A stretch of DNA of 64,000 nt from Lachnospiraceae bacterium (lineage in GTDB: Bacteria; Bacillota; Clostridia; Lachnospirales; Lachnospiraceae), in NCBI GenBank assembly GCA_024403435.1, contig JAKSRV010000001.1, positions 3,856 to 67,855 of the forward strand, given 5' to 3'. Within the stretch, counting starts at the first letter, position 1; each line of letters opens with the position of its first letter. This document shows positions 1-64,000 of the stretch, piece after piece. Under the pieces are notes generated by a model. It did no database searches and was not told the origin of the DNA. It was given only the letters and a program-made list of their open reading frames with translations. The position numbers were made by a program, and so were the translations under genes.

Positions 1-106
1 TTTCATTCCTGTAGCCAATATAGTGATTAATATCGGATATACCAGATATATCAGCTTATCGGCTACATTTCCCCAATCAAGTGCCACCCCGCACCTCACT
101 TTTCAC

Positions 107-3100
107 TTATGATTTCTTCACCACAACATTGCTCTCGCCAAATACTGCCGACAGTCGTGCCTTGAGTTCATCATTGGCATTAACACGTCTGTTGGGAGGC
201 AATACCTTCAGGCTCTTTATATCTTTTACAAATACTATTACATCATCATTTCCGTCCGAATCCGCCAACAAATCCAACATTCGCTGTTCGGCATCTTCGT
301 AATCTTTTTGTGTTGCAAACTGAAGGAAAAGTCCGGTTTTGGGAATTGCAATTGTATTTCCCGACGCTCCCCCTGCGGTTTGACCACCACTGCTTTGATA
401 TCCGCCTAAGGTCCCGGATGCATTTCCGGAATATCCTGCACCTGCGTATCCGCCTGCGCCATATCCTCCGGAATATCCTGAATTCCTGCCATATCCCGAT
501 TTATTATTTACAAATCGTTTTGTTACAAACAACTCATCAGGCTTTTTATCTGCAGCCTCCTCAAAAGTAGCCACATCCTCGCACAAAAGCTTAGCGTCAC
601 GCTCTTCCTCCGCCTGAACCCGTCCGCGCACAAACACCTTGGCCTCATCCGTCAGCTTGCTGTTGAATGCCACATAATTCTTGGGAAACACAATGACCTC
701 AACAGAACCGGCTTGATCCTCTAATGTCACAAAACACATAGGTTCGTTTTTCTTGGTGTATTTGATAGTCTTCTCAGTAATCATACCGCCGACTACCGCA
801 TATGACTGATCCTTTACCGACACCTCACCGGTCTCATCATCAAGCTGGAAATCCATAGCTCTCGCAGTCACATGCTTATCCATCAGCTCTTGGTACTCCT
901 CAAGCGGATGGCCGCTTACATATATACCGAGGACCTCCTTTTCCATAGCCAGCTTGTATTCCTTATCATACTCAGCAACATTCGGAAGCTTGACCTCAAA
1001 GAAGCTCTTATCCTCTTCCTCAACTATATCGAATAAGGAAAGCTGACCGCTCATCTGGTTCTTCTTATTATGGTTGATGTTATCCATAATACTTCCGTAT
1101 ACCATCATGAGCTGACGTCTGTTGCCGCCAAGCGTATCCATTGCACCTGCCTTGATAAAGGCTTCGATAGCACGTCTGTTGACATCTCTGTCCTGCACTC
1201 GCTCGAGGAAGTCCTTAATATCCTTAAAATCTCCGCGCTCTTTTCTTTCCTCAACAATAGAATCGATTACCGGTCTTCCCACTGCTTTTATTGCCGTGAG
1301 AGCATATCTGATAGCTTTGCGACCGTTCTCTTCTATTACTGAGAAACCGCTCTGTCCCTGATTAATATCGGGTGGCAAAAGTTCGATACCCATCTGTCGG
1401 CAAACCAAAATGTATTCTGATACCTTCTTGGAGTTATCTATAACCGATGTCATCAGCGCAGCCATGAACTCTTCAGGATAATAATACTTAAGAAATGCTG
1501 TCTGATATGCAACCACTGCGTAGCAGGCTGCGTGTGATTTATTGAACGCGTACTTCGCAAAATCCATCATTTCATCATAGATAACATTTGCCACCGGTGC
1601 CTCAATACCGTTGGCAATGGTACCCGGTACCACTGCAGGAATCTTAGCCTTCTCAATCTGGTGTGTCAAATCTTCTCTGATAGCCGGATTGGTCTCGCTT
1701 TCAAGCTGCTGCTTTAAGCTCTTCAATTTCTCTTCGGCTTCTTTTATCTCAGCACCGTTTCCGTTGAGGAAAATGTCTCTCTCAACTTCCATTACATGCT
1801 GCTTTTTCTTACTCATCGCACGACGTACCAAATCCGCACGTCCAAGTGAATATCCACCCAAATCCTGTACAATCTGCATTACCTGCTCCTGATACACGAT
1901 ACATCCGTATGTCGGTGCAAGTATCGGCTCAAGCTTGGGTGTAGAATACTGTATGGCATCGCCATTATTTTTACCGGCTATATACTTAGGAATAAAGTCC
2001 ATCGGACCGGGTCTGTAAAGTGAAATTCCCGCTATTACATCTTCAAGGCTGGAAGGCTTGAGTTCCTTCATGAAATTCTTCATTCCTGCAGACTCGAGCT
2101 GGAATACGCCTTCCGTGTGTCCGCTGCTCAAAACATCGAACACATTCTGGTCATTCATCTCCAGGCCGTTCAAATCTATTCTTTTACCGGTGGAAGCTTC
2201 CACAAAATCCACTGCATCATGCAGAACAGTCAACGTTCTTAATCCCAGGAAGTCCATTTTGAGAAGACCCAGTTCTTCTATGGTCGTCATAGTAAACTGA
2301 GTGACAATACTTCCGTCCGATCCTCTTGAAAGTGGTACAAACTCATCCGCTGACTTCTGGCAAATTACGACACCCGCAGCATGCATCGATGTATGTCTGG
2401 GCAAACCTTCCAGTCTGCGACACATATCGATGAGAGTTTTAACCTGCTCATCGGAATCATACATACTCTTGAGCTCCGGATTCATTTCCAGCGCTTTATC
2501 CAAAGTCATATTGAGTTCCATCGGAATCTGTTTTGCAATAGTATCACCGAATGAGTACGGCAAATCCATTACTCTGGCAACATCACGTACAACACCCTTA
2601 GCTGCCAACGTACCGAAAGTAACAATCTGCACAACTTTGTCCTTGCCATACTTGCGATTGACGTAATCAATTACCTCCTGGCGTCGGTTATAGCAAAAAT
2701 CAACGTCAATATCGGGCATAGATACACGCTCCGGATTTAGGAATCTCTCAAAAAGCAGACTATACTTAATCGGATCTATATTGGTAATCTTCAATGCATA
2801 CGAAACAATCGAGCCTGCCGCAGATCCTCTTCCGGGTCCTACGGGAATATCATTTTCTTTTGCATAATTTATAAAATCCCAAACAATAAGGAAGTATTCT
2901 ACATAACCCATCCTCTTGATGGTATTGAGCTCATAATCCAGGCGCTCTCTCAATGTCAGTCCCGTATCACCTGCCGGCTGACTCTCATCCTCACCGTATC
3001 TCTCATGAAGTCCCTTGGTGCACAGATAATTCAGATAAGACCACGAATCATGTCCTTCGGGTACATCAAAATGAGGAAGCTTTGTAACACCGAATTCAAT

Positions 3101-3925
3101 CTCTACATGACATCTGTCCGCAATCTCCTGTGTTCTGAATACTGCATCGGCAGCATAGGGGAACAGTAAACGCATCTCATCCTCAGACTTGACATAATAC
3201 TGACCTCCCTCATAACGCATACGGTCTTCATCAGACAATTTCTTACCTGTCTGGAGGCACAACAAAATATCATGTGCATCCGCATCGGATGCATATGTAT
3301 AATGGCAGTCATTTGTACATACCAGAGGAATACCCATTTCAAGGCTCATCGCCATAAGTTCCATATTGGCAGTTCTCTGCTCGGGAATTCCGTGATCCTG
3401 CAGTTCGAGAAAGAAATTACCCTCACCGAAAATATCCAAAAATTCCTTGGCGATAGTTCTGGCTTCTTCAGTCTTTCCCGCAATAATTGCAGAAGGAATT
3501 TCACCCGCCAAACATGCAGAAAGACATATCAGGCCTTCGTGGTACTCACGCAGGACCTCCTTATCAACACGCGGCTTGTAGTAATATCCTTCCGTAAATC
3601 CTTTACTGACGATTTTCATCAGGTTGGCATAACCGGTATTATTCTCTGCCAAAAGAATCAAATGATGATATCTGTCCTCTCCGTGCGATGCTTCCTTGTC
3701 AAAACGCGATCCGGGTGCAACATATACCTCACATCCGAGCACGGGATTAATGCCGTTGGCGCGACACTCACGATAAAACTCAATCACACCGTACATTACA
3801 CCATGATCGGTAATAGCAGCCGCATTCATTCCCAACTCTTTTACCCGTGCTACATATTCTTTTATCTTATTGGACCCATCGAGCAATGAATACTCTGTAT
3901 GGGTGTGAAGATGAACAAATGACAT
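107..3925 (-). CDS. dnaE: DNA polymerase III alpha subunit (DnaE type)
   Basis: PHP domain (FVHLHTHTEYSLLDG, TDHG), GPGRGSAAGS, catalytic PDIDVDF, KMDFLGL, YAFNKSH and C-terminal OB fold. Start moved to ATG 3925 (MSFVHL), which follows a GGGGA SD. Confidence 0.97.
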   Translation of the reverse strand: MSFVHLHTHTEYSLLDGSNKIKEYVARVKELGMNAAAITDHGVMYGVIEFYRECRANGINPVLGCEVYVAPGSRFDKEASHGEDRYHHLILLAENNTGYANLMKIVSKGFTEGYYYKPRVDKEVLREYHEGLICLSACLAGEIPSAIIAGKTEEARTIAKEFLDIFGEGNFFLELQDHGIPEQRTANMELMAMSLEMGIPLVCTNDCHYTYASDADAHDILLCLQTGKKLSDEDRMRYEGGQYYVKSEDEMRLLFPYAADAVFRTQEIADRCHVEIEFGVTKLPHFDVPEGHDSWSYLNYLCTKGLHERYGEDESQPAGDTGLTLRERLDYELNTIKRMGYVEYFLIVWDFINYAKENDIPVGPGRGSAAGSIVSYALKITNIDPIKYSLLFERFLNPERVSMPDIDVDFCYNRRQEVIDYVNRKYGKDKVVQIVTFGTLAAKGVVRDVARVMDLPYSFGDTIAKQIPMELNMTLDKALEMNPELKSMYDSDEQVKTLIDMCRRLEGLPRHTSMHAAGVVICQKSADEFVPLSRGSDGSIVTQFTMTTIEELGLLKMDFLGLRTLTVLHDAVDFVEASTGKRIDLNGLEMNDQNVFDVLSSGHTEGVFQLESAGMKNFMKELKPSSLEDVIAGISLYRPGPMDFIPKYIAGKNNGDAIQYSTPKLEPILAPTYGCIVYQEQVMQIVQDLGGYSLGRADLVRRAMSKKKQHVMEVERDIFLNGNGAEIKEAEEKLKSLKQQLESETNPAIREDLTHQIEKAKIPAVVPGTIANGIEAPVANVIYDEMMDFAKYAFNKSHAACYAVVAYQTAFLKYYYPEEFMAALMTSVIDNSKKVSEYILVCRQMGIELLPPDINQGQSGFSVIEENGRKAIRYALTAIKAVGRPVIDSIVEERKERGDFKDIKDFLERVQDRDVNRRAIEAFIKAGAMDTLGGNRRQLMMVYGSIMDNINHNKKNQMSGQLSLFDIVEEEDKSFFEVKLPNVAEYDKEYKLAMEKEVLGIYVSGHPLEEYQELMDKHVTARAMDFQLDDETGEVSVKDQSYAVVGGMITEKTIKYTKKNEPMCFVTLEDQAGSVEVIVFPKNYVAFNSKLTDEAKVFVRGRVQAEEERDAKLLCEDVATFEEAADKKPDELFVTKRFVNNKSGYGRNSGYSGGYGAGGYAGAGYSGNASGTLGGYQSSGGQTAGGASGNTIAIPKTGLFLQFATQKDYEDAEQRMLDLLADSDGNDDVIVFVKDIKSLKVLPPNRRVNANDELKARLSAVFGESNVVVKKS

Positions 3926-3957
3926 ATTAATCCCCAAGTATAATAATACTAATCTAT

Positions 3958-3996
3958 AAAACATCTGCCGGAGATGAATACAATATCTCCGGCAGA
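3958..3996 (-). terminator. Intrinsic terminator between the glycan locus and dnaE
   Basis: 12-bp perfect stem TCTGCCGGAGAT (3964-3975) / ATCTCCGGCAGA (3985-3996), followed by TGTTTT on the minus strand. Confidence 0.65.
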
Positions 3997-4038
3997 CAAT
4001 CTGTACCGCTTAGCAACCCGACACCCTCAACATAAATA

Positions 4039-4959
4039 TCAATTCCATTTGTCTCTGATAACATATTGAGGCGAATTATTCATACAAATATACATTCTTC
4101 CGACATACTCGCCTATGAATCCAAGCATAATAAGAATCATTCCGCTAAAAAATACAATCGCGCTCATAATTGCCGAAAAACCTACCGTAACATCCGGAAG
4201 GACAAATTTTTTGATAATAGTGTAAATACCGTACATAAATCCCAAAATAGCGGATGTAATTCCTATACTCGTAGCTATTCTGAGAGGCTTAACCGAAAAT
4301 GCCGTGAATCCGTTGAACCAAAGGGCAATCAGTTTACCGAATGTATAACCGGACCTTCCGATTTCTCGCTCTCTATGTGTGACGTCAACATTAGTGATAT
4401 GTTTGGTTGAACGAAGCACCAGACCTATTACATAAGGATATGAATATTCATACCTGATCATCTCTTCAACCACAAATCTCTTAACAGCGAAATAACTTGA
4501 TACATACAAATCAGCAGGTTTATTGAGCATCGAACGTGTCATTCGCTCATTTACCATACTTCCGAAATTACGAAAGCCCGAATGTTGCTTGTGCGCGTAT
4601 CTCGCATATACTGCGTCAAAGCCTTCATCTATTTTTTCAAGCAGCTTACCCACTTCATTGGCAGGTGTCTGTCCGTCATCATCGAGGCATACAACAATAT
4701 CTCCCGTAGCTTCTCTGAGGCCTGCCATCAGTGCAGAATGTTGACCAAAGTTTCTCGCAAATGATAATCCGTGAATATATGATTTTTCATCACACATCTC
4801 TCTAATCACATTAGCTGTATTGTCAGGTGAACAGTCATTTACCAACACCAGGTCATATTCATATTTACCGAGACCATTCATGGTCTCCTCAATCTCAGCC
4901 ACAACTCCGGGCAAAGTCTTTTCAGATCTGTAACACGGAATAACAAAACTAACCTTCAT
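4039..4959 (-). CDS. GT2 polyprenol-phosphate glycosyltransferase (GtrB/ArnC-like)
   Basis: VIPCY, VND.S.D, RNFGQH.A, DDDGQ.P motifs and two C-terminal TM helices ending GEYVGR. Confidence 0.88.
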   Translation of the reverse strand: MKVSFVIPCYRSEKTLPGVVAEIEETMNGLGKYEYDLVLVNDCSPDNTANVIREMCDEKSYIHGLSFARNFGQHSALMAGLREATGDIVVCLDDDGQTPANEVGKLLEKIDEGFDAVYARYAHKQHSGFRNFGSMVNERMTRSMLNKPADLYVSSYFAVKRFVVEEMIRYEYSYPYVIGLVLRSTKHITNVDVTHREREIGRSGYTFGKLIALWFNGFTAFSVKPLRIATSIGITSAILGFMYGIYTIIKKFVLPDVTVGFSAIMSAIVFFSGMILIMLGFIGEYVGRMYICMNNSPQYVIRDKWN

Positions 4960-5007
4960 TTTATATATCAGCCTTTACATTTATTATATATGTATTAAGT
5001 ACAATAA

Positions 5008-5967
5008 TTATCTCTCTATATTTTCTTCCGCACGTAAAATACTCTTTTTACGCTCATTGGTACTTACGTAACGATATTCAAAATCTTTCTTGTCCTTATC
5101 GTTCAGTACACTTAATACCATTCCCGAGAAAAATGATATTATTCCCGAAAGCATCACGAATCCGCACGCAAACAAAGTAGGGAATCTGGGTACCAGCCCC
5201 GTCTCACAAAACTCTATAACGACAGGAATCATGAATCCAAGTGCAACCACAAACAAAATAGCGCCCAACAAGCCGAAGAAATTCATAGGCTTATAATTTT
5301 TATAAAGAGATATCATCTTACGGATAACCTTCATACCATCGGAATAAGTATTCAGCTTAGAGACACTTCCCTCAGGACGATCACGATATTCCACAATCAC
5401 GTTGTCAACCTGGAGATTATAATTCACAGCATGAATAGTCATCTCCGTCTCAATCTCAAAACCTTTCGAGAATACCGGATAGGTCTTGACAAATTCATAT
5501 GAAAAAGCTCTGTAGCCAGTCATTATATCTTTAATATCAGACTTAAACAATGAATTAATGCATCCCCTCATAAGGCTGTTGCCAAAATTATGAAACGGTC
5601 GCTTATTCTCGGTAAAATATGTGGATGAAAGTCTGTCTCCAACCACCATATCTGCATTATGCTCAAGGACATGATTTACTATTTCACGTGCGCAATCCAA
5701 CGGATATGTATCATCACCATCTATCATCAGATAACATTCAGCATCTACTTCTCTGAACATTCTGCGGATTACATTACCTTTACCCTGTTTATACTCATTT
5801 CTGACTATTGCGCCGGCAGCTTCAGCCAGTTCGGCCGTTCTGTCTTTTGAATTGTTGTTGTACACATATACCGTCGCTTCAGGCAATACCCGGCGTGCGT
5901 CGCGAACAACTTTTTCAATAGTTTTTTCTTCATTATAGCAGGGAATAAGCACTGCAATTCTGTCCAT
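5008..5967 (-). CDS. GT2 DPM1-like polyprenol-phosphate glycosyltransferase
   Basis: IPCYNEE, GKGNV, DGDDTY, D..TGYRAF and FEIETE motifs, two C-terminal TMs. Start at MDRIAV after GAGGTG. Confidence 0.88.
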   Translation of the reverse strand: MDRIAVLIPCYNEEKTIEKVVRDARRVLPEATVYVYNNNSKDRTAELAEAAGAIVRNEYKQGKGNVIRRMFREVDAECYLMIDGDDTYPLDCAREIVNHVLEHNADMVVGDRLSSTYFTENKRPFHNFGNSLMRGCINSLFKSDIKDIMTGYRAFSYEFVKTYPVFSKGFEIETEMTIHAVNYNLQVDNVIVEYRDRPEGSVSKLNTYSDGMKVIRKMISLYKNYKPMNFFGLLGAILFVVALGFMIPVVIEFCETGLVPRFPTLFACGFVMLSGIISFFSGMVLSVLNDKDKKDFEYRYVSTNERKKSILRAEENIER

Positions 5968-6131
5968 AAATATAAACACCTCATGTTCTTACAGCTATCG
6001 TAATACATACAGATTTTATTATAACATATAACCTTTGCTTTTTCACATTCGTTCTAATAGAATATATTATAATATATAATAATTTATGTTTATAAGATTT
6101 ACTTATAATTCTCACATAATTAAGGATTGCT

Positions 6132-8474
6132 ATGGCTGATAACAAGAACAACGAAAAATTCAAACCTGAAATCATCCTCTATTGGCTCTTCCCTGTTATA
6201 GGATTATTCATACCTATAATTTATTATATCTTCAACAATCATCCTGTGCTGTCTCCCGAACTGACAGAAATCATAGCTTACACGCAATATCTGGCCGAAA
6301 ACAATTCCCACAGTTATATAGATACATGGGATACATCCATCACAATACTGCCACTATCCGTTAAATACTTTTTGACAGTTTATTCTGCCGGTGTGCCTTC
6401 ATGGCGCAGTGCGCTTGAATATTCTGTATTTACCTGCTACTCACTTATGGGAGTTTCATTCCTTCTTTTTGTATACTCATTGAAAGCTCAAAAGATTACA
6501 GCTTATATAATAAGTGCCTGTGCAATCGTTGCTATCGGTTTTGTTTCAGTCATTACTGCGCATACAGCCAACAGTTTTATGCTTGCTGTAACCATCATCT
6601 TTTTGACTGCTGCTCCTATTTTGCTCGGCGTACGCTCTCACGTTAAGCTTCCCGCCAAGACCTTGATTTCTGTCTTGTGCATACTTCCCACGTTGCTCTT
6701 TCTCATCGCATGCGGTGTCAATTCCGGGCAGCGCTCTGTAAGTGAAATGATAAAAAATGAGATCAAAACTACCGTCACCGGCATTTCTAATCTTCAAAAA
6801 AATACTGATATGATTGACAGTGAGTCGGTTGCTGCAGGATTGGTTTCTTATCTGAGCAGCCATAACTATCCGGCAATTTCATCAGATGCTTATACGGCAA
6901 ATATTCTGTCGGTTTGCTCAGAACGACAAATCCTCATTCCCACCGCCCCCATATTGAATGATCTCACTTCTCCTACACAAGAAAACTGCCCGTATATTTC
7001 TACGGAAAATATAATCGATTCAAAATCTTCTTTTATGTATATAATCGACAATTCAAGGATTGCCGATTACAATGAATATTTCATTCTTGCAGAAGAAAAA
7101 TACTCTGATGAATACTACACCGTATACAGTTTTTCAAGAAGTGATTATCTGTCAAATTCAAATATAATCTCCGATTTGCATGAACTGAATGAATATACCT
7201 ACGATACCGTATTACTCAGCATGTATGATATCTCTAACTACAACATGGATTACTTTCCCACCTATATGGGTTGGAATTGCAAGCCTACAAAAAATATCCT
7301 CACATCCACAGATGTGATAAATACTTATAACCAATTCATTTTTTCAGGCAAAAGAACCATCAACCAATATCTGTTCTGTATCGATCCGTATATCATTTAT
7401 GAGTCCTTGGGATTCGATAGCAAGACCTACTCCTCAGAAATTTACGACTCTGTCATAGAGATGATTGATGATAACCCGACAACAACATTCTATTTATATT
7501 TTCCTTCATACAGCATCAACCATTTCCGAAACTATACAGCCACAGATTTCAGCAATCTGCGAACCGCATACAAAATCCTTGCCGATGAATTGGCTCAATA
7601 TGACAACGTCAAACTGTACTATTCAGGTTACGAAGAATATATCTATAACAATACCTATTTGTACGAAGACGGATCCGATTGCCTGATGCATTATGACACC
7701 GAAAATGCTTTTCTTTTGGAAAATCTCGCAGACAATACCCTCATAGATGCAGATGAATTGGTTGATTACGTGGACCTACTGATAAGCAATATTCAAAGTC
7801 CCGACAACATGACCGACTCAACGTATGATTTATCAGAATATTGTACTGTATACTGTGGAGACAGCATACTTGCGCTTATCAGCGACAATACCGGTATCCC
7901 ATATATCATCAGTAATTTCTCCGGTATGGGCTGCATATTGAGGGCAATCGGCGGATCAAATGCCGCTACTGTTGATGGCAATGAAATGTCTCTCAAATAT
8001 CAATTGAACCCCGATATCATCAACAGTGAAATTGAAGCCTTCGGCATGTCAGAAAAAAAATTGCTGTTTGTCATAGAATTCGGACTAAACGATTATTTTG
8101 TCGGACTTCCGATAAATAATCCTCGCGACAAGTATGATGAATATACCTATTCCGGAATTATTCGTTCCTCAATTGAATTAATCCGCGAAGAATGGCCCGA
8201 CAGTCAAATACTTGTTATAGTTCCCGGATATATTACTATGCGGCAAAACGGCAATGAACGCGTTTCTCCCAAAGGCGGAATCCTTGATGATTATCGCAAG
8301 GCTGCGCAAAAGATTATAGACGAATACGGCTTATACAGTATCAATCTGTGTGAGATAGGCATTACACAGGAAAATTCCGATACATATCTTAACGATCAGG
8401 TTCATTACAATAGTTTAGGCCGATACTATGTGGCACGCGCTATAATGGAATATATATGCTCAGAAGTTAAATAA
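6132..8474 (+). CDS. Membrane protein with C-terminal SGNH/GDSL hydrolase domain
   Basis: About 5 N-terminal TM segments. SGNH blocks: GDS (YCGDSI), G (IGGS), G.ND (FGLND), D..H (DQVH). Confidence 0.75.
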   Translation: MADNKNNEKFKPEIILYWLFPVIGLFIPIIYYIFNNHPVLSPELTEIIAYTQYLAENNSHSYIDTWDTSITILPLSVKYFLTVYSAGVPSWRSALEYSVFTCYSLMGVSFLLFVYSLKAQKITAYIISACAIVAIGFVSVITAHTANSFMLAVTIIFLTAAPILLGVRSHVKLPAKTLISVLCILPTLLFLIACGVNSGQRSVSEMIKNEIKTTVTGISNLQKNTDMIDSESVAAGLVSYLSSHNYPAISSDAYTANILSVCSERQILIPTAPILNDLTSPTQENCPYISTENIIDSKSSFMYIIDNSRIADYNEYFILAEEKYSDEYYTVYSFSRSDYLSNSNIISDLHELNEYTYDTVLLSMYDISNYNMDYFPTYMGWNCKPTKNILTSTDVINTYNQFIFSGKRTINQYLFCIDPYIIYESLGFDSKTYSSEIYDSVIEMIDDNPTTTFYLYFPSYSINHFRNYTATDFSNLRTAYKILADELAQYDNVKLYYSGYEEYIYNNTYLYEDGSDCLMHYDTENAFLLENLADNTLIDADELVDYVDLLISNIQSPDNMTDSTYDLSEYCTVYCGDSILALISDNTGIPYIISNFSGMGCILRAIGGSNAATVDGNEMSLKYQLNPDIINSEIEAFGMSEKKLLFVIEFGLNDYFVGLPINNPRDKYDEYTYSGIIRSSIELIREEWPDSQILVIVPGYITMRQNGNERVSPKGGILDDYRKAAQKIIDEYGLYSINLCEIGITQENSDTYLNDQVHYNSLGRYYVARAIMEYICSEVK

Positions 8475-8475
8475 C

Positions 8476-8520
8476 AAAAGAGTCTCAATCCTTCTTACAT
8501 AAAGGCTTGAGACTCTTTTT
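8476..8520. terminator. Bidirectional intrinsic terminator
   Basis: AAAAGAGTCTCAA / TTGAGACTCTTTT inverted repeat between convergent genes. Confidence 0.8.
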
Positions 8521-8568
8521 AATTAACATCTTTTCGCTTATTTTATTATCTTTTGCCGGACACTGTTT

Positions 8569-9891
8569 TTAGTAATACATAAAATAAGTGGTACCGGCTA
8601 CCAGCTTGCTAAAGAACACTATTCCGCAATAGTACTGATATGCCAGTACTATACTGCATGTTCCGAATAAAAACCAGCGCTTCCTCTCCAACAGCTTATA
8701 CCACTTTACCAAGCTAAGAATATAGAGCCATACAAGTGCTATTGCATATCCCCAGAGGAAGTTACCGTCTCTGGAGCGGCTACCTGTCTCTATCAGTATA
8801 GCCGCTTCGGCAAAGCCTACCAGACTCATCAGAATGGCAAATAAATATCTCCTGTCTTCAGCCAGTTTCTTGATTTTTCCATGTCTTATCAAATCAATCA
8901 CATAGCATACAAACACGACAAGCGGGAATGCCAGCGATAACAGAACCGTAATCTTGGGGTGGTCGGCATGGAGTGAAAAAGTCTCCATGAATGAAATCTT
9001 ATAACCGTTGTCTGTATCATCTCCGAACAAAACAGCATTCTGCCACAGCACAACTCCGCACGACGGCAATACCGTCAATCCCCATAACAATATTCTCTTA
9101 AACGGCACTTTATCCTTGAGCCAATTTATCAACAGTTTAACAGCAAATGCCGGTGCAAATACAGTAAGAAAACTGGGCTTAATTCCGGTACACACTGCTA
9201 ATGCCACCGCAAACAATATAAGATCTTTAGCTTTTATTCCGCCCTTGATAATCTTTTTCTCGATAACAAGAAACATCAGCAGGCATATCAATGCTGCCAA
9301 TTTCATGCACTGATACGTTGAATTATGCCACACATTTCCGCTTTGGTAGCTGACATATCTGTACATTCCTGCCTTCTTGATATAGAAAGGCATCAGCACA
9401 TTCAGAACAATTGCTCCTCCGCATGTTATTGCCTTTTTCTTTATACCGAGTTTCGTCAAAATCCTCTCTGTAACAAGCACCGTTCCCACAGTAACCAATG
9501 CCAGGAAAACCGCTATCAGTACCGTGGACTTACCTGCAATATTATATAACACAAGATAAATCAGTGCTGTCAGGCTGTAATACCATCCGTCATCAATCAC
9601 CATGCTTAAATGAAACGGTAAATCCGATTCAAACAATCTGACGACAGTAGTATCCTTATCCGCAGGCTGTATAGACTGCTTGTAGTACAAGTACAGGCAC
9701 AATCCTCCGTATACAGCTGTTATAATCCAAAATATAATCTTTACAGCCATATCAAATCTACGATCGCTGATATCCGCTATCACATTATTGTCAGACCTTT
9801 TCGATGCATAAGACCCTTTCGACGTCTTCGATCTTTTTGAATTCTTCGATTTACTCGACTTATTTCTGCCGACCAATTTTACACTGCTCAT
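8569..9891 (-). CDS. Polytopic membrane protein, putative GT-C glycosyltransferase
   Basis: About 11 TMs, acidic motif (FESDLPFH) in the first outer loop, WHN.T and KPSF motifs, glycan-locus context. Lys/Ser-rich N-terminal tail. Confidence 0.55.
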   Translation of the reverse strand: MSSVKLVGRNKSSKSKNSKRSKTSKGSYASKRSDNNVIADISDRRFDMAVKIIFWIITAVYGGLCLYLYYKQSIQPADKDTTVVRLFESDLPFHLSMVIDDGWYYSLTALIYLVLYNIAGKSTVLIAVFLALVTVGTVLVTERILTKLGIKKKAITCGGAIVLNVLMPFYIKKAGMYRYVSYQSGNVWHNSTYQCMKLAALICLLMFLVIEKKIIKGGIKAKDLILFAVALAVCTGIKPSFLTVFAPAFAVKLLINWLKDKVPFKRILLWGLTVLPSCGVVLWQNAVLFGDDTDNGYKISFMETFSLHADHPKITVLLSLAFPLVVFVCYVIDLIRHGKIKKLAEDRRYLFAILMSLVGFAEAAILIETGSRSRDGNFLWGYAIALVWLYILSLVKWYKLLERKRWFLFGTCSIVLAYQYYCGIVFFSKLVAGTTYFMYY

Positions 9892-9934
9892 TTTTCACCC
9901 ATTTCTAAATAGCATCCGTATACCGAAGCAATAA

Positions 9935-10774
9935 TTATATTCCCAGCAGGATTCGTATATAAGGAGATATACTGAAAATCACCGCCGCAGGGAAATTATA
10001 ATTTTTCAGAATATAATGATAAAACTCACCAAACGGTACTCCCTTAATACTTTCCTTGGCCTTGAATCTGGCCTTACGTGACATAGTAGCATCACGCCAG
10101 GTACCCTTTTCCGAATTATTCGGGCACATACCTACATATTCATCCGATACATATATTTCCGCACCCTGTCTTACCGTCATATATCCATAATCAAAATCTC
10201 CCAAAGAATGATGGTATACAGGGTCCATGTTTCCGGTCTTTACAAAAATCTCAGTTGGAATCAATACGCAATTTGCATTAAAGGTATTCACCTTCAATCC
10301 GTCATAATCATCCGCTTTGACTATCTTGAACTTAGGTTTCCAGTTTGAGGTTCTCATGATGCCTCCATAGGACAGAGCCACACCATCACTCTCACAGGTT
10401 GGTCCTACCCAGATTCTGCTGCGATTATTATTGTTTCTCGCAATCAACCCCTCAATAGCACCGTCATAAAAATCAACATCATCGTTAAACAAAAGGATAT
10501 AATCCGGAGAAATGTTATTATCTCCTATTAGCTTCAGTGCCTCAGCGATAGCGATTCTCATACCACCTGTGTAATATGAATTGCCGTCTCCGTGCATTAC
10601 CGTAACCCCTTCAAGCTCTGCCAAGGCTTCTGCGGTTCCATCGCGGCTGTTATCATCTGCAATAATAAACTCGAAATCCACCTCACTGTTACCCGCCACC
10701 AGACTTCTGATTGCGTTCACAGTTTTTTCTTTTCTGTTAAAACAGGTCGCAAGACCAAGTACCTTAGTTTTCAT
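9935..10774 (-). CDS. GT2 glycosyltransferase
   Basis: TCFNRK, DDNS.DGT, FNDDV, NANCVLIP and DFDYG motifs. Confidence 0.85.
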   Translation of the reverse strand: MKTKVLGLATCFNRKEKTVNAIRSLVAGNSEVDFEFIIADDNSRDGTAEALAELEGVTVMHGDGNSYYTGGMRIAIAEALKLIGDNNISPDYILLFNDDVDFYDGAIEGLIARNNNNRSRIWVGPTCESDGVALSYGGIMRTSNWKPKFKIVKADDYDGLKVNTFNANCVLIPTEIFVKTGNMDPVYHHSLGDFDYGYMTVRQGAEIYVSDEYVGMCPNNSEKGTWRDATMSRKARFKAKESIKGVPFGEFYHYILKNYNFPAAVIFSISPYIRILLGI

Positions 10775-10783
10775 TGTCTATCC

Positions 10784-12556
10784 TCAAAACTTATATACCC
10801 ACAATCTATACCAACTGCCCACAGTCTGTATGGGTTCCTCATTCATCAGTGTCAACCCCAACTCCTCTGCATCAAATATATATGATGCAGAAATCATATA
10901 GTGGCATCCCATATCACGCAATGCATCAAAATTCAAATCACATTCTTCGGTGGTTGGAATCCATCTTTTCTCCATTGTGAAGTAATTCATAGACTCAGCC
11001 AGCAGTATATAGCATCTGTTACCCCAATTATCATACCATTCCTTGAGATAATCACTCTTATCAAGTTCCGCGGCTATAACCTTCCTAAACTCATGCTTGT
11101 AGTTCACATCGTAATTATTGGAATATGCATCCAGGCAATAGAATCCATTGTATGCAGCGGCTGACGGATAGATCCCTAAACTGACCACTCTGTACTCTTC
11201 TTTATCAAGACCTATAAGTTCATCCACTTCAGCAAACAAATCCTCTGCAAAGAATTGTTCCCAGGTCATCATATAGTAATCGGGGTTAATAAGTTTAGCC
11301 GCATTATATCTCAAATCGCTCTTAAGGAATCCATTGACTGCAAACAATCCGATTGTTGCCACCGATCCTATAATATAAGCCATCTTGATTCCCATACGAA
11401 TCATTTTTGCAAAGATTGAAGTTTTTTTATTCTCCTTGTCCAAAATCGATACATATAAGTCCCACAAAATTGACAGAGACAATCCAAGCATGGCAATCCA
11501 AATAACCGGCATAATCCATACTATTCTGCCAAAATAGAAATCATGTAAAACACCTGAAGTCGAATTGCAGAAATCCACGACAGGTTCCAAACAGTATATT
11601 GCATACAACAATGCCAATGCAAAATTCACACACAATCCGGTCACAAGATATTTCATTTCTCTGTTAACCGCGGCACTCTTGTTCTTATAAGCAAATCTAA
11701 AAAGTCCAACCATTACAAATGCCAACGCTATTGCCGGCATAAAGAAGATTTGACCAACCTCCGTATATGTAACGCCCGTACCAAAAGCCTGCCAAAACGC
11801 TTCAAAAAACGGTTGTGAATATCGTACTATTTCACTTTTGTGCGATACAAAGCCATCATCGATTCCAAGAATCTGTTTTATTAATCCGAAATTTTCCAAA
11901 GCATATACAGACGTACAAACAACCAGCGCCACCACATAATGATGAATATATTTTCTCTTAATGATGGAAATGATAAGTGCCACTCCCATAAAACATATCC
12001 ATGCAAATCCTACCAAAGAAAGTGATGAACCGGCCGCATAGCAGGCTATCATTACCCAGTAGGGCCAGGGTTTACAGTTCTTTTTTCTCAGTCTCAAAAG
12101 TGCATACAATAACATCGGTTCCCCGGGTACGCACAAACCGTATACCGCATAAAACGGAAGAAGCATAAATCCTGCACCGCATAAAAAGGCCATCCATCTT
12201 TTATTAGTCAGTTCCTTTATCAGTAAATATGTTCCGATAAAACCAACCAATTTAATGACAATGAGAGAGGTCAGATAAGCCCAAAACGGCGGCAGCAACT
12301 TATAAAAAATCACAAAAGCCGGTGCCGGCATGGTCAGGCCTGTCGCATTTATTCCATTCATCAATTCAGGGAAACTTTTCACTCCCGAAAACAGATACTT
12401 GGCATTATATATATATGTCAAAATCTCTCCGTCAAGCTGATCGTGATAAGTCACTATCGAAGACTCACGGAAAATGAAATAAGGCAAACAGGATAGTATA
12501 CTGATTACTATCCCCGCAATTACCCATATTCTGTTTTTATGAAACAATTTTTTCAT
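10784..12556 (-). CDS. DUF6044/YkoS-like polytopic membrane protein (putative GT-C)
   Basis: HDQLDGE motif after TM1, many TMs, C-terminal soluble region with RVVSLG..P..A.YNGFY.LD.YSN.Y and WGNRCY. Confidence 0.7.
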   Translation of the reverse strand: MKKLFHKNRIWVIAGIVISILSCLPYFIFRESSIVTYHDQLDGEILTYIYNAKYLFSGVKSFPELMNGINATGLTMPAPAFVIFYKLLPPFWAYLTSLIVIKLVGFIGTYLLIKELTNKRWMAFLCGAGFMLLPFYAVYGLCVPGEPMLLYALLRLRKKNCKPWPYWVMIACYAAGSSLSLVGFAWICFMGVALIISIIKRKYIHHYVVALVVCTSVYALENFGLIKQILGIDDGFVSHKSEIVRYSQPFFEAFWQAFGTGVTYTEVGQIFFMPAIALAFVMVGLFRFAYKNKSAAVNREMKYLVTGLCVNFALALLYAIYCLEPVVDFCNSTSGVLHDFYFGRIVWIMPVIWIAMLGLSLSILWDLYVSILDKENKKTSIFAKMIRMGIKMAYIIGSVATIGLFAVNGFLKSDLRYNAAKLINPDYYMMTWEQFFAEDLFAEVDELIGLDKEEYRVVSLGIYPSAAAYNGFYCLDAYSNNYDVNYKHEFRKVIAAELDKSDYLKEWYDNWGNRCYILLAESMNYFTMEKRWIPTTEECDLNFDALRDMGCHYMISASYIFDAEELGLTLMNEEPIQTVGSWYRLWVYKF

Positions 12557-12631
12557 AATCCAACAAATTCACTTCAAAAGCAAATATTCGCTTTATATTA
12601 TTTAAGCATTAACTATAGCAATATTTACAGT

Positions 12632-14242
12632 TTACTTTGATTTTCCGGTGCCTATTTTTTTGATTGCCGCAGCTATTCCCATAGCACTGTACGGCAGTAG
12701 TAACAGACTGTATGTCACAATATATCTGCTGCTTGCTTCCCACAGAATATGGAACAAAAAGCCTCCGAATACACCTATTGCAAACATATATTTCCAAAAA
12801 CACTTCTTTTCTTTTTTCACGACCATCCGAAGCGCACATATGAAAGCGCCAACATATACCAAGCTTTGCAATGCCTCACAGTATATTACAAACGCAAAGT
12901 TATATTTACCTTCATACACCTGATTGAAGAACTGCGATCTGTCACTCATGGTTGCCCATGTGGCTTGCAGTGACGCATAGGTTCCGTCAAACCACTGTGT
13001 TGCAATTTTACGTGAATAAAAGCTGACAGCCTTTCCGGGATTTTTTCCGAAATAATCCATACGTTCTTTGATAGCCGCATCACTGATTATATCAGCTGCC
13101 ACAGGATCACATCCCGATTGCTCAAAGGTATCATAGTTGAAACCGTTATACCAGCCCGGACCTCGTCCGTCACTTTCTTGCATTCCCATAGCGAAATATG
13201 ATTTTGCGGTTACTCCGCTATTGACGGTAGAACCTGCCGCTTTCTCATATACAGAAAGCACCGTCGGCAATATCATAATGCTGCATACGGCCACAGCAAT
13301 ACCATAAGCAAGCCATTCCCACTTTCTTCTTCCGAACCATTGAAAAATCACGGTAATTACTACCGCTATGATCAAGACCAATATGTTCTTTCTCAACAGA
13401 ACCGCAAGTGCAAAACATACTATACTGAGCAATGCCAACACAAGGTTCTTTATTCCTTTATTTTCTTTTCCTTTATTCCCTATTCCCTTATTTTCTTCTC
13501 CGCTATTTTCTGAAGTTCCCACAAAAAGCTCTGTCAAAAGACACGCTCCCACAGAAAAGAAACAATACGAAGGGATCTCATTATATATAAATGTTGCATA
13601 TACAATGTAGGGAAGATTCAGTGCACTCAACATCAAAAATACTGCTGTGGCAGAATCATTCTTCCATAATCTTCTCACGATATTTCCCTGTGCCACGGTC
13701 GCCGCACAAATCATCGCAAGATAAACAAGCTTCACGAAATGATACTCTGCAATCGGCAGAGTGAATTTATTCAGTACCCACAGTATTCCGGCCAAAAAGG
13801 TAGTCAATCCTATCTGCTGAGGATAGTATGATAAATATGAATCCGTCGGATGAACAATACTTAAATCCCCGCGACTGACCATTTCAGCCATGGTATATAC
13901 CGTCATTGCATCCGCCGCAGGTGCCGATCTGGCCCTCAATATCAAAATGAGTCCTATGGCAAAATACCATACACACACCACTCCGGTTATTATCGCCAAT
14001 GTACGCTTTGAATATCTTTTTACCAAACAGCTCACTCCGGCACATACTGCTGCCATGGCAAGCGCCAACGGAACGGTAATATACATTCTGTCCACAGAAA
14101 ATATCATTTTCTGCTCCAGCATATTATTGGAGCTTTCTGTAATAACGACCGCTCCTACTGCCAGAAGTCCTGCAAACACCATGAACAAATACTTGATTGA
14201 ATTTTCACCAAACTTATACAAAGTATCGGTAAACTTTCGCAT
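12632..14242 (-). CDS. Polytopic membrane protein, putative GT-C glycosyltransferase
   Basis: P.AD motif in the first loop, YLSYYPQQ.G, Y.EIP, AMGMQE, GWYNG and WEA.SRY motifs, about 11 TMs. Confidence 0.6.
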   Translation of the reverse strand: MRKFTDTLYKFGENSIKYLFMVFAGLLAVGAVVITESSNNMLEQKMIFSVDRMYITVPLALAMAAVCAGVSCLVKRYSKRTLAIITGVVCVWYFAIGLILILRARSAPAADAMTVYTMAEMVSRGDLSIVHPTDSYLSYYPQQIGLTTFLAGILWVLNKFTLPIAEYHFVKLVYLAMICAATVAQGNIVRRLWKNDSATAVFLMLSALNLPYIVYATFIYNEIPSYCFFSVGACLLTELFVGTSENSGEENKGIGNKGKENKGIKNLVLALLSIVCFALAVLLRKNILVLIIAVVITVIFQWFGRRKWEWLAYGIAVAVCSIMILPTVLSVYEKAAGSTVNSGVTAKSYFAMGMQESDGRGPGWYNGFNYDTFEQSGCDPVAADIISDAAIKERMDYFGKNPGKAVSFYSRKIATQWFDGTYASLQATWATMSDRSQFFNQVYEGKYNFAFVIYCEALQSLVYVGAFICALRMVVKKEKKCFWKYMFAIGVFGGFLFHILWEASSRYIVTYSLLLLPYSAMGIAAAIKKIGTGKSK

Positions 14243-14244
14243 AC

Positions 14245-15189
14245 TTATCTCTCCGCACGCATAGGATTATTTAAGAAATCCTCATAGCTGAGCTTAATAC
14301 CTTCCTTGAGCTCAGTCTTGTATGTCCAACCGAGGGCAGCTGCCTTGCTGACATCCAAAAGCTTTCTGGGCGTACCGTTAGGCTTTGTGGTATCCCATTC
14401 TATCTTACCCTTATAGCCCACAACCTCGGCAACCAATTCGGTAAGTTCTTTTATACTGAGTTCCTTACCGCTTCCCGCATTAACAGTTTCATTGCCGCTG
14501 TAATTATTCATTAGGAACACACACAGATTTGCGAGATCATCTACATACAAGAACTCTCTGAGAGGTGAACCGTCGCCCCAACAGGTAACGGATTCCGCTC
14601 CTGCGACCTTAGCTTCATGAAAACGTCTGATAAGTGCCGGGAGGACATGACTGTGAGTAGGATGATAATTATCATTCGGACCGTACAAATTGGTAGGCAT
14701 TACAGAAATATAATCTGTACCGTACTGACGGTTCAAAAACTCACAATATTTTAAACCGCTTATCTTTGCCAATGCATAGGCTTCGTTGGTTTTCTCCAAT
14801 TCACTTGTAAGCAGGCAGCTTTCAGTCATAGGTTGAGGCGCCATTCTGGGATAGATACATGAGCTTCCCAAAAATTCAAGCTTTTTACATCCATTTTCCC
14901 ATGCAGCATGAATCACATTCATCTCAAGTGTCATGTTGTAATACATAAAATCTGCCAACGCATTGGCATTGGCTTCTATTCCGCCCACCTTGGCTGCTGC
15001 CAAAAATACATACTCAGGCTTTTCCTGTGCAAAAAATGCCTCTACATCGGCCTGTCTGCACAAGTCAAGCTCCGCATGAGTTCTGGTAATAATATTGGTA
15101 TATCCCTGTTTTTCCAATTCTCTTACTATAGCCGAACCAACCATTCCTCTGTGACCGGCCACGTATATCTTGGCATTCTTTTCCATCAT
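14245..15189 (-). CDS. fcl: GDP-L-fucose synthase
   Basis: [38 protein letters not shown] and REFLYVDD motifs. Confidence 0.96.
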
Positions 15190-15229
15190 TGCAATTTGCC
15201 TCACTAAGCTTTATAAACAAACGAACCTA

Positions 15230-16537
15230 TTACAGGTCAAACACTTCTTTATCCTCGACAGATATCTCCTGTCCACACTGAACCTCTATGAGACGTATAT
15301 CGGTCAACGCTTTGATAGTGTGTTTACAACCTCTGGGAAGTCTGATGACATTTCCTATCGACACTTTTTCTTCCACACCGTCCACAACAGTCATACCTTC
15401 GCCTTCTACAACCGTCCATATCTCATCGCGATGTTTATGACTGTGATATTTCATGGAATTGCCCTTCTTGAGCATAACCTTTACGGTCAAACTGTCCGCT
15501 TCCACATCTATGATTTTGAAACTTCCCCATGAAGTCTCCGCAAACATAATTCTTTGATCGATTTTATCAACATATGGCTTGATATATGAACTCTGTGCCT
15601 TGTCCGATACCAAAATACCGTCAGGTGATGCGGATATAACCACATCCTTAAGTCCCATGGCAAGTACCGGAACATCCATTTCGTTAATGATATGAACATT
15701 TTCACACTCATCATTCATTACACCGTTACCTATGATAGTCTCATCCATAGCCTCGGTCAGAGTGTTCCATGTACCAAGATCCTTCCACTGCCCTGAAAAA
15801 CGCATCACCCTTAAGCTGTTCTCTTTTTCGACTACTGCGTAGTCAAAAGAAATTTTGGTTAATGACGCATAATTATCGTACAAATCCTTATAATTATCGA
15901 AACCGGTCAATTCTTCGGCAATCTTCAAAATATAAGAAAGCTTGAAAGCAAAAATACCGCCGTTCCAAAGTGCACCCTTATCTATATATTCACGAGCAAC
16001 AGCTTCTGTCGGTTTTTCCTTGAATGTAACGACCTTCGATACCTTATCTGCACTGTTCGGAATTATATATCCATACTTCTCCGAAGGATAAGTAGGTTCA
16101 ATACCCATCAGTGACATTCCGTCACCATTTTGAGCAAGGTCCGACAATTCCTTTAATGCCTCAAAATATGAAGCATCGACATAAGGATCTACCGGGCATA
16201 CCACCACCGGTTCATCTTTTTCAATCTGCTGTACATCCGCAAGATAGAATGCCGCAAGTGCGATAGCCGGAAATGTATCTCTTCTGCAGGGTTCTATGCT
16301 TATTCCCACTTCGGCTCCCAATTGATTTTTGATGGAAGAAACCTGAGATTTTGAAGTCGCAATTGTTACTCTTGCATCACTGTCCACAGCCTTTATTTGC
16401 CTGTAGACTCTCTGCACCATCGAATCATAATCACCCTGATTGTTTTTAAATATTTTTATGAATTGTTTACTTCTAACGTCATTGCTCAAGGGCCAAAGTC
16501 TTTTGCCCGACCCTCCTGACAGCAGAATTATATTCAC
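15230..16537 (-). CDS. manC: Mannose-1-phosphate guanylyltransferase with C-terminal cupin domain
   Basis: [38 protein letters not shown] motifs; cupin H.H..R.E.W. Confidence 0.92.
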
Positions 16538-17622
16538 TTAACTACTCCCTTTTCGAGATACTCCTCGAGATTAATCTTTATACGCTCGCCGGCTCTCTCT
16601 ACAGCAACCTTTTCCATATCGTGCTTTACCATCAGTTCTACGAGTTCTTCAAAACTTGTCTTAAGCGGATTCCATCCGAGTTCGGTACGAGCCTTGGTCG
16701 GATCTCCCCAGAGATTTACCACATCCGTGGGTCTGTAAAAATCAGGGCTGACCTCTACGAGCACTCTTCCGGTTGCCTTGTCGATGCCCTTTTCATCTAT
16801 TCCTTCACCCTGCCATTCGATTTCTATTCCTGCATGGTGAAATGCGAGTGTTGCAAACTCTCTTACCGAATGCTGCACACCCGTTGCGATGACAAAGTCC
16901 TCAGGCTTGTCATTCTGCAAAATCAGCCACATGCACTCAACATAATCCCTGGCATAACCCCAGTCTCTGAGTGACGAAAGATTTCCAAGGTAAAGTTTAT
17001 CCTGCTTGCCCTGTGCAATTCTTGCTGCCGCAAGAGTAATCTTTCTGGTAACAAAAGTCTCACCGCGTCTCTCGGACTCGTGATTAAACAAAATACCTGA
17101 GCAGCAAAACATTCCATATGCCTCGCGATATTCCTTTACAATCCAGAAACCATACTGCTTTGCTACCGCATAAGGACTATAGGGATGGAAGGGTGTCTTC
17201 TCGTTCTGAGGGACTTCCTCAACCTTACCGTACAGCTCTGAAGTCGATGCCTGATATATGCGACAAGTCTTTTCAAGCCCGCACACACGAACCGCTTCAA
17301 GCACTCTGAGTACTCCTGTCGCAACAACATCCGCAGTATATTCAGGTACATCAAAAGATACCTGTACATGGCTCTGTGCTGCGAGATTGTAAATCTCATC
17401 AGGCTTAATCTCCGCAATCAACTTTACAAGACTGATAGAATCTCCCAAATCACCGTACTTAAGATGAAACTGCGGTGTACCCTCCAGATGAGCTATTCTC
17501 TCTCTGAAATCCACTGAAGAGCGACGAATCATTCCATATACTTCATAACCCTTTTCAAGTAAAAACTCCGCAAGATATGAACCATCCTGACCTGTTACTC
17601 CGGTAATAAGTGCTTTTTTCAT
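16534..17622 (-). CDS. gmd: GDP-mannose 4,6-dehydratase
   Basis: [41 protein letters not shown] and RDWG motifs. Confidence 0.97.
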
Positions 17623-17660
17623 ATATACATCCTTTTATTCACAATTATTTTCTAAATCTA

Positions 17661-18686
17661 TCACAGCTTCTTTATTTTCTTGTGCAGTGTTCTGACTGCC
17701 TTCGGAGCAGTCGCAAACAAAGTGTGATAGACCTTATTCTTGGCTGTAAGTATCGGATTTGACATTGACTTCCAATAATTCTGTCTCATCCATTTTACAA
17801 TTGCTCTGTACTGTGCAGATACTTCCGACTCGTCCCTTACCATCATTTCCACAGGAATATGGAGCAGATAATCTATCCTTTGGAATACATTGAATCTGAA
17901 CGCTATTTTTTGAAGCTCTGTATCTCCGGGATATCTGTTTTCAACAAGTCCCAATATCATGTCAGCGTTGTCGACATTGTCTCCAAACACCCTGGAAAAT
18001 TTTTTACTGCTCTCCGTGCGTGAGTTACTGCCTATTCGATAGAATACATGATATTTCTGTCCCGGAAGTGAAACAATATCTCCGATATCAGGCAGCTTCT
18101 GAACTAAAATATGAAAATCTTCATTCAGTACTCCCAGCGGAAAAAACTCAGGTCTGTCAAATATCTCTCTTGCAAGAAGCTTGGTACAAAACGAGCAATC
18201 TCCTCTGTGCATCAGCAGTTCTTTTAAGAAATCTCTGCTGCCTATTACCTGAGCTTCGCTCGGTGGCTCGCAGATATTCGGAAGTTGCTTACCGTCCTCA
18301 TCTACCTCGTCGCGACCAACCTGGGCACACTTGACACCATATTTTTTTATTCCTTCATAGAGACTCTCATACATATCCGGCTCTATATAGTCATCACTGT
18401 CTATAAATCCCAGATACTCACCATGTGCACGACTTATTCCCAGATTGCGTGCTCCCGAAGAACCGCTGTTTTCTTTATGGAAAACTCTGATTCTGGCATC
18501 CTCGGCAGCGAGTTCATCACACAATGCGCCGGTTCCGTCTGTGGAACCGTCATCAACCAAAATAATTTCCAAATTATCATAGGTCTGATTACAGATAGAA
18601 TGAACACACCTCGGCAGGTACGGTATTATATTGTACACAGGCACAATCACACTTATCAGTGGTCTGCCGTTATCTTTTTCTGCCAT
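17661..18686 (-). CDS. GT2 glycosyltransferase
   Basis: ISVIVPVYN, VDDGSTD, ARN.G and FIDSDD motifs. Confidence 0.9.
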   Translation of the reverse strand: MAEKDNGRPLISVIVPVYNIIPYLPRCVHSICNQTYDNLEIILVDDGSTDGTGALCDELAAEDARIRVFHKENSGSSGARNLGISRAHGEYLGFIDSDDYIEPDMYESLYEGIKKYGVKCAQVGRDEVDEDGKQLPNICEPPSEAQVIGSRDFLKELLMHRGDCSFCTKLLAREIFDRPEFFPLGVLNEDFHILVQKLPDIGDIVSLPGQKYHVFYRIGSNSRTESSKKFSRVFGDNVDNADMILGLVENRYPGDTELQKIAFRFNVFQRIDYLLHIPVEMMVRDESEVSAQYRAIVKWMRQNYWKSMSNPILTAKNKVYHTLFATAPKAVRTLHKKIKKL

Positions 18687-18702
18687 ATACAAAGCACCTT
18701 AT

Positions 18703-19950
18703 CTATCGAAAATCCTTGGCAACAATCGGCTGAGCCAATCCAAACAATTCATCCCTTATTCTCGCCTCCGACTTGGGATACTCCCTCATGCACGGAGCGA
18801 AAATATTCGGCTTTCTTTTCTCTAAATCATGATTCTCGCCGTGAAGTTTTTCATCTATCAAATCCATAAGACTTGCCGCAGCATTGCGAGGATTCCATAC
18901 ATCCGTCATAGTCGCATATGCATTACGTCCTATCCTCTCCCTGGCCTCATGGTCACTTATCATATCACGTACAACACTAAGCAACACGTCACGGTGTCTG
19001 TCATCATATACGCATCCGTTCACCTTATCATTAATCAAATAAGGAACAGCTCCTATCATATGATCTGCTACAACAACACATCCGCTGTTCATCGCTTCAT
19101 TTGCCACCGCTCCCCAGCCTTCGTTTCTGTCACTGGTGAAAAGCAAAACATCTGCTTTTTTCATATGTTCTCTTACCTCTTCCGGCTTCATAAAACCTAA
19201 GAGGTTCACATATCCGCTCAATTCATACTTATCATACAGATTACGCACATTTTCTTCCTGCGGACCGTTGCCGATCACATCCATATGAAAATCTATTTTC
19301 TCATCCTTAAGAAACCTTGCAACCTCCATTGCAAGCTCGGGATGCTTCCAATCCAAAAATCTTCCGGCCCACAAAAGGTACGGCACTTTTTTACCATTCT
19401 TTTCATAACCTTTATCGGCCATCAGTTCGTCTATATTGTATTCATAAACCGCAGGGAAATATCCCCACTTGTACATTTTATTTTTATACGCACCGAACTT
19501 ACCAAAATCAGAAGCTACATATGCCCCCGAACACAGCAGATATACAGGCTTATCATTGTGTCTCGTATGGTCGTGGCGCTTTTTTATCAGGCCTCTCGGA
19601 GAAATCCACTTCCACTGTGCTTCCTTGTACACTCTCTCACTGTATCTGAATGTAAGCTTTCCGGCTTCCAGTCTCGGCTGAATATAGCTTTCATCCTCAC
19701 ATCCACCGAAAATAACCACCTCACTGTCAAGAATCATTCGGCGACATTCTCTGTTTACCTTATCGTCGATGTACGCAAGCTTTACATATGGTGGAAGTTT
19801 TGAGCTCCACCCCATATTGACTCTTTCATCTGCTATTTTCTCAGTCTGCACGAAAACAAACTCATTCTCCGTGCCGCAGAGTTTAATCATTTCCTCGCAA
19901 AAAGGCATCTGATGATGATTTATATAGTTTGATACAAAAGCAATCCTCAT
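18703..19950 (-). CDS. GT4 (GT-B) glycosyltransferase
   Basis: GRFLDWKHP and EGWGAVANEAM (E-x7-E) motifs. Confidence 0.88.
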   Translation of the reverse strand: MRIAFVSNYINHHQMPFCEEMIKLCGTENEFVFVQTEKIADERVNMGWSSKLPPYVKLAYIDDKVNRECRRMILDSEVVIFGGCEDESYIQPRLEAGKLTFRYSERVYKEAQWKWISPRGLIKKRHDHTRHNDKPVYLLCSGAYVASDFGKFGAYKNKMYKWGYFPAVYEYNIDELMADKGYEKNGKKVPYLLWAGRFLDWKHPELAMEVARFLKDEKIDFHMDVIGNGPQEENVRNLYDKYELSGYVNLLGFMKPEEVREHMKKADVLLFTSDRNEGWGAVANEAMNSGCVVVADHMIGAVPYLINDKVNGCVYDDRHRDVLLSVVRDMISDHEARERIGRNAYATMTDVWNPRNAAASLMDLIDEKLHGENHDLEKRKPNIFAPCMREYPKSEARIRDELFGLAQPIVAKDFR

Positions 19951-19958
19951 AGCCTCTC

Positions 19959-21326
19959 CTAACGGTCTGCTGTCATCTTTTCATAAATCTTGAGCATTCC
20001 TTCTGCGTTTGCTTCAGGATTATGGTTTCGATGAGCATGCTCACATGCATTTTTACGTCTGTCATCAACATCGTCAGCATTCCATCTGTCCAGCAGTGCC
20101 TGCTTCAATGCATTTACAACCTGCTCCATAGATTCCTCAGGTTCATCTCTATATGAATATCCATCCTTGCCAACCGTAAATACTGATGTTATTCCACCGA
20201 CTTCAGCAGTGACAATCGGGACCTTAAGAATCATCGCCTCACCCAATGAATTCGGTGAATTTTCACACTCAGAACAGCATACATATGTATCACACTTAAG
20301 ATACTGCTCCTTCATCTGCGCTGCCGAAAGTCTTCCCAATATGTGTACCCTGTCGGACAATCCGTATTCTTCAATCAACCGGCGAAGATACTTTCCGTAT
20401 GATGATATCTTTATTTTCTTTTTGAGAGAATCCACATCGACTATAGACTGGCCCGCAACATAAATCTGAATGTCATCCACACCGTTTTCTGACGAATCCT
20501 TCAATATTTCTCCCACTGCAGTCAGCAGAAAGTGAAATCCCTTCAGCGGATAATCTGCCTGGCTGACAAACAGCCTGTGTTTTTCAGCTGTTTCCTGCTT
20601 CCACTCACCTTCATAAAAATCTCTTCTGAGCGTCTCTCCTGCATAGTGATATACAGCCTTTTCATTCCACTCTTTTGCCAGTGACTTATCAAAAGCAGTC
20701 CTTCCGGCAATATGCCCTGCCAGCTTGACTGCCGCTCTCTCATTATTTCCTCTTGCTATATACTTATTTTTCTGTTCAAGAATAGAATCTTTTTTCAGGA
20801 AATCTCTGAATGTATGTCTTTTTACTATTTTATCGGGAATATGCGATGTGTATCTTTCCGCATATACAGTACACGGTCCCTGGATTCCTATGAGCAGTCT
20901 ATCGGGATTGTTCCACACCTTCGCCGCTGCCAATGTATGAGGGAATTCTGTTCCGAAACAATGCACCACATCAGGCTTTGCTATATCAAAAATTCCGCGG
21001 AAGCTAATCTCAAGAGCCACATCGTATACACTCTCATGAGCAGTATCCTCATAAAAGCCATAGTACTCAACCAATTCTCCGGGATAATCTTTGAGTTCCG
21101 CATTACCTGATATAAATCCGTTTTTACCGGCCTCACCTGCTGCATCTATTACATTCTTCGAAACGGGGAACGCAAAAGCGATATCAAATTCGACGGATTC
21201 CTTGTGCTTTTTTGCAAGCATTGCATCGAGGAGACCTTTTACCCAGCCTTCCTTCGGAATTGTTCCCAGGCCCATCTGCGCCGCTATTTCCGGAAGGATT
21301 AAATTACATATCCATAATACTTTCAT
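19959..21326 (-). CDS. GT4 (GT-B) glycosyltransferase
   Basis: PDVVH.FGTE, KGFH.L and ENSPNSLGEAM motifs. Confidence 0.88.
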   Translation of the reverse strand: MKVLWICNLILPEIAAQMGLGTIPKEGWVKGLLDAMLAKKHKESVEFDIAFAFPVSKNVIDAAGEAGKNGFISGNAELKDYPGELVEYYGFYEDTAHESVYDVALEISFRGIFDIAKPDVVHCFGTEFPHTLAAAKVWNNPDRLLIGIQGPCTVYAERYTSHIPDKIVKRHTFRDFLKKDSILEQKNKYIARGNNERAAVKLAGHIAGRTAFDKSLAKEWNEKAVYHYAGETLRRDFYEGEWKQETAEKHRLFVSQADYPLKGFHFLLTAVGEILKDSSENGVDDIQIYVAGQSIVDVDSLKKKIKISSYGKYLRRLIEEYGLSDRVHILGRLSAAQMKEQYLKCDTYVCCSECENSPNSLGEAMILKVPIVTAEVGGITSVFTVGKDGYSYRDEPEESMEQVVNALKQALLDRWNADDVDDRRKNACEHAHRNHNPEANAEGMLKIYEKMTADR

Positions 21327-21335
21327 CCGAACACC

Positions 21336-22910
21336 TTATTCCTTGTCGGAGCCTTCAGCTTTATTCTCTGTCTCTTCACTCTTTGCTGTACCGCTCTTTT
21401 CTACATCGTGCTTTACCCTATCGGCTTTTACAGCTTCCTCATTTTTCTCAACACCTACCAGTCGACCGTTCCCGTCCTCGTACTCATGTTCAACCTTGGC
21501 CATATACAAATCACGTATAACTACAGACTGGCTGGAATCCACTCCTTCTGTAGCCTCAGGGAGGAGCAATATCTTCAGAGTCAAAAGCATCAGTTTGAGA
21601 TCCAACAGTACTGAATAATTTTCAATATAAGTAATATCAAGCTTCAGCTTATCATAAGGAGTGGTGTTATATTTACCGTACACCTGTGCATATCCTGCCA
21701 AACCGGCCTTAACCTTGAGGCGAAATGCGAATTCCGGCATCTCTTCCTGATATTTTTCGATAATCTCAGGTCTCTCGGGTCTGGGACCGATAAATGACAT
21801 GTCACCTGACAGAATATTGAAAAGCTGAGGCAGCTCATCGATTCTTACCTTACGGATAAATTTACCTACGGGAGTAACTCGCTTGTCACCTACATAGTAA
21901 AGTCTCACTCCGTCTTTTTCGGCATCAACTCTCATAGAACGGAACTTTATAATATTAAATTTCTTTCCGCCCTTGGTGCAGCGGACCTGTTTATAGAATA
22001 CAGGACCACCGTCATATGCTTTTACAAAGATAGCCGTAATAAGCATTATCGGAGAAGTAATTATAACCAATATCATTGAGCAGATAATATCAATAAGTCT
22101 CTTGATGAATCTCTGCTCCATGGTCATGCTGTACTCTCTGGTAAGAAGAATCGGGCTGTCAAATACATGAAGCTCCTCTGCTCCAAGCATAATTACATCA
22201 TTAATCTTGGGCAACACATAAAAACGAATAGAATTGCCGTAGCAATATTTAATCAGCGGCTTTCTGTCTATATCCGAAATATCTCCGAAGACAACTGCGT
22301 TGCAGGTTCCTTCCTGATAATACTTCTTGATAACCTTGCAAAGATTAGCGGTACCTACTCCGACATGGACCTGCTCGGTAATAAGGTATTTATCAAGTCT
22401 GCTCTCAAATTTTCTCTTGAGATCTCTCGGATCTCTGTCTCCGTATATCAGCAGCAGCTTGCGCGGAGGGAAAATATGTCTGTAGAAGAAATTGGCGGCA
22501 CTGATATAGAGAAATGCCACAATAATCTGCTCTACCAGCATCATGATAAAATAAGTGGGCTTAAACAGCTGGAATGCCATAACCGACAGTTCCGCATATA
22601 TAAGAATATCTGCCATCAATGTTGCAAAAACCTGCGAAAACACAATTTCTGCATTCTTCAGATATCCCAGACGCATACCGCCGTACATATTGGAAAACAA
22701 AAAGAGAATTACAAAATAAATAGCAATCTCAAGAACATGTCCCTTGAAGAAAAACTTCTGAAGATCCTGTACGATACTGAATCTGAAGTGAAAATACCAA
22801 TGATAAGAAAAAACTCCGGTTTCAAGCAGAAGGCACAAAAGAACGAGCGAAAGATTTATCAATCGCTTGAACCCTTCCATCTTCTGTAATCTATCCTGTG
22901 TAGTCATCAC
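21336..22910 (-). CDS. Priming polyprenyl glycosylphosphotransferase (CpsE/WcaJ type)
   Basis: 4 N-terminal TMs; KRLID, KFRSM, DELPQLFNIL.GDMSFIGPRPE and G..GYAQV motifs; charged C-terminal tail. Confidence 0.93.
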   Translation of the reverse strand: MMTTQDRLQKMEGFKRLINLSLVLLCLLLETGVFSYHWYFHFRFSIVQDLQKFFFKGHVLEIAIYFVILFLFSNMYGGMRLGYLKNAEIVFSQVFATLMADILIYAELSVMAFQLFKPTYFIMMLVEQIIVAFLYISAANFFYRHIFPPRKLLLIYGDRDPRDLKRKFESRLDKYLITEQVHVGVGTANLCKVIKKYYQEGTCNAVVFGDISDIDRKPLIKYCYGNSIRFYVLPKINDVIMLGAEELHVFDSPILLTREYSMTMEQRFIKRLIDIICSMILVIITSPIMLITAIFVKAYDGGPVFYKQVRCTKGGKKFNIIKFRSMRVDAEKDGVRLYYVGDKRVTPVGKFIRKVRIDELPQLFNILSGDMSFIGPRPERPEIIEKYQEEMPEFAFRLKVKAGLAGYAQVYGKYNTTPYDKLKLDITYIENYSVLLDLKLMLLTLKILLLPEATEGVDSSQSVVIRDLYMAKVEHEYEDGNGRLVGVEKNEEAVKADRVKHDVEKSGTAKSEETENKAEGSDKE

Positions 22911-22920
22911 AATAACCTCC

Positions 22921-23091
22921 TATAGGCATGCCTATACGGATACAATTCTACCATAAATACCATACATTTTCCATTTTTGCTTTCTTAAGGTTTCTTAAGT
23001 GTTTATCATCTCCCACCCCTTCAAATGTCGCTATTCCTTAACAACACTTAAGAAACATAATCTGTAAATACTATGTAAATCATGCTATAAT
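22921..23091. promoter_or_regulatory. Divergent promoter region with two extended -10 boxes and TTAA(G/C) direct repeats
   Basis: Minus strand TGG-TAGAAT (22945-22953); plus strand TGC-TATAAT (23083-23091). TTAAG-N5-TTAAG at ~22984-22998 (minus) and TTAAC-N5-TTAAG at 23038-23052 (plus). 16-bp palindrome TATAGGCATGCCTATA at 22921-22936. Confidence 0.6.
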
Positions 23092-23133
23092 CAGATATCG
23101 CTCCATACATATTAATTGCGGGAATATTTTCTG

Positions 23134-24192
23134 ATGAACATAATTGTTTTGGCATTTGCGCTTGCAGTCATCCCTACAGTGATCGGCTGCGGTGCCACTA
23201 AGCTTTATCTGGGCATAAAAGATAAAATATTAAAAGCAGACTCTCCGCGCAGAGAGTCTGCTTTTTGTCGCTTCGCCGTATATTTTTCATCAGGCTCTGT
23301 TATTATCCTGGCCTTGTCCGGATTTATAAATGCCCTTGCGGTTTTGACCCATATGACTGTCTCAAAAGGCGGTAAGCTGTTCTGCATTTCTTCCGGCATT
23401 TTTTTCACTATTTCAGCATTAATCATTTTGATCAGCTGCATAAAAGCATCCAAATCAAAGAAAAAGCCGGTCCGCAATTCAAATGCTACAAGCCTTGATA
23501 AAAAAACTGTTTGTCTCGCAATTATCGCCGTTATAGTTTCACTTGTTCAATTAATCTCTGTAGCGCAGGGACACCGCATATCTTATTCCGGCAACCAAAC
23601 AGTAGAAACAGTTGTTTCATTCATAAGTACAGACAATATTTATTCTGTCGATCCGCTCACCGGTTTACCGTATTTAAACGGTTACCCTTTCAGACTGTCT
23701 CTTCAATGTCTGCCCTTCCTGTATTCGGTTCTCTGCAATACATTTTCAATTGCCCCCACCGTAATGGTATGGCAAATCATGCCTACATTTTGGCTTGTAT
23801 GCGGTTATTGCACCATTATCCGTCTGACAGATTCTCTTTTCAAAAAGAATCATTACAAACTCATTATGTTTCTCAGTTTCGAGTTTATACTGTATTGTAC
23901 CGATGCAGCTGCCGGTGCCACAGGATTTGAAATATTCCACAGAGGCTACAGCTCCGTTATGGTTTTGGAACTTCTGCTGATATATTGGACCATCGGTTCC
24001 GTTTTATCACGCAATTCATTAACAGTACTGCTTACCATAGCAATTGAACCGTTGGTGGCCTCAACAAGATTCGGTGTGGGTGCCTGCTTTTTCATTGCCG
24101 CGATATGCATAATATTGTCTCGTATTCCTCTCGTTAGGCGAATCAATGCTGCCCTTGAGGAAAGAACAGGAGGTAGCAATGGAGAAGCTTGA
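23134..24192 (+). CDS. DUF6077-like polytopic membrane protein
   Basis: Many TMs; pattern T..IY..DP.TG......R..L..LP..Y resembles DUF6077 proteins of Lachnospiraceae glycan loci. Start could also be TTG 23116. Confidence 0.55.
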   Translation: MNIIVLAFALAVIPTVIGCGATKLYLGIKDKILKADSPRRESAFCRFAVYFSSGSVIILALSGFINALAVLTHMTVSKGGKLFCISSGIFFTISALIILISCIKASKSKKKPVRNSNATSLDKKTVCLAIIAVIVSLVQLISVAQGHRISYSGNQTVETVVSFISTDNIYSVDPLTGLPYLNGYPFRLSLQCLPFLYSVLCNTFSIAPTVMVWQIMPTFWLVCGYCTIIRLTDSLFKKNHYKLIMFLSFEFILYCTDAAAGATGFEIFHRGYSSVMVLELLLIYWTIGSVLSRNSLTVLLTIAIEPLVASTRFGVGACFFIAAICIILSRIPLVRRINAALEERTGGSNGEA

Positions 24193-25192
24193 GTACATCC
24201 TTTATTGCTGGTCTGAATACATACGCGCCAACAGAATCGTCGGAGTTTATCTGTTGATATTGGCAGCCTCAATTGTCCTTATGTCTATCGTCATGGGTAA
24301 GCATAAGTCCCAACTGTCCGACACTTTTTTAACCGGTGTCACTTCATCAACACATAGTAAAAACTGTGTCCTGCTGATACTGTACGCTACCATTGCCACC
24401 TTAGTACTGATTATTCCTTTTTCGGCCCTGCTTCTTATGCAGTTCCAGACCGTATTCTATTCATACAGTACTCTGTGGCTTATGGCTGCCATTTTACCTG
24501 TAACAGCTTTTGCAATCACACTTATAATATTATCGTTTGCTAAAAAGCTTCGTAAATCCACAGCTGTTATCGCCACTCTTCTGATAGGAATAGTATTGTT
24601 TTTATGCGGTAACATGGGCAAATCTACAGAAAATGTTAATTCCATACCGGTAATCAGACATCCTGTTTCCTACGAACAGAGCCTGCCGCTTTTGAAAAAA
24701 CTTGATGAATATGCTGCAACACCTGAATACAACGGAAACATCACAATATTAGCTCCGGCAAATATTACTGCGTACTCTCACATGTACAGCGGACATATTC
24801 ATACTCTCTACGGTAAGGATATGTGGGATAACAGCATGAAGCCGCTGACCTACAACGAGTATCCCGAGGATTATCAAAAGCTATATACCTGGATTGGTTG
24901 TATTGAGGTATACGGTTCGATATACAGCCGTGATGCTCAGAATCCTATGTTTTACTATGACGTTGAATTTGAGGAATATGAGAAAAAAATAGAAAACGGT
25001 CAGGCTGTCGGTGGTGCAACATATACCAAACTGGCAGCTGAATGCGGAGTAGATGTCATTGTAATGTATAACGACGGTGACAAATTTGATACCGTCACGT
25101 TAGACTACATTGCAGAGACGTTGAAAATCAATTATGAATACTTTCCTCTCAACGATGTTGAAGGATATTATCTGGTATTTTTAGCCAAGTGA
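24179..25192 (+). CDS. Membrane protein with C-terminal extracytoplasmic domain
   Basis: 4 TMs followed by a soluble region. ATG 24179 follows AGGAGG and overlaps the upstream stop. Confidence 0.6.
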   Translation: MEKLEYILYCWSEYIRANRIVGVYLLILAASIVLMSIVMGKHKSQLSDTFLTGVTSSTHSKNCVLLILYATIATLVLIIPFSALLLMQFQTVFYSYSTLWLMAAILPVTAFAITLIILSFAKKLRKSTAVIATLLIGIVLFLCGNMGKSTENVNSIPVIRHPVSYEQSLPLLKKLDEYAATPEYNGNITILAPANITAYSHMYSGHIHTLYGKDMWDNSMKPLTYNEYPEDYQKLYTWIGCIEVYGSIYSRDAQNPMFYYDVEFEEYEKKIENGQAVGGATYTKLAAECGVDVIVMYNDGDKFDTVTLDYIAETLKINYEYFPLNDVEGYYLVFLAK

Positions 25193-25231
25193 AATTTTGC
25201 ACGCACATGCAATTCACTTGGCTCTTTTTTT
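25184..25231 (+). terminator. Intrinsic terminator
   Basis: GCCAAGTGAA / TTCACTTGGC stem followed by TCTTTTTTT. Confidence 0.7.
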
Positions 25232-25240
25232 ACTAACATA

Positions 25241-26032
25241 CTATATGCGTCTAAGCACAGCTCTGAATGCCCAGAAACAGAAATAATATGCACTGACAAA
25301 TATATTGAGTCTTTCCGCTTTTCTGTACAAGGCCCAGATTCTCTTAATTGCTTCAAATTTATTAGAGGACAATGACTGTCCGTTTTTACCCGGACGTCGA
25401 TACAATACCATATTCTCATCAAGACCGTACGCGATATTGCCTTCACGCAACACTCTCCACCAAAGAGCGGTGTCCTCACTCTTGATTAATGGCATCATAA
25501 GCTTTTCACGAGGTATTTTTTCGGTATCAAACATAACGGTACTGGTAAATATAGTTGTGTTTTTTAATGCCTGACGATAGTTTAGTGTCGGCGGCACATG
25601 CACTATTTTTCCCATTCCGACTGCATTCGCATCCGCAAATTCATATCCGGTAAACACAAAAGCAGCATCCTTGTCTTTTATAAATGCCAACTCTTTTTCA
25701 AGTTTATCTGCTCTCCATACATCATCACCATCGAGGTAAGCCACATACCTTCCGTGTGACTCTCTCATGCCACGGTTTCTGGCCGAAGCAGCTCCCTTTT
25801 CATCTGTCTGATGGTAGATAAAAGCCTTATCCTGCAACTCATTATCAGCGATATATTTCTCCGCCAATGATGCAGATGAATCATCACTGTGATCGTCAAC
25901 CAGAATCAGCTCCCAATCCTTATATGTCTGAGCAACAATACAATCCAAAGTCTCAATTATATATTTTTCCAATCTGTATACCGGGATGATAACACTCACG
26001 GTATTACTGTAATCTCTATCCATTTCTGTCAT
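25241..26032 (-). CDS. GT2 glycosyltransferase (TuaG-like)
   Basis: VSVIIPVY, VDD.S.D, GAA.ARN, LDGDD.W..DKLE, ED..LW and LSSNK motifs. Confidence 0.88.
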   Translation of the reverse strand: MTEMDRDYSNTVSVIIPVYRLEKYIIETLDCIVAQTYKDWELILVDDHSDDSSASLAEKYIADNELQDKAFIYHQTDEKGAASARNRGMRESHGRYVAYLDGDDVWRADKLEKELAFIKDKDAAFVFTGYEFADANAVGMGKIVHVPPTLNYRQALKNTTIFTSTVMFDTEKIPREKLMMPLIKSEDTALWWRVLREGNIAYGLDENMVLYRRPGKNGQSLSSNKFEAIKRIWALYRKAERLNIFVSAYYFCFWAFRAVLRRI

Positions 26033-26051
26033 AGCACCATTATATCCGGTT

Positions 26052-26078
26052 AAAAAATGGCGCCTAAAATCGGCGCCA
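26052..26078 (-). terminator. Terminator after ptsH
   Basis: TGGCGCC / GGCGCCA stem followed by a T run on the minus strand. Confidence 0.7.
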
Positions 26079-26109
26079 CTTTCGATTAACATATTTAACT
26101 GTTCTCAAC

Positions 26110-26373
26110 CTACTCGCCTAAGCCTGACTCGATTGCTTTTACAAGATCTGCAAGAGCGGCTTCTTCATCCTCACCCTCGCATATAAGTTCAATCTCATCA
26201 CCACTCTTAACACATGCTCCAAGTACGCTGAGCACGCTCTTTGCATTAGCCACACTGTCCTTAACCTTAAAAGTAATCAGTGACTTGAACTGCATCGCTT
26301 CCTTGCACAAAAGCCCCGCAGGACTTAAATGAAGGCCGGTAGGATTCTTAATTACTACCTTCTGACTAACCAT
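26110..26373 (-). CDS. ptsH: HPr phosphocarrier protein
   Basis: 87 aa; GLH.xPA with His15, NAKS with Ser46, G.DE..A. SD GGAGG. Confidence 0.9.
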   Translation of the reverse strand: MVSQKVVIKNPTGLHLSPAGLLCKEAMQFKSLITFKVKDSVANAKSVLSVLGACVKSGDEIELICEGEDEEAALADLVKAIESGLGE

Positions 26374-26484
26374 GCTGTACCTCCAATATTCCCCGAGCAT
26401 TCCCCAATCTGCTCCGTAAAAACTAATTGATGAATAACAATGTCATCACATATATAATATCATATTTTAGCGAAAAAGTCACAA

Positions 26485-27834
26485 CTAAAACATTATATCC
26501 TGAATCAGAGCCGCAAGTTTCTCAGCTTCACCCTGAATCTGCTCCTGATCTTTGCCTTCGATCATAACACGTACCAAAGGCTCTGTTCCCGAAGGACGAA
26601 TCAATACTCTTCCCTCGCCCGCAAACTTACTCTCAAGCGCCTCGATTGCCTCCTTGATTTCAGGGAACTCCATATATCTGTCTTTCTTGTGATTAGCTAC
26701 CTTGGCATTGACAAGAGCCTGAGGGAGCACATCCATAACCTTAGCAAGTTCAGAGAGAGGCTTACCTGACTCTACCATTACCTGAAGAAGATGAAGAGCA
26801 CTAAGCAGTCCGTCTCCCGTAGTATTCTCATCAAGGAAAATTATGTGACCACTCTGCTCACCGCCGAGAGAGCCTCCGATTTCCTTCATTCTCTCAAGAA
26901 CATATCTGTCTCCGACTGCAGTTCTCTCGAGATTAATTCCGTTCTTTTGACACATAAGGCTGAAGCCGAGGTTACTCATTACGGTAGCAACAATAGTATC
27001 ACCGTTGAGCTTGCCCTGCTCCTTCATGTAATTTCCGATGATGGCCATAATCTGGTCACCGTCAACCATTTTACCATTTTCATCTACAGCAAGAAGACGA
27101 TCTGCGTCTCCGTCAAAAGCCAAACCAACCGCAGCATTCTCAGCCACAACTCTTGCCTGAAGCTCTTCCATATGAGTAGAACCGCAGTTTGCATTGATAT
27201 TGGTTCCGTCCGGATGATTGTGAATAGCCACGATTTCAGCTCCCGACTTGGTAAGAGCTTCGATAGAGGTGTAATATGACGCACCTTCAGCGCAATCCAC
27301 TACAATCTTCATACCTGCAAGATTTACATTAACCGCTCTTACAGAATGGTTGATATACTCCTCACGTGCTTCGGTTCTTGTCTTAATTCTTCCGACACCG
27401 GGACCGATAGGGAATTTGATATCCTTCATATTGCTCTTAATCTGAGCTTCAATCTCATCCTCAAGAGCATCGGGAAGCTTAAAACCGTCTCCGTCAAAAA
27501 ACTTAATTCCGTTGAACTCTACAGGATTGTGTGATGCCGAAATAACAACGCCCGCATCAACCATATACTTCTTTGTAAGATATGCTACTGCAGGTGTAGG
27601 AACCACGCCAACATATACACAGTTGGCACCAACACTGCATGCACCTGCCATCAATGCATTGGCAAGCATATCTCCCGATATTCTTGTATCGCAACCTACC
27701 ATAATAGTAGGCTTGTGGTTCTTCTGACGAGTAAGCACATATGCGCCTGCCTGACCCAGCTGCATAGCAAGCTGAGGTGTCAATTCCTCATTAGCTACAC
27801 CACGTACTCCGTCAGTTCCAAACATTCTTCCCAT
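26485..27834 (-). CDS. glmM: Phosphoglucosamine mutase
   Basis: FGTDGVRG, ISASHNP, DGDADR, GGEQSGH and RPSGTEP motifs; lies after cdaA-cdaR. Confidence 0.97.
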   Translation of the reverse strand: MGRMFGTDGVRGVANEELTPQLAMQLGQAGAYVLTRQKNHKPTIMVGCDTRISGDMLANALMAGACSVGANCVYVGVVPTPAVAYLTKKYMVDAGVVISASHNPVEFNGIKFFDGDGFKLPDALEDEIEAQIKSNMKDIKFPIGPGVGRIKTRTEAREEYINHSVRAVNVNLAGMKIVVDCAEGASYYTSIEALTKSGAEIVAIHNHPDGTNINANCGSTHMEELQARVVAENAAVGLAFDGDADRLLAVDENGKMVDGDQIMAIIGNYMKEQGKLNGDTIVATVMSNLGFSLMCQKNGINLERTAVGDRYVLERMKEIGGSLGGEQSGHIIFLDENTTGDGLLSALHLLQVMVESGKPLSELAKVMDVLPQALVNAKVANHKKDRYMEFPEIKEAIEALESKFAGEGRVLIRPSGTEPLVRVMIEGKDQEQIQGEAEKLAALIQDIMF

Positions 27835-27897
27835 AATAAACCTCGTATAAACAGCCTGTTTATATTAGTGCCCAATAAATTTGCGCACTACAAACTG

Positions 27898-29172
27898 CTA
27901 TTCTTCGTAGACGACCTTAACCTCCAAAACAACCTCCATAGGACATGAAATATTGCCTGTCACATATATATCCGCAGGAATACGATAGGTATCAGCCTTC
28001 AATATTGACATATTATTTTCTGTCATCCAAGCCGCAAAATCGATTGCAACAACAATTGACTCGGAAGTCATAACATCAAGCTCACTCTTTAATCCGGCAA
28101 GCGTGATTGTAAATTTACCGGTAGGAGAAATAACCTCTGCAGCCGCACCGGAAGGTACATTGTTAAATACCACCGCTGATGCATTTATATCGTAATTTTT
28201 ATATTCTTTCTCCTCAATAAATACCGTAATGGTTGCTTCTCCGTCGAATTCCGAATCAGCAAATCTCAGATTTCCCGGCAGATACTTATTCAAATCCACA
28301 GTGCTTACCACATCCTCTGTCGCACCCGTTATATCAACAGAATCGGTAATAACAAGTCTGTTGACCCCGACAAGATCCGAAGGATTACCGGCTACCTGAA
28401 TTGTAGCGGGACTGATCTGCAGGCTTCCAGTGTAGATATATCCGTCTGCAGGAGTACCAATCTTAGATCCGTAAATAGTAACTGTCTTGATTTCCAAAAT
28501 TTCCAGGTCAACGTGAACATAATCTACCTGCTTGGCGATACTGTTCTCATTGATAACCTTGCCGTCTCTGTCATAGAGCTTAATCTCGACATTCGCCGAC
28601 AATGAATTCTTGGCATCGGTTACGTCGATTGTAACTGCAGCTGAAACAACCTTATCTACCGCCGACTTTGGTCCTGAAATCTCGATCATGTTCTGATCGG
28701 CCTTCATGCCTCCGACCATATATCCGTCAGCCACCTGTCCGACATACTCGGTTCCCAGCTGAATATACTTTCTCTTTTTATCTTCAAGCTCAACCTTAAT
28801 GGTATTTCTGTCACCCTTAACCGATTCTACAGAATAGTTGCCGTACACCGAATAATTGATTTTAATTTCACCGTCAACCATATCGTTTACATCGGCCTCA
28901 GCCAAAATATCACTTACCTTGAGTGAGCTGAGCACACTCTTGGGAGCTCTTACCGTGACATTGACCGTATCTGTCGTACCTACGATGTTATATACCTGAT
29001 TGTTCTCATCAAAAACCTCAGTATTGACCAGCGTAACCTTAACGTTGGTAAACAACTGAGTATCTGTAGGATTGTTGGCCTGAACCACAACAAACCAAAT
29101 AAAGAATGCCAAAAACAACGATATAATTTTAAGCCACCAATCGTCAAGGAGCCATGCTTTAAACTTTTTCAT
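27898..29172 (-). CDS. cdaR: CdaA regulatory protein (YbbR domains)
   Basis: N-terminal TM (LKIISL.LA..IW), repeated beta-rich YbbR-like units, position between cdaA and glmM. Confidence 0.85.
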   Translation of the reverse strand: MKKFKAWLLDDWWLKIISLFLAFFIWFVVVQANNPTDTQLFTNVKVTLVNTEVFDENNQVYNIVGTTDTVNVTVRAPKSVLSSLKVSDILAEADVNDMVDGEIKINYSVYGNYSVESVKGDRNTIKVELEDKKRKYIQLGTEYVGQVADGYMVGGMKADQNMIEISGPKSAVDKVVSAAVTIDVTDAKNSLSANVEIKLYDRDGKVINENSIAKQVDYVHVDLEILEIKTVTIYGSKIGTPADGYIYTGSLQISPATIQVAGNPSDLVGVNRLVITDSVDITGATEDVVSTVDLNKYLPGNLRFADSEFDGEATITVFIEEKEYKNYDINASAVVFNNVPSGAAAEVISPTGKFTITLAGLKSELDVMTSESIVVAIDFAAWMTENNMSILKADTYRIPADIYVTGNISCPMEVVLEVKVVYEE

Positions 29173-30271
29173 CGTTTGCTCCTTCCTCGTCAGAAACCAC
29201 TTCCTCTGATTTCAGCTCATTCTGCTTTTTAGGGCTGTCCTGCTTACTGCTATCATCCTTTTTGGTATCGTGTTTCTGATTGTCCTGCTTTTGATTATCC
29301 TGTTTCTGATTGTCCTGCTTTTGATTGTCCTGTTTCTGACTGTTCTGCTTCTGATTACTTTGTGCAGCAGACTTATTAGTTTGAACGTTATCACGCTTTT
29401 CTTTCTTTTTTCTCTTTCTGGTTCTCTTGCTCTTACCGCTATCCTCATCAGATGTTCCGAGCATATAGGCGGAAAGTCTGGTACGAAGGCTCTCACCGTC
29501 AGGAATATTTTCAAGTTCTCCGTCCACGGCCAAAGAAATTCTTCCGGTCTCTTCCGATACAACGATTGTAACGGAATCAGTATTCTCAGAGGCACCGATA
29601 GCTGCTCTGTGTCTTGTTCCGAGTGCCTTGCTAACCTTCAAACTCTCGGTACGAGGCAAGTAACAGGTTGCAGATGTTACCCTGTTGCCGACAATAATAA
29701 CTGCTCCGTCATGAAGAGGTGTATTTTTTTCAAAAATATTGATAAGCAATGCGCCCGATACCTTAGCATCAATTGCAATGCCGGTAGTTTCATAATCCGT
29801 CAAAGACTCATTTCTCTGCAACACAATAAGTGCTCCTGTCTTAGCCTTACCCATTGTAGTGCAGGCTTTAACAAGTTCACTGATAGTATCTGCGGTAATA
29901 TTTTCACTCTCTCCGTGATGAACACCGGATGTGATAATGCTTGCAAGCATATTCTTTCTTCCGAGATTTTCAAGGCCCTTGCGCAGCTCGGGCTGAAGCA
30001 CAATCAGAAGTGCAAACACCGCGTAGTTAATAATCTTTTGTGCAATCCAAAGGATAGTATCCATGTTTGCCAGAAAGGCAACAAGAAGGAATAATACGAT
30101 AACGATAATTCCCTTGAGAAGTGACCAGGCTCTGGTAGTCTTGGTCCATTTTAAAAGATAATACAACAAAAAGGCGATGATTAAAATCTCAATCACATCG
30201 CCTATATTAATGGTAGTACTGTATATGCCTAGGTTTTTTAAATAATCAACAACCTTGCCCCACCATGCCAT
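29159..30271 (-). CDS. cdaA: Diadenylate cyclase CdaA with long C-terminal tail
   Basis: 3 TMs; QPELR, TPLHDGA, GTRHRAA and VSEETG motifs. Confidence 0.95.
   Translation of the reverse strand: MAWWGKVVDYLKNLGIYSTTINIGDVIEILIIAFLLYYLLKWTKTTRAWSLLKGIIVIVLFLLVAFLANMDTILWIAQKIINYAVFALLIVLQPELRKGLENLGRKNMLASIITSGVHHGESENITADTISELVKACTTMGKAKTGALIVLQRNESLTDYETTGIAIDAKVSGALLINIFEKNTPLHDGAVIIVGNRVTSATCYLPRTESLKVSKALGTRHRAAIGASENTDSVTIVVSEETGRISLAVDGELENIPDGESLRTRLSAYMLGTSDEDSGKSKRTRKRKKKEKRDNVQTNKSAAQSNQKQNSQKQDNQKQDNQKQDNQKQDNQKHDTKKDDSSKQDSPKKQNELKSEEVVSDEEGANDEKV
29271..29356. repeat. 15-bp coding tandem repeat (about 5.7 copies) encoding QKQDN
   Basis: Units TGTTTCTGATTGTCC and TGCTTTTGATT(A/G)TCC alternate. 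Confidence 0.9.
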
Positions 30272-30276
30272 TTACG

Positions 30277-31467
30277 TTAAAACAACTCCTCTAATTCATC
30301 AGGTAAGCTGTCTTCATCAGCGACTTCAGCTTCACCTTCATAATATTCATCAGACTCGTAGAATTCACCATCTTCGGCATACTCGCCACCTTCTGCATAC
30401 TCACCTTCTGCAGCACCGTCCTCGACGAATTCTTCTTCGTAATACTCTTCTTCATAGCCATCGACATCGATACCGTCATCATAGACGCCTTCATTGTACG
30501 AATCATCGGTATTACCGGTAACAAAACGTCCGCGGCCAAACTTCTGTCTGTTGATGTTCTTAGTCTTGGGAGTGGCAATTCCGAGATTAATCTTAGGAAC
30601 AGCTTTTACATAATAGTAATAGTCATCATCCTCAAACTGAACTCTCTCTGTTCTTCCGAAATCAACGCAGAATTTGAAGAACTTAATTCCAAAAGCAATA
30701 GCTACCGACAAAACGGTAGTCAAAATGATCGATACAAATGAAAGACCGGTATCGATGATAATATCACCGACAATAAGAACCACTATTTCGATAATAGCAC
30801 CTGCACCGATAGCAATTTCCCAATTTCTCTTAACAGGAAGTCTGCGCAGGAAATATACCGCAATAATAGTAACCGCAAATGCAACTATCAAAACAATCAT
30901 TCCCTTATTAGCCAGGAACGAATCCACAATAAGCTTAAGCTGCTCGGCCGCATCACCAAGCTCCATTGTTCCGATTGCCACAGCATTTGAAGTAATAACC
31001 TTGAGGAAGCAGTATGCTATTACCCCGACTGCAGCTGCCACAGCGGCGCCGGGATTACTTACCACACCAAGTACTATCGGAAGAACACAGGGCATCTTCC
31101 AGAACAAAAGTACAGGAACAAGTACTGCAACAATAGACTCTTTGGGTGAAAATCTAAGCAGCAGCAAATATAAAACAAGGAAAAGCATCAGGCACAAAAC
31201 AGCAGCAATCAAACTCAAACTGTATGTGTGGAGCAGAATAAATGCTGCGGCCAAAATAACCATAACGCCTGTGGGAAGGAATGAACAAAGCAACGCAGCT
31301 ATAAGTTCTATAGCCACACTGTCAATCTTTGCAAAATATCCCAGCCTTGAATTGATGGTGTTAAATACAATGAATGCAACGAAAAGCTTGAGTACCGGAA
31401 TTACAAAGGCATCAATCTTGTTGTAAACCTGTATTATTTTTTCTCTAATTTCAAATATAATCTTCAT
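30277..31467 (-). CDS. Hypothetical membrane protein with acidic C-terminal tail
   Basis: About 9 TMs, motif E.VQFEDDDYYYYVKAVPK, then an E/D/Y/G-rich tail. Confidence 0.8.
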   Translation of the reverse strand: MKIIFEIREKIIQVYNKIDAFVIPVLKLFVAFIVFNTINSRLGYFAKIDSVAIELIAALLCSFLPTGVMVILAAAFILLHTYSLSLIAAVLCLMLFLVLYLLLLRFSPKESIVAVLVPVLLFWKMPCVLPIVLGVVSNPGAAVAAAVGVIAYCFLKVITSNAVAIGTMELGDAAEQLKLIVDSFLANKGMIVLIVAFAVTIIAVYFLRRLPVKRNWEIAIGAGAIIEIVVLIVGDIIIDTGLSFVSIILTTVLSVAIAFGIKFFKFCVDFGRTERVQFEDDDYYYYVKAVPKINLGIATPKTKNINRQKFGRGRFVTGNTDDSYNEGVYDDGIDVDGYEEEYYEEEFVEDGAAEGEYAEGGEYAEDGEFYESDEYYEGEAEVADEDSLPDELEELF

Positions 31468-31865
31468 CAGTCTTCTTTTTGAGCTTTATTAATCTTCCTG
31501 AGTTTTTTCAGGCTGCTCTTATACCTTCCAATGTTTACCCTGGCGTTAATATACTGCGCCATGCATACAATATAAGAAATTGCCACATATATAACGAGCA
31601 AAATCAAATAATATTTACCGAACTGCTTTCCCAATTCAAGGAAATCAAGTTCATAAATATCTGCCATATATTCTTCAAAATGATAGTAAACATAAATGGC
31701 TACACCGAAAATGAAAGAAATCGTGATGCTGAATATCGCTTTAATAATCGATAATGCAGCAAAATCCGAACGAAAATATCTGCCGATTCGCAGATGGTCC
31801 TTTCCCTTTCCACTTTCATAGGATGCCATTCTGGTCATCAAAATGACCTTGTCCTGATTAAGCAT
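31467..31865 (-). CDS. Hypothetical 2-TM membrane protein
   Basis: ORF with SD, stop/start overlap with the downstream gene, 2 TMs. Confidence 0.75.
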   Translation of the reverse strand: MLNQDKVILMTRMASYESGKGKDHLRIGRYFRSDFAALSIIKAIFSITISFIFGVAIYVYYHFEEYMADIYELDFLELGKQFGKYYLILLVIYVAISYIVCMAQYINARVNIGRYKSSLKKLRKINKAQKED

Positions 31866-31885
31866 ACCAATCCTCGTGTTACAAA

Positions 31886-32308
31886 TTATTTTCTGCTTGT
31901 TAAGAAGCCGCTTCCGTGTGCACCGCCCGGCTTTTTCGCGTTCGCGGGCGAAGCACCGTTTGAATTGATAGCGCGTGCCATTGAGTTAAGTGAAGTAGTC
32001 ATCTCTGCTCGACACTTGTCACAGTATCTGCCCGATCTGATAGGAGTACCGCAACGATCGCAGTTAAGCAACACAGCCGAATCCGATGTGAGCTCCAGTC
32101 TGTCCTCACGAAGCCACTGAGCAATCTGCTGAGGCTCTACTTCACATGCCTCGGCAACCTCATTAATTCCGGCTCCCTTATTATCACGAAGGTAATTTTT
32201 TACCTCCAAAAACTTCTCTTCCAGTTTTTCACGACAAGGGGGACAAATATGCATTCCCGCAATGTAGTTAAACATTCTTCCGCACTTACGACAGCTCTTT
32301 ACATTCAT
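31886..32308 (-). CDS. YvyF-like flagellar operon zinc-binding protein
   Basis: C..CGR.F.....CP.C near the N-terminus and C..CG..I..GRYC..C near the C-terminus; follows comF as in Bacillus comFC-yvyF. Start ATG 32308 after GGAGG. Confidence 0.85.
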   Translation of the reverse strand: MNVKSCRKCGRMFNYIAGMHICPPCREKLEEKFLEVKNYLRDNKGAGINEVAEACEVEPQQIAQWLREDRLELTSDSAVLLNCDRCGTPIRSGRYCDKCRAEMTTSLNSMARAINSNGASPANAKKPGGAHGSGFLTSRK

Positions 32309-32309
32309 A

Positions 32310-33026
32310 TTAAACCGAACTTCCTCCTGCCAGTGTAATAAAGTAAATATCCCCGACTCCGGCCTCATGAAAAGCCCTTGCAGCTTCATCAAGCGTAGTG
32401 CCGGTAGTATATATATCATCGATAATTATAATCGTTCTTAATTTTACACTATTTCCACTAATAATAAAAGCATTTTTTAAGTTCGCACGCCTTTCGCCGG
32501 GTGACAATTGCTTCATAGCGGTAGTGTTTCTGACCCTTTTCAACAGCTTGTTTTCCATAGGTATCCCTGTGTATTTACCGATAGCCTTGGCCAGTTCTTC
32601 AGCCTGATTGTAGCCTCTCTTATTAAGTCTTTTTCTATGAAGAGGTATGGGAATCAGCGCATCAGGCTTGACCTTTCTGATAAAATCCCCCAAATACTCC
32701 GCTATCTGCTCTCCGTAATAATCCGCATACTCTCTCCTTCCGCCGTATTTGAACTTATATATCGATAAAGCTGCGGAAGCATATTCATATAAACTTCTGC
32801 CTCTGTTATACATATGACTCACAGATGCACAATCACTGCATAATTGTGCATCATCAGCCAATTTCTTGCCGCACTTCATACACCACGGCGGCGATATGAT
32901 CTTAAATCTATCCATACAGGGCGTACATATTTTTTCTCCGAACGGAGTCACTATTTTATCGCACACCGGACATCTTCTCGGATATACAAGTTGTATCAGT
33001 ATATCTTTTATCTTCTTAATTCCGAT
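32310..33026 (-). CDS. comF: ComF family protein (double zinc ribbon plus PRTase domain)
   Basis: YPRRCPVC, C..C, KFKY.G, RGYNQAE and IDDIYTTG.T motifs. The conserved N-terminus extends upstream of the ORF-track GTG (32966) to an ATC at 33026, 7 nt after AAGGAG. Confidence 0.9.
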   Translation of the reverse strand: MGIKKIKDILIQLVYPRRCPVCDKIVTPFGEKICTPCMDRFKIISPPWCMKCGKKLADDAQLCSDCASVSHMYNRGRSLYEYASAALSIYKFKYGGRREYADYYGEQIAEYLGDFIRKVKPDALIPIPLHRKRLNKRGYNQAEELAKAIGKYTGIPMENKLLKRVRNTTAMKQLSPGERRANLKNAFIISGNSVKLRTIIIIDDIYTTGTTLDEAARAFHEAGVGDIYFITLAGGSSV

Positions 33027-33028
33027 AT

Positions 33029-35248
33029 TTATTCTCCTTCTATCTCACGAATTCTCTCGCAAAGAGATGAATATCTGTTATTCTCTCCGGCATTGTCAAT
33101 CATATTTCTGATGATATTACCGCATCCGAGCAACACAACACATGATTTTGCTCTGGTAATACCGGTATATAGCAAATTGCGATATCTCATCAGTGCCGGT
33201 GTATCCAGCACAGGAATAATCACCGCGGGATATTCGGAACCCTGTGCCTTATGAATTGTAATAGCATATGCAGGCTCTATTTCATCCAAAAGTGAAAACG
33301 GATATTCCACCACTCTTTTATCATCAAACTCTACCACAAGCTGAGAAGCCGGTTCGTCTATCTCGACGATACGTCCCATATCTCCGTTGAATACTCCCAA
33401 ACCACTGTCTATAACCATTCCGAAACGACCCGTGATTTTCCACTCAAGCTTATAGTTATTTTTTATCTGCATAACCTTGTCTCCCTCTCGGAAACAATAG
33501 TCGCCCGCCAAATGCTCTCGCTTGTTATCATCCGCCGGATTAAGCTGAGACTGAAGAAAACGATTCAATTCAATACATCCCAGAGTTCCCTTCCGCATCG
33601 GAGTAAGTACCTGAATATCCAACGGCGTGGTTTTGCAATAGCCCGGAAGTTTATCTCTCATCATCCAGACCATTATCTCCTTGATAACGCTCTCATTATT
33701 TCTCTCAAGGAAAAGGAAATCTTTTGAATTGGTATCCAATCTAATCTGTTCGCCCTTGTTGATCTTATGAGCATTTACAACTATATCGCTGTTCAGAGCC
33801 TGACGAAAAATCTTCTGCAGCTTAAGGCAAGGATATGCTCCGCTGTTGATTACATCTCTCAGCACCTGTCCCGCGCCGACACTGGGAAGCTGGTCTACAT
33901 CACCAACCAAAATCAATCTTGTACCGGGCACGATGGCTTTCAACAATCCTTGAAACAGCATTATATCCACCATCGATGTCTCATCGATAATAATGACATC
34001 GGCTTCCAGCGGATTATCTTCATTGCGTTGGAATGTGACAGCAGAGTTCTCAGCCTCGGGATTTCCTCCCACTTCAAGCAGACGATGTATGGTGGTAGCC
34101 TCAAAACCTGTCGCTTCACTCATTCTCTTTGCAGCACGTCCGGTGGGTGCTGCCAAAAGTAAATCCATTCCCTGTGACATAAAGTATCTGATCATCAGAT
34201 TAATAGTAGTCGTCTTACCGGTACCCGGACCGCCCGACAACAGGAATATTCCGTTCTTTACACACTCCCGTACAGCCTCGAGCTGTAAAGGATCAACTTC
34301 CATTCCCCGGTCTCCTGCAATCTTTTTAAGCTTGCCCATCAAGATTTCTTCCTCTTCGGGCTCCATCCTCTCAAGGCGAAGATTTCTGTCATGCAGCATA
34401 GCTGCACAATTTAGCTCCGCATAATAATATGCAGAGGTATATGCATTGTCGTTTTTTACTATTATTCTTCTGTCAAAAACCAACCCGTCAAGTTCACGCT
34501 TGACAGCCTCTTCACTGCAACTTAAAAGCTGCATTCCTCTACTAAGCAAAATATCAATCGGCAAATACACATGACCTTCGCCTATTGCCTGTTGCAGTGT
34601 ATAGTACAAACCGCAACGTATTCTGAATCCCGAATCTATCGGCATTCCCATCTCCGAAGCAATGGTATCCGCGGTGATAAAACCAACACCATGAATATCC
34701 TCCGCAAGTCGATAGGGATTCTCCTTTAAGATTGTGTACATTGAGGTTCCGTAGGTTTCGTATATTTTCACCGCAAGAGCTTGTGAAATATGATACTGTC
34801 CGAGGAAAATCATAGCATCGCGCAAATCTCTTTTTTCCTCAACCTGTACAGCTATCTCCATAGCCATACGCATGCTTATACCTTTAATTTCCGCAAGTCT
34901 CTCAGGTTCTTCTTCAATAATTCTGAGCGTATCATCACCAAAATTTTTGACAATGCGTGCCGCCAATGCCGCTCCCACACCCTTGATGGCACCGGAGCCG
35001 AGATAACGTTCCATACTGTCTTTATCCGCAGGAGGGACCACACGATATTTCTCTATCTTAAATTGCTTTCCGTACATGGGATTCTGAACATAATCGCCTT
35101 CGGCTTCGATTGATTCACCCATCTGAAGATCACGGCAATTTCCAACACAGGTTATCTCCTTATTTTTGACAATAAGAACCAAAACCGCATAACCGTTCTG
35201 CTCGTTCTGATATATAAAATGGTCTATGTAGCCTTTAATTGTTTCCAT
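33029..35248 (-). CDS. recD2: ATP-dependent RecD-like helicase RecD2
   Basis: HhH region (IKGVG...A, NPY.L...I.G.GF..AD); GGPGTGKTT, DETSMVD, GD.DQLPSVG, FNGD.G, TIHKAQGSE and LYT.ITRA motifs. Confidence 0.95.
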   Translation of the reverse strand: METIKGYIDHFIYQNEQNGYAVLVLIVKNKEITCVGNCRDLQMGESIEAEGDYVQNPMYGKQFKIEKYRVVPPADKDSMERYLGSGAIKGVGAALAARIVKNFGDDTLRIIEEEPERLAEIKGISMRMAMEIAVQVEEKRDLRDAMIFLGQYHISQALAVKIYETYGTSMYTILKENPYRLAEDIHGVGFITADTIASEMGMPIDSGFRIRCGLYYTLQQAIGEGHVYLPIDILLSRGMQLLSCSEEAVKRELDGLVFDRRIIVKNDNAYTSAYYYAELNCAAMLHDRNLRLERMEPEEEEILMGKLKKIAGDRGMEVDPLQLEAVRECVKNGIFLLSGGPGTGKTTTINLMIRYFMSQGMDLLLAAPTGRAAKRMSEATGFEATTIHRLLEVGGNPEAENSAVTFQRNEDNPLEADVIIIDETSMVDIMLFQGLLKAIVPGTRLILVGDVDQLPSVGAGQVLRDVINSGAYPCLKLQKIFRQALNSDIVVNAHKINKGEQIRLDTNSKDFLFLERNNESVIKEIMVWMMRDKLPGYCKTTPLDIQVLTPMRKGTLGCIELNRFLQSQLNPADDNKREHLAGDYCFREGDKVMQIKNNYKLEWKITGRFGMVIDSGLGVFNGDMGRIVEIDEPASQLVVEFDDKRVVEYPFSLLDEIEPAYAITIHKAQGSEYPAVIIPVLDTPALMRYRNLLYTGITRAKSCVVLLGCGNIIRNMIDNAGENNRYSSLCERIREIEGE

Positions 35249-35310
35249 CAAATACTCCGCATAAAAGTGATTCTCGTACAAAATCACATAGAATAAATTG
35301 GTTCGTTAAT

Positions 35311-35338
35311 ATATCGGTTATAAAAAAATGAAAATTCA
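35311..35338 (-). promoter_or_regulatory. Putative sigma-28 (SigD/FliA) promoter for recD2-comF-yvyF
   Basis: Minus strand TGAA-N16-ACCGATAT versus consensus TAAA-N15/16-GCCGATAW. Confidence 0.45.
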
Positions 35339-35466
35339 GCAGGATGCCTGCAAAGAATAAATAGCATTGATAATAAATATCTCTACAAGAATAGAAATTC
35401 CCTGCCCAATATAACATAAGGCAGGGTAATAAACAAGTATACATTATCTATTGCCGGCTCGGACGA

Positions 35467-35883
35467 TTATTCTGAGTCTGCCGAAGTAACCGCTCCGCTT
35501 TCTGCAGCATTCTGTGCAAGCTGTTCTGCAGTAATTCCCACATTGTGTTTAAGCTGTTCATACAGCATCTGTGCCAATCCGAGAGAATTCTGCTCAGTAG
35601 ACATTCCCGCAAGTTCCTGTATGGTCTGCTCCTTGAAGAAATCCACCAACTGATTGTTCATACCGCTTTTTTCATCAGAAAATACAGTAGCGGTTTTCTC
35701 CATGTTCTTGAATACCTGTTCAAGAAGATAGCTCTCAAACTGCTTGCAGACATCCATCAGTTCATCATCGGTAGCTGTGGAGGCATCAACACTATTTATT
35801 TTGTTAGACACATTGGCAGCATTGGAATTACCGGCCAGTTGCTTATAATAGTCCGTGTAGGCGGACATAGAAGATACGTCCAT
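35467..35883 (-). CDS. flgJ: Flagellar rod-binding protein (single-domain FlgJ-like)
   Basis: L..VC.QFES.LL..VFK.M.KT and SLGLAQMLYEQL motifs; lies downstream of flgG. Confidence 0.8.
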   Translation of the reverse strand: MDVSSMSAYTDYYKQLAGNSNAANVSNKINSVDASTATDDELMDVCKQFESYLLEQVFKNMEKTATVFSDEKSGMNNQLVDFFKEQTIQELAGMSTEQNSLGLAQMLYEQLKHNVGITAEQLAQNAAESGAVTSADSE

Positions 35884-35912
35884 AGGAACCTCCGATTGGG
35901 AATATGAAAAAA

Positions 35913-36052
35913 ATATATCTCAATACTCTCTTTTTCAGATAACTTATCGTCTCATTCGCAACTAAAGTTGCTATGGGTCGTTATATATCTCAATACTATT
36001 TTTTCAGATAACTTAACGCCTCATTCGCAACAAAAGTTGCTCATGTGTCGTT
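35913..36052. repeat. Two tandem imperfect 70-bp direct repeats
   Basis: ATATATCTCAATACT...TTTTTCAGATAACTTA.CG.CTCATTCGCAAC.AAAGTTGCT...GTCGTT at 35913-35982 and 35983-36052. Confidence 0.9.
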
Positions 36053-36151
36053 AAGTTCCTGCTTCGCAGGTACGCCCCAAAAGCTTATTCACAAAAAATC
36101 TTGCAAGCAAGATTTTTATGTTCATAGCTTTAGGGGCTATCTGAAAAAGAG
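35928..36151. mobile_element. MITE/REP-like structured intergenic element
   Basis: 14-bp perfect terminal inverted repeat CTCTTTTTCAGATA (35928-35941) / TATCTGAAAAAGAG (36138-36151) enclosing three hairpins; non-coding. Confidence 0.55.
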
Positions 36152-36158
36152 GAACATT

Positions 36159-36974
36159 TTATCGTCTCAAGTTGTTAGCTTGTTCGAGCATGGTGTCTGA
36201 GGTGGTAATAATCTTCGAGTTGAACTCGTATGCTCTCTGGGTGGTAATCATGTTAACCATCTCATCTACAATAGCTACATTTGATCCCTCGAGGTAGCCC
36301 TGAATAATGCCGCTCTTTTCAAGAGTAGTATTGGTGGCTTCATTGAGAGGCTCACCGCTGGCTGCGGTCTGGCTGTACAATCCTTCGCCTTCTCTCTTGA
36401 GTCCGTTGGCATTTGAGAACTGCCAAAGACCGATTCTGATTCCCATAGGCTGAGGATTGTTGTTCTCATCAGGATAGCAAAGTTCTCCGTCAGAAGTAAC
36501 CACTACCTGATTGGTAACATAGTCCTGACTGAGAATGATAGCCTTACCTGTTGTATCAAGTACAGGATTACCAACAGAGTCGCAAAGCATATTTCCGGTG
36601 TTTGCAAGGCTCCACTGGAATGTGCCGTTACGGGTATAATAAGTATTGCCGTCTGCGGCCTGTACTGCGAAAAATCCCTTACCATCGATAGCGAAAGCTG
36701 TATCACTCTCTGAAGCAAGCAATGATCCCTGAGAAAAGTTGGTATTGATTGATGCATTTCTCACACCAAGTCCTACCTGTGCACTGCCGGGCTTGGTCTC
36801 GCCGTTTGATGATGTGGTTTCCGTCTGAATCGTCTGATACAAAAGACTTCTGAACTCATTGGTCTGAGTCTTGTATCCTGTTGTATTTACATTTGCCAGG
36901 TTGTTGGCAATTGTATCCATATTAACCTGCTGCGCACGCATTCCTGTTGCGCCGGTCCATAAACTTCTTACCAT
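36159..36974 (-). CDS. flgG: Flagellar basal-body rod protein FlgG
   Basis: IANNLANVNTTGYK, QVGLGV, YTRNG.F and QGYLEGSNV..V.EMV.MI..QRAYE.NSK motifs. Confidence 0.88.
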   Translation of the reverse strand: MVRSLWTGATGMRAQQVNMDTIANNLANVNTTGYKTQTNEFRSLLYQTIQTETTSSNGETKPGSAQVGLGVRNASINTNFSQGSLLASESDTAFAIDGKGFFAVQAADGNTYYTRNGTFQWSLANTGNMLCDSVGNPVLDTTGKAIILSQDYVTNQVVVTSDGELCYPDENNNPQPMGIRIGLWQFSNANGLKREGEGLYSQTAASGEPLNEATNTTLEKSGIIQGYLEGSNVAIVDEMVNMITTQRAYEFNSKIITTSDTMLEQANNLRR

Positions 36975-37001
36975 ATGATTACCTGCCTCTCTTAACTAAT
37001 C

Positions 37002-37778
37002 CTACAATCTTCCGAGCTGGTTAACCGCCTTATCAAGAGTGTTGTCGATGGTCTGAATAATCTTCTGATTACTCTCATACTGTCTTGAGATTGTAATCAA
37101 ATCTACCATTTCCGTAACAACATTTACGTTTGATGTTTCAAGATAACCGCTGTACATTTCTCCGTTGGCCTGTGTCTTTTCAGCACCCTGGAGAGCGTAA
37201 TAATAATTCTCACCGTATTTCTGAAGATAATCATAATTCGCAAAATCAGTAAGTCCTATCTTTGCAACCACTCTGCCATCCTGGGTAATATTACCCTGTT
37301 TGTCGATAGCTGCATCTATTGCTGTATTCAACTGAATACGCTTACTGTTCTCGTCCAGCAGATAGTCTCCGTTACTGTTTACTATATATCCCTGACTGTT
37401 GAGGGTAAACTGTCCGTCGCGTGTGTAAAATGTCTGTGTCTCGCCACGTTTATTGGTAAACTCTATGGAGAAAAATCCATCCCCACCAATAGCTATATCG
37501 TAGGTATTGTCGGTAATCTTGAAGGAACCTGCCGACCAATCGGTATAATTCTCACCGATTTTTACACCCGGCTGCATTCTTCCTTCAACCTGTACATTAT
37601 TGTAGCCCACGTTGGAATCTTTGATTTTTACGGCAAGCACATCATCAAAGGACTGGCTTGTAGTGCCTTCCTTTTTATATCCGTTTGTCGTGACATTGGC
37701 CATATTGTTGGAAAGAGTATCCATACGATGCTGCTCATTGAGCATTCCCGTATAGGCTGTATATAAACCTTTAACCAT
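37002..37778 (-). CDS. flgF: Flagellar hook-basal body rod protein (FlgF/FlhO-like)
   Basis: NNMANV.T.GYK, YTRDG.F and GYLE.SNVN.V.EMV.LI...R.YE.NQK motifs. Confidence 0.8.
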   Translation of the reverse strand: MVKGLYTAYTGMLNEQHRMDTLSNNMANVTTNGYKKEGTTSQSFDDVLAVKIKDSNVGYNNVQVEGRMQPGVKIGENYTDWSAGSFKITDNTYDIAIGGDGFFSIEFTNKRGETQTFYTRDGQFTLNSQGYIVNSNGDYLLDENSKRIQLNTAIDAAIDKQGNITQDGRVVAKIGLTDFANYDYLQKYGENYYYALQGAEKTQANGEMYSGYLETSNVNVVTEMVDLITISRQYESNQKIIQTIDNTLDKAVNQLGRL

Positions 37779-37847
37779 TGTCGTCTCCTGTTCCGCCGTA
37801 CCAATAGGTATTTCCTATTGCATTTGCGACTACTTATTTGAATCGGT

Positions 37848-38837
37848 TTACTCGCGATATCCTGCGATAAACTCAACATATTTTCCTGTTCCGATAGCAA
37901 CCGCTGTCATAGGATCTTCAGCAGTCATTGTAGTGATTCCTGTTCTGTCACAGATGAGATCCTCAAGTCCTCTGAGAAGACTTCCGCCTCCGGTAAGGAC
38001 AATACCTCTGTCTGCGATATCAGCAGAAAGTTCGGGAGGAGTATTCTCGAGAACACTGTGGATAGCTTCCACAATCTGAGAAGTGGTCTCTCTGAGAGCT
38101 TCCTCAGTCTCATCGGAGGTTACCTGTACAGTCTTGGGAAGACCTGTTACAAGGTTACGTCCGCGAACATCCATAACCTCTACATCCTGTCTCTTGAAGC
38201 AACAACCCACTCTGATTTTGACTTCCTCTGCGGTTCTCTCACCGATAAGAAGGTTATGCTTCTTTTTCATATATCTTGAAATAGCCTCATCAAAATCATC
38301 TCCTGCGATTTTGATTGAAGTACTTACTACAGTACCTCCGAGCGAAATAACTGCGATATCGGTAGTACCTCCTCCGATATCTACAATCATATTTCCACAA
38401 GGCTTTGCAATATCAATTCCTGCGCCGATTGCCGCTGCAATAGGCTCCTCAATGATGATTACTTCACGTGCTCCGGCCTGGTAGGTTGCATCCTCTACCG
38501 CCTTCTTCTCAACCTCGGTTACTCCACTGGGTACGCATACAGCAATTCTGGGCTTCTTGAACATTCTGTGTCCGATAGCCTTCTGTATGAAGTACTTCAT
38601 CATCTTCTCGGTAACCTGATAATCAGAGATAACTCCCTTTCTCAAAGGTCTTACCGCTACGATGGTTCCGGGAGTACGACCAAGCATGAGTCGTGCATCT
38701 TCGCCGATTGCCTTAATTTTGTTGGTATCTACATCAAAAGCTACAACAGAGGGCTCCTTAAGAACTACTCCTCTGCCTTTTATATATACAAGAATACTGG
38801 CAGTTCCCAGATCAATTCCAATATCAGATGCCTGCAT
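37848..38837 (-). CDS. mbl: Rod shape-determining protein MreB/Mbl
   Basis: GIDLGTA, EEPIAAAIGAG, DIGGGTT and LTGGG.LL motifs; adjacency to flgF/flgG matches the mbl-flhOP arrangement. Confidence 0.88.
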   Translation of the reverse strand: MQASDIGIDLGTASILVYIKGRGVVLKEPSVVAFDVDTNKIKAIGEDARLMLGRTPGTIVAVRPLRKGVISDYQVTEKMMKYFIQKAIGHRMFKKPRIAVCVPSGVTEVEKKAVEDATYQAGAREVIIIEEPIAAAIGAGIDIAKPCGNMIVDIGGGTTDIAVISLGGTVVSTSIKIAGDDFDEAISRYMKKKHNLLIGERTAEEVKIRVGCCFKRQDVEVMDVRGRNLVTGLPKTVQVTSDETEEALRETTSQIVEAIHSVLENTPPELSADIADRGIVLTGGGSLLRGLEDLICDRTGITTMTAEDPMTAVAIGTGKYVEFIAGYRE

Positions 38838-38967
38838 TTTATAAAAACACCCCTTTCAGTTCCGGTTCAAAATCCACACTTATCGCATATTAATCCATAA
38901 TAAGCATACTAAGTTATTATAATCGAAACCTCGGGCTTTTCATAGTTAAAAAATCTTAAAAAATTAC

Positions 38968-39000
38968 AAAAAACGGACGCAATTTTCAACTTGCGTCCGT
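38968..39000 (-). terminator. Intrinsic terminator
   Basis: ACGGACGCAA / TTGCGTCCGT stem followed by TTTTT on the minus strand. Confidence 0.8.
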
Positions 39001-39066
39001 GCATTTAACAATTCAACCGCCGTTCAAATCCATTCGCGTCGGGATATACACTTGTCTATATTCTAT

Positions 39067-39093
39067 TTATCGACATATCTCAGACAAAATTAA
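39067..39093 (-). promoter_or_regulatory. Putative sigma-28 promoter
   Basis: Minus strand TTAA-N15-GTCGATAA. Confidence 0.45.
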
Positions 39094-39138
39094 CCTTTGT
39101 CCGAAATATTTATCCCTCGGTTCACAAATAACACTTTC

Positions 39139-40281
39139 TCATGAAAAATACCAAGAAAAATACGGCAATATCTGGATAACAGGATTGCTACCCTCGATAA
39201 GGAACATAATGAAGTATAGGAAATATGCTACCGAAACAGACACCGTCCAGAAAATTCTCATGCCCTTTTTTTCTATTGAGCGAAGTACTGTCGGCACAAG
39301 AAAAATCTGTCCTATTATCAGGTAGTAGCATACTCGGCTAAGCTCGGGTACATAAGTAGCGCATGAATAAAGCAAAAGAGCAAACAGATTCAAATTAAAA
39401 AACATTTCCGCCTTGGCATTTCCTTTTACAGCCTTCTTGTAATATATCAGGCTAAGCACGAGGACCGCCGCACATTTTGCTATATTGATGTATGAAATGT
39501 TGGCCACATCCAATATCGCATCACCCTCATAGAATGGATAGAACACAAAAATCAGTCTTCTGATTGGAATCCTAGCAAACACAAGAATCGCTGCTGCCAC
39601 AGGAATCATCCAGTATGTTTTTTTCGACCATTTCAGATAATATGCAATCAAATATGCCGGGATAACCAGCAACACCGTCATATGGAAAAATGCAGCAAAA
39701 ATAATAATCAGGCAAAAGGGAATAAAACGCTTGCTGAAAAAGAACTTCATTGAATACAGAACCAGTGCCAACACCAAATAGTATCTGATATTACTGAAGC
39801 TCATAAAATAGAAGCCGTTTGCCATAAACATAAAAAATGACATGACAAACCAGTCTGACGTATCATAAATTCCTTTGATAAAAAACAGGCATGTGAAAAA
39901 AGCCACAACCGCAAATATGGGAATATAATTATCCACTCCCACAATTGCCTGCATTAGTCGAACAAAAGTCTGAAATCCTATTTCGAATGAAATAGGAGTG
40001 TCGGCTCTGTGAATATCTAAAAACTCCGTTCTGTAGGTCCAGTAGTCGTTTCCTATTCCGACACGCAAAGCAGACAAAGCAAACAATACAAAAAATATAC
40101 CGACCAACATGCATCTGTTGACAGTCTCCTGTCTGCCGGCGGTTGCGGTGGTATACAACCTTCCGCCCACGTCGTATGCTTTGCCTTCAGGACCTGCTGT
40201 ATTCAATTGCCTTCTGTATGAGCCGTTAACAAAAAAAGCCATTGCCACGCATACAGCCGTCAGCAAAATATACATGAACAT
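39139..40281 (-). CDS. EpsG-family polysaccharide polymerase (Wzy)
   Basis: LR..IG.DY..Y, E.GF, N.RY.L, A..FH.T and R..YY motifs; about 10 TMs. Confidence 0.85.
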   Translation of the reverse strand: MFMYILLTAVCVAMAFFVNGSYRRQLNTAGPEGKAYDVGGRLYTTATAGRQETVNRCMLVGIFFVLFALSALRVGIGNDYWTYRTEFLDIHRADTPISFEIGFQTFVRLMQAIVGVDNYIPIFAVVAFFTCLFFIKGIYDTSDWFVMSFFMFMANGFYFMSFSNIRYYLVLALVLYSMKFFFSKRFIPFCLIIIFAAFFHMTVLLVIPAYLIAYYLKWSKKTYWMIPVAAAILVFARIPIRRLIFVFYPFYEGDAILDVANISYINIAKCAAVLVLSLIYYKKAVKGNAKAEMFFNLNLFALLLYSCATYVPELSRVCYYLIIGQIFLVPTVLRSIEKKGMRIFWTVSVSVAYFLYFIMFLIEGSNPVIQILPYFSWYFS

Positions 40282-40292
40282 AAATCAAATTC

Positions 40293-41312
40293 CTACTTGT
40301 AATATCTGTTTATCAGCCACTTATCTTCATCAAAGAGAACAAAGGCTGAGACCTTAATCTCATGTCTGGCCAGCTGTTCGATAAGTCTCTCGATTTTCTT
40401 GCCGTTATGAGCTGCTGCCTTAACTGCAATCACCACATAATTCTTGTCTCTGAGCACTTCATACTCCGACGGCTTGTCAATAGGATTATCACATACTGTT
40501 ACCAAATAAGAAGCAGGAATCAGTTTACCGATTTCTGTTTTTCCGCTTCCCTCTTTACCGAGTCCGTCTGCCGAAACAATTGCAATACTTTTTTCTGACA
40601 GAAGCTTCTTGCAATTCGCTTCGAATTCCTTCATTGAAGGAGCACCAAGCGCCACGATATGATATCTCTTCTCAAGTGTAGCCGGAAGATATATTGAGGT
40701 ATCAACACATTCTATAAAAATCAGCAACAGGATAACTGCAACCAACCCTACAACAGCACCCACAACCGCGGCATGACCGATATATATCAACGACACATCT
40801 TCAACACTGTACTCGCTCGCCTTATCAACGACCTCTATAGATTCTATCTCGTCACGTGTATCTGCAAAAGCCACCATCAATTCCGAAAGCTTAGCCTCCA
40901 TATTTATGGATTCGACACTGTCTCCCGTAACCGACTTTGTGTATAGATATCTGTAATCTGCCTCTACTGTAGCGGTTATACTTGCAAGGATCTCCCCCTT
41001 TGACACACCACCGCCCAATGCCTCATACATTCCGTCGACAAAATACTCCGTCTTAACAAGTTCCTGCCAGGTATAGTAGTTGTAGTAATCTGCTTCCTTA
41101 CCGTTTTCATCCGTTGCATATTGTACATAGTACATAGTTCTGGCACGATATCTGTAACCGTCACCGATTACCATGTTGACCACATAATATATACCGCCTA
41201 TTACCACAGCACCGATGACAGCCGCCAAGGGCAACAACCATATTTTCTTTAACAATTTGAGAAAAAACAACCTGTAATTGACAGGCTCTCTTGCGTAATC
41301 ACATTCCCACAT
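40293..41312 (-). CDS. Wzz/CpsC-like chain-length determinant
   Basis: TM near each end of a soluble loop; D.SI.....LE......LG after TM2; short degenerate C-terminal domain; TAATG overlap with the upstream gene. Confidence 0.65.
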   Translation of the reverse strand: MWECDYAREPVNYRLFFLKLLKKIWLLPLAAVIGAVVIGGIYYVVNMVIGDGYRYRARTMYYVQYATDENGKEADYYNYYTWQELVKTEYFVDGMYEALGGGVSKGEILASITATVEADYRYLYTKSVTGDSVESINMEAKLSELMVAFADTRDEIESIEVVDKASEYSVEDVSLIYIGHAAVVGAVVGLVAVILLLIFIECVDTSIYLPATLEKRYHIVALGAPSMKEFEANCKKLLSEKSIAIVSADGLGKEGSGKTEIGKLIPASYLVTVCDNPIDKPSEYEVLRDKNYVVIAVKAAAHNGKKIERLIEQLARHEIKVSAFVLFDEDKWLINRYYK

Positions 41313-42121
41313 TATTTTCTGTCTCCGTTCCAGGGAGTTCTCTCCTTGGCTCCGCGCTTCATCAGTTTCTTTGCTTCGGCATAAGAAATATCCTTGCACA
41401 TCACCGCCCTGTTTTTTCTCAAAAATCTAAAGGTCATAATAGGTGCAAGTTTTCCGTACAGATAATAATACAACACGCCTCTGTCATAGAAAAATTTTTC
41501 ATTGTAGCCGCTAAACCATGTTGAAGCTTCACCCTCGGTTCTGGTCACTTCTTTACCTATAGTAACGGGAACCGCCATAATCTTTAATCCCAGTTTAAGC
41601 GCCTCATTGAGAAACAGACTGTCCTCTCCGCAGGAGTATAACGCTCCTCCACCAAACCAGAGATGATATGTAAGTCCAACCTCATGAAGTCTCTTGGTTC
41701 TGACCGCTATACTGTAAGCAGGATACCGGCCGCAATTCCACCAATGAACCGACTTAACCGCATCAGTCCAATAGGTACGCCTATCCTCTTCAACCACTAC
41801 GTTAAAAAGAATAATATCTGCCTTGGGATTCTCCTCGAAGGCTTTCGTCACCATATCGGAATATCCTGACTCATATACAATATCCTCATCGGAGAATAGT
41901 ACTATATCATCGGTAGCCCTCTGAAGAGCCGTTGTGCGCGATAAACCCACGCCCTTCTCCTGCATAGACAAGGCCGTTATACGATTACCACCAAAATCAA
42001 ACTGTTCAAAAGAATAATCACTCTTCTGATTGACAATAATGGCATCGCTTTCGATATTCATTGTTTTTACAAGTTCATGCACATCCTTTGATACGCATGA
42101 TACCAGTAGTTCAAGTGTCAT
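41312..42121 (-). CDS. GT2 (GT-A) glycosyltransferase
   Basis: IIVNQ, G.G.SR..A, FSDED and GEDS.F motifs. Confidence 0.85.
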   Translation of the reverse strand: MTLELLVSCVSKDVHELVKTMNIESDAIIVNQKSDYSFEQFDFGGNRITALSMQEKGVGLSRTTALQRATDDIVLFSDEDIVYESGYSDMVTKAFEENPKADIILFNVVVEEDRRTYWTDAVKSVHWWNCGRYPAYSIAVRTKRLHEVGLTYHLWFGGGALYSCGEDSLFLNEALKLGLKIMAVPVTIGKEVTRTEGEASTWFSGYNEKFFYDRGVLYYYLYGKLAPIMTFRFLRKNRAVMCKDISYAEAKKLMKRGAKERTPWNGDRK

Positions 42122-42162
42122 TATATCTCCGCCTTTTCATAGCAGTCGCTTTATTGCGCATA

Positions 42163-42215
42163 TGTTTTATTGCATTTGTTTTATTGCATTTGTTTTATTG
42201 CATTTGTTTTATTGC
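42163..42215. repeat. 14-bp tandem repeat TGTTTTATTGCATT (about 3.8 copies)
   Basis: Three exact copies plus a partial one, with a degenerate copy immediately to the left. Confidence 0.95.
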
Positions 42216-42223
42216 TGTCTGTA

Positions 42224-45076
42224 TCAGCCCTTATCAAGCATGCGCTTGACGTATTTTCCCGTGTAGGAAAGCTTATTCTTGGCAATCTCCTCAGGTGTAC
42301 CTTCCGCCACTACTGTACCGCCTCGATTGCCTCCCTCAGGGCCCATATCAATCAAGTAATCAGCGCATTTGATTACATCAAGATTGTGCTCGATTACCAC
42401 AACGGTATTGCCTCCGTCAGCCAGTCTCTGCAATATCTCTACCAGCTTGTGTACATCAGCAAAATGAAGACCGGTTGTAGGCTCGTCCAATACATAGATT
42501 GTCTTGCCTGTGCTTCTCTTCGAAAGCTCTGTAGCAAGCTTTATTCTCTGCGCCTCACCGCCTGAAAGCTGTGTTGAAGGCTGTCCCAGCTTGATATAAC
42601 CCAAGCCTACATCATAAAGAGTCTGAATCTTGCTGCGAATCGAAGGCATATTTTCAAAGTAGCTCAATGCCTCTTCGACAGTCATATCCAGAACATCATA
42701 AATATTCTTACCCTTATATCGGCATTCCAATGTCTCGCGGTTGTATCTTTTTCCCTCACATACCTCGCAGGGAACATATACATCCGGAAGGAAATGCATC
42801 TCAATCTTTACGATACCGTCTCCGCTGCAGGCTTCACAACGTCCACCTTTGATATTAAAAGAAAAACGTCCCTTGGTGTAACCCTTGGCCTTGGCCTCTG
42901 CGGTAGAAGCAAACAAATCTCTTATAGTGTCGAAGACTCCTGTGTATGTTGCAGGATTCGATCTGGGTGTGCGTCCTATAGGACTCTGATCGATGCAGAT
43001 GATTTTATCGAGCTTGTCCACACCCTCTATTGTTTTGTGTTTACCCGGAATCGTATGTGCACGATTAAGTTTCTTTGCGAGACTCTTATACAAGATTTCA
43101 TTAACCAAAGAAGACTTACCGCTTCCGGATACTCCGGTCACACAAGTTAATACACCTGTAGGGAACTTGACATCGACATTTTTCAGATTATTCTCAGTTG
43201 CTCCCTTTACGGTCAACCAACCTGTAGGCTTTCTTCTTGAAGAAGGAATCGGAATTTTCTTGGCACCGCTGAGATATTGTCCGGTGATAGAGTTGGGATT
43301 TTTCATAATCTCCTGTGCAGTACCCACTGCCACAACTTCTCCACCGTGTGCACCCGCTCCGGGTCCGATATCAACTATATAATCTGCCTCGAGCATAGTA
43401 TCTTCGTCATGCTCTACGACAATCAATGTATTTCCCAAATCTCTGAGATTCTTAAGTGTAGCAAGAAGCTTGTCGTTGTCTCTCTGGTGTAATCCGATTG
43501 AAGGCTCATCAAGGATATAACATACTCCTACGAGTCCCGATCCTATCTGGGTAGCCAGTCGGATTCTCTGTGCTTCACCACCGCTGAGAGTCGCCGTTGC
43601 TCTTGAAAGCGAGAGATACTCCAATCCAACATTTACCAAAAATCCCACTCTTGCCTTTATCTCTTTGAGAATCTGTTCTCCGATAAACTGTTGCTGCTTT
43701 GAAAGCTCGAGTTTGTTCAAAAAGTCAGCCAAATCTACAATTGAAAGGTCTGTAACCTCATATATATTTCTGTCTCCGACAGTAACTGCCAGTGACTCTT
43801 TTTTCAATCTGCGACCGCCGCAATCCGCGCAGGGAGTAATACGCATGAAGGTCTCATACTCTGCACGCGCACTCTCACCTCCGGTCTCTCTGTATCGTCT
43901 CTCAACGTTTCTGATCAGACCCTCGAATGCAATCTTATACACACCGGTTCCGCGCTGACCCGAATAATGAACATTCACCTCTTTGTCAGTGCCGTAGAAA
44001 AGTATTTTTTTAATTTCCTCCGGATAATCCTCAATCGGGGTATCCAGACTGAATTTGAATTCTTTGCTCAGCGCTACAAGCGTTGCATTGGTGAAGCTGC
44101 CTGCCTGGTTGGCAGATTGCCATCCGTTGACGATAATAGCACCATCATTGATAGACACGGACATATCCGGAATCATCAAATCTATATCAAATTCCATCTT
44201 ATAACCGAGTCCCGCACAAACCGGACATGCTCCGAACGGATTGTTGAAGGAAAAGCTTCTTGGCTCCACCTCTGAAATACTTACTCCGCAATCCGGGCAG
44301 GCATAACTGGTGCTGAAGGTCATCATCTCACCGCCGATTATATCCACATAAAGCAATCCCTCTGCAATACCAAGTGCATTCTCGATAGAGTCAGTCAGTC
44401 GGCTCTCTATTCCGGGCTTAACCACCAGACGATCAATTATAATCTCAATATTGTGCTTATTATTCTTCTCGAGGCTAATATCCTCAGTCAAATCATACTG
44501 AATACCATCAATTCTGACACGCGCATAGCCACCGCGTCTTGCCTTTTCGATAACCTTCTCATGCTGACCCTTGCGTCCTCTTACTACAGGAGCCAACACC
44601 TGGAATTTGGTTCCTTCCTCAAGTCCGCAGATTTTATCCACTATCTGGTCTACAGTCTGCTTTTCTATAGCTCTTCCGCATTCGGGGCAGTGAGGTATAC
44701 CGATTCTTGCATACAGCAATCTGAAATAATCATATATCTCAGTGACAGTACCCACAGTGGATCTGGGGTTTCGGTTTGTAGACTTCTGGTCGATGGAAAT
44801 GGCAGGTGAAAGTCCCGAAATATACTCAACATTCGGTTTCTCCATCTGTCCCAGAAACTGTCTTGCATATGAAGACAATGATTCCATATATCTTCTCTGA
44901 CCTTCTGCATAAATTGTATCAAAGGCCAGAGATGATTTGCCGCTTCCTGACACGCCTGTCATAACCACAAGTGCATCTCGAGGTATTTCGACCTCGATAT
45001 TTTTTAAGTTATTCTCTTTTGCTCCCCTTACCACAATCTTATTCTTGGGAAGCATCTTAATACTGTTAGTATCCAT
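42224..45076 (-). CDS. uvrA: Excinuclease ABC subunit A
   Basis: Two ABC ATPase modules ([22 protein letters not shown]) and Zn fingers. Confidence 0.98.
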
Positions 45077-45081
45077 ATTAA

Positions 45082-46722
45082 TTATCTAAGACCATTATTC
45101 TGTACTGTGCTCTGAGGATTATGCTGAGCCATCTGCTGAGGCTGCTGCATAGGCTGCGCAGAAGGCTGCTGCCCGGGCACACGCATTGCCTGATTCATAC
45201 CTGTCTGCTGTTGCTGTCCCTGCACTCTGGCCTGAGCCATCTGCTGCTGATACATCTGCGGCTGTCCGTAACCCGCCTGAGGCATTGCACTTCTTCTCAT
45301 GATCGGTGCATCTGCCAACAGTTCGAATAAATCAGCTTCAGGATTGATGTATTTTTCAAAAATATCCTCAAAGGAATCTGTAAAGTATCTGAATGAATTC
45401 GGGAATACATCCTGCTTCAGGTAGAAAATTACCTTGTTCATAAATACAGCTCTGTCCTCAAGCTCATGTTCACGAATAAAGTAGGGTCCCAGCTTTTTGT
45501 TCTCTGCAATAAGCTTGTCAGACTGTCTTCCCTCTCTCTTGGCCTCCAGATTCTCTGCATCGATTGCATGGTTAACAAGAGTAGAGAATGTCGGCCAGTT
45601 TCTGTGGAGCTGTCCACGCGCCTCAAGCTTAGCCGCAAAAGCACCACTGATAGTATTGGGATCTGCGAATACCTCTGTGAGAGGTCTGCGTCCGTAGAAA
45701 AGACTGCGTTCCTGTCTCATTGAGTCGGGAAGAATATTGTAATCGATCTGAACATATTCCATCTCAAAACGTCTCTTGAACGCACTGTCCATAACGAAAA
45801 TATTATCATCGGCTGTATTCATGGTTGCTACAATATTAAAGTTTGAAGGTATCCAGATTCTTCCGTCAAAGAAAATATTTTTCATCCAAGGGTCACGTGA
45901 GAAATAGTTACCTATATCTCTGTTTACGATGGTATATGATGACTTACCGAGCGGTCCGCGGTCCAACAGCTGGAATACATCTCCGAAAATAGAAGGTGCA
46001 TTACCACGGTTAATTTCCTCAATAATCAGGAAATAGCGCTCCTGAGGATTAAGAAATGCAGCCTTCAAAAGTTCGGTAAAAGGACCGGGTACAAACGCAT
46101 AGTCCAAAGGTCTGTCAGGTGATACCAAGGGCTTGATACAACCCACGAATTCACCGTAAGTATATGCAGGATGGAAGATAACTCTCTTGATGTGAGTACG
46201 CATATTCGCATCATCGGGAAATTCTTTCTTAAGCATCTGATCTACTCTGTGTGACTTACCGGTACCGGGAGCACCGTAGAACACCTTCTGAATAGGCTTC
46301 ATAACAACTTCCTGGAAGTGATATTCCTCCATGTTGGTTGTTTTTACTTCCTTCTTGGGCTCGACCTTACGCGCAAGATAAAACTGCGCGTGAACATCGG
46401 GAGCAACCGAATGTCCGCCATACTCCAAGAAGTACAGATACAATTCAAATGCCGCACTGATTGTTCCGTGACCATCCATATCCAGCTGCTCAAACTCCGG
46501 ATACTTTTTGATCATCTCCACCTTCTCTTCAAAGTTTGAATAGTCGCATATAAAGAACAGATTATTGATTGGCAAATAAGGTATATTCGAACACTGCTTT
46601 CTCAGTGAATAGCAATACGCCGAAATCTCATTGTCGGAATAAATTCTCATTCCATCCTCGTGAACCTGTTTACGAAGCCAGTCTCTAAATTCCTTCTCAT
46701 TTTCTGCAGGTGTCATTCCCAT
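45082..46722 (-). CDS. McrB-family AAA+ GTPase (LlaJI.R1-like) with Gln-rich C-terminal tail
   Basis: Walker [24 protein letters not shown], Walker [18 protein letters not shown], McrB signature [14 protein letters not shown]. Start 46722 follows AAGGGG. Confidence 0.88.
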
Positions 46723-46868
46723 AAGTTTTTCCCCTTTTCTCATGAATCAAGCAGGATATTTCCCCTCGATTTGCGCATTTTTATCGTTTTATATAACTCT
46801 TCTCTATAAATATGTTTTTTAGAAAACTAATTTTAATAAATCTATTTACCGTGTTTTTCTTCTCTGTG

Positions 46869-46910
46869 ATTATAACAAAACTATCGGCATGCCTTAAGGC
46901 AATGCCGATA
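46869..46910 (-). terminator. Hairpin after the patatin gene, followed by an extended -10 box
   Basis: TATCGGCAT..GCC / GGC..ATGCCGATA stem (46882-46910), then GTTTTG. TGT-TATAAT at 46869-46877 on the minus strand. Confidence 0.55.
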
Positions 46911-46914
46911 TTTC

Positions 46915-47769
46915 TTATTCAGCCATAAAAGCCCGCAGCTCATCAATCTTATTGTCCATAAGATTACGAGCATAACTGTAGCAGTTTTCAAGCTTTTTCT
47001 TGTTTGTTTCAAAATGACCGACCATGGTAGTTTCAGGCTTGATAATAAGCGCACGGCCTTCTCTCTCAAGTCTCTCGATCAACTCCATCTGACGTTCATA
47101 TTCTTCCTTGCGTCCGAGAATGGTCTCGGCAAGCTTCGGATACTTTTTCTTGTAAAACATATTCACGAACGGCTTATATTTTCTGTAATCCGTAGCATGA
47201 TGAATCTCTGCTTTTGTAAGAATGATTACAACCTTATCACATCCGCAATCCAACGCACGCTGAACCGGCAAAGAATCGGCAAGACTTCCGTCCATGTATA
47301 TTTTTCCGCGCAATTTCTTAGGCGGGCAAATAAACGGCAAAGAACAAGACGCCTGGCAAAAATCCAAACATTCCATATCTTCGCTGAATTCACTCACATA
47401 CTCTGCCTCACCCGTTTCGCAATTGACAACAACAACTTCCCACAATGTATCACTGTTGTGATACGCCTTAAAATCATAAGGGAAATTGTTCATAGCATAA
47501 TTGGTGATGCACTCCTGAAGATCAACCACCTTGCCGGTTCTCAGAATGCTTGGCAGACCGTAAAAGCTACGGGTTCCCTCATGTGTAAGAACCTTCTTGG
47601 AACGACCGATCTGATGTGAAACAAATCCTGATGCATTGCTCACACCTACAGAGACACCTGACACATACGGGAAATCTATATTATGTTCCATCAGACTATC
47701 GAGAACACCGGCTGTAAAGATTCCTCTTATAGCTCCGCCCTCAAGAATCAATCCTGTCTTAGAACTCAT
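46915..47769 (-). CDS. Patatin-like phospholipase
   Basis: LEGGAIRG oxyanion loop, GVSVG nucleophile elbow, DGS catalytic Asp. Confidence 0.92.
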   Translation of the reverse strand: MSSKTGLILEGGAIRGIFTAGVLDSLMEHNIDFPYVSGVSVGVSNASGFVSHQIGRSKKVLTHEGTRSFYGLPSILRTGKVVDLQECITNYAMNNFPYDFKAYHNSDTLWEVVVVNCETGEAEYVSEFSEDMECLDFCQASCSLPFICPPKKLRGKIYMDGSLADSLPVQRALDCGCDKVVIILTKAEIHHATDYRKYKPFVNMFYKKKYPKLAETILGRKEEYERQMELIERLEREGRALIIKPETTMVGHFETNKKKLENCYSYARNLMDNKIDELRAFMAE

Positions 47770-47810
47770 TATATATCCTCATACATTTACAAATTTATAT
47801 ATCGAACAGC

Positions 47811-49298
47811 TTATTTAACAAGATTTCTTGCAATCTTCATTGAACCTGTGCGAGGGAAATCCTCTGTGCGAACAACAACCTTTGATACACGCTTAAATGC
47901 GGGAAGTGTTGCGTTTACAGCCTCAGCAACAGCCTCAACAGCCTGCTGAATCTCCTCGGGACTCTTACCTGCCACAGCAGGCTCAAAAGGAAGTACCTCG
48001 ATACCGATGACAGTGGCACCGTTTACCTCCATCTCACGTGCGAGACAATCCTTTACAATATCATGCTTACAGAATGCATCTTCAATTTCCTCGGGAGATA
48101 CATTCTCACCGTTTGAAAGAATAATCAAATTCTTGATTCTACCGGTAATGTAGATAAATCCTTCCTCGTCAAATCTGACAAGGTCTCCGGTTTTGAGCCA
48201 ACCGTCCTCAAGAACCTTAGCAGTTTCCTCGGGATTACCTGCATAACCAAGCATTACATTATCGCCCTTAATCCACAACTCGCCATCAACAACCTTGTAT
48301 TCCTGTTCGGGATAAATCTTACCCATTGAATCTGGCTTTTCGGTAATATTAATGTTGGCAGATGTAAGGTTGGCACCTTCGGTAAGTCCGTATCCGGGAT
48401 AGAGATCGATATCAAACTCAGCAGCATACTTGATAAGCCTGGGAGGAACGGGTGCCGCTCCAACGTTCATGCTCTTCAAATCGCCAAGGAATGCTTTACC
48501 CTTCATCTTTGCAATAGACAGAATAATCTCAACCAGTCCGGGAACCAATACAAGATAAGTGGGTCTGAGCACCGGTATCTGTCCGACAGCCGCTCTCATA
48601 TCGGTAATTGCAAAAGCAAGCGATCCCGAATAAAGTACAGAAAGGAAGCCCATTACAGAACCGAAAATATGTGACATGGGAAGGATAACCATACATCTCT
48701 GTCCGATAGCACCGTGAGGATGATAGCAACCATTAAGTGCTCCTCTCATAAGTGCTCCGTGAGTAAGTATTGCTCCCTTGGGTGCACCGGTAGTTCCACC
48801 TGTGAAGTAAATAGCAGCAACCGATTCCTTCTTAACCTCACCGTAAGCAGCCTCATTGTCTGCAATAGTGGTAGAAGAAACTACTGCGCATGCCACCTTT
48901 GATGCTACCTCGGCAAACTCATCGGCTACAACCATAAGACCGAAGCCAAACTTCATTGATATTCCTGTAACCTGCTCCTGTCCAAGCTGTACAGGAAGCA
49001 TGGTCAAAATTGCTCCGTAAGATGGAACAGCGAGGAACCACTCCATAGCATCAAGATCGTTACGTGCAAGTACACCAACCTTATCGCCGGGCTTAACACC
49101 GTTTGCAGCCAACACTGCACGACGCTTTGCGACACGACTCACAAGCTCTTTGAACGAGTATGTAATCTTTCCGTCACTTGTAGCGGGCATATCCTCAAAG
49201 TCCTTCTCTACCTTCTGAAGGAACTCGGGGAAAGTAGGTACATAATAAATCAGTTTCTGCTCTTCAGGCGAAAGCATATCAACAAAATAGTTTGACAT
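47811..49298 (-). CDS. AMP-dependent long-chain acyl-CoA synthetase
   Basis: YFTGGTTGAPKG, GYGLTE, W.KTGDL, GR.KNLI.LSNGENV.PEEIE and C-terminal Lys (TGSMKI). Confidence 0.9.
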   Translation of the reverse strand: MSNYFVDMLSPEEQKLIYYVPTFPEFLQKVEKDFEDMPATSDGKITYSFKELVSRVAKRRAVLAANGVKPGDKVGVLARNDLDAMEWFLAVPSYGAILTMLPVQLGQEQVTGISMKFGFGLMVVADEFAEVASKVACAVVSSTTIADNEAAYGEVKKESVAAIYFTGGTTGAPKGAILTHGALMRGALNGCYHPHGAIGQRCMVILPMSHIFGSVMGFLSVLYSGSLAFAITDMRAAVGQIPVLRPTYLVLVPGLVEIILSIAKMKGKAFLGDLKSMNVGAAPVPPRLIKYAAEFDIDLYPGYGLTEGANLTSANINITEKPDSMGKIYPEQEYKVVDGELWIKGDNVMLGYAGNPEETAKVLEDGWLKTGDLVRFDEEGFIYITGRIKNLIILSNGENVSPEEIEDAFCKHDIVKDCLAREMEVNGATVIGIEVLPFEPAVAGKSPEEIQQAVEAVAEAVNATLPAFKRVSKVVVRTEDFPRTGSMKIARNLVK

Positions 49299-49403
49299 TT
49301 CATAACCTCACTAATACTTTTTTGCGCATATTTCGTACATTTCAAAATCAATTGTATACTTTTACGCGTACAGAGAATATTTTACACAAAATGACGACAA
49401 TAT

Positions 49404-51383
49404 TCAAGTGGATGAGAGCTTTGCGCGAAGCTCAAGCATCTTGTCACGAAGCTCTGCTGCCGTCTCAAAATCAAGCTCTGCCGAGGCTTTTTTCATCTGT
49501 TTTTCAGTCTTGTCAATCAACTTTTGGAGTTCTGCACGGCTCATTGATTCAGGATCCTTCTCCCAAGCAACTTCCTCCTTTGCAATCTCCTTTGAAATGC
49601 TGATAAGATCACGGACAGACTTTTTGATAGTAGTCGGAGTAATACCGTTTGCCTCATTATAAGCCTTCTGAATCTCTCGACGTCTGTTGGTCTCCCCAAT
49701 AGCTTTTTTCATTGAATCGGTCATCACGTCCGCATACATTATTACACGGCCTTCTGAGTTTCTGGCTGCACGACCTATAGTCTGAACCAGCGAAGTCTCA
49801 CTGCGCAGGAAACCTTCCTTGTCCGCATCGAGTATTGCTACCAATGTAATCTCCGGTATATCGAGACCTTCTCGAAGCAAATTGATTCCGACCAGCACGT
49901 CAAAAACATCCAAACGCATATCTCTGATAATCTTGGTACGTTCAAGCGCATCTATATCCGAATGCATATATTTAACACGCACTCCCGCCTCTCTGAGATA
50001 AGCAGTCAAATCTTCAGCCATGCGCTTTGTAAGTGTCGTTATCAGAACTTTATTTTTATTACCGGTTTCCTTACGTATCTCGCCCAAAAGATCGTCAATC
50101 TGTCCCTCAACAGGGCGCACATCAACCTCAGGGTCCAGCAATCCCGTGGGTCTGATTACCTGCTCGGTACGAAGAAGCTCATGCTCTTCCTCGTATACCG
50201 ACGGTGTCGCTGATACAAAAAGCATCTGCCCTATGTGGTCCTCAAATTCCGAGAAATTAAGCGGTCTGTTATCAAGTGCACTGGGCAGTCTGAATCCGTA
50301 ATCAACCAAAGTCAATTTACGAGATCTGTCTCCCGCATACATTCCTCTGATCTGTGGAATGGTAATATGCGACTCATCAACTATAATCAGGAAATCATCG
50401 GGAAAGAAATCCAGCAGTGTCATCGGCGGTTCTCCGGGCTTTGCTCCGCTCATGTGTCTGGAATAGTTTTCTATTCCGGAACAAAATCCAGTCTCCCTGA
50501 GCATTTCAACATCAAAATTGGTTCGCTCGGAAATACGCTGTGCCTCGATGAGTCTGTCCTCTCCCTTGAAATATTTAACACGCTCCTCCAACTCAGCTTC
50601 GATGGCATCACATGCAGTCTTAATATGATCCGGTGCAATAACGTAATGCGAAGCCGGGAATACAGCTATATGTTCAAGAGTAGCCTTAACCTTACCGTTC
50701 AAGGGCTCTACTTCAGTAATTCGATCTATCTCATCGCCGAACCATTCTATGCGAATGAGGTAGTCTCCTCCCTGCGCCGGATAGAATTCCATGGTATCGC
50801 CGTGGACAGTGAACACGCCCGGCTTCTTTTCCATATCGTTGCGCTCATACTGCATATCAATAAAATTTCTGATTACATCGTCACGCCCAAACTCCATACC
50901 GGGACGCAGAGACAGAATCATTCCCTTGTATTCGTCGGGACTTCCGAGTCCGTATATGCAAGATACCGACGCAACCACAACCACATCCTTTCTCTCCGCC
51001 AAAGAAGCGGTTGCCGAAAGGCGCAGTTTCTCTATCTCGTCGTTTATAGAAGAGTCCTTGGCAATATATGTATCTGACTGTGGCACATAAGCCTCAGGCT
51101 GGTAATAATCGTAATAGGATACAAAATACTCTACTGCGTTCTCGGGAAAGAATTCCTTCATTTCACCATAGAGCTGACCCGCCAATGTCTTGTTATGCGA
51201 GATAATAATCGTAGGCTTGTTCAGTGCGGCAATAACATTCGCCATGGTAAACGTTTTACCGGAACCTGTAACACCCAACAGTGTCTGAAATTGATTACCG
51301 TCTTTGAATCCTTGCACCAGTTCCTCTATCGCTTGCGGCTGATCTCCCGTAGGCTTATAAGGAGCGTGTAATTTGAACTCCAT
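49404..51383 (-). CDS. uvrB: Excinuclease ABC subunit B
   Basis: [35 protein letters not shown] and C-terminal UVR motif. Confidence 0.98.
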
Positions 51384-51489
51384 ATGCTTATCTTCTTTCA
51401 CAATTTTTGTATACAGTCTTACAAACCTGCTATAACAGCAAGTATTTTCGAATCCAAACACAAATCGCCATCCATGTGACGCAACATTG

Positions 51490-51518
51490 ATTATATCACA
51501 CAGATGACGATTCGTCTA
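51490..51518 (-). promoter_or_regulatory. SigA promoter of uvrB
   Basis: TAGACG-N17-TATAAT with an extended TG, lying within a GU-containing hairpin (about 51463-51510). Confidence 0.65.
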
Positions 51519-51526
51519 TTAATATC

Positions 51527-51540
51527 AGAACATTTGTTCG
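51527..51540. promoter_or_regulatory. LexA (SOS/Cheo) box
   Basis: CGAACAAATGTTCT on the minus strand matches Firmicute GAAC-N4-GTTC; lies just upstream of the uvrB -35 box. Confidence 0.85.
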
Positions 51541-51549
51541 GATATCAAA

Positions 51550-51880
51550 TTATCTCATTTTGCCTCTTGCATTCAGCTTATAGAATGCATCGGTCTTTGC
51601 AACATCCTGCAAATGCTCGTTATAAATCTGCAGCTCACTGTTAAGTGTCTCAAGTTCAAATGTTGTCTCGCGAATGAAAGTAGCCATTCTTGACGCAAGA
51701 GGGAGCTTGGTCATCACAGTATTGTCATCCAACACTCCCGTCTTCTTTCTCGCCTTTCCTTCCCCAGAATACCTTACGCGCGGTACAGTAGAAAATGTGC
51801 AAAATTTCTCACTGAAAACGGTCGGTGATTCGGAATTGATTGTACGGTAAAATTCTACAGCCTTAACCCATGAATTATTA
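51550..51880 (-). pseudogene. Probable remnant of a sensor diguanylate cyclase gene
   Basis: Coiled coil ending LQDVAKTDAFYKLNAR resembles the L..LA.TD.LT.L.NR entry into a GGDEF domain, but a stop follows. No convincing SD/start. Confidence 0.4.
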
Positions 51881-52018
51881 TCGCATTCACGGATAATATC
51901 TGCCGAAAACAAATGAACTTTTACTATATTTCGTTTATATAAATAGCGGTATATGTATTGTGCTATTTGACAAAAAATGAATACCATTTGAGGCCAACAC
52001 TAATTGTATTAACATACT

Positions 52019-52051
52019 AAAAAGACCGTCGCACACCAAGCACGACGGTCT
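52019..52051 (-). terminator. Intrinsic terminator
   Basis: AGACCGTCG / CGACGGTCT stem followed by a T run on the minus strand. Confidence 0.8.
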
Positions 52052-52080
52052 AAAGCATTCAGTTAATATATTCGAATTTA

Positions 52081-53013
52081 TTAGTAGCACACATTGAATG
52101 AATCCATGATATCATCAAACATTCCCTGGTCACTTCCGAAACGAGTTGAGAAGAACTGGAAATAAACAACTACATCGCTCTGATAATAAATAACGGTGTA
52201 ACCGCTGATATTGCCGTTAAGGACCTCATATCTGTAAAACTTCTTATTATCTGCATTGTAGTAGATATCAGAGTCCACCACTTCATAATCATCATAGATA
52301 CCTTCTTCGAGAACCTCAATTGTATTAGCCTCATTAACACCTGAGAACCAAAGAGTACTTATAAACACATACTCTATATCTGTAGCAAAAGATGCCTTGG
52401 TCTCGGAAGATGTACCATACTGCTCAAAGTTTGTAGGAAGAGTAATTGATACTCCACCCCATGTTACCTGTCCGTTAACAAAATCATTCTCGGGGAGGTC
52501 ATCATAGCAATTCTCGCAGTATACATAGGTATTGGTTCCTGTCCATTTATGAGGAAGTCTTTCACCTTCCTCCTCTCCGCAGTAATAACAATACTTAGGC
52601 GAATAACATGTAGCCTCTATCCAATCATGCTCACCCTTCTGATGATCCGATTCACCGCATACATAGCAGAATCTCTCTTCAATACAGGTAGCAAATGACC
52701 ATTCGTGTCCCTTAGCTTCACCGTTGGTCTCTCCGCATACATAACATGTTGAAGGTTCTGTACATGTAGCATCGCTCCACTTATGTCCGAGAGCATCTCC
52801 CTTGGTCTTGCCACACAAATCACATGTCTTAGGCTCGGTACATGTTGCATCATTCCATTCATGGTCGAGCTTATCACCCTGTGTCTTTCCACACTTAGCA
52901 CAGGTCTGAGGCTCCTTACAGGTAGCATCTTCCCAATCATGCTTCAGGCAACATCCTGTCATCATTATTGCTGCCATAACCGTACATGCAAAAATAACAA
53001 TCCTCTTTTTCAT
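52081..53013 (-). CDS. Lipoprotein with 26-aa Cys/His repeats, paralog A
   Basis: Signal peptide MKKRIV...MMTG-C; five H-x-W-x2-ATC-x5-C-x2-CG repeats plus a partial sixth; ~140-aa C-terminal domain. Confidence 0.85.
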   Translation of the reverse strand: MKKRIVIFACTVMAAIMMTGCCLKHDWEDATCKEPQTCAKCGKTQGDKLDHEWNDATCTEPKTCDLCGKTKGDALGHKWSDATCTEPSTCYVCGETNGEAKGHEWSFATCIEERFCYVCGESDHQKGEHDWIEATCYSPKYCYYCGEEEGERLPHKWTGTNTYVYCENCYDDLPENDFVNGQVTWGGVSITLPTNFEQYGTSSETKASFATDIEYVFISTLWFSGVNEANTIEVLEEGIYDDYEVVDSDIYYNADNKKFYRYEVLNGNISGYTVIYYQSDVVVYFQFFSTRFGSDQGMFDDIMDSFNVCY

Positions 53014-53044
53014 ATCTTTCCTTCCTATATCACTACACAATAAA

Positions 53045-53094
53045 CAAAAAAACCAATACAAGGATTAAGTATAACACCTTAATCCTCGTATTGG
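53045..53094 (-). terminator. Intrinsic terminator between the lipoprotein paralogs
   Basis: CCAATAC.AGGATTAAG / CTTAATCCT.GTATTGG stem followed by a T run on the minus strand. Confidence 0.75.
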
Positions 53095-53115
53095 AAATAG
53101 TTTTTGACCAAATGC

Positions 53116-54051
53116 TCAGTAATACACATAGAATGAATCGAGTGTATCCACCATCAGCTTGTCAGCAGCTTCCCATGACGTTGCCCAACATTCCATGTAT
53201 ACAAATACATTAGTCTCATAATATACTATGCAATATCCTTTTTGAGCACTACTGTAATCAACTTCATAAACACGAAACTCGGTTCCGTCAGAGTTTGCAT
53301 AATCCATACTTCCGGTAACATTATAACCGTTCTCAGGAAGACCGCTGTCATAGTAATGAAATACTTCATATTCGCTGGCACCACTGTTCCAATGCGAAGA
53401 GGCCGTAAACATTAGTCCATCACCCATGAATACTCCAATACTGTCATCTGATGTTGATGACACATTAAAATTACTCGGAAGTGACAGTCCTATACCGTTC
53501 CAAAGCACCTCACCGTTTTCGCAAGAGTTTTCGGGCATATCTTCCAAACATTTCTCACAATACAGATTGGTTTCTCCATGCCATGTATGAGGAAGTCTCT
53601 CTCCCTCGTGTGCATCACACAGCCAACAGCTTTTCGGCATAAAACATGTTGCATCAGCCCACATATGCTCACCGTAACCGTTGGTCTCGCCACAGTTATA
53701 GCAATATATCTCATCAACACATGTGCCGGTAGACCACTCATGTCCGGTTGCGATGCCCTCTGTAGCACCGCATACACTACATATCATTGGTAATATGCAA
53801 GTGGGTTTTGAAAAATCATGACCAAGAGCATCGCCCTTTTTCTTTCCGCACAGTTCACATGTTTTGGGTTCTGTACAAGTAGGAGCTTTCCACTCATGGT
53901 CCAGTGTGCTTCCCTCTGTTTTGCCGCATTTTGAACATGTCTTAGGATTCTTGCAGGTAGCTTCCTCCCAATCATGCTTCAGGCAACAACCTGTCATAAA
54001 CAATGTCATCAAAACCACACCGACTATAAATGTTACTCTCTTACTCATCAT
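53116..54051 (-). CDS. Lipoprotein with 26-aa Cys/His repeats, paralog B
   Basis: MMSKRV...FMTG-C signal peptide, same repeat architecture as paralog A, divergent C-terminal domain, SD AGGGGG. Confidence 0.85.
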   Translation of the reverse strand: MMSKRVTFIVGVVLMTLFMTGCCLKHDWEEATCKNPKTCSKCGKTEGSTLDHEWKAPTCTEPKTCELCGKKKGDALGHDFSKPTCILPMICSVCGATEGIATGHEWSTGTCVDEIYCYNCGETNGYGEHMWADATCFMPKSCWLCDAHEGERLPHTWHGETNLYCEKCLEDMPENSCENGEVLWNGIGLSLPSNFNVSSTSDDSIGVFMGDGLMFTASSHWNSGASEYEVFHYYDSGLPENGYNVTGSMDYANSDGTEFRVYEVDYSSAQKGYCIVYYETNVFVYMECWATSWEAADKLMVDTLDSFYVYY

Positions 54052-54073
54052 TTTCCCCCTTACAGAATAAGAA

Positions 54074-54778
54074 TTACTTGCTCTCTTTTGCACCCTCAAG
54101 GAGCTTGTATACACATGCTGCAAGTGCTGCGCCTACAAGAGGTCCTACGATGAATACCCATACACACTCGAGAGCACCGGTACTTCCGTTTACAATTGCG
54201 TTCATAATAGCGGGTCCAAGGCTTCTTGCAGGGTTAACGCTGGTACCGGTAAGACCGATACCAAGAATATGTACTACTACAAGAGTAAGGCCGATTACAA
54301 GACCACCGAAGGAACCATGCTTTGCCTTTGCTGAAGTTACACCAAGAATAGCAATTACAAAAATAAATGTAAGAACAATCTCAGTGATAAGTCCTGCTGC
54401 GATGCTTTCGTGTACACCGCCTAAGCCGTTGGTTCCCATTCCGCCTGTCTTGTCGGCAACGCCGCCAAGATTAAAGATTGCTGCAAGTACTCCTGAACCT
54501 GCAAATGCACCAAGGCACTGTGCAACAACATATGCGCAGAAATCCTTTCCACTCATTCCTCCTGAAAGAAGAACTCCAAGAGATACTGCGGGATTGATAT
54601 GGCAACCGGAAATATTTCCGATGCTGTATGCCATTGCTACGATTGTAAGTCCAAATGCAAGAGCGGTAAGAATGTATCCACCACCCGATACCGCATCACA
54701 TCCTACAAGCATAGCGGTTCCGCAACCAAGAATAACCAAAGTCATTGTTCCGATAAATTCTGCTACGTACTTTTTCAT
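54074..54778 (-). CDS. aqpZ: Aquaporin (MIP family, AqpZ-like)
   Basis: AEFIGT, SGCHINPAVS and GTSVNPARS motifs; 6 TMs. Confidence 0.9.
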   Translation of the reverse strand: MKKYVAEFIGTMTLVILGCGTAMLVGCDAVSGGGYILTALAFGLTIVAMAYSIGNISGCHINPAVSLGVLLSGGMSGKDFCAYVVAQCLGAFAGSGVLAAIFNLGGVADKTGGMGTNGLGGVHESIAAGLITEIVLTFIFVIAILGVTSAKAKHGSFGGLVIGLTLVVVHILGIGLTGTSVNPARSLGPAIMNAIVNGSTGALECVWVFIVGPLVGAALAACVYKLLEGAKESK

Positions 54779-54864
54779 TTTGTTTTTCTCCTTTTTCAAC
54801 TGCAAATATTATCTTGTGTTTATAACGCAAGAAAACAAGCACTGTACCACAGCACTTGTCTTCT

Positions 54865-54892
54865 ATATCGACATATCAAAGCAGAAAATTAA
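54865..54892 (-). promoter_or_regulatory. Putative sigma-28 promoter upstream of the aquaporin
   Basis: Minus strand TTAA-N16-GTCGATAT; very similar to the motif at 39067-39093. Confidence 0.45.
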
Positions 54893-54916
54893 CAGTCTGT
54901 AGTGTTTTAGCCGGAA

Positions 54917-56251
54917 TTATTTATTTTTCAAGTACTCTATAGCCGCTTCCAACTGATTGTCTACCGGATTGTCGGAATTATAATATGCGTCACTGTCAAA
55001 CTCAACCTCGATATCAGCTTCGATACCGATACCGTCAATAGCGGTTCCATTGGGAGTAAAATACTGTTCGGTGGTAAGCTTCATGGCTGTTCCGTCAGTG
55101 AAATTATAGAAAGACTGTACAACGCCCTTACCATATGTCTTGGTTCCGATAGTTACCGCTTTGCCGTGGTCCTTCATTGCACCGGTCAAGATTTCCGATG
55201 CACTCGCTGTATAACCGTTTGTAAGAATAACTACAGGAATATTGATTTCCTTGGTTCCGTCACTGGTATATGTTGCACTGCGACCGCCGTTATTCTCGGT
55301 ATATACAATAGTTCCTTCGGGAAGAAGCTGCTGAGCAACCTGTACCACAGATCTCAGAAGACCTCCCGTGTTGCTGCGAAGATCGATAATTAATGACTCC
55401 ATTCCCTGACTGTTCAGATCTGCCAAAGCTTCGGCAAACTGCTCGGGAGTAGTATCATACCACTGCTCAATATGGATAAATCCGATATTATCTTCCTTCA
55501 TCTCATACTCGACCACAACAACTTCAATCTTTGCTCTGGTCAAAGTGATATCGAGATAATCTTTTTCGCCCTCACGAGCTATGGTAAGCACCACATCGGT
55601 GCCCTCCGGACCGCGAACCTTTTTTACTATTTCGTCAAGAGTCAGTCCGTAAACATCTTCACCATCAACTTTGGTAACAACATCGCCGTCACGTAGTCCG
55701 CTCTTTTCCGCCGGCGAATTGGAATAAACACCCTGAATCTCTGCATATCCTACAGAATTTAATGACAATGTAGCGCCGATACCAAAGAAGGTTCCGCCGT
55801 AATCACCCATCAAATCCTGAATTTCCTCGGCATCATAATACTGAGCGTACTTATCACCGCTGCCTTTTATTACACCGTCGATAATAGCTCTTTGAAAAGC
55901 CTCTGTATCCAACTCAAGGATGGAATAGGTATCAAACATAGCCAATACGGCATTGACCTTATCAACAGTGGCATCATCGAGGACCGTATCTTCCATCTTT
56001 GTTCCGTTGGCTGCCGTCTGATTTGTCGACACGGTTCTGATTCTGTAGCCCATTGAATAGCCTATAACCAGAATCAAAATGATTGCCAGCAGACCGGCAC
56101 TCACAAATCCAACGAGGAAACCCGGCAAAAATCGACTTTTTGCCTTACGTATCGGCTTAACCTCCACAGCAGGATTATAGCCGATACTTTGCTCTTCGGC
56201 AGTTTCCTGCACCTCAGAAGTCTCTGCGACTTCAATATTATTGTTATCCAT
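54917..56251 (-). CDS. ctpA: Carboxyl-terminal processing protease (S41, PDZ)
   Basis: N-terminal TM, PDZ domain (GIG, SPA..SGL..GD), DLR.N.GG, TASASE (Ser) and TYGKG (Lys). Confidence 0.92.
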   Translation of the reverse strand: MDNNNIEVAETSEVQETAEEQSIGYNPAVEVKPIRKAKSRFLPGFLVGFVSAGLLAIILILVIGYSMGYRIRTVSTNQTAANGTKMEDTVLDDATVDKVNAVLAMFDTYSILELDTEAFQRAIIDGVIKGSGDKYAQYYDAEEIQDLMGDYGGTFFGIGATLSLNSVGYAEIQGVYSNSPAEKSGLRDGDVVTKVDGEDVYGLTLDEIVKKVRGPEGTDVVLTIAREGEKDYLDITLTRAKIEVVVVEYEMKEDNIGFIHIEQWYDTTPEQFAEALADLNSQGMESLIIDLRSNTGGLLRSVVQVAQQLLPEGTIVYTENNGGRSATYTSDGTKEINIPVVILTNGYTASASEILTGAMKDHGKAVTIGTKTYGKGVVQSFYNFTDGTAMKLTTEQYFTPNGTAIDGIGIEADIEVEFDSDAYYNSDNPVDNQLEAAIEYLKNK

Positions 56252-56270
56252 TTATATAACCTCAGTACCC

Positions 56271-57557
56271 TTATCGCGCATAGAAATAAACATAATCGTT
56301 GGGATCTACATAATTACCGTCCTTACGAACCGTAAAGTGAAGGTGGTTACCGGTCGAACTTCCGGTACTGCCTACCTTTGCAATGGTCTGTCCCGTTGCC
56401 ACCGCATCACCTTCGCTTACACACAAAGACGATGCATGCATATAGATGGTGTAAAGACCGCCTCCATGGTTAATCATTACATAATTACCCATTGAAGCAT
56501 TATAGCCTGCACTGGCAACTATTCCGGAATATGCTGCATAAATAGCAGTTCCGTAATCAGCTGCGAGATCTACACCGCTGTGGAACTTATTTGTCTGTCC
56601 TGTAATAGGATGTGTTCTGTAACCGTACTTACTTGAAACATACTTGTATGAAGCGATAGGGAATACAAATGCACCGCCGTCATACAGGGTCTGGAGATTT
56701 TGCTGAGCATAAATCTGCTGCTTCTCGGTCAAAATAGCCTGCTCAAGCAGCGCAATCTCGGCATCCTCCGAATTGATTTGAGAATTATACTTGTCTATCT
56801 CTTCCTGCGACTCTGCAATACTTTGATTGTATTCCTCAAGCTGTGCTGCCTTTTCCTGAAGAAGAAGCTCCATATTGGCCTTTTCCTCTTCTATTGCAGC
56901 TAGCGAATCATCCAGGTTTTCTTTCTCAAGGGTGAGTTCTTCCTCACAAAGCTCTACATACTGACGAGCTGCTTTAAGCTGCTCCCAGGCTTTTTTATCA
57001 TAAGACACAATTGCTTCGATATAATCCATTCTGTTGAGCAAATCTCTGAGACTTGTAGCTCCCAACAGGCTGGAGATGATGCTTGAATCGTCTCTCTCGT
57101 ACATGAGTCTCATACGATACATCATAGCCTGATATCTGGCATCCTCATCAGCTCTTGCAGCTTCAAGCTCAAGCTCGGTAGCTGCAATGTCAGCTTCCTT
57201 AAGCATTATCTGATCCTCAAGATCCTCAATGGTATACTGCATCTCAGCCATCTTGGCATCGAGTTCGGTAATATATGCAGCAAGGTCATCCTTCTTCTGC
57301 TCAAGTTCATTTTTTACAGCTTCGATATCATGCTTCTTGTTCTGGATCTCTGCCTTTTCCTGCTTGGCCTTAGCCACCTCTTCTTCCTTCTTTTTTATTG
57401 ATTCAGAGGTAATATTATCCAGATAACTGTTATTCTTTGCATATGAAACAATACTCGGCACAACGCACAAAAGGGCCATAACCACTGCCAATCCGGCCAG
57501 CAGTCGTACGGTCCTCTTTCCGCCGTGTTTTGAAAAAATATCTTTTAACTTATTCAT
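56271..57557 (-). CDS. Coiled-coil M23 peptidase (EnvC-like FtsEX partner)
   Basis: Signal peptide, long coiled coil, H.GVD, YMH and STGNHLHF motifs. Confidence 0.9.
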   Translation of the reverse strand: MNKLKDIFSKHGGKRTVRLLAGLAVVMALLCVVPSIVSYAKNNSYLDNITSESIKKKEEEVAKAKQEKAEIQNKKHDIEAVKNELEQKKDDLAAYITELDAKMAEMQYTIEDLEDQIMLKEADIAATELELEAARADEDARYQAMMYRMRLMYERDDSSIISSLLGATSLRDLLNRMDYIEAIVSYDKKAWEQLKAARQYVELCEEELTLEKENLDDSLAAIEEEKANMELLLQEKAAQLEEYNQSIAESQEEIDKYNSQINSEDAEIALLEQAILTEKQQIYAQQNLQTLYDGGAFVFPIASYKYVSSKYGYRTHPITGQTNKFHSGVDLAADYGTAIYAAYSGIVASAGYNASMGNYVMINHGGGLYTIYMHASSLCVSEGDAVATGQTIAKVGSTGSSTGNHLHFTVRKDGNYVDPNDYVYFYAR

Positions 57558-57560
57558 TTC

Positions 57561-58460
57561 TCACACTCTCAAATGCTTATGTACAGTAGCTGCACTTCCG
57601 ATAAATCCTATACCCACACCTAAAATAATGCAGGCAGGAGTAAGATAGTGGAAAATATTATCCACAGATACGAAATTGAGCATACTGCTAAGTGTTGCAA
57701 ATCTGTTGGTAATATAGTTGATTACATATCCGTAAATCTCATAAATCATTACCAACGGGACAACTGCTCCCATAAGTCCGATCAGCATACCTTCCAATAC
57801 GAAAGGAGCTCTTACAAAGAAATCGGTAGCACCGATATACTTCATAATACTGATTTCCTCAGAACGAACCGATATACCTATACGTACCGTATTGCTGATA
57901 AGGAAAATACTTACCGCAAGAAGAATAACAATGATTGCAATCGAAACATACGCAATCAGCTTATTCATACCGGTCAGGGTATTGGCGGTAACTTCCGAAT
58001 AATTGACCTTTCTGACTTCGGGAAGTGAGGTAAGCCAGGTTACAAGCGAATCCTGCATAGATACATCACTCAGGAAAACCTCATAATTATTCTCACCTGC
58101 AAGGGGATTCTCGGGGAAGCCCACCGCATAATCTTCTCCAAAATACGAAGGTCCAAACTCAGCCCAGATAGAATCATCATCATGGAAAGTAACACTTGCC
58201 ACCTCCACGCGGGCACTGATTTGCTGACCAATCTCTTCGATTCTTGTATCGGTAACATCCTCATTGAAAAACACGGTAACAGATACCGCTTCCTCTGCTT
58301 TGTAAAGGATGTTCTCGACATTGTAAACAACAGCAAAGAATGTTCCGAACAGGAACAGACATGCTGAAATAGTTGCTACCGAAGCAAGCGAATACCAGCC
58401 GTTTCTGAAAATGCTGCGTACACCCTGCCACAGTGTATAAAAAAATGTACTAATCTTCAT
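57561..58460 (-). CDS. ftsX: Cell division permease FtsX
   Basis: 4 TMs; ISNT.RI....R..EI.IMK.IGAT..F.R.PF..EG motif. Confidence 0.93.
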   Translation of the reverse strand: MKISTFFYTLWQGVRSIFRNGWYSLASVATISACLFLFGTFFAVVYNVENILYKAEEAVSVTVFFNEDVTDTRIEEIGQQISARVEVASVTFHDDDSIWAEFGPSYFGEDYAVGFPENPLAGENNYEVFLSDVSMQDSLVTWLTSLPEVRKVNYSEVTANTLTGMNKLIAYVSIAIIVILLAVSIFLISNTVRIGISVRSEEISIMKYIGATDFFVRAPFVLEGMLIGLMGAVVPLVMIYEIYGYVINYITNRFATLSSMLNFVSVDNIFHYLTPACIILGVGIGFIGSAATVHKHLRV

Positions 58461-59196
58461 TGATGTAAAGTCCTTCTTCCTCGTCGCTGACAATAATACC
58501 CTTGCGCATTGTAATAACGCGCTTCTTCATAGCATTTACAATCTCAGGGCTATGAGTAACGACAACAACGGTGGTCCCCTGCTCATTAATCTCTTCGATG
58601 AGACTCATGATTTCCCACGAATTGTTGGGATCCAGGTTACCGGTAGGCTCGTCCGCAAGCAAAATAGCGGGCTTGTTGATGAGAGCTCTGGCGAGTGCTA
58701 CTCTCTGCTGCTCACCACCTGACAGTCTCTTAACATCTGATTTATACTTTCCTGCAAGTCCTACCAATGAAAGAATGCTGGGGACATTGCGTCTCATTTC
58801 TCTCGAAGGAACCTCTATAATTCTCTGTGCGAATGCAACATTTTCATATACATTTCTATCACGGAGAAGTCTGAAATCCTGGAATACTACTCCAAGACTT
58901 CTTCTGAACTTCGGAACCTGTCTGTGCTTAAGCTTCTTGGTATTATATCCGTTTACATACACTGTTCCGCTGGTGGCTGTAAGCTCGCGAAGCAGCAGCT
59001 TAATCATTGTTGACTTACCCGAACCGCTGTCACCGGTAATAAATACGAACTCACCTCTGTCAATTCTGAGTGAGACATTATCCAATGCGGGAGAACCCTG
59101 CTCAGGATACTTCATGCTTACATTATCGAGGAAAATGAGACCATGTTCATCTACAAATTCTTCTCTTTTTTGAGCGTTTTTATCTTTAAAGGCCAT
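58450..59196 (-). CDS. ftsE: Cell division ATP-binding protein FtsE
   Basis: GDSGSGKST, VFQDFRLL, LSGGEQQR and ADEPTGNLDP motifs. Confidence 0.95.
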   Translation of the reverse strand: MAFKDKNAQKREEFVDEHGLIFLDNVSMKYPEQGSPALDNVSLRIDRGEFVFITGDSGSGKSTMIKLLLRELTATSGTVYVNGYNTKKLKHRQVPKFRRSLGVVFQDFRLLRDRNVYENVAFAQRIIEVPSREMRRNVPSILSLVGLAGKYKSDVKRLSGGEQQRVALARALINKPAILLADEPTGNLDPNNSWEIMSLIEEINEQGTTVVVVTHSPEIVNAMKKRVITMRKGIIVSDEEEGLYINED

Positions 59197-59273
59197 ACTA
59201 ATCCACACTTCTTTTGCATTCGATTTATTCTAAACAACCCGACAAAGCGAAATGCCGTCGAATGCAATCTTAA

Positions 59274-60356
59274 TTAATAATCATTGGTCTCAATGCACTT
59301 CATGTACTTGACTACCATAAGAGCAATCTTGAATGTAATTGCATCCTCAAATGCTCTGAGATCGAGACCGGTGCTCTTCTGGAGCTTATCGAGTCTGTAA
59401 ACCAGAGTATTTCTGTGAATGAAAAGCTGTCTTGAGGTTTCTGATACGTTCAAGTTGTTCTCAAAGAATTTCTGAATGGTTGTGAGGGTTTCCTCATCGA
59501 AATCATCGGGTGACTTGTTGCCGAAGATCTCCTTAATATACATTTTGCAAAGAGGGATGGGAAGCTGATAAATAAGTCTTCCGATTCCGAGCTGATTGTA
59601 AGCAACAATCTCTCTGTCCTCAAAGAAAATTCTTCCGACATCAGCTGCCATGCGAGCTTCCTTGTATGAACGGCTTACTTCCTTAATCTCAGGCACAACC
59701 GTACCGTATGCGATGCGAAGTCCGCGGATACCTTCCTTGTGAAGGAAAGTAACAAGGCTCTTGATTGTCTTATCAATCTCCTTGGTAGCATCCATTGCGG
59801 AAAGCTCCTTAACAATAATTACATTCTTCTCATCAACAGCGGTAACAAAATCTTTACCGTTGTTAAAATAGTTCTTTGCGATTTCAAGAAGATTGTTATC
59901 CTTGCCCTTGGTAGTCTCCACTACCATTACTACTCTGGGAACCTCAGTCTGAATGTGAAGTTTCTTAGAGCGACTGTAAATATCGATAAGAAGTAGGTTA
60001 TCAAGAAGAAGGTTCTTGATGTAATTATCCTTATCGAAACGCTCCTTATAAGCTACAAGAAGACTCTGAATCTGGAACGCAACCATACGTCCGATAACAT
60101 AAAGTTCCTCACCTGTTCCCGCAACCACCAATACATATTCAAGAGTCTGATCGTCATAAATCTTGAAATACTGATGTCCTGCTGTCTCCTGTGAATCTGC
60201 TGCCGATGCCGCAAATTCCGCTGCGGTGGCACTGCAAGAAGAAAGATCTGCGGTAGAAGCAGCTATTTTACCCTCCGAATCCATAACGCTGAGTTCAACG
60301 CCTGAAATCTGTCTGAGTCCGTCCAGTGTATTTTGCAAAATCTGATTTGAAATCAT
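59274..60356 (-). CDS. PucR/CdaR(SdaR)-family transcriptional regulator
   Basis: C-terminal HTH NLNVSETSRQLFIHRNTLVYRLDKL; SD CGGAGGA. Confidence 0.9.
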   Translation of the reverse strand: MISNQILQNTLDGLRQISGVELSVMDSEGKIAASTADLSSCSATAAEFAASAADSQETAGHQYFKIYDDQTLEYVLVVAGTGEELYVIGRMVAFQIQSLLVAYKERFDKDNYIKNLLLDNLLLIDIYSRSKKLHIQTEVPRVVMVVETTKGKDNNLLEIAKNYFNNGKDFVTAVDEKNVIIVKELSAMDATKEIDKTIKSLVTFLHKEGIRGLRIAYGTVVPEIKEVSRSYKEARMAADVGRIFFEDREIVAYNQLGIGRLIYQLPIPLCKMYIKEIFGNKSPDDFDEETLTTIQKFFENNLNVSETSRQLFIHRNTLVYRLDKLQKSTGLDLRAFEDAITFKIALMVVKYMKCIETNDY

Positions 60357-60562
60357 AAATTCCTCCGAGAATACAATCACAACAACACGATTTTTACTTA
60401 CAAAATTCAATACCAATATAAACTTTACTAAAATTTTACCAAAAAATCAACCTTCCAAGCGTCATTTTTTTGGATTGTTTAGCAATTATGTTTGAAAATG
60501 CAAGTATTTAACGAAATAAATTTATCTATAATACCATATCCGGCATGTGATTTTTCTCGCAT

Positions 60563-60594
60563 AAAAAACATAAGCCGGCATATATGCCGGCTTA
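60563..60594 (-). terminator. Intrinsic terminator
   Basis: Palindrome TAAGCCGGCATATATGCCGGCTTA followed by TGTTTTTT on the minus strand. Confidence 0.8.
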
Positions 60595-60626
60595 ACTCAT
60601 TTAATACCCAATATGTTGTATTTCAC

Positions 60627-60824
60627 TTATACGCGAAGATCCAGATTGCCTCCGACAGAAGGATTAACACTGCGCTCCATAGCAGCAGAATCAATCATAT
60701 TCACAAGTCCCTGTCCAAGTTCTTCGTTATTATCCATAGTCTTGGCAAGCATTGCAACGCCAACCTTATTGGCAAGATTAGCCTGACTGATTGAAGTTGA
60801 AAGCTGTGTGATTGAAAAATCCAT
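60627..60824 (-). CDS. YjfB-family small protein (putative motility protein)
   Basis: 65 aa; VG.AML.K.MD and P..G.N.D..V motifs; SD GGAGG. Confidence 0.8.
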   Translation of the reverse strand: MDFSITQLSTSISQANLANKVGVAMLAKTMDNNEELGQGLVNMIDSAAMERSVNPSVGGNLDLRV

Positions 60825-60854
60825 ATTGATACCTCCAATCCTTAATGTAACTAA

Positions 60855-60883
60855 ACTATACCACCTGTGCGGTACCGAATCAA
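60855..60883 (-). promoter_or_regulatory. SigA promoter of the yjfB-like gene
   Basis: TTGATT-N17-TATAGT with an extended TG. Confidence 0.6.
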
Positions 60884-60934
60884 TTAAAAAACTATTAATT
60901 ATCCTGCCTAAAAATCAACAAAATGCCTAATCCG

Positions 60935-60996
60935 TCATTCACAGATACGGAACTTAATCTCTGCAATCACTCACGGATACGGAGCTTAATCTCTGC
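60935..60996. repeat. 30-bp imperfect direct repeat duplicating the cvfB 3' end
   Basis: TCATTCACAGATACGGAACTTAATCTCTGC (60935-60964) versus TCACTCACGGATACGGAGCTTAATCTCTGC (60967-60996); 27/30 identical. Confidence 0.85.
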
Positions 60997-61843
60997 GAAG
61001 AACAATACTGTCGGGCTCAATGTTTATGGTACCGTTCTTGAGAAGATTGCCAACCGCACGCTTAAACTGCGCCTTACTCATACCGGTATTTTCCAAAATA
61101 ACTTCGGGAGATGCCTTATCATTAAACGGAAGTAACCCTTTATTCTTTTCCAAAAGACCCACCAAAATCTCCGAATCTTCCTTGCGCTGAATGTAACCTT
61201 TATCGCGAATAGCAAGTTCAAGACGTCCGTCCTTAAGTACATTGGCAACCCGTGCAGTCACGCTCTCACCGATTTTTATTTTATCCGCAGCTCCGAACAA
61301 TGCCTTTCTTGGAATAAGTGCGGAATAAATATCATCAACAGCTACAAATGCTCCAAAATTGTCACTTATCTGATAAACGGTGCCGGTAACAGTGTTGTCT
61401 TTTCTGTATGTGCTGTCATTTTTCAAGGCCTCATAGACATTCATTGTTGCACAAAGTCTTCTACTCTTGTCTATATATAAAGATACAAGCACTACATCCC
61501 CTGCTTTTACCTTAAAAGTCTGCTGCTTGAAGGGAAGGAATAAATCCTTGTCCAATCCCCAATCAAGGAATGCACCGACTTTAGTAATCTGAGAAACCTT
61601 AAGTCTTGCGGTCTCACCCATTTTAAGCAACGGGGTTCTTGTGGTGGCAATAAGTCGGTCTTCAGAATCCTTGTAGAGGAATACCTCCAATGAATCTCCA
61701 ACCTGAGTTCCTTCAGGTACCTGCTTACCGGGCAAAAGTACCTTCTCCTTATCTTTCTCGTTGCCGATAGTCTCTGCAAGATAAATACCGAACTCTACCT
61801 GCTTTACTACTATAAGTGTCTGAAATTCTCCTAACTTAAACAT
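60986..61843 (-). CDS. cvfB: CvfB/YitL S1-domain RNA-binding protein
   Basis: FLY.DSEDRLIAT, GAFLDWGL.KDL.LPF and C-terminal winged helix MSK.QFKRA.G.L. Confidence 0.88.
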   Translation of the reverse strand: MFKLGEFQTLIVVKQVEFGIYLAETIGNEKDKEKVLLPGKQVPEGTQVGDSLEVFLYKDSEDRLIATTRTPLLKMGETARLKVSQITKVGAFLDWGLDKDLFLPFKQQTFKVKAGDVVLVSLYIDKSRRLCATMNVYEALKNDSTYRKDNTVTGTVYQISDNFGAFVAVDDIYSALIPRKALFGAADKIKIGESVTARVANVLKDGRLELAIRDKGYIQRKEDSEILVGLLEKNKGLLPFNDKASPEVILENTGMSKAQFKRAVGNLLKNGTINIEPDSIVLRRD

Positions 61844-61940
61844 GTTCTTCCGTCCTCTTTCTCCCTTTCTAAAGGGCTATCAATTTATTATCAATACTAT
61901 ACAAATCGAATTATTTGATTCGTTATCCACGGATTCTCAA

Positions 61941-62651
61941 TCAGCCTAATGTAAACTCAACAACCGAGTACGGTCTACCCTCAGCATCATTGAGCGACAC
62001 CGTATATTTACCCGGCTCATTTTCACCGCTCACAGGATATATTATATCACCGAGAAATGCCTGATTCCTATACTCGGCACGTAATCTCTTTATTTTACCG
62101 CCGTCCGGAATGCATCCCCGAGCAATATTAATATATTGACCGTTATTCATATGGTGATTTGGATCCAAAAAATGTCTCTCTACCGTAATCGGTTTATGTT
62201 CCTCAACATTCTCGGGAAGTCTGAGCTTTCCGTTACAATAATCCATATCCAACGGTTCAGTCTCACCGTATCCGTTCAGCATCTCTGCATCGGGGCGTAC
62301 CGGCTTAATCGTATTGACATCCAAAAGACTCCACATCGAATTGGCTTTGACCAATATTTCACCGGCTTCATTTTCCAGATAAAAATTACGATAGCCCAAA
62401 AAACCTCTGAATTTATACGGTATAGTACATACCTTGAGTCTCTCAAGATACTTAGGCATACGAATGACATCTATCTGCCATGTATTGAGTACCCAAATCA
62501 GGTTACGCGGCTTTAGATACGAATATCCCAGTCCGATATCCTCCGAATGAAATGTCGAGGCATCCTGAAAATAATCTATTATTGAATTTATCGTAAGATC
62601 CTCTTCCGCATCAACCTTGCTGAAGCTGACCCGCGTATCATAGCTGTACAT
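61941..62651 (-). CDS. Acyl-ACP thioesterase (FatA-like)
   Basis: Double hotdog fold; WVL..W.I...R.P and LD.N.H.NN..Y motifs. Confidence 0.9.
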   Translation of the reverse strand: MYSYDTRVSFSKVDAEEDLTINSIIDYFQDASTFHSEDIGLGYSYLKPRNLIWVLNTWQIDVIRMPKYLERLKVCTIPYKFRGFLGYRNFYLENEAGEILVKANSMWSLLDVNTIKPVRPDAEMLNGYGETEPLDMDYCNGKLRLPENVEEHKPITVERHFLDPNHHMNNGQYINIARGCIPDGGKIKRLRAEYRNQAFLGDIIYPVSGENEPGKYTVSLNDAEGRPYSVVEFTLG

Positions 62652-62699
62652 ATTTTGCCGCAGACATCTTCAAAATTCGATGTCTGCATCCTCCGTCTG

Positions 62700-63794
62700 C
62701 TAAATCAGTCCTCTTATAAATGTATATACAATATATCCGACAGATGCAACCACAAATAAAATCATACCGGGATTACCCATTACTACTGAGAAGGTTGTAT
62801 GCTTGGGGAGCGCAATTTCACCTCTTCTGGGAAAAATCTTTCTTCTGTTGACAATCATAAGAATCATTCCCGCAATAACCAATGCCATAATAAGCATTCC
62901 GTACAAACCTAACACCAGAATTCCGGTCATATGACTCATTACATACTCTGTCATCGCCTCTATTCCTTCACTCTCTATTGCAAGAAGTTCGTCGATATCT
63001 ATCAATTTAAGGATTGTCATAGGAATAAACGATCCCATGAAATTGATAACCATATGAATACCGATGGTCGCCCGGATTTTTCCGCTCTTGCTGTAGATAA
63101 GTGCAAGGAAATATCCAAGACAGAAAGCATATATTCCCTGGGTAAGATTACCGTGGAATAATCCAAAGGTAATACCGCTGAGAAGAGCGGATGCCGCCTC
63201 ACCGTATCTTCCGCAACGGTCTATCAACAGCTTTCTGAAAATAAGCTCCTCAACAAGAGGTGCAAAAATAACCGTGCAAATTGTTACCACCCAGATATTT
63301 GCGTTCTGAATTATTGTCTGAACGCTATAGGTACTGATATTAAATCCAAAAATACCGCTGATCAATGAATTGAGTGCTGTACCGAGCAGATTTGAAGAAT
63401 ACATAAGCGAATATGCCATTACAAAAAAGGCAAGCCACCATCCAAAACCGATTCTTCTCTTTTCGGGAGCCTTGGCAGGACACTTTACAGCAATCACCAA
63501 TGCCATCAAAGGCATTGCGAACGCATACTGTATTCCCATTGAATATACTAGGTTTACAGTATAATCCGTATAAATCTTTTCCAACAAAGCAGGATTAAAT
63601 TTATCCAAGAGCAATTCTCCGACATACTGCAAGCCGTAACATACCGCATACAAAATCGCGGTAGCAATCAACATTCTGAATCCCAGATTGGAAAAAAGTT
63701 TTTTAGCTTCCTTTACTATGGTTGCATTTTTTGCATTTTCATCGGCAGGTTGAGTCACAACCACATTCTCAACATTAATATTATTGTTCTCCAT
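62700..63794 (-). CDS. CPBP (CAAX/Abi) intramembrane protease
   Basis: AP..EE..FR, F.L.H and H...N motifs; many TMs. Confidence 0.9.
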   Translation of the reverse strand: MENNNINVENVVVTQPADENAKNATIVKEAKKLFSNLGFRMLIATAILYAVCYGLQYVGELLLDKFNPALLEKIYTDYTVNLVYSMGIQYAFAMPLMALVIAVKCPAKAPEKRRIGFGWWLAFFVMAYSLMYSSNLLGTALNSLISGIFGFNISTYSVQTIIQNANIWVVTICTVIFAPLVEELIFRKLLIDRCGRYGEAASALLSGITFGLFHGNLTQGIYAFCLGYFLALIYSKSGKIRATIGIHMVINFMGSFIPMTILKLIDIDELLAIESEGIEAMTEYVMSHMTGILVLGLYGMLIMALVIAGMILMIVNRRKIFPRRGEIALPKHTTFSVVMGNPGMILFVVASVGYIVYTFIRGLI

Positions 63795-64000
63795 AACACC
63801 CTCACATTATCAAAAAAATAATTTACAGTAACATAAAACAAATCATGCGTATTTATTCACGATATACCAATTATATATATCATTAATAAAAAGATATACT
63901 GCTTTATGTGCAAATAACACTGTTGTATTTCGCCAATCATGTATTTATCCAAAACATACTTTTATAATTCATGGCTTTATTGAAACATATATTCATGTAA

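Follow-up and report, generated by a model that had tools for sequence, protein, structure and literature searches.

The window, i.e. the whole stretch of 64,000 nucleotides that was analysed, contains a McrB-family gene without a recognisable McrC, here called solo McrB, directly upstream of uvrA. The features of the locus are:

42224..45076, (-): uvrA, downstream of solo McrB in the source genus only
45082..46722, (-): solo McrB-family (LlaJI.R1/BsuMI.R2-like) AAA+ NTPase, 546 aa, from ORF, profile, fold and alignment evidence
45085..45300, (-): Gln-rich disordered tail (residues 475-546) specific to a subclade, from alignment, AF2 model and dN
45316..46311, (-): AAA+ domain; it comprises the Walker A and Walker B motifs, a helix-2 insert, the MNTAD loop and the KRRF arginine pair, from alignment, AF2 model and Foldseek
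46420..46713, (-): helical N-terminal domain (~residues 4-101), predicted DNA binder; AF2 pLDDT 94, weakly similar to the core-binding (SAM-like) fold of tyrosine recombinases
46880..46912, (-): strong hairpin with a U-rich run behind it, possible partial terminator in the patatin-McrB gap; z -6.2, 0 of 200 shuffles as stable
46915..47769, (-): patatin/DUF6363 gene, within an insert between uvrB and uvrA
47811..49298, (-): acyl-CoA synthetase-like (fadD-like) gene, same insert as the patatin gene
49404..51383, (-): uvrB, three genes upstream of solo McrB, overlooked in the original prediction
51490..51539, (-): uvrB promoter-like site with -35 at 51518, -10 ending at 51490 and a LexA-type box at 51528-51539

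The longest open reading frame of the gene is 45082..46743 (-), and the likely start is the ATG at 46722, because a purine-rich ribosome site lies upstream and homologs start there. Between the stop codon and the start of uvrA (45076) there is a gap of 5 bp; the gene is intact, with the coordinates and motifs originally reported. This close abutment arises because the Gln-rich tail extends the gene, while most orthologs end at about residue 468, tens of bases (at most ~90) upstream of uvrA. The tail (32% Q, pLDDT <50) is restricted to a small subclade and has a dN of 0.40-0.62, compared with 0.04-0.05 for the core. A recent horizontal gain of the gene was rejected, as its GC (0.44) and GC3 (0.47) match the neighbours.

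The protein contains [19 protein letters not shown] as well as AFKRRF. The catalytic residues of Walker A, Walker B, the NxxD loop and the trans arginine pair are invariant in all 60 rows of alignment A1, and the aromatic residue after the P-loop is Y or H in 59 of them. The helix-2 insert lining the pore is almost invariant (K196, P197, P204, L205, D206, Y207). By profile, the protein matches Pfam AAA_5 (E 2e-10) and PADLOC REase_II (E 1e-45), and its NCBIfam McrB score is far under the cut-off. The AF2 model has the McrB fold with the helix-2 and pre-sensor-1 inserts, and the top Foldseek matches are YdiS and McrB, followed by NorQ and CbbQ. CoCoNuT-type (NxD branch) features are absent, i.e. 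NxxD is found in 60/60 rows and there is no coiled-coil fusion. The search for the CoCoNuT DUF2357 partner (PF09823 and PF04411) gave 0/5 genomes, with positive controls giving no match either.

The NTAD sequence had been read as a GTP-specific signature. This reading does not hold, as NxxD is the catalytic sensor-1 loop and no GTP-specificity element (PMC7680126). The GTP specificity of canonical McrB is determined by the linker preceding the AAA+ domain, not by NxxD. Solo McrB has a fused linker in which E137 and M140 are invariant, and which could restore nucleotide selectivity.

For the N-terminal domain the best VIA matches are XerD (Z 6.6), an integron integrase (6.4) and an archaeal Xer (6.0), values that fall in the range of common helical bundles. 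Weak Phage_int_SAM matches were found in 9 out of 35 relatives, and an atlas search with the homolog P0119 gave only matches below 0.9, with a Phage_int_SAM_1 cluster at 0.83 as a lead only. Foldseek returned no match under E 1 and the PDB sequence search none. No Pfam family was assigned to this region at E <0.01 in 41 members. The domain is also found on ordinary McrBs (51 of the 76 scanned relatives bear AAA_5), and elsewhere it is fused to McrB, HNH, EVE and Mrr_N domains. It is therefore no mark of domestication. The analysis delimits an unannotated domain that is frequent on Bacillota McrBs. All carriers of solo McrB have the identical type, whereas the N-termini of partnered relatives vary.

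The ORFs of the window were scanned with Pfam and 45 of them with PADLOC, ORFs below 150 aa being mostly left out. As the original prediction stated, none of the scanned ORFs is a McrC, PD-(D/E)xK, HNH or methylase gene. PADLOC matches are confined to a RecD2 helicase, an ABC ATPase and, weakly (PsyrT/ShosT), an ORF of 218 aa. Solo McrB is carried by 52 genomes from two Lachnospiraceae genera, 16 from the source genus and 36 from a second genus, and in none of the 52 does a McrC-like PD-(D/E)xK nuclease adjoin it. Genome-wide, the McrC families PF09563/PF10117 were not found in 42 carriers, including all 16 of the source genus; in the other ten they are always on another contig. Eight of the eleven unlinked McrC loci have their own McrB, and the remaining three, in genomes G979 and G975, have no McrB within 1.5 kb. 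Six of the 36 second-genus carriers have a separate LlaJI-type pair. Most genomes are incomplete, and the source genome, 81% complete, has no McrC-like match by Pfam or custom profiles. Here, profiles of 109 partner proteins had no match below E 0.05; the left-out partners of loci L123 and L124 were recovered as a control, while the E. coli-type McrCs L206 and L207 were missed, so the custom profiles are branch-specific. No linked C5 cytosine methyltransferase was seen in the loci read; PF00145 is found in 0/3 source-genus genomes and in 2/2 second-genus genomes, elsewhere than at the solo McrB locus. No neighbour gene is conserved across the 52 loci, and plasmid and phage collections contain no full-length copy.

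In the tree, solo McrB is one clade of 49 rows (SH-aLRT 99). Its sister is L123, whose locus holds two C5 methylases, a McrB and a LlaJI-type McrC, showing a single descent from a methylase-linked LlaJI-type system. Comparison with UvrA in 33 genomes shows vertical inheritance: 17 of the 20 strong McrB splits recur in the UvrA tree, with one local conflict. The agreement is also seen where the two genes are unlinked. Solo McrB is under strong purifying selection, with dN/dS of 0.016-0.095 in 22 pairs, and not near 1. For the AAA domain only, partnered relatives (0.04-0.37) overlap the orphans (0.009-0.077). The carriers make up whole subclades, and the gene is lost in others (18 of 34 source-genus and 165 of 201 second-genus genomes), therefore it is not essential. 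The proposal of a domesticated McrB without McrC is thus supported by the distribution of McrC, the selection and the descent, and the solo state is an old one.

In the source genus the gene order is uvrB-[fadD-like, patatin]-McrB-uvrA, and in three genomes it is uvrB-McrB-uvrA. In 14 of the 16 genomes the gene next after solo McrB is uvrA, across saturated synonymous distance, and these 14 cases are one old inherited insertion. In the second genus this is seen in 0/36 carriers: the nearest uvrA is 27-101 kb away in eight, on another contig in 27 and not found in one. There the gene adjoins lexA, tail to tail in one group, or dnaJ-prmA. Overall, solo McrB occupies at least three unrelated gene neighbourhoods. 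An own sigma-70-like promoter is found at 17 of the 19 dnaJ-prmA-group loci.

The box upstream of uvrB is the only perfect GAAC-N4-GTTC in the window, which we take to be the LexA-type box consensus, and several relatives have similar boxes directly upstream of uvrB. An SOS box at the start of solo McrB itself was rejected, a perfect match being present in only one of 48 upstream regions and one mismatch in four. A TGCA-N16-TGCA repeat spans the promoter in 14 of the 48; as a genome-wide target it was discarded, since it is not enriched in the source genome (56 sites, compared with 43-71 for like spacers). The patatin-McrB hairpin is present in G010 and G027 as well. In public RNA and other runs the depth is flat and no listed contig bridges the McrB-uvrA junction, DNA carry-over being possible. 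From gene order and the box at uvrB, co-transcription of solo McrB with uvrA, as originally proposed, is likely in the source genus only.

Our preferred reading, of moderate confidence, is that solo McrB is the motor of a LlaJI-type restriction system whose partners were lost once, and that it now serves the host as a non-cutting, DNA-binding nucleotide switch that does not work with UvrABC. A host job is likely because the gene is conserved in two genera and has no recognisable nuclease partner, while a DNA-repair link is unsupported because uvrA adjacency is restricted to one of them. The ancestral system would have lost its nuclease and methylases in one event, and the motor would then have been passed on as a lone chromosomal gene. 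McrB without McrC shows basal hydrolysis (PMC7680126), and McrC stimulates the canonical enzyme ~40-fold (Bui 2026). By analogy with McrB biochemistry, nucleotide binding would lead to hexamer assembly and hydrolysis, lacking the stimulus of a McrC finger, would run at the basal rate only, so the ring would be a slow clamp or switch and not a translocating nuclease. The integrase-like N-terminal domains may, given their fold, bind host DNA at a fixed site or structure. Candidate jobs are a regulator, a nucleoid scaffold or a division scaffold as with PcdA. In the source genus the gene would have landed in the uvrB-uvrA operon as a passenger that is probably expressed together with it under LexA control.

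Alternatively, the motor could act with an unlinked and unrecognised partner, i.e. a finger-bearing activator, an adaptor or a nuclease too diverged for McrC profiles, which we consider unlikely. MoxR-type AAA+ proteins work with vWA partners, and the ranking of NorQ and CbbQ after McrB among the fold matches fits this, as do the nearly invariant pore-lining insert, the NxxD aspartate that McrC engages (kept in 60/60) and a sister clade that retains a nuclease-less McrC as activator. However, this aspartate is needed for basal hydrolysis too (PMC7680126), the 52 loci share no conserved neighbour and the source genome has no McrC-like match to Pfam or custom profiles.

A role in nuclease-free genetic conflict, as a decoy titrating the McrC of incoming LlaJI-type systems, a guard covering the sites of these systems or an obstacle placed on phage DNA, is quite improbable. 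McrB-S modulates McrBC, and the ancestry in LlaJI-type systems, the fusions of the N-terminal domain (McrB, HNH, EVE, Mrr_N) and the separate LlaJI-type pairs in 6/36 second-genus carriers would agree with such a role. An arms race does not fit a gene with a single unvarying N-terminal domain that is retained clade-wide, lies among housekeeping genes and is absent from mobile elements, and a LlaJI-type McrC is found in 0/16 source-genus carriers.

The original prediction was that the motor may recognise modified or damaged DNA and use UvrABC in place of McrC; in this model an SOS-induced motor would mark such DNA and pass it to UvrABC. The adjacency in 14/16 genomes, the uvrB-McrB-uvrA order, the LexA-type box and the group beside lexA point in this direction, and UvrA is near universal, so contact would be possible without adjacency. 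However, the 14 cases trace to one insertion against 0/36 in the second genus, the same junction is filled by unrelated genes in the non-carriers L212, L213, L218, L220 and L227, the promoters of the dnaJ-prmA group have no SOS box, and the hairpin may damp read-through in the source genome. A complex prediction of solo McrB 1-468 with UvrA 8-535 scored 0.00 in a run whose controls were not folded, and so speaks neither for nor against contact. We consider this model very unlikely, and solo McrB gives no evidence of a new repair pathway. That the gene is a decaying relic carried in an operon has almost no chance of being right: many subclades have lost it and it evolves ~2.5 times faster than UvrA, but dN/dS below 0.1 in 22/22 pairs already contradicts decay, and the gene has kept its catalytic residues through several moves.

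Among known systems, LlaJI.R1 (Lactococcus lactis pNP40; M1, M2, R1, R2) also combines an N-terminal domain with a McrB-like motor, its AAA+ region being 32% identical to solo McrB over ~330 residues. The nearest relative, L123 (46%), shares the four-gene layout of LlaJI. Solo McrB differs in having no methylases and no R2 nuclease, in its N-terminal domain, and in being chromosomal and vertical. According to PMC1459862, LlaJI restriction requires both R1 and R2, and methylase-linked systems of this type act on unmethylated sites. The top Foldseek match is the YdjA-YdiS model 9a5m (E 1e-21, 33% identity) of BsuMI.R2/YdiS from Bacillus subtilis; this protein and LlaI.R2 have a separate DNA-binding subunit and a McrC-like partner, whereas solo McrB has a fused linker. 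These R2 proteins show no discrimination between GTP and ATP (Bui 2026). Canonical McrBC (E. coli, T. gammatolerans) shares the fold (6hz4, 6ut4-6ut6, E 1e-12), Walker A/B, NxxD, the two arginines and the aromatic after the P-loop, but solo McrB has no tandem McrC and no recognisable SRA, YTH or EVE reader. After MNTAD it has E/D-N, compared with R/K-S in canonical McrBC and Q-N in L123.

McrB has been described as always in tandem with McrC (Bui 2026), and the literature search turned up a single bacterial exception that has been studied, PcdA of Staphylococcus aureus, whose active site is degraded. According to bioRxiv 10.1101/2023.09.03.556088, PcdA is likewise a lineage-restricted McrB without McrC co-opted by the host; it has two EVE domains, its Walker motifs are degraded and a C-terminal helical bundle is missing. 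Solo McrB keeps every catalytic residue, comes from the methylase-linked branch and has no tandem EVE. Nothing was found in the literature on the solo McrB family, an orphan McrB with uvrA or McrB in Acetatifactor, nor on solo McrB in passages of PMC2614495; subscription papers and the supplements of bioRxiv and PMC11090510 (McrB census), outside the scope, could list members. A catalytically intact, McrC-free family is a natural test of the lone McrB ring, in which open-pore DNA binding or movement, the nucleotide used and the change from defence motor to host protein can be tested.

A sister clade without solo McrB bears an E. coli-type McrB with a nuclease-less mini-McrC; the two occur in 16 and 17 of 34 genomes, respectively, and together in none. 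It is a speculative possibility that one host function needing a non-cutting McrB motor was filled twice, by the solo LlaJI-type ring and by this pair. If so, this chromosomal function would be undescribed, and it might be linked to stress because the solo gene lies within or next to the uvrBA, lexA and dnaK-dnaJ loci. New housekeeping machines would then have arisen repeatedly by domestication of restriction motors.

The solo McrB family is real, conserved and absent from the literature searched. The gene of the window, like its orthologs, is very probably a conserved gene that has no partner in cis and no fixed tie to uvrA.

45082-46743, minus strand, solo McrB ORF; the likely start at 46722 gives 546 aa

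Its stop codon lies 5 bp ahead of the uvrA ATG (45076), and all motifs named in the original prediction are found in the protein. Pfam assigns the product to AAA_5 and PADLOC to a type II restriction profile (E 1e-45), with the NCBIfam McrB match below threshold. Scanning the larger ORFs of the window (housekeeping, polysaccharide, flagellar and division genes) with Pfam and PADLOC revealed no McrC, restriction nuclease or methylase. The gene order is uvrB, acyl-CoA synthetase, patatin, solo McrB, uvrA, and a strong hairpin followed by a U-rich run separates patatin from the solo gene. The single perfect LexA-type box within 64 kb is in a promoter-like element of uvrB; with 0.78 boxes expected by chance in the window, its weight rests on its position. 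Just 5' of the uvrB promoter lies a 145-aa ORF (51550-51987, minus strand) with no Pfam or NCBIfam match. Two tandem paralogous lipoprotein-like genes (52081-53061 and 53116-54123) have repeated Cys/His units (H.W..ATC..P..C..CG) and no clear Pfam family; they are found in locus L032 and missing at the same place in L031.

The AlphaFold model, built on a 60-row alignment, contains a helical N-terminal domain (~4-100), a loose linker, a McrB-type AAA+ domain and a disordered Gln-rich tail. The tail, fast-evolving and restricted to the closest relatives, is the reason for the 5-bp gap. With Foldseek, B. subtilis YdiS (BsuMI.R2) is the top hit, followed by the McrB proteins of E. coli and Thermococcus, and the catalytic residues are invariant in 60/60 rows. 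The N-terminal domain (predicted fold, pLDDT 94) best matches the core-binding domains of XerD, integron integrase and archaeal Xer, with middling scores (Z 6.0-6.6, rmsd ~3, 76-81 residues), supported by weak Phage_int_SAM matches in 9 of 35 relatives; its predicted function is probably DNA binding. A profile of the domain matched 318 proteins. Among the 76 longer ones scanned, out of 150 listed of the 318, AAA_5 is found in 51, EVE in 5, HNH_2 in 3 and Mrr_N in 1, hence the domain is mobile, associated with restriction and shared beyond this family. The domain (window 46420-46713; P0121-P0269) is unannotated, helical, ~100 aa long and often tandem, with the pattern F..W...Q....G..YS..TI..Y..AL...LF...G.G..S.A...Y..FL; it occurs on many McrB GTPases and some HNH, EVE and Mrr_N proteins, with a weak likeness to integrase core-binding domains. 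In a partnered relative from a Christensenellaceae record (L044, 8001-10367) the match is in a separate ORF upstream of the AAA+ ORF.

McrB-S is a modulator of McrBC. In the portions of the published sources consulted, McrB hexamers alone hydrolyse GTP at a basal rate, McrC repositions NxxD and the linker sets base choice (PMC7680126), McrC stimulation is ~40-fold, and BsuMI.R2 and LlaI.R2 accept ATP too (Bui 2026). Within the same limits, LlaJI requires both subunits, R1 alone setting DNA specificity (PMC1459862), PcdA indicates that a McrB without McrC can turn into a host protein (bioRxiv 10.1101/2023.09.03.556088), a McrB census recognises a branch associated with methylases, with orphans coming up in its methods only (PMC11090510), and McrB-S appears in PMC3874153. 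From the McrB, LlaJI and PcdA facts we infer, with evenly balanced confidence, that the solo protein would assemble with nucleotide into a ring, bind a fixed host target via its N-terminal domains and turn nucleotide over slowly, without cutting. As a co-opted McrB it would stand out by its intact active site.

The 49 solo rows are monophyletic in a tree of 118 AAA+ domains (SH-aLRT 99), with L123, a complete two-methylase LlaJI-type operon, as sister; the tree omitted 39 rows with a Walker A outside the pattern used, plus short or weak rows, and every dropped row scores far below L123 against the profile. LlaJI on pNP40 is the nearest named system found, 32% identical to the solo McrB. Among more distant relatives, 114 of 146 loci have a downstream gene at a distance of <=150 bp; most of these genes cluster as McrC-like, and methylases are often upstream. 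McrC-family profiles match in some of the 52 carriers (PF09563 in six, PF10117 in four), all of the second genus, g37, and always on other contigs than the solo gene. Eight of these 11 McrC loci adjoin their own McrB; the remaining three (G979, G975) have no McrB within 1.5 kb. Searches of the source genome (81% complete) with Pfam models and with custom profiles built on 109 partner proteins gave a best match of only E 0.058. We consider a hidden partner acting in trans unlikely. Short McrB-like genes (300-311 aa) without the N-terminal domain, close to the solo clade in the tree, occur at L144 (5977-8097) and L125 (1867-3577), with a C5 methylase next in line in place of McrC.

In the source genus, g1, a clade without the solo gene has another McrB, of E. 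coli type and ~719 aa long, with a McrC fragment of 140-150 aa behind it; the fragment covers only positions 66-196 of 318 in PF10117 and therefore is without the nuclease part. The pair is present in 17 of 34 g1 genomes, none with the solo gene, and both its genes are under purifying selection; G021 has neither system, and in four g37 genomes the orthologous McrB still has a full McrC. The mutual exclusion suggests replacement but cannot show it, being a single event on the tree. That the solo McrB is a nuclease-free defence, or a decoy, is quite unlikely; no full-length copy was found in plasmid or phage collections. The two genes of the pair overlap (L304-L311; for example L305, 4471-6630 and 6627-7049) and are followed downstream by a GH9 glycoside hydrolase and by HlyD/FtsX genes.

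The solo gene directly precedes uvrA in 14 of 16 g1 carriers (4.5 or 6.8 kb distant in the other two), three having uvrB-McrB-uvrA with no gene in between, but in none of 36 in g37. The g1 adjacency is one inherited insertion. The g37 copies occupy other places: downstream of an ABC-transporter operon and a cytidylate-kinase-like gene and tail to tail with lexA; between dnaJ and prmA, in either orientation; and, in two genomes, elsewhere. Variable loci linked to McrC had been named as contrary evidence; the loci do vary, but McrC is never alongside. A conserved promoter-like site (TTGCA/TTGTCA-17-CATACT) is present in 17 of 19 dnaJ-prmA loci, of which SOS boxes are not a feature, and unrelated genes occupy the uvrB-uvrA junction in five non-adjacent cases. 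Of 30 splits, 19 are common to the McrB and UvrA trees (33 genomes); the UvrA tree contains 17 of the 20 strong McrB splits and shows one local conflict. The agreement extends to g37, where the genes are unlinked. Coupling to UvrABC, for which the g1 adjacency speaks, is highly improbable. Unrelated genes at the junction or before uvrA (L212, L213, L218, L220, L227, L223, L224) include ABC transporter, acyltransferase, radical SAM, LUD and chemoreceptor genes, and in L213 and L218 a LexA-type box lies immediately ahead of uvrA, after such inserts.

The dN/dS of the solo gene is 0.016-0.095 (22 pairs, Nei-Gojobori; rough, as many pairs have dS over 1), near the uvrA and patatin values and far from the neutral value of 1 that would have spoken against the original prediction. 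For the AAA+ domain alone the ranges of solo (0.009-0.077) and partnered (0.04-0.37) genes overlap. A relic is barely credible beside such values, even for a gene carried by only 16 of 34 g1 and 36 of 201 sampled g37 genomes. The protein collection contains many full-length orthologs (~468 aa; identity 46-63% outside the closest few), those bearing an organism name being all Lachnospiraceae. No ortholog was found in 400 family genomes, one per genus, and an order-level sample of 400 genomes gave two matches, both g37. Carriers form whole subclades, the sole nested non-carrier being 61% complete; such a distribution is typical of an old accessory gene with one gain and losses in some lines. A TGCA-N16-TGCA repeat, not enriched genome-wide in the source genome (G000), spans the -35 and -10 of the solo gene's own promoter (L095-L102, L108, L110, L115-L117) and may be an operator.
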